Part shown: in pieces, positions 1 to 19,622 of the stretch
Numbering within the stretch: position 1 is the first letter of the stretch
Layout: the number at the start of each line of letters is the position of its first letter
Made by a program: the position numbers and the translations under genes
The notes under the pieces: model-generated
Told to the model about the DNA's origin: nothing
Seen by the model: only the letters and a program-made list of their open reading frames with translations
Databases searched by the model: none
Assembly (NCBI GenBank): GCA_964347045.1
Contig: CAYFXC010000011.1
Coordinates: 68,248-87,869 of the forward strand
Reading direction: 5' to 3'
Length of the DNA stretch: 19,622 bases
Origin: an uncultured archaeon
GTDB lineage: Archaea > Asgardarchaeota > Hermodarchaeia > Hermodarchaeales > Hermodarchaeaceae

Positions 1-1
1 T

Positions 2-523
2 AAATCCAAATCAACTACCATCCCCAAATCCACTAAGACTAGTAAGACTAGTAAGACTAGTAAGACTAGTAAGACTAGTAAGACTAGTAAGACTAGTAAG
101 GCCAGTAAGGCCAGTAAGGCCAGTAAGACTAGGGTAACCAAAAAAACCACTAAGAAAACAAAAAAAATTACCAAACCGGTCAAGAAATCCAAGAAAAAAC
201 GTAGGACCGAACCTCCAGTTAAGGCTAAGCCTAAAAAAACTCGCAGGTTACCCCTTGAGGAACCGGTCAAAGGAGTATTGATGAACTATCAACGAGGTAC
301 TGTTAGTCAGCGTATTCAATACGGATTGATCCAACTAGAGGGTGTAACTTCAATATCTCAGGCAGCTACCTATATTGGGCGATCCGTGATTATTCATCTC
401 AGTGAACAAAAATCCAATTATGGTCGTATTGTTTCCGCACATGGCCGTAACGGAGTCCTCCGCGTTCGTTTTCGAAGGGGCCTTGCGCCGGAAGCACTTG
501 CCAAAGAAGTTCTGGTCTACTAA
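2..523 (+). CDS. rpl35ae: 50S ribosomal protein L35Ae (eL33) with long basic low-complexity N-terminal extension; 5' end outside window
   Basis: The C-terminal ~85 aa (KGVLMNYQRGTVSQR...YIGRSV...GRIVSAHGRNGVLRVRFRRGLAPEAL) match the L35Ae pattern. Manual translation shows the frame is open from base 2 (KSKSTTIPKSTKTSKTS...KPVKKSKKKRRTEPPVKAKPKKTRRLPLEEPVKGVL), so the track's start at 278 is internal. Confidence 0.9.
   Translation, partial: KSKSTTIPKSTKTSKTSKTSKTSKTSKTSKTSKASKASKASKTRVTKKTTKKTKKITKPVKKSKKKRRTEPPVKAKPKKTRRLPLEEPVKGVLMNYQRGTVSQRIQYGLIQLEGVTSISQAATYIGRSVIIHLSEQKSNYGRIVSAHGRNGVLRVRFRRGLAPEALAKEVLVY
35..133 (+). repeat. In-frame 9-bp tandem repeat: 7x AAGACTAGT (KTS), 3x AAGGCCAGT (KAS), 1x AAGACTAGG (KTR)
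   Basis: Counted directly: units start at 35, 44, 53, 62, 71, 80, 89 (KTS), 98, 107, 116 (KAS) and 125. Confidence 0.97.
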
Positions 524-618
524 AGTCATTTCTGGCGGAACTAAAGAAACCTTTTTTGCTCTCACGTTCACTCAACAAATGAGAATTCATATTGCTTCTC
601 AAAATAAGGGTGCCAAGA

Positions 619-999
619 ATGATTGAAAATGAGAATAAGGTAAAGCGTAAGATTCAGCTTAAGCCCGTGGGTGTAAAACGTCAAGAAGTTTCTTTACCCA
701 AAGAAATAATTGAACAAGCTGAAGCCGCGGAGATTGCAGAAGCGATGGAAGAAGAATCTACACTTTCAGCAGATCAACTCGCGGTCATATTTATCTGTAA
801 GCGCGGTCATCAATCATTCATTAGTATTTTTCAGGGTGTAAATAGTACACGTGTTCCGATTGGAAAAAAACCATTAAAAGAAGATGAAGTTAGATCGATT
901 TTAGACACACTGGAAACGCAAGGGTATCTGAAGAAAGCGGAAATGCATGATCAACCGACTTGGACAGCAACGGCAAAAGCACGAGAAATGGAAAGCTAA
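619..999 (+). CDS. Hypothetical protein with charged N-terminus and probable C-terminal winged-helix domain
   Basis: ATG at 619 is preferred over the TTG at 592. The C-terminus EDEVRSILDTLETQGYLKK...WTATAKAREM fits a wHTH recognition helix plus wing. Confidence 0.7.
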   Translation: MIENENKVKRKIQLKPVGVKRQEVSLPKEIIEQAEAAEIAEAMEEESTLSADQLAVIFICKRGHQSFISIFQGVNSTRVPIGKKPLKEDEVRSILDTLETQGYLKKAEMHDQPTWTATAKAREMES

Positions 1000-1014
1000 T
1001 TATTTTTTGATCTT

Positions 1015-1040
1015 TAGCGTTTCAAATTTAGTTTGAAGGC
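1015..1040. terminator. Possible terminator hairpin between convergent genes
   Basis: AGCGTTTCAAA..TTTGAAGGCT is an imperfect inverted repeat, preceded by a T-tract right after the 999 stop. Confidence 0.3.
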
Positions 1041-1089
1041 TGTTGACACAGCCAAAATGGCAGCATGTGCGTAGTTAGATTTCTGCTTC

Positions 1090-1329
1090 TTAGAATTCTG
1101 CAGCGATTCGTTCGCCGTGTTCGGTCAAGAAGTAAAATGAGTGGTATACTCCTCGACGTTGTTCAACGAGGCCCGCAGAAAGTAGCCGCTTTAAATGATA
1201 TGCGGCAGTACTTGGTGGAATGTCTAACGCCCGTGCGATATCACGCAAAAACGTTCGTTGACCGTTTAGGGTTACTAATATTTGTCGGCGAGTGCGATGA
1301 CGCAACACTTTTTCTGTGATAGGAGCCAT
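1090..1329 (-). CDS. ArsR-like winged helix-turn-helix transcriptional regulator
   Basis: LRHRTRRQILVTL...LRDIARALDIPPSTAAYHLKRLLSAGLV...YFLTEHG is a typical ArsR/HTH_20 pattern. Confidence 0.88.
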   Translation of the reverse strand: MAPITEKVLRHRTRRQILVTLNGQRTFLRDIARALDIPPSTAAYHLKRLLSAGLVEQRRGVYHSFYFLTEHGERIAAEF

Positions 1330-1364
1330 TTCTTTTAACCGTCCATGATTCTCTATCTGCTCGG

Positions 1365-1465
1365 GTAGTATTTATATTACGCTCTTAAATATATACTTTG
1401 CGGCATAAATACGTACATGGATTGTTTAAGTGATTATTTACATATATAAGCGGCTAATATACTCA
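1365..1465. promoter_or_regulatory. Divergent promoter region with TATA-like boxes
   Basis: TTTATATT, TTAAATATATA and CATATATAAG elements lie between the divergent wHTH genes. Confidence 0.4.
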
Positions 1466-1593
1466 AAGATGAAGCTGACTGAATTGTAATGTGATGAAGA
1501 GGATAAAAACCCATAAGAAGAGGAAGACAGAGTTTAACCTATCATTACACCTACAGATTTAGAAATCAGAAACACCTACGGGCTGGACTAGGC

Positions 1594-1965
1594 GTGTCAA
1601 AGAAACGAGGAAAAGACACATACGATTTAATAATGTCCCTTCTTTCTTTAAGTGAGATTCAAAGGCGAATCCTAATTTCCCTTGCCCATATCTACCCCCG
1701 TGCTGCCTCCGGTAAGCAGCTCATCACATTAATCGGTTATAGTGGAAAAGCGAAATCCTTGTACCGTGGTCCTCTTGAACGTCTTGAAAAAGAAGAATTG
1801 ATTCTTGTAGATCGTTTGACTCCCCGACTTCACTCTATTCGTGTAAATCATCTGCATCCTTTGATTGCGTTTCTAATCGAACTCATTGAAGCCCATGGAA
1901 AGAAGACCATGGAACTCTATACCCAAGCTTTAGAGGAGGGAACATCCGTTGACGGAAACGAATGA
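1594..1965 (+). CDS. Winged-helix DNA-binding protein (TrmB/MarR-like fold)
   Basis: LSEIQRRILISL...SGKQLITLIG...LYRGPLERLEKEELI is a wHTH pattern; GTG start. Confidence 0.72.
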   Translation: MSKKRGKDTYDLIMSLLSLSEIQRRILISLAHIYPRAASGKQLITLIGYSGKAKSLYRGPLERLEKEELILVDRLTPRLHSIRVNHLHPLIAFLIELIEAHGKKTMELYTQALEEGTSVDGNE

Positions 1966-2566
1966 GCAAATGCTTACTGGAATGGTTCGGGAGCAATACA
2001 TCCTAGAATGGGTCTTCTTGGGTATATTATGGACTGTGAGTATAATCTGTGCCTACATTCTTATCACGAATCTACTATTTCTGCCCTCTTTAGGTCCTCC
2101 ATGGACACCAACACCGGATCAAGCCTGGTGGCAATGGTTGCTTCTTGCCCTTCAGCACCCATATGTATGGCCAGCTGCATTAGCCATGGCCATTGCTTTG
2201 GTTCTAACAATCGGTGTGACAATCTATTTTGCTGTCTGGATTCCGTCACGTGTTGATCAAACAATTCTGTTGGAACTACATCGGATTGGACCGACTACAA
2301 AACTACGGCTTCACCGACATTATGTTACTAAAATAAATTCCAAAGGGCTCCTTGTGACCAAACTATTAGCACGAGCCACTGGCTCTGGAGAGTATGGGTT
2401 GCTGGTTTTACGGGCTTCCTTTCCAAAGGCGGCACCGAATGAATTGGAATCTGTTGCGCAAAGGAATTTTTTAGCTTGGGATAAAAACACAATTGCAACA
2501 GTTTCATCAGTTGATGAACTCCACTTTAAAATTACTCAACTTGCCCGAGCTTTTGCGGAGCTGTGA
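1949..2566 (+). CDS. Hypothetical membrane protein (two N-terminal TM helices, soluble C-terminal domain)
   Basis: Two long hydrophobic stretches. The TTG start has GAGGAGG upstream and overlaps the preceding gene by 17 bp. Confidence 0.75.
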   Translation: MTETNEQMLTGMVREQYILEWVFLGILWTVSIICAYILITNLLFLPSLGPPWTPTPDQAWWQWLLLALQHPYVWPAALAMAIALVLTIGVTIYFAVWIPSRVDQTILLELHRIGPTTKLRLHRHYVTKINSKGLLVTKLLARATGSGEYGLLVLRASFPKAAPNELESVAQRNFLAWDKNTIATVSSVDELHFKITQLARAFAEL

Positions 2567-2575
2567 TGCGTTTTT

Positions 2576-4249
2576 TCATCGAATTAATTCGGTTACAGTT
2601 CCAATGCATCGTGTATTTGCTTCACGAGTAACAATTCGATCTCCAATACGGAGCATTTCAGGTCCCTTTTTGAACGACATACGAACGCGTGCAACATCAC
2701 CGACAACTAGGTATTCTTTTTCAAAGATTTTTTCATAGATTACAGGTTGTTGAATTGTAGCACTATGAAATACTGGTTCATAGCCTTGTCGAATTCGAGT
2801 GGGATGTCGTGTAACAATAATTGTTGCATCAAATGCTTGAACAGCAATAACATCGGCGTCTTTGTCACTAATGATTTGTCCTCGACGAATTTTTTCGGGT
2901 AATAGACGTTTAAGGTCAAACCCAAAGACATCTCCTGCCTTAACCCGTTCTACTCGTTTTTTGAAAACTTCAATTGAACCTATTCTACCTTTCATAAATC
3001 GCCCGTCATTATCTGGACCACAGAGAATGGACTGACCGGGTTTGAAAATTCCCTCTTGGACTGTGCCTGTTATGACAACATTCGTTCCCCGTATTCCTCG
3101 ATAGACTTTATCAATATAAGCGAAAGCAGGTTTTTCTATTCGTTCATTAGGAATTCGAGAGGGGAGATAACTGAGGGTTTTTCGAATTAGATCTAATCCT
3201 TCACCAGTTACGCAGCTAGCTTCGAAAACTGGAACGATTACTCGATGAGCGATTTCACGGCAAATTATGGGGACATCATCTTCAGATGTGACCCGCAGAG
3301 GGACATGTCCGATTTCTTTGATGGTTTCAAAAACTAGATTTCGAACATGATCTCGTTGGGGATCATCACAATCATCGATTTTGTTAATCACAACAAGGAA
3401 TGGTAGTTCTTGATTTGATACTAACAGTAAATGTTCTCGAGTGATATCGTCTAAGCGGAGTATTCCGCTTCGTTGTTCTTCAGCGATTGCGAGTTTGAAT
3501 TCATCTTGGCACGGTACTAGAACCATGCTGTACTGGGCTGACGCACCAAGGACACTCCGAATCATTGTCTTAGCATATTCCTTGTGACCTGGAGCATCAA
3601 AAATCGTGATTATTCGATGAGCTTGGTCAAGAATCCTTGCGCGTTTTGATTTATCTAGGGGTGCTCGCATTGGAATGAATTCACCCCGTTTGCCAATTGC
3701 TGCGAAGGTTACATGAAGGTCGGCAGTTTGTCCTCTTTTTAGCTCTTGAGGGTAGGTTAAAAGAACTGCTCTAGCTTGGCCACTCCCATTATCAAGTTGA
3801 CCTTGGATAAGAACTCCAGCCAATGTTGTTTTTCCGCTATTTACACGACCAACTAAATTGACGCCCAATGTTTCAGGAATCATCGGGGTGATAACTCGTG
3901 CTAATGCGAAACTTGCAACAATTCCTTTGGCGGTGTTATAATGCGTTTCTTCTAGAATATCAATGCCCGCTTCCTTACAAAGTACATTGAGGATTGCTTT
4001 GCTGGTTTCTAGTTCATCATTAGTGAGTCCATAAACTTCCCACTTTTTTCCATGAAGGTCTTCTATTCCTACGACAAATTGTCCAGTCCCCTCACTTGTA
4101 ATTAATTTCAATTGGGCAATGAGTTTTGCCCGACGATCCTCACTGCTATCCCTATCGGTAAGGAAACGTTTGAATTCGGTGTTTCGTGTTTCACCATTCG
4201 CTAAAAGTTGATTAAGATCGAAATCCGATTTCACTCCACTTCCACACAC
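2576..4249 (-). CDS. GTPBP1/GTPBP2-family translational GTPase (archaeal GTPBP, COG5258-like)
   Basis: N-terminal domain (NTEFK...LIAQLK...EGTGQFVVGIED) is characteristic of GTPBP1/2. Motifs: G1 GRVNSGKTT, G2 RGQT, G3 DAPGH, G4 NKID, G5 SCVTG. EF-Tu-like domains II and III follow (VVITGTV..G; HPTRIRQGYEPVFH; RE..TRCIGTV). Confidence 0.9.
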   Translation of the reverse strand: MCGSGVKSDFDLNQLLANGETRNTEFKRFLTDRDSSEDRRAKLIAQLKLITSEGTGQFVVGIEDLHGKKWEVYGLTNDELETSKAILNVLCKEAGIDILEETHYNTAKGIVASFALARVITPMIPETLGVNLVGRVNSGKTTLAGVLIQGQLDNGSGQARAVLLTYPQELKRGQTADLHVTFAAIGKRGEFIPMRAPLDKSKRARILDQAHRIITIFDAPGHKEYAKTMIRSVLGASAQYSMVLVPCQDEFKLAIAEEQRSGILRLDDITREHLLLVSNQELPFLVVINKIDDCDDPQRDHVRNLVFETIKEIGHVPLRVTSEDDVPIICREIAHRVIVPVFEASCVTGEGLDLIRKTLSYLPSRIPNERIEKPAFAYIDKVYRGIRGTNVVITGTVQEGIFKPGQSILCGPDNDGRFMKGRIGSIEVFKKRVERVKAGDVFGFDLKRLLPEKIRRGQIISDKDADVIAVQAFDATIIVTRHPTRIRQGYEPVFHSATIQQPVIYEKIFEKEYLVVGDVARVRMSFKKGPEMLRIGDRIVTREANTRCIGTVTELIR

Positions 4250-4311
4250 GATAAACTTTCTTTCTTTATTTCTAGAATGGACGTCTGAATATCTGCCTTT
4301 TGTTTTGCACC

Positions 4312-5001
4312 CTACTTGCTAGAATGTAACATATCATGCTCTATGAGATAGGAAATAATTGGCGTCAATGTAGGAAAAACGGCGAGAGCCCCTTCAGCCT
4401 GTAGTTCTTCCTCTGTTCGAAGTTTTGAACGTCGAGCAATACAACGAATTCCAAGTTTCTTTGCGGTCATGACATCGATAGTTGAGTCTCCAATGAAGAG
4501 TGTTTGAGCTGGTGTTTTGTCAAAGTGCTTAAGAATAACTTCTAATCCTTCTGTTGAAGGCTTCATGTGTGGTGCTTCATCGCGAGTGATCAATAAATCC
4601 ACATAGATTGATAATCCAAATTTATCTAAAAGATACTCCGCGACGGGTCGGTTGTCATTGGTTAGAATTGCGATTTTTATTTGATGCCTTTGGAATGCTT
4701 GCAGTGTTTCTTGGGCACCGGGGACTAACTTGGCTTTCTTCGCGCCCTCCCATTCATGTTTAACCGCTTCTGCATAGACTCTATCGCGTATTATGCTAAT
4801 TTCAATTGGTGAAATACCCTTTTCTCCAGCATAAGCAAAGGCGCTACGGAGTAAGTCTTGAGTACTATTCATGGGGAGAACTTCTATGGGAATGTCATGT
4901 TTGAGAAGTAGATCTCGAATGGCACGACGCATCGCCCGAAAATTAATTTCCGCCGTTACTAAAGTGCCGTCTAGATCAAATACGACCAGCTCGATTGTCA
5001 T
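4312..5001 (-). CDS. HAD-superfamily hydrolase (phosphoglycolate phosphatase-like)
   Basis: Motif I FDLDGTL, motif II LTN, motif III KP and motif IV IGDSTID. Confidence 0.92.
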   Translation of the reverse strand: MTIELVVFDLDGTLVTAEINFRAMRRAIRDLLLKHDIPIEVLPMNSTQDLLRSAFAYAGEKGISPIEISIIRDRVYAEAVKHEWEGAKKAKLVPGAQETLQAFQRHQIKIAILTNDNRPVAEYLLDKFGLSIYVDLLITRDEAPHMKPSTEGLEVILKHFDKTPAQTLFIGDSTIDVMTAKKLGIRCIARRSKLRTEEELQAEGALAVFPTLTPIISYLIEHDMLHSSK

Positions 5002-5039
5002 AGTACGATTGCTCCAATCTACCTGCCTAGGAGAGGAGA

Positions 5040-6128
5040 TTATAAAGCTGTGAAGCTTTTCACTGTCTTTTTGTCCAGACCTTTGATGATGGCAACAAGT
5101 AGCTCAATGGTTTTTTCAATGTCTTCCAAATTTAGAATGCCAACATGACTGTGGATATGTCGTGTCGGTACCCCAAGGACTAGGCTCGGACACCCTGCCC
5201 GATCCAAGTGGATGACACCCGCGTCTGTACCACCACCATAAGTTTGTGATAGTTGATACGGTATTTTTTCTTGCTTCGCAGTTTTTATTACAAAATTGAG
5301 TAACGGTTGGTTAGGAATCATTGACCGGTCCATTGTAAGGATAGCTGGACCTTTACCCAATTTTGTTGCTGCTTGTTCTGGTTTGATATCTGGTATATCG
5401 CCGGCAAGATCCACTTCTAGTGCAAAGCCAACATCTGGTTCAATAATATGAGCAGTTGTTCGTGCTCCTCGGAGACCAACTTCCTCTTGAACTGTTGCTG
5501 CACCAATTACGGTATTTGGATGGCTAATATTGTCTTTCTTTAGTTTGTAAATAACTTCCATGGCTATGAATGCTCCCAGGCGATCATCGAACGCTTTGGC
5601 GGCTGCTAGTTTTCCATTCCGGATGAGTTGGAAAGATGAATCAGGAACAATTGGGTCTCCTATCTGAATTCCCATGTCTGTTATATTGCCCTCTGAAGAT
5701 GCACCAACGTCTATGAACATGTCTTTGAGTTCGACAACTTTCTTTCGTTCATCTGGTGAAAGAACGTGTGGTGGTTTTGCTCCAAATACCCCAAAATATC
5801 GGTCATTTTTTCGGGTTCGGACAATTACCTTTTGCCCTAAGACAACCTGACTCCACCAGCCCCCTAAAGGGTTCACCTTGATGAAACCATCTTTAGTGAT
5901 ACCGGAGACAATGAATCCTATTTCATCAACGTGACCTGCTAAGAGAATTCTAGGTGTTTCAGCTGTTCCTTTTTTGAGAAACTGTACGCTTCCTAGTTTG
6001 TCAATAGTTATTTCATCAGCAATCGGACGCATTGTTTCAGCAATAAGAGTGGCTGGCTCGCGTTCGAAGCCGCTGGGTCCAAATGAATCCACAAGTGTTT
6101 GTAATAGTTTTGTTTGTCTTGAGTCCAT
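5040..6128 (-). CDS. M42-family metallo-aminopeptidase (TET/FrvX-like)
   Basis: Motifs GHVDEIG, KAFDDRLG, QEEVGLRGA, GGGTDAG and PTRHIHS. ATG at 6128 has AGGTG upstream and is preferred over 6152. Confidence 0.94.
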   Translation of the reverse strand: MDSRQTKLLQTLVDSFGPSGFEREPATLIAETMRPIADEITIDKLGSVQFLKKGTAETPRILLAGHVDEIGFIVSGITKDGFIKVNPLGGWWSQVVLGQKVIVRTRKNDRYFGVFGAKPPHVLSPDERKKVVELKDMFIDVGASSEGNITDMGIQIGDPIVPDSSFQLIRNGKLAAAKAFDDRLGAFIAMEVIYKLKKDNISHPNTVIGAATVQEEVGLRGARTTAHIIEPDVGFALEVDLAGDIPDIKPEQAATKLGKGPAILTMDRSMIPNQPLLNFVIKTAKQEKIPYQLSQTYGGGTDAGVIHLDRAGCPSLVLGVPTRHIHSHVGILNLEDIEKTIELLVAIIKGLDKKTVKSFTAL

Positions 6129-6278
6129 AAATGGCACCTGCCACGAATTCATCTGATTAGTTAGATAAACTTTTTTCAGAAAGCAGAACTTGTCTAAACT
6201 ACCCTTTTTTTCAAGGAAGAAACAGGTTTATTCATTATAAAATGACAATTCAGTTGATAAGGAGCGTGTAAAACAGTA

Positions 6279-7100
6279 ATGAATTTGACTGTTGATGAAT
6301 TAGCCAAGTTAATTGATCATACACGTCTCAAACCAGAGACTAAACGAGCAAAAATCCTAGAACTTTGTGAGGAAGCCTTAGCCTATGATTTTGCTACAGT
6401 ATGCATCAATCCCGTTCATGTTGAATACGCAGCTGAGTTATTAAACAGCTCTACGGTTGATGTGTGCGTCGTAGTTGGTTTTCCTCTTGGGGCCACTTTA
6501 TCGGAGGTAAAAGCATTTGAAGCAAAAAAGGCGGTAGAAAAAGGTGCCTCTGAAGTAGATATGGTCATAAACGTTGGTGCACTAAAAGACAAAAACTATG
6601 ACTTAGTTCAGGCTGATATCGAAGCTGTAGTTAGTGCCGCTGGTAGTGCCATTGTGAAAGTTATTCTTGAAACTGGGTTTTTAATAGATGATGAGAAGCG
6701 ACAAGCTTGCCTCCTCGGTAAAGATGCTGGTGCTCACTTTGTTAAAACCTCCACCGGGTTCGGACCAATGGGTGCCACACCTTATGATGTCCGATTAATG
6801 CGAGAAACAGTAGGTAATAAAATTGGAGTTAAAGCGGCTGGAGGTATCCGTACATTCAAGGATGCATTGCGTATGATTGATGCGGGAGCAAATCGTCTCG
6901 GCACTAGTTCAGGAGTAGCTATTGTCGAAGGATTTCGGTGGGCTGGATATAGTGATTCATTCCTCGAACCTGACAAACCGTGTTGGACGTGTCCAAGTCG
7001 ACAAGCAAGTTTAGCTAAACAGCCTAAAGAAGTGTATCTTTGGTATAAACAACGCTGTGTTACTTGCCCGCATCGGGATCAAAACATCTTCAATGACTAG
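6279..7100 (+). CDS. deoC: Deoxyribose-phosphate aldolase (DERA) with C-terminal Cys-rich extension
   Basis: Motifs [34 protein letters not shown] (Schiff-base Lys), GVKAAGGIR and GANRLGTS. Confidence 0.96.
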
Positions 7101-7111
7101 GAGGAAATGAC

Positions 7112-8899
7112 TTGCCTGATAGTATTGCACAATCGTTTGTAGATACAAAATTACTATGGGTTTCTCTAACAAAGCAAAGGGCTAAAGAAATCGAGTTATC
7201 ACAGGAACTTTTTTCTCAATATTTGGGTGGGCGTGGACTTGGAGTTAAGTTAGTGTATGATCACGTCACTCCTTCAGTTGCTCCTCTTGACCCGGAGAAT
7301 CTATTGATATTCAGTATTGGTCCTTTAACTGCTACTGCTGCTCCGACGGGTGGGCGGTTTTCTGTATCCACTAAATCGCCTTTGACAGGAACTATCTTTG
7401 ATTCAAATTGTGGTGGATATTTTGGGCCACAACTACGGCGTGCTGGATATGCCGCGGTAATCTTGGAGGGTCGGGCAAAAGCCCCTGTTTATCTTTGGAT
7501 AAATGAAGGAACTCTGGAATTTCAACCTGCGAAAACAATTTGGGGTCAGGAGGTCAGCCCAACCACTGACTATCTTCTAGATGAAACGAATAAGAAAGCC
7601 CAAGTCGCCTGTATCGGTCCTGCGGGAGAAAACCACGTAAGCCTTGCTTCCATAATGACAGATAAGCACCGGGCTGCTGGACGGGGAGGTGTAGGTGCTG
7701 TTATGGGCGCAAAGAATGTAAAAGCAATCGTAGTTTATGGGACCAACAAGGTAGCCATAACCGACTCTGATCAATTTGAACAGGTTATTACAAGGGTTCG
7801 TCGCTTAATCAAAAAAGATTCTATTACTAACAAATCATTGCCTGTTTATGGAACGCCAGTATTGGTTAATCTCGCAAATGAATACGGTCTATTACCAACA
7901 CATAATTTTCAAGAAGGAACATTCAATGATGCCGAAGGGGTTTCAGGTGAGAAATTATTAGAGCGGCTCTTCGTGAAGAAATATCATTGTTTTGGATGTC
8001 CTATTGGCTGTGGGCGAATCACACGCGCTTTTGGTGAAGAAGGAGGAGGCCCCGAGTATGAATCGTTGTGGGCATTAGGACCACAATGTGGTATTAATGA
8101 CCTCGAATGGATTTCCAAGGCAAATTACCGTTGTAATGAACTTGGAATGGATACTATCTCAGTAGGAAGTACGTTAGGTTGTGCCATGGAATTAGTGCAA
8201 ACAGGAAATCTTAATGCCTCTCTCTCATTTGGAGACACAACTGGATTGCTCGAACTCATAAATGATATTGCAACTGCTTGTGGTTTAGGAGCTGAAATTG
8301 GCAAAGGCTCCAGATCTTTAGCAAAACGCCACAACGCTCCTGATTTAGCTATGCAAGTAAAGGGACTAGAAATTCCTGCGTATGATCCCAGAGGGGTTCA
8401 AGGTCATGCTCTCGCATATGCTACTTCCAATCGTGGTGGCTGTCATTTGCGGGCCTATCTTATTGGCCCAGAAATATTAGGGTCTCCTGTTCTCTTAGAC
8501 CGTGACCGTACCGAAGGGAAAGCTGAGCTGGTAATTCTGTTTCAGAACCTATCTGCCGCAATGGATTCACTTGTTCTTTGTCGTTTTACAACCTTTGCTT
8601 TTAGCATAGAAGATTATGCTGATCTTCTTAGTGCGGCCTCACCACTCTCTGTATCCGGGAGGGAATTGCTACAAATTGGTGAACGAATTTGGAATCTGGA
8701 GCGACTATTCAATAATCGTGAAGGTTTTTCGGTAAAAGATGATTGTCTTCCTCCGCGATTTTCAGCCCCATTGCCAGAAGGTGGTTCTCGTAAACGAGTT
8801 GTAGACCTTGAAAAAATGCTTCCTGAATATTATACGCTTCGTGGATGGAACAATAAGGGGGAGCCAATCAAATCTCGCATGAAACAGCTCGATCTATAG
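7112..8899 (+). CDS. aor: Aldehyde:ferredoxin oxidoreductase (tungstopterin/[4Fe-4S], AOR family)
   Basis: Motifs YLGGRGLG, KSPLTG, CIGPAGE, GRGGVGAVMG.KN, CFGCPIGC, GPEYE, MDTIS, RGGCH, CRF and YY.LRGW. The TTG start has GGAGG 7 nt upstream. Confidence 0.94.
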   Translation: MPDSIAQSFVDTKLLWVSLTKQRAKEIELSQELFSQYLGGRGLGVKLVYDHVTPSVAPLDPENLLIFSIGPLTATAAPTGGRFSVSTKSPLTGTIFDSNCGGYFGPQLRRAGYAAVILEGRAKAPVYLWINEGTLEFQPAKTIWGQEVSPTTDYLLDETNKKAQVACIGPAGENHVSLASIMTDKHRAAGRGGVGAVMGAKNVKAIVVYGTNKVAITDSDQFEQVITRVRRLIKKDSITNKSLPVYGTPVLVNLANEYGLLPTHNFQEGTFNDAEGVSGEKLLERLFVKKYHCFGCPIGCGRITRAFGEEGGGPEYESLWALGPQCGINDLEWISKANYRCNELGMDTISVGSTLGCAMELVQTGNLNASLSFGDTTGLLELINDIATACGLGAEIGKGSRSLAKRHNAPDLAMQVKGLEIPAYDPRGVQGHALAYATSNRGGCHLRAYLIGPEILGSPVLLDRDRTEGKAELVILFQNLSAAMDSLVLCRFTTFAFSIEDYADLLSAASPLSVSGRELLQIGERIWNLERLFNNREGFSVKDDCLPPRFSAPLPEGGSRKRVVDLEKMLPEYYTLRGWNNKGEPIKSRMKQLDL

Positions 8900-8928
8900 A
8901 GGAGTGCAGCTCCTCATGGTGATTATTC

Positions 8929-9540
8929 ATGGTCAACTCATCAGATTCAGAAGTATCTATCCGTCTTTCTCGAGTTCTTTCTAGTCTTCTCTCTCCGCCA
9001 ATTATTGCACTTGGCACAGTCGTTGTTTTCGCATTTTATTCTCCCATCGGCACTGGTATAATTGTTCCTTGGCAGTCTTTTCTCATTGGACTCATTTTCA
9101 TCGTAATTGGACCAATTCTTCCCTTACTACTAATGGTTGCTCGTAGAAAGATAACCCTTGATGTCAAAGATCGTCGTGACCGACCTTTACTTTATTTAGC
9201 CGCGATTCTTGTTTATCTCAGTGGAGCATTCATCGCTTGGTATTATCTAAACCATGCTATGGCCATCATCGCAATCGCATATGCGGCTGTGACATCAGTA
9301 ATTACTATTGTAAGTCTTTTTTGGAAAGTCTCTGCTCACGCAGCGGGAGTTGCGGGACCAATTACAGGATTAATCTGGGTGTACGGAATACTCATTCTTC
9401 CGTTTATGTTGTTAGCTGGAATCATAGCCTGGGCTCGATGGAAACTGAAACTCCATACCCCCCTACAATTACTTCTTGGAATACTTATCGCTATTATCGT
9501 GACTGCGAGTATGTACTGGGTATTCTGGGGTCTTTTATAA
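8929..9540 (+). CDS. PAP2-superfamily membrane phosphatase-like protein
   Basis: Polytopic membrane protein. KVSAH resembles PAP2 motif 2 and WARWKLKLHTPLQ resembles motif 3 (RxxxxxH). Confidence 0.75.
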   Translation: MVNSSDSEVSIRLSRVLSSLLSPPIIALGTVVVFAFYSPIGTGIIVPWQSFLIGLIFIVIGPILPLLLMVARRKITLDVKDRRDRPLLYLAAILVYLSGAFIAWYYLNHAMAIIAIAYAAVTSVITIVSLFWKVSAHAAGVAGPITGLIWVYGILILPFMLLAGIIAWARWKLKLHTPLQLLLGILIAIIVTASMYWVFWGLL

Positions 9541-9561
9541 AGACGATATATTCCTCCACTA

Positions 9562-12500
9562 TTAGGCAATTTGAATATTCAGGCTAATTGTGTCTGGAAA
9601 CATAGGGTTTAAGGTAAGTTCGTAAATTAGAATGCCTTTTGATTCTCGATGTTCAGCAACCACTGGTTGTCGAGGCAACTCCACTTGTGCTCCTGCAAGT
9701 TGAATTACTATGCCTTCGGGTCCTTGGGATAATGCCTCTGTTGCTAGTATTTGAAATCTAACTGTTGTTTGTAGGTCCTCTGAGGCGATTAACCAGAAGT
9801 CAATAGATACGCCATCCTTATTGGGATCTTGGAGCGTTAGCCAGGTTTGGAGTTTATCACCCGAGTAGGTGTTACACAATATTGGAGTTATATCGTACCA
9901 GATTAGATCAGTAGGTTTTGTTGAAGGGCGAAGGTATGGGAAGGTCTGTGTTTTTTGTAACACTTTGCCGTTAATGGTAACTTCATATTCAACTTGTAGA
10001 CTGATTCTGAAATATTCATCTGCCAAAGTAAAACCGGTGTCGGCATCTTCGAGTCTAAAACCTGAATCGAGCAAAGAATCCTCTCCCAATTGAAAAGCCC
10101 ACCGGCGTTCTAGCTGTCGTGCTAACTCAGCCTGTTCTTTAGAACCAATTTGACTCGCTTCATGAAGAATGTCTGTTAATCGCCGTCGAACCGAATCAAG
10201 ATTACTTTCACTTTGGCTAAGAAGCGTAAATATTAGGGGAACCTGTGTGTTTAGTATTCTTGACGCTTGTAACCGATTTGCTGTATCTCCGGCTTCTGCG
10301 CTTCGTAAGGCATCAATCCCTTCTCCATATATCTGGTCCCATTCTTTAAAAATTAGAATTTGCTCTTTGAGCTTCGATGTAACTGCTAAGCGAGTGCGCA
10401 TAAGTTGATCATATTGAGATATGACTGCTTCAATGTCCTCAGAATTCCCATCGTTGGCCGCTGCTTGAAGGGCTTTTTGTATCTGAGTTGTTGCCCTCCG
10501 TAATAGTCGTGATCTCGAGCTTTGGGAAGCAGTTAGTGTAGCAAGTTTTGCTGTAGCCGTTCCTGCTGCACTAAGAGCCAGAATCTCATTGCGGGGTTCA
10601 CCCTTAACCGCTGCGACTTTAGCTAGTGATTGAGCTAATTGTTCACTTTGTGTTAGCAATTGTTCCCATTGGGATGCATCTTCAGGGCGTTCATCATATG
10701 CCAATGAATTTACATTTCGCAATAAAAGGAAGGCAAAGGGGTAGGCCTGTCCGGTTAGCTCTTTGGACGAAGGCAGAAACGTGAAGGTTTGTTCTGCAAA
10801 GTCTCGTGCATCCTGCTTTAATTTTCGTATTTCTTGTACCTTCGTTAAACTGTTAATGCGTTGAAGAATAATCCAAATTAACAAGGCTCCAGCCTTCAAA
10901 GCTTGTACTTGTTGCCGTCCTTTGACTTGTGCTAATAATGCTGTTGTTGCATAGTCTTCGAGTTTATCTAAATCCTTCGTGGGGAAGGAGACTTTAACCT
11001 TCCCTGAAGAATCAGGAGATATTTGGGAAAGTAAGAGTTGCAATGCGAGTTGGGCTCGTATTTTAGGGTCTTTGGTATGAAAATAGAGTTGTTCATTAAG
11101 TTGATTGCTTTGTTCTATGAGACTCTTTGCGGAGTCACTTAAATTTTCAGGAGGTCTCTGTGCTAATTGGTGTGCAACTTGAGAAACAACTTCAAGATCC
11201 TGTTCATTGATTTTCGTGGATGGGGTGATCGCTGGAATAAGTTGGCTTGCATATTGGGCGGCTGAATTCAGAAGATTATTCTTCTCTTCTTCTGGGGCTA
11301 CCTCTACAAGACGCAATAGGGCATGTATGAACTCGCGATTGAGTGATTGGTAAGTCTCAGGTATAGCTCCAAGTTGTTGTAATTGATGCAATGCTGTTTG
11401 TTGAAATTTTGTGTGTAGCTTTGCCAGAGCATAACGGGCATCGAGAGCATCTAATTTTGGTAATAATCTTGAGAGACGGCTTTCTAGCCTTTTTGTGATA
11501 CGAAGAATGAGTTTTTGGTCTGCAGGACGATCTAAAAGCGGAATTGTACGTATGAGCGTTTGGAGCGTGCCGGTTAAGGCTTCATCAAGAAGTTCAGGGG
11601 GATCTGATGGAATCTCGCCAATAATCAATATGATGTTGTCAAGCTGTTTGACAGCTCCACTTAGATCATCAAGAGAACGGTAATGAAAAACCGCCGTTCG
11701 TGAAAAACGCAGGCTACGAAGGAGATCATCAGTAAGTGCTTTGGTAGACTTTCCTTGTGCTAGTTCAAACCATATTTGACTTGCCCGCATGGCGAATTTT
11801 GCAGTTGAATATGCATCACGAAGTTCTATTGCTGCATTCATTGCGGCTGTGATATGTTTAAGTTGAGATTGACGCAGCTTCTGAGTTGACATAGTTTGTT
11901 GGAGACGGGATTTCAAATGTTGTTCGCTAGTATCCAAAATCTTTAGGTCCTCAACGGCTTGGAGTGCTGTTGAAATCGTTTTTCCTTTTTCTTTACTCCG
12001 CTCCTCCATAGTTTTGTGAAGCGCTTTCCAATGCTTTGTGAGTTTTCGAATTAAAACAATTTGTTTTGTAGGCTCTTCTTCATATGCCAATGCAGAAATT
12101 GGTTCTTTTGCTTTGGTTATTTGGTAAGCTATGAGAGAGCTGCGTTGAAATTTCTCCGCAAATTTTAGGAGTTGTTCCAATTCCGCTTTCATTATTGTTT
12201 CTGGAATTATTAGGAGGCGATGTAAAAGGATTTGAAGCATTCTTTCTATTGTCGCGGCTTTTGTGGTTTCTAAGTTTTCAAGAATTGTTGCTATGGCTGA
12301 GGCTTCAAGAGCTATGAGTTCGTTTCTGTAATCTCCTTTTGGGACAATTCCTAGCAACCAATGGGTTTTCCACAATAATCCGAGTGGTTCGACTTTACGT
12401 TTAGCTGTAATATCTGCCAAGATGTTTTCAAGATGGCGTCGACCAAAATGTCGGACTTCAAGTGCTTCTCGAATCGAAATCTCGGTATTTTTAGCCAATG

Positions 12501-12639
12501 TAATAGCATCTTGCAGTTTATCTTCCAAAAGAAAAAGTTGGGAAACGTCATTGATTTCTTGGTCTTCGAGTTTCTGACGAAGTCTAGCTGGAAGGTTAAT
12601 TAAATCTGTTAAAGGCATGACGGGATCGACGCCAACCAT
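9562..12639 (-). CDS. Large hypothetical protein: HhH-like N-terminus, long alpha-helical (solenoid-like) body, beta-rich C-terminal domain
   Basis: Uninterrupted ~3.1-kb ORF. ATG at 12639 follows GAGGTG. The body is L/A/Q/E-rich and amphipathic-helical; the last ~170 aa show alternating beta patterns. Confidence 0.85.
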   Translation of the reverse strand: MVGVDPVMPLTDLINLPARLRQKLEDQEINDVSQLFLLEDKLQDAITLAKNTEISIREALEVRHFGRRHLENILADITAKRKVEPLGLLWKTHWLLGIVPKGDYRNELIALEASAIATILENLETTKAATIERMLQILLHRLLIIPETIMKAELEQLLKFAEKFQRSSLIAYQITKAKEPISALAYEEEPTKQIVLIRKLTKHWKALHKTMEERSKEKGKTISTALQAVEDLKILDTSEQHLKSRLQQTMSTQKLRQSQLKHITAAMNAAIELRDAYSTAKFAMRASQIWFELAQGKSTKALTDDLLRSLRFSRTAVFHYRSLDDLSGAVKQLDNIILIIGEIPSDPPELLDEALTGTLQTLIRTIPLLDRPADQKLILRITKRLESRLSRLLPKLDALDARYALAKLHTKFQQTALHQLQQLGAIPETYQSLNREFIHALLRLVEVAPEEEKNNLLNSAAQYASQLIPAITPSTKINEQDLEVVSQVAHQLAQRPPENLSDSAKSLIEQSNQLNEQLYFHTKDPKIRAQLALQLLLSQISPDSSGKVKVSFPTKDLDKLEDYATTALLAQVKGRQQVQALKAGALLIWIILQRINSLTKVQEIRKLKQDARDFAEQTFTFLPSSKELTGQAYPFAFLLLRNVNSLAYDERPEDASQWEQLLTQSEQLAQSLAKVAAVKGEPRNEILALSAAGTATAKLATLTASQSSRSRLLRRATTQIQKALQAAANDGNSEDIEAVISQYDQLMRTRLAVTSKLKEQILIFKEWDQIYGEGIDALRSAEAGDTANRLQASRILNTQVPLIFTLLSQSESNLDSVRRRLTDILHEASQIGSKEQAELARQLERRWAFQLGEDSLLDSGFRLEDADTGFTLADEYFRISLQVEYEVTINGKVLQKTQTFPYLRPSTKPTDLIWYDITPILCNTYSGDKLQTWLTLQDPNKDGVSIDFWLIASEDLQTTVRFQILATEALSQGPEGIVIQLAGAQVELPRQPVVAEHRESKGILIYELTLNPMFPDTISLNIQIA

Positions 12640-12821
12640 TGTATCCACCTCATTACACTAGGAAGAGGCGTAAAACAAGAATAAGAAATTTGGCGTTTTT
12701 GCATTGATCGGTCTTTACCCATACTATGTGGCCTTTCCATTCCGAAGCCCATTCTAGAAATCTTGGTTTACTTTGAGCACACTCTATAATGCTTATAATA
12801 ATTAGCTGACAAGACAGACTT

Positions 12822-13841
12822 ATGTGGCAAATTAAATTGAGAGGTACATATTATGATATCGGGTTAGACAACGGACGACGCCTTGTAGGTGAAAAGACAA
12901 AAGGGTTTCCACCCAAATTCTCGCAGGAAAATCTCGAACGCTCCAAAGCCTATGAAGAAGAAGTTCAAACACATTGTCCAGGCTTATTAGATGAATTACA
13001 CGGAATGGCAGAGGGATGCGAGGTAGATTATCAGGCTCTTGTCGCATTCGAATTAACTCCCTTCCGTTTGAATCCCTCATGTCTCGTCTTTGCAATCGCT
13101 GCAGAGCACACACAATCCGGTAAAGCCCTATTCGTACGGAATCATGAATGGATGGAAGAGGAAGCCAAGTTCCTAACGAACTGCACAGTCCACCCAGCAG
13201 GAAAGCTAGCCAGTTATGGGTTTACTTTCCTTTGGCCTCTGCTCTCCCGGTACGGTGGAATTAATGAGGCAGGCCTCGCAATTTCAGGGGCATCAACCTC
13301 GTTTGAAAATACAGGACCAGGAGTTATAATGAATATTGCCATGCGTTGGATTCTAGATAACTTTCGAACTACCGATGAGGCTGTAGAATTTATCTTGGAA
13401 ATTCCCAAAGTTTGGGGTACAAACTATATCATTATTGATCGAAACAACACTCTAGCAAAAATCGAGGCGCATAGGCAAAAGACCTTGGTGACTTACCCTG
13501 CAAAGGGGTTTGACATGGTAACATTAACTTATGAAGCCCCGGAAATGCGAAAATTCACTCCCAACGAGTCACCAGAAAAAATCAAGTTATTTGAATTGCG
13601 AAAACGCTTCTTGAAAAGCTGGTTCAGTGAAAACAAAGGTTCAATCACCGAACAATCAATAATCGACATCCTAGCGAACTGTGAGAATCAACTCCACTAC
13701 CACGAAAAGACTCCAGATGGAACCACTGGCACATGTTGGTCCTGGATTGTTTCCCCCCAATCAAATAAGGCATTCATTAGTCAAGGACCACCCTGCAAGA
13801 ACGAATTTAAACCCTATTCAGTTGACTATTCTTTTCACTAA
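12822..13841 (+). CDS. Peptidase C45 / acyl-CoA:6-APA acyltransferase-family Ntn hydrolase
   Basis: N-terminal prosegment (GTYYDIG...ELHGMAEG), candidate Cys nucleophile at S-CLVF, then RNHEW, GINEAGL and C-terminal GPPC. Confidence 0.88.
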   Translation: MWQIKLRGTYYDIGLDNGRRLVGEKTKGFPPKFSQENLERSKAYEEEVQTHCPGLLDELHGMAEGCEVDYQALVAFELTPFRLNPSCLVFAIAAEHTQSGKALFVRNHEWMEEEAKFLTNCTVHPAGKLASYGFTFLWPLLSRYGGINEAGLAISGASTSFENTGPGVIMNIAMRWILDNFRTTDEAVEFILEIPKVWGTNYIIIDRNNTLAKIEAHRQKTLVTYPAKGFDMVTLTYEAPEMRKFTPNESPEKIKLFELRKRFLKSWFSENKGSITEQSIIDILANCENQLHYHEKTPDGTTGTCWSWIVSPQSNKAFISQGPPCKNEFKPYSVDYSFH

Positions 13842-14176
13842 GATGGCAACCAAAGTCAAATCGTAGCATTCTTGTTTTTGAAGAGTGGCACAATATGAGG
13901 TTGTTTGAACAACAGGATAAGAAATTATGCGTATTATCTTTGATGAATCCTGTCTGTTTCATGAAGTTCTACACCTACGAATTTCTAAAAGGCTGCTTGC
14001 TATGTTTTTTCTCTAAACAATATTTGTTAAATTCTAACAAGTTCTTCAATAGGTCTTCGAAATCAACAAAGTAGAGAACTCCATAGAATAAAGATACTAT
14101 ATAATTTATATATTATTATGCGTTGTTTTGTACTTACATAAACAACCGCAAAATCGGAGACTCAAATTACTTGTCA

Positions 14177-15187
14177 ATGGCTACGCCAATCATTCCCATC
14201 GTCGTATTACTCAGTCTGGCAAGTGTGGTAGCCATAGCTATTGGGGCAAATGATAATACGATGGCTAGTTTAGTTGGTGCTAAAGTCCTTACATTGAGGA
14301 GTGCTGTCATTCTAGGCAGCATTCTATTAGTCATTGGAGCTTTGGTGTTAGGTCGTGGAGTTAGCACGACTATTGGCGCAGATATGGTCATCCAACCTCT
14401 CCCGGTTAATCTTGTTTTTGTTATTTCGCTAGCAATCATTGTGTGGATGCTACTGAGTGCTTTTCTTGGTAACCCGATTTCCGCAACTCATTCAATTGTT
14501 GGGAGCATTATAGGTATTGGACTGCTAAGCGAGCTGGTTTGGAATATACCCCTGGTTAGGTGGGACACCATCTCTCTTACTATTATTGGATGGCTTTTGA
14601 GCCCAATTTTTAGTTTTGCAGTAGCATATTTCCTTCAACGTTATGTCAGGCGAACATTTCTGTTAAGGGGTAGGGGTTTGGTCGAAGTGCAACGAAGAGA
14701 GCAGATCTTTGGTTGGTTGCTACTAGTGATGGTTATTATTATCTGTTTAAGTCGAGGAGGGAATGATGTTGCAAAGGCAATAGGTTTGTTGACTGTGCTT
14801 TTCACTGAGTCAATCAATTTTTCATTATTGTTATTACTAGGTGGAGTGGGCATGGGAATAGGATTATTGGTTTTAGGGCGCCGTGTAGTTAAAACGGTTG
14901 GAATTGAGTTGACGGAGTTACGTCCAAGTGCAAGTTTTTCATCGGCAACAGCAGGTGCGATTGTTTTGTCAGTGGGTACAATACTGGGGATTCCTCTCGC
15001 CGCAACGCATATTCTTATAGCATCGTTGATTGGTTCAGGGATGGCAAATCAGGTATCCACAAATAAAATAGTTCTACGGAAACTAATCATTAGCTCTCTT
15101 CTGACCGTTCCTGTCTCAGCCCTTCTTACTATCTGTTTCTGGGGAATTTATGAGATAAGCACTATTATTTTCTTACAAGCTTTTTGA
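14177..15187 (+). CDS. pit: PiT-family inorganic phosphate transporter
   Basis: Two PHO4 repeats: GANDN...PISATHSIVGSIIG and GGNDVAKAIG...PLAATHILIASLIG. ATG at 14177 is preferred over the TTG at 14123. Confidence 0.92.
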   Translation: MATPIIPIVVLLSLASVVAIAIGANDNTMASLVGAKVLTLRSAVILGSILLVIGALVLGRGVSTTIGADMVIQPLPVNLVFVISLAIIVWMLLSAFLGNPISATHSIVGSIIGIGLLSELVWNIPLVRWDTISLTIIGWLLSPIFSFAVAYFLQRYVRRTFLLRGRGLVEVQRREQIFGWLLLVMVIIICLSRGGNDVAKAIGLLTVLFTESINFSLLLLLGGVGMGIGLLVLGRRVVKTVGIELTELRPSASFSSATAGAIVLSVGTILGIPLAATHILIASLIGSGMANQVSTNKIVLRKLIISSLLTVPVSALLTICFWGIYEISTIIFLQAF

Positions 15188-15564
15188 ATTATAACTGATT
15201 GATACCAAGTCCAGAGAGCGAAAATAGGAAGGGAAAGTAAAAACCGATTTAATCATTCATTACGTAATAGGTTCTTTCCCCATTTAGCATAGAATCTCCT
15301 TCCTAAAAATAGTGAAACTATCTTTCCGATAATTATTTGACAATTCAGATTAGGATCCATTAGAGATTTATTACTGCAAGGATAAATCGATGAAGATGCG
15401 TTTATGTGTCTTGTTAGATGTACTGACGAGTTCCTATTCACGAAGTATCTTAGAAATCTGATAACTCAAGGTGAGAAAAACGGAATAAATGAACCTGCTA
15501 ACATACATTGCACTATTTCTGGAATTCAGTTTTTCTGTTCGAATATAAAGAAGAGCAATATACT

Positions 15565-16062
15565 CTATTTTGATGCCACCCGTACGGTGAATAGGCAGTT
15601 CTCCGCGCCTCGGCATACCGTTTGTTGACTTGCCACTGAAACGGGTTGCCCTAACAGAATTTCAAAATTCGTCTGAATCCAGCCCATGGTACATTCGCAC
15701 AAGAGGGGATGTTCATCGATGACGCCATACTGTACAAGGGGGCAAACACAGGGTTCTCTATCTACGGGGTATTCCACCTGAATTGCACTCCAATCACCCT
15801 TGTGCATTGGACTAACGCGGGGAAACGTTAACAGCTCTTGCATGCGGGCTATCCGGCTAGCGATATTGGGCTCTTCAGCGGCAATCTTCTGTGATGTTGC
15901 CACAGAACCAGCAAATGCACACTTCTTACCCACTTGCTGCAATATTCGCTTCTGCGTCGCACCATCAATACCCTGTAATCCATCAAACACCCCCTGAATC
16001 CAACGCGCGGTATGCTCTAGCAGAGATTTCTCTATCGAAAAACTAGTATCAGAACGCCTCAT
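15565..16062 (-). CDS. DUF6144-like / V4R-related Cys-rich protein
   Basis: Pattern GKKCA...CVCPLV...CECTMGW...FE.LLG.PV.V...TV.RG...C.F.V. AGGTGA upstream favours the second ATG (16062) over 16068. Confidence 0.75.
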   Translation of the reverse strand: MRRSDTSFSIEKSLLEHTARWIQGVFDGLQGIDGATQKRILQQVGKKCAFAGSVATSQKIAAEEPNIASRIARMQELLTFPRVSPMHKGDWSAIQVEYPVDREPCVCPLVQYGVIDEHPLLCECTMGWIQTNFEILLGQPVSVASQQTVCRGAENCLFTVRVASK

Positions 16063-16281
16063 ACCCATTCACCTTTAGCTTTCTGCTCGTATCTATCATT
16101 AAAATGTACTCTCTCTATCAAATTTAGGTCATCAAACGGTTTCAAGGATTACAAATGATTACGCACCGTTTCAATAAATTACAGGAAGCATTTTTTCTAT
16201 AACAAAATTTGGAAGTCTTTTACTCTGTTCTATACGTAATCTGAATTGGTTTCGAAGATAGAGCGGCTGTTTCTCGACCAT

Positions 16282-16308
16282 GATATAAAAGATGATTTGG
16301 TTCACATC
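16282..16308 (+). repeat. 27-bp imperfect palindrome, copy A (GATATAAAAG ATGATTT GGTTCACATC)
   Basis: Manual alignment gives 23/27 identity to copy B and 21/27 to copy C. Confidence 0.8.
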
Positions 16309-16720
16309 AATCAATATGTTGGGTAGACTCTGAGTTCATTTGGTCTTAATCGGATTTCAGATTTGGCAAACGTCATTGCAGGCATAATAGCACCACAAAA
16401 CCAGCGTCCATGGCTAGTTTTTTCAGTCACAGTTTTTCATTTAAATCCCTTCCAAATACAGCTTTGGGTGAGTATCAAAGACACATACGCAATTTCTGTA
16501 AAATGATTCTTATGAATTGGAGTTGTTCTTGGGGTAAACAAATTTTCTGAATATTACATCCTTCCTGAAAAAATTTCGAATACATTCACATGAGCAATAA
16601 TTTCAAAGACTTTTTGGGCTTGTTTTCATATTATTTAATTGGGAAATAGTGACGGAATAGCCAATCCGTTCGAGGAAGGCAGGATTAGCCGGACTCTATT
16701 TCAAGCGTTGTGTGATCGGT

Positions 16721-16909
16721 ATGAAAGTGTCAAAAGAATTGAAATGTCCGAAATGTGGGGAAAAACGTAAACTACGTTTAATGTTGCTAGATACGCCCGA
16801 AAACCGGGTGAAAGAAGATAAGGACCCTGATAGGATTCTTCTTGTAGCATCAAAGGCGTTTGATGGTAAAATGGAATGCCTGAAGTGTGGGCACTTCTGG
16901 GCCACGTGA
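16721..16909 (+). CDS. Small zinc-ribbon protein
   Basis: CPKCG near the N-terminus and CLKCGHFW at the C-terminus; ATG at 16721. Confidence 0.8.
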   Translation: MKVSKELKCPKCGEKRKLRLMLLDTPENRVKEDKDPDRILLVASKAFDGKMECLKCGHFWAT

Positions 16910-17152
16910 TTTTATTTTTAGTGGCTCTAGCTAATTTAGTTTATTCAATTCGTGGATTCTCGTGAGTGGAGTAGTAATTAGGTAGACTATATGCTATTTA
17001 GTACTATAGTTCGATTTTTCATAATACTTTAATATAGAAAGATTATTTCCCACCAGACGTCAAAAACTAAAAAATGTAGGGTTCTGAGATAGATTCTACA
17101 TTGTTTGGTAGAAAAAACCTACTTTACAGGTTAAAAAAATTATAAAACGATT

Positions 17153-17854
17153 GTGAAAAAAATGGTACTCAACTTAAAACAATGGGTTGTCGTTATACTA
17201 GCTATCATAACAGATGTTATGTTGGTTGTGTTTTTCGCGCTAGCTTTGGGTCCATATTGGTTAACACCTAACACTAACTTGTTGCTTCCCTTTTGGCAGC
17301 TTTATGTTTCACCGCTTTTAGTCATATCAATAATTCTTATTCCTACGTTGGTCTTCTTATGGATTGGCTGGAGAGAAAAAATCACCCTAAATATGTTCCT
17401 TTTTGCCATTCGACTTGGATTTGGATATCAGTTTGTTGCGGCAGGTTTTCAAAAACTAATGGATACAACATTTCTAGCGTCACCAGGGATTATCTCGGCT
17501 ATAACCGGCTCGACAAACCCTTGGCTCCAAGGTTTTGGCAATTTAATCCTACCTAATTATGCGGCCTTCTTATTGCTGATTGCGGTTGGTGAGGCCCTAG
17601 TCGGCCTTTCGATGTTACTTGGTGGATTCACGCGTCTTGGCGCCCTTGGGGGTATCTTGATGCTAGTCACATACCTTCTCACGCTAGGCTGGCTTTCTTC
17701 ATCTGTTCTCTATATCAACCAGCTTGGACCCCTAGCATTTCTAATAGTAGGAATATTTCAAGCGGGTCGATTCCTGGGACTTGATCAACTCTGGGGTCCA
17801 CGATTCGATGAATCCTCAAACGCAATCCTAAGATTCCTTGGCTGGTGGACTTAA
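17153..17854 (+). CDS. DoxX / TQO small subunit (DoxD)-like membrane protein with two extra N-terminal TM helices
   Basis: Family patterns IRLGFG..F..AG.QKL, GEALVGLSMLLG.FTR and AGRFLGLD. Confidence 0.82.
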   Translation: MKKMVLNLKQWVVVILAIITDVMLVVFFALALGPYWLTPNTNLLLPFWQLYVSPLLVISIILIPTLVFLWIGWREKITLNMFLFAIRLGFGYQFVAAGFQKLMDTTFLASPGIISAITGSTNPWLQGFGNLILPNYAAFLLLIAVGEALVGLSMLLGGFTRLGALGGILMLVTYLLTLGWLSSSVLYINQLGPLAFLIVGIFQAGRFLGLDQLWGPRFDESSNAILRFLGWWT

Positions 17855-17870
17855 AACCAGACGATGTTCG

Positions 17871-17918
17871 AAGGGGTGTAAAAGATACTTCCTTTTCGCC
17901 CCTTTTTTTATTTTTTTC
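17871..17918 (+). terminator. Intrinsic terminator-like hairpin plus T-tract after the DoxX gene
   Basis: AAGGGGTG(T)AAAAG-ATACTTC-CTTTTCGCCCCTT forms a 13-bp stem with one bulge and one G-U pair, followed by TTTTTATTTTTTT. Confidence 0.75.
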
Positions 17919-18192
17919 TCCAAAATGGCTAATGTTTTGTTTGTAAATATTTATGAACGGATTTTTCTCATCTTTAAAAACATCAATTCAGAGACTGTTG
18001 CAATCTACATTTGAGAAATTTATCAGATTATCCTCTATTAAGTTCCTACTAGCTCTTTGAATTGTTTTTGATTGAAACATTGCTCATATCCAAAAAGTAA
18101 AGGTCAATTTTTGAGGAGGGTGAGTTGTTTTTCCTTGTTTTTTATGTCATTTGAGCTGGTTCGAAGATATATTTCCCTATCATCAAACCAAC

Positions 18193-18219
18193 GATATGAA
18201 AGATGATTTGTTTTGCATC
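18193..18219 (+). repeat. 27-bp imperfect palindrome, copy B (GATATGAAAG ATGATTT GTTTTGCATC)
   Basis: 23/27 identity to copy A and 19/27 to copy C. Confidence 0.8.
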
Positions 18220-18382
18220 ATATAATTATGAACTAAAAAAACTAGAACTTTCCAAACCCTTAGGTTTCTATGCTGTATCTGGTAATTTCCCTATTGACTG
18301 GATTTAGAGTTCATGAAATGTAAATCACGAATTTTTTTAACTTTGTGCAGTATCTCGAACTATGCTTAAGTGAGGCTTCATT

Positions 18383-18838
18383 ATGACTGAAGAATATTCG
18401 GATTATTTGATGCATAGATCGCACTTGATAACCATTTTGGCTCTTATGAGTGGTTTCACGTTTACAGCCACGATAATTTTGGTTACCAGGCTTCCTGATC
18501 CGAATAGTGTTTTCTCACAAGTGATACTTTTGTTTGCAGCTATCTTGCTTAATGTCTTTGTGTTTCTGTTGTTGTTGAACACAGTTAACATCTATTTTTA
18601 TATACAGAATATTCCTGAACCAACCAGAACAACGAATTTCATCAGCCTAATGTCCGTCATAGGCATTGGGTTGTGGGGTTTTCTGTTACCCTTCATTTTC
18701 TTTGTCTTTAACCTCACACTTCTTGCATCTGTCTGCACGATTATATGGACGTTAATTCTTATCACGGGCATCATTGTTATCTGGAAGCCATTTGAACAGC
18801 GTCGAAGGGCAGGCCCTGTAAATCACCGGAAGAACTGA
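18383..18838 (+). CDS. Hypothetical 4-TM membrane protein
   Basis: ATG with GTGAGG upstream; four hydrophobic segments and a basic C-terminal tail. Confidence 0.8.
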   Translation: MTEEYSDYLMHRSHLITILALMSGFTFTATIILVTRLPDPNSVFSQVILLFAAILLNVFVFLLLLNTVNIYFYIQNIPEPTRTTNFISLMSVIGIGLWGFLLPFIFFVFNLTLLASVCTIIWTLILITGIIVIWKPFEQRRRAGPVNHRKN

Positions 18839-18878
18839 TTAGATCAAGGTGTCTCTATTAAGCAGTTTTAGGTGGATC

Positions 18879-18905
18879 GATGTAAAAGACGATTTTTGTC
18901 ATATC
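18879..18905 (+). repeat. 27-bp imperfect palindrome, copy C (GATGTAAAAG ACGATTT TTGTCATATC)
   Basis: 21/27 identity to copy A; lies between two convergent stop codons. Confidence 0.72.
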
Positions 18906-19049
18906 ACATATTACAAAATGCGTTTACAGGATTCATCAAAATGGATACACAGTATCATTTGTGAAAATGCCGAAATCTTCTCTTTAGAATCCACTGGATT
19001 AGACCACGGCAGTGGTCGATGCTCTGTTATGCCAATTCGATCAAGTTCT

Positions 19050-19259
19050 CTATGTGGCTGCGCCAACAATTAGGAGAATCAAACCAAGTATGATCAGGAT
19101 CAGCATGAGCTCCGAAAAAACGAACCCGGCTACCATGAGTTCATAGAACCCAAGATAGAAATAGGCTGCGTATAGACCAAAGCCAAGTACTTCCAAGATG
19201 ATTGGAAGAATCCCAACAATTAACAAGATTAATCCAAGGACTAGGATACCTTTCCTCAT
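19050..19259 (-). CDS. Small hydrophobic membrane protein (2 TM)
   Basis: MRKG followed by two long hydrophobic helices. GGAG lies upstream and TATAAATA is ~50 bp upstream on the minus strand. Confidence 0.75.
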   Translation of the reverse strand: MRKGILVLGLILLIVGILPIILEVLGFGLYAAYFYLGFYELMVAGFVFSELMLILIILGLILLIVGAAT

Positions 19260-19622
19260 CAGCTATCAACTCCATGGATGGAGGGATTCACATTGTCCTT
19301 CTACTATTTATAGCTGAGTATCCTCGTCTTTATACATATTAGATGCGTACCCATTTTTCACTACATCCCCTAGGTGATTTCCAAGACAAGTGGCCAAATA
19401 AAATGTAACTCAGCAGCATGTCCTGCAGGAGAGCAGTTGCAGTAGGCTGTTTTTCAGTGTGTTATAAGTCGCTTACTTGAGTATTGAAGATATATTTCAC
19501 TTTTTACAAATTTCGTAAATCCTTGCTGATTTGTTAATTACGAACTGTTTTATGTGGTCTTTACATAGTAACTTAACAGTGTTAAATTGGTTGAGCCGCG
19601 ATAGTAGGTACCACAGTGGAAC

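Follow-up and report, generated by a model that had tools for sequence, protein, structure and literature searches.

A polar junction repeat between the gene cassettes of Candidatus Hermodarchaeum arrays

Among known organisms, the Asgard archaea are the nearest relatives of eukaryotes, and the ways in which they gain and exchange genes are a central question. The attC site of integrons is an imperfect palindrome of 57–141 nt, which folds as single-stranded DNA and carries paired R and L boxes. Clusters of attC sites without an integrase (CALINs), including archaeal ones, have been described (Ghaly et al. 2022, PMC9668308), and the known archaeal dif site is of 11-6-11 layout (PMC2958812). The literature searched held no description of the arrays reported here, which were met in a stretch of 19,622 nucleotides from an uncultured Candidatus Hermodarchaeum (the window). 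We consider it probable that three 27-bp sites in this window, A, B and C, represent the palindromic module of a polar junction repeat, and that cassettes are reassorted by recombination between blocks of ~55 bp.

Structure of the junction repeat and its copies in the window

The letters of the three sites are exactly those reported in the sequence-only reading, with A as the next base in each; all three lie on the + strand and are intergenic. None of them is expected by chance, as a degenerate 28-mer pattern, searched at 3 mismatches or fewer, matched only A, B and C in the window, while 200 dinucleotide shuffles yielded 0 matches. The 27-bp motif had, in turn, been taken for the whole site, and this requires correction. 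The palindromes are the core, or 3' tip, of a one-directional junction repeat of ~110 bp, of which the motif is merely the 3' module. The left module of the repeat consists of a T-run, GTTAT and ~17 variable nt; it is followed by the ~55-bp block, composed of a TCGAAGAC box, a 34-nt M segment ending in the left arm, and the remainder of the palindrome. The family palindrome is GAYRTGAAAG-ATGATTT-GTTTCAYRTC (27 bp), and the consensus, AATGAYGTGAAAG / ATGATTT / GTTTCACRTCATT, is far better than the copies in the window, with a 13-7-13 (or 12-9-12) layout and a conserved asymmetric centre. The GAYRT motif occurs three times, twice in direct orientation (box and left arm) and once inverted (right arm). 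Four spaced boxes are conserved genus-wide, and the M segment is just ~65% identical between copies. Partial modular copies are also encountered, either the palindrome alone, as at site C, or the left module alone.

The two arms show no covariation: in 108 copies, the Watson–Crick counts at each of the 12 pairs equal those expected for independent arms. This points to a site read by protein in duplex DNA and not to an attC-like hairpin. An RNAalifold analysis of 16 copies returned 0 consensus pairs, single-stranded DNA fold z-scores were near 0 (–0.7 to +1.25), and no Rfam family matched the window. Several other origins of the repeat were considered and rejected. It is not a coding sequence (for a peptide ending FEDxxAVSYK), given that the box spacings of 14, 17, 18 and 19 nt are not multiples of three and that variable positions do not coincide with third-codon positions. 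It does not derive from the 16S rRNA trailer, as the sequence after the 16S 3' end on contig C26 differs. Nor is it a target-site duplication, adjacent blocks resembling each other to the same degree as non-adjacent ones do (0.677 vs 0.674).

Table 1. Repeat copies, genes and cassettes in the window (coordinates are window positions; G000 is the source genome, 89% complete)
Feature	Position	Strand	Remarks
Copy A, full-length repeat	16206..16315	+	nhmmer E 5e-23; aligned with 15 other copies; in order: T-run, GTTCT box, 19-nt variable stretch, TTCGAAGAT box, 34-nt M segment, core 16282-16308 (site A)
Decayed copy	16461..16507	+	model positions 47-93; box ATCAAAGAC, degenerate palindrome; nhmmer E 2e-4 on window
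Left-module-only copy (TTTCGAATACAT), weak and tentative	about 16528..16610	+	pairwise alignment; nhmmer E just 0.82
Small Zn-ribbon protein gene	16721..16909	+	62 aa from ATG
DoxX/DoxD-family membrane protein gene	17162..17854	+	Pfam PF07681/PF04173
PHO4 (phosphate transporter) gene 3'-end relic and trailer	17990..18100	+	
Copy B, full length	18114..18226	+	36-nt M variant; core 18193-18219 (site B); nhmmer E 3e-10
Multi-pass membrane protein gene	18383..18838	+	151 aa; weak, sub-threshold DUF7378 match
Copy C, core-only	18878-18911	+	27-bp palindromic module 18879..18905 (site C) without left module
Cassette X	18906..19435	.	no ORF >70 aa; no codon periodicity
Copy D, degenerate, fourth in window	19436..19530	+	
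Cassette Y, start	19531..19622	+	92% identical to G000:C31:5392-5487; window stops here at contig end

The accessory DNA starts at ~12690, about 3.6 kb upstream of A. The intervals A–B and B–C had been proposed as mobile units, and neither proposal is borne out. A–B is composite: it contains decayed junctions and the PHO4 relic, whose counterpart in G004, G003 and G008 terminates an intact PHO4 gene, and its two genes lie on separate contigs in relatives. The Zn-ribbon gene has counterparts, 74–81% identical at the DNA level, in 11 genus-mates and in 2 genomes of the sister genus, where DoxX does not adjoin it, while the DoxX gene has relatives in G007:C43 and G009:C134 only, together with an identical copy in Logan ERR2564004. 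B–C, with its membrane protein gene, is without a DNA-level relative among the 30 relatives searched. Cassette X is 75–82% conserved in G011:C20, G014:C204, G005:C146, G009:C145 and G012:C17, with different upstream neighbours there; full repeats precede the counterpart of the DNA downstream of C in G011 and G014. Copy D shares both its unusual right arm (GTTAATT.C.AA) and its downstream cassette with C31:5393. The tentative left-module copy lies upstream of the Zn-ribbon gene and is homologous to a partial repeat at G011:C20:2832-2913.

Distribution of the repeat and reassortment of cassettes

The source genome holds ~25 repeat copies confined to nine array contigs, and outside the arrays only poor matches to the motif were found at up to 5 mismatches. 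The repeat is present in 13 of 14 genus-mates and in none of the 4 genomes from the sister genus. A search of 185,579 species genomes for the exact 21-mer core gave matches in Hermodarchaeota/Promethearchaeota MAGs only. The copies are co-oriented within a contig in 117 of 118 cases. The cassettes are 1–4 kb long and often multi-gene, with genes on either strand, and four cores on contig C32 face the 3' end of a convergent gene. Overlaps of contig ends connect some array contigs with each other and none with C9. No attI-like head was found in the arrays, and vps4 was rejected as an anchor gene, its contig (sole Vps4_C match at C8:39572) having no repeat at E<10.

Comparison between genomes shows that the cassettes are shuffled within and between species. 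The sequence-only reading had seen in the sites the joints of an archaeal gene-cassette array, co-oriented and not of attC type, and this stands: synteny was compared, and breakpoints in relatives coincide with the motif. A common downstream cassette was found in 36 junction pairs and a common upstream cassette in 27, and both neighbours were kept in only one pair, a trivial case in which two adjacent junctions of G011:C20 overlap. Cassettes are 93–97% identical between genomes whose syntenic core is 69–74% identical, and metagenome strains carry 100%-identical cassettes next to different neighbours. The window's own cassettes are 74–81% similar to those of relatives and thus no closer than the core genome, so that the evidence of recent mobility concerns the family, not A–B or B–C themselves; an exact protein look-up for strain variants of the window cassettes returned the same strain only. 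Circular cassettes or empty-site products were not seen in a check of 23 metagenome loci and of G000 for circular contigs, and an empty-site comparison of the G011:C42 mini-array with G000:C8 revealed no attB-like remnant.

The same data bear on two other explanations. The repeat could be a purely regulatory element (operator, promoter or terminator) lying in rearrangement-tolerant intergenic DNA, a role to which its initial T-run, its palindromic duplex site and the AT-rich, TATA-like DNA after some copies would be suited. Nevertheless, the orientation of the sites is independent of that of the flanking genes, several cores face a convergent 3' end, copies are confined to arrays, and breakpoints between 100%-identical cassettes are exact to the nucleotide. 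The regulatory reading is largely refuted by this polarity and breakpoint precision, and we lend it hardly any credence. Tandem accretion, in which integrative or homing-endonuclease 'tail-swapping' elements are stacked at one site, each leaving an attachment copy, with later loss of the enzyme genes, would account for the PHO4 3'-end relic just upstream of B and for a strain-specific integrase at a contig end. It predicts, however, a nested, conserved order in the older part of an array, and no between-genome junction pair retains both neighbours. Moreover, arrays occur at several chromosomal loci, the repeat has no master gene or coding periodicity, its box spacings exclude a reading frame, and the integrase is without an orthologue in genus-mates; accretion is therefore a most improbable origin.

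Position of the joints and the recombination activity

The joints are located at the two outer edges of the ~55-bp block, and the whole block travels with either neighbour. In a per-position profile, the upstream cassette is linked as far as model position 60 and the downstream cassette from 118 onwards, with positions 69–117 at background; in terms of sequence, downstream linkage is found only past ...CACATC, and upstream linkage breaks off in the TCGAAGAC box, ~55 nt before that point. Between copies that have the same neighbour on both sides, the block is stable (17 of 18 pairs identical, one pair with a single SNP). Strain-level recombinants at 100% cassette identity place individual joints: identity between M073 and M055 stops after GAAGACATA, that between G006:C9 and M055 begins at TTCGAAGACATA, that between M073 and M066 begins 14 nt past the G of GATTTG, and G012:C17 and M074 are identical through the palindrome, after which identity stops. 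The right-edge joint is based on one clean strain-level case and on a statistical profile of 15–16 non-independent pairs. A crossover in the conserved 7-bp centre, as had been suggested, is not what these positions show.

That suggestion corresponds to a dif/lox-type core, a 27–28-bp palindrome on which host XerA acts in trans with exchange in the 7-bp centre, as in IMEX and dif modules. The 13-7-13 layout with its conserved asymmetric centre, arms without covariation and hence a duplex site, the conservation of XerA in the genus, and site C, a palindrome alone at a junction, all agree with such a model. On the other hand, right-arm positions 113 and 115 are as alike in random pairs as in pairs sharing the downstream cassette, the linkage starting at 118, and the right arms of M073 and M066 differ at 4 of 8 positions despite 100% identity of the downstream DNA. 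Furthermore, neither the M segment nor the left arm is linked with the upstream cassette, so that a second joint has to be placed in the TCGAAGAC box, and the site does not have the 11-6-11 layout known from archaeal dif (PMC2958812). We consider the dif/lox-type core improbable.

No recombinase gene was found in the window or nearby, in line with the earlier reading, nor at the array borders examined (the left end of C25, C38 and the window). An endonuclease beside the first repeat was likewise not found at the borders examined, in genomes that are incomplete. A Y-family polymerase and an ATP-cone/Mrr-like nuclease are encoded several kb inside the C25 flank. With its gene absent from the window and the examined borders, the enzyme would have to act in trans. 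The source genome encodes two tyrosine recombinases; scores with the integron-integrase models TIGR02249/NF011946 are 155/114 and 50/36 bits, with cutoffs of 265 and 435, and IntI was not found in this 89% complete genome, from which PF01797 (Y1 transposase) is absent too. Host XerA is the sole tyrosine recombinase common to the genus, and its known chemistry would not place the joints where they are found. The neighbourhood of xerA contains nothing dif-like, just a 13-8-13 hairpin that has a variable loop and shows compensatory changes. The end of contig C9 encodes a divergent integrase resembling XerA; it was rejected as a candidate, being strain-specific, with no orthologue in genus-mates (best match 33% identical).

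The block edges are also the edges of inter-repeat homology, so that stalled homologous recombination could yield the same joints. Accordingly, the ~55-bp block could serve the general recombination machinery (RadA) as portable homology, either with DNA taken up from outside or inside one genome, while the primary job of the repeat would lie elsewhere, e.g., as a protein-bound insulator or terminator. The joints as limits of homology, the origin of each block wholly from one parent, as for a heteroduplex bounded by heterology, and the 3.4-fold higher frequency of block pairs at least 85% identical within than between genomes, as under gene conversion, would all be consistent with such shuffling. 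However, two strain-level breaks fall in the 8–12-bp TCGAAGAC box despite a 25-bp perfect tract 20 nt away, and the ~65% identity of the M segment should stop branch migration. Strict co-orientation, the four spaced boxes kept genus-wide and the asymmetric centre argue for a specific protein instead, and shuffling driven by homology alone seems unlikely.

In the recombination between blocks that we favour, the left module is inherited with the upstream cassette, and the joints at the block's outer edges would come from breaks that an enzyme supplied in trans makes beside the GAYRT motifs. The block may then pass through a heteroduplex, which replication would resolve to one or the other parent, and the palindrome would presumably be read as duplex DNA by a dimeric protein. 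A more specific version, to which we give rather less than an even chance, is that a recombinase acting in trans cuts beside GAYRT where the palindrome begins and ends and, ~25 bp upstream, at a third half-site, leaving a heteroduplex of 27–55 nt, and that this constitutes an undescribed cassette system. We know of no enzymatic precedent for staggered breaks 27–55 nt apart.

Relation to described systems

Some families of mobile elements were rejected as counterparts. IS200/IS605, REP/RAYT and other HUH hairpin systems, which employ a Y1/HUH enzyme and a hairpin maintained through base-pairing, do not agree with the lack of PF01797 and of arm covariation. MITEs or transposon remnants, which are scattered in both orientations and carry terminal inverted repeats and target duplications, do not agree with copies that are co-oriented and array-confined and with adjacent blocks that are not more alike. 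WHO-like 'tail-swapping' arrays of homing endonucleases, in which the repeat is shed from the end of a host gene and the head carries an intact master gene and an endonuclease, were discarded given that no reading frame is kept, G000 has no master copy and no endonuclease lies at the examined borders. Arrays formed by tandem accretion and CIMEs, at att sites in tRNA or housekeeping genes, resemble the Hermodarchaeum arrays in having ~50-bp direct repeats between blocks of accessory genes. They differ in that no conserved target gene and no integrase at the array ends were found here, and the order of cassettes is fully reassorted between species rather than nested.

The Tn3-family res and the cer/psi sites are similar to the repeat in their length of ~110 bp, in their several spaced binding boxes and in acting only on directly repeated copies. 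Their function is the resolution of cointegrates or dimers, that of the Hermodarchaeum repeat the exchange of cassettes, and to our knowledge the arrays have no linked gene for a serine resolvase or accessory protein. With XerA/dif, IMEX (CTXphi, TLC) and the pdif modules of Acinetobacter, the repeat shares a palindromic duplex site with an asymmetric centre and, with IMEX and pdif, modules that lack a dedicated recombinase in a host possessing a Xer enzyme. In contrast to dif, which is 11-6-11 with strands exchanged at the spacer borders, the site has a 13-7-13 (or 12-9-12) layout with joints outside the spacer, and dozens of copies exist at several loci instead of one at the terminus; pdif sites alternate in orientation, whereas the Hermodarchaeum sites are all co-oriented.

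Sedentary chromosomal integrons and CALINs likewise form long arrays of unrelated accessory-gene cassettes with one co-oriented site per junction; in both, the site mostly goes with the end of the upstream cassette, a joint lies at the outer end of the palindrome, and cassettes are exchanged between species. Unlike integrons, the Hermodarchaeum arrays are devoid of IntI, the integrase distinguished by an extra domain of its own, their site has no attC-type fold or arm covariation, the 1–4-kb cassettes often hold several genes in either orientation, and the repeat has a second joint ~55 nt upstream with no attI-like head found. The 27-bp palindrome together with the TCGAAGAC box could be used as bait for the recombination activity. 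If the proposed cutting scheme is true, its chemistry would differ from those of the integron, Xer, serine-resolvase and HUH systems, and genes would move between Asgard species by this Ca. Hermodarchaeum system. The arrays form a genus-wide, very active store of gene cassettes that uses neither the sites nor the integrase of integrons, and they point to a recombination activity not described so far.

Architecture and distribution of the repeat

The three 27-bp palindromes A, B and C proposed in the sequence-only reading are present in the window at 16282, 18193 and 18879, each followed by A, and they occur above chance, as a degenerate pattern (up to three mismatches) finds only these three in the window and none in shuffled sequences. 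Further copies in the 2.58-Mb source genome (G000) share conserved sequence that begins around 85 bp left of the motif and stops just past its right end. The 27-mer is therefore a genuine palindromic module but only part of a larger repeat. The consensus of this repeat starts with a T-run, GTTAT, around 17 variable nt and a TTTCGAAGAC box, followed by a 34-nt M segment ending in the left arm, and by the palindrome remainder (AATGAYGTGAAAG / ATGATTT / GTTTCACRTCATT). GAYRT motifs occur in direct orientation in both the box and the left arm, and the right arm carries an inverted one; contig C21 has a repeat copy that resembles a deletion between the first two of these motifs, which is a hint only. 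The window spans G000:C11:68248-87869 and ends where contig C11 ends; its copies are listed in the table together with other features.

Profile searching of G000 gave about 25 copies, limited to contigs C11 (last 3.5 kb), C21, C31, C32, C38, C40, C44, C51 and C55, spaced by 1-4 kb and in a single orientation within each contig. A sequence-only covariance model detects the repeat in 13 of the 14 genus members, with 1-34 copies per genome, but not in any of four sister-genus genomes; on the contigs examined, 117 of 118 copies are co-oriented. The exact 21-mer core, searched in 185,579 species with one genome per species, is limited to MAGs labelled Candidatus Hermodarchaeota, Ca. Hermodarchaeum yapensis and Promethearchaeota, and also occurs in 23 metagenome stretches (L053-L075), two of them on one contig.

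The repeat matches no Rfam family. A folded element was rejected, with no consensus pairs in 16 repeat copies and single-strand folds no better than those of shuffles, and so was a coding repeat, because the box spacing is 14, 17, 18 or 19 nt. The operator or promoter reading was likewise rejected: the intervening genes occur in both orientations, and on C32 four cores point toward the 3' end of a gene that converges on them.

Location of the repeat copies and associated features
Feature	Location	Strand	Remarks
1028-aa ORF	window 9562-12648	minus	no Pfam match; syntenic across genus
Second short motif, AAT-gene flanks	window 12677-12692 (AATAAGAAATTTGGCG); 13917-13931 (GATAAGAAATTATGCG)		
AAT-family gene	window 12822-13841		between two copies of a different short motif
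Repeat copy A	window 16206-16315		full copy
Decayed repeat copies	window 16461-16507 and about 16528-16610		
PHO4 3'-end relic and trailer	window 17990-18100		directly before repeat B; ~75% identical, last ~70 nt
Repeat copy B	window 18114-18226		full copy
Site C	window 18879		palindrome only
Cassette X	window 18906-19435		75-82% conserved in five other genomes
Copy D	window 19436-19530		degenerate fourth copy
Divergent XerA-like tyrosine recombinase	G000:C9:121087-122139 (L001:8821-9873)		350 aa; 127 bp from C9 end
Perfect 13-8-13 inverted repeat	G000:C12:28131-28164 (L002:4132-4165)		16 nt past xerA stop codon

Reassortment of cassettes and position of the joints

The view of these loci as cassette arrays is well supported, with co-oriented repeats at the junctions and reassorted neighbours. 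Comparison of 85 junctions from 10 genomes gave 36 pairs with a common downstream neighbour, 27 with a common upstream neighbour and none common on both sides, save one trivial overlap inside one contig. Accretion models are disfavoured because no between-genome junction pair retains both neighbours. Common cassettes are up to 93-97% identical where the syntenic core of the genomes reaches only 69-74% (e.g., in G000 compared with G011 or with G014), and G000 and G013 have a 2.5-kb P-type ATPase cassette in common at 90% identity; this indicates recent movement of cassettes between species. Synteny breaks at the motif are seen in the window as well: DNA 3' of C lies behind full repeats and different upstream DNA in G011 and G014, and DNA 3' of D has a 92% identical copy on C31 behind another repeat. 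The window's own cassettes, 74-81% identical to those of relatives, are old residents, and recent mobility is shown for the family rather than for them. Additionally, window 15301-15523 and G000:C40:6388-6611 are paralogous segments (75% identical) that face opposite ways with respect to the repeats of their arrays; the content of a cassette can hence be inverted from one array to another.

When segments are compared, the variable part preceding the TCGAAGAC box travels with the upstream cassette (identity 0.74 vs. background 0.54), the M segment follows neither of the neighbours (0.68 and 0.70 vs. background 0.65), and the right arm shows hardly any linkage to the downstream cassette. In the per-position profile of model-aligned junctions, upstream linkage extends as far as position 60, directly before the box (positions 61-68), and downstream linkage sets in at position 118, the first base past ...CACATC. 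Four strain-level cases involving metagenome contigs agree with these joint positions. M073 and M055 have a 100% identical upstream cassette, and identity ends directly after GAAGACATA; G006:C9 and M055 have a common downstream cassette with identity from TTCGAAGACATA onward, which means that the entire block (box, M segment and palindrome) was inherited along with the downstream part. M073 and M066 are 100% identical downstream and differ in their right arms, identity beginning 14 nt past the G of GATTTG, while G012:C17 and M074 have the upstream side in common through the entire palindrome. Junctions that agree in both neighbours also agree in the block (17 of 18 pairs identical, one with a single SNP), which is therefore not hypermutable. 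Thus, according to the profile and the strain cases, the ~55-bp block is passed on as a whole, and the joints lie at its two ends. The right-hand joint and its mirror position delimit a minimal module that corresponds exactly to the 27-mer, which fits site C and the partial copies consisting of the left module only.

Accessory region of the window

Synteny with at least four genus-mates ends at 12690-12694, within the 5' flanking region of the 1028-aa gene; therefore the AAT-family, PHO4 and 167-aa genes are accessory too. The AAT gene is missing from G010:C119 exactly between the two short-motif points, and the sequence at 13853-13931 has copies just past the same synteny break in G013:C11, G008:C38 and G001:C57. 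The short motif resembles a cassette junction of a second type.

The stretch A-B had been taken for one module. The coordinates of its sites stand, but it is composite, since a PHO4 3'-end relic (compared with window 15115-15250) precedes B and lies 2.8 kb past the end of the intact PHO4 gene. Its counterpart in G004, G003 and G008 is the end of intact PHO4, and the relic looks like an old gene end displaced by tail replacement plus insertion. Cassette X contains no ORF above 70 aa, its mismatches by phase (44/36/37) display no codon periodicity, and it has no Rfam match; it could be a non-coding RNA or a pair of micro-ORFs.

Elsewhere in G000, a ~100-nt insertion, possibly an rRNA intron, was noticed in a 16S rRNA 3' end at C26 ~27055-27173 (minus strand), between GTCGTAACAAGGTAGCCGTA and CCTGCGGCTGGATCACCTCC; with the Rfam archaeal SSU model, no 16S was detected in the assembly.

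Candidate enzymes, mechanism and known systems

The window encodes no recombinase, as the sequence-only reading stated. G000 has a canonical XerA on C12 and a divergent XerA-like enzyme on C9; no Y1 transposase was found in this genome. The C9 protein carries a C-terminal zinc-ribbon-like extension, and a small Cys-rich ORF starts after its gene. It has no orthologue in 14 genus-mates and therefore probably belongs to an integrated element specific to the strain. The search for a dif candidate similar to the core was negative. The 13-8-13 repeat at xerA is more suggestive of a terminator hairpin than of dif. A pattern search locates it in 3 of 14 genus-mates; in G013 and G003 it follows closely on the XerA match, and in G013 and G001 changes on both arms preserve pairing, and the loop is variable.

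Arrays occur at several loci, in this window and with flanks syntenic to G000 C25, C8 and C9. The borders examined are ordinary genes, and the comparison of occupied and unoccupied loci gave no attB remnant. Among the conserved genes of the right array flank on C25, syntenic in G012 and G013, are those for an ATP-cone plus Mrr-like restriction-endonuclease-fold protein (G000:C25:6760-7593, L096) and for a DNA polymerase of the Y family, both located a few kb into the flank.

We prefer a reading in which an enzyme would make breaks at the block edges, and the block would form a heteroduplex later resolved to either parent. This would explain joints at either edge and never between. The main rival is homologous recombination limited by heterology; against it speak two single events that fell within the short TCGAAGAC box although a much longer tract of perfect identity lay next to it.

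Such arrays are not described in the archaeal integron paper (PMC9668308) or in the Asgard mobile-element and Hermodarchaeota literature searched. The dif/lox-type crossover in the 7-bp centre, suggested from the sequence alone, does not agree with joints at the block edges and downstream linkage only from position 118. In 108 non-identical copies the arms show no covariation at any of the 12 stem positions, and the palindrome would hence be recognised in duplex form rather than as an attC-like or HUH-type hairpin.
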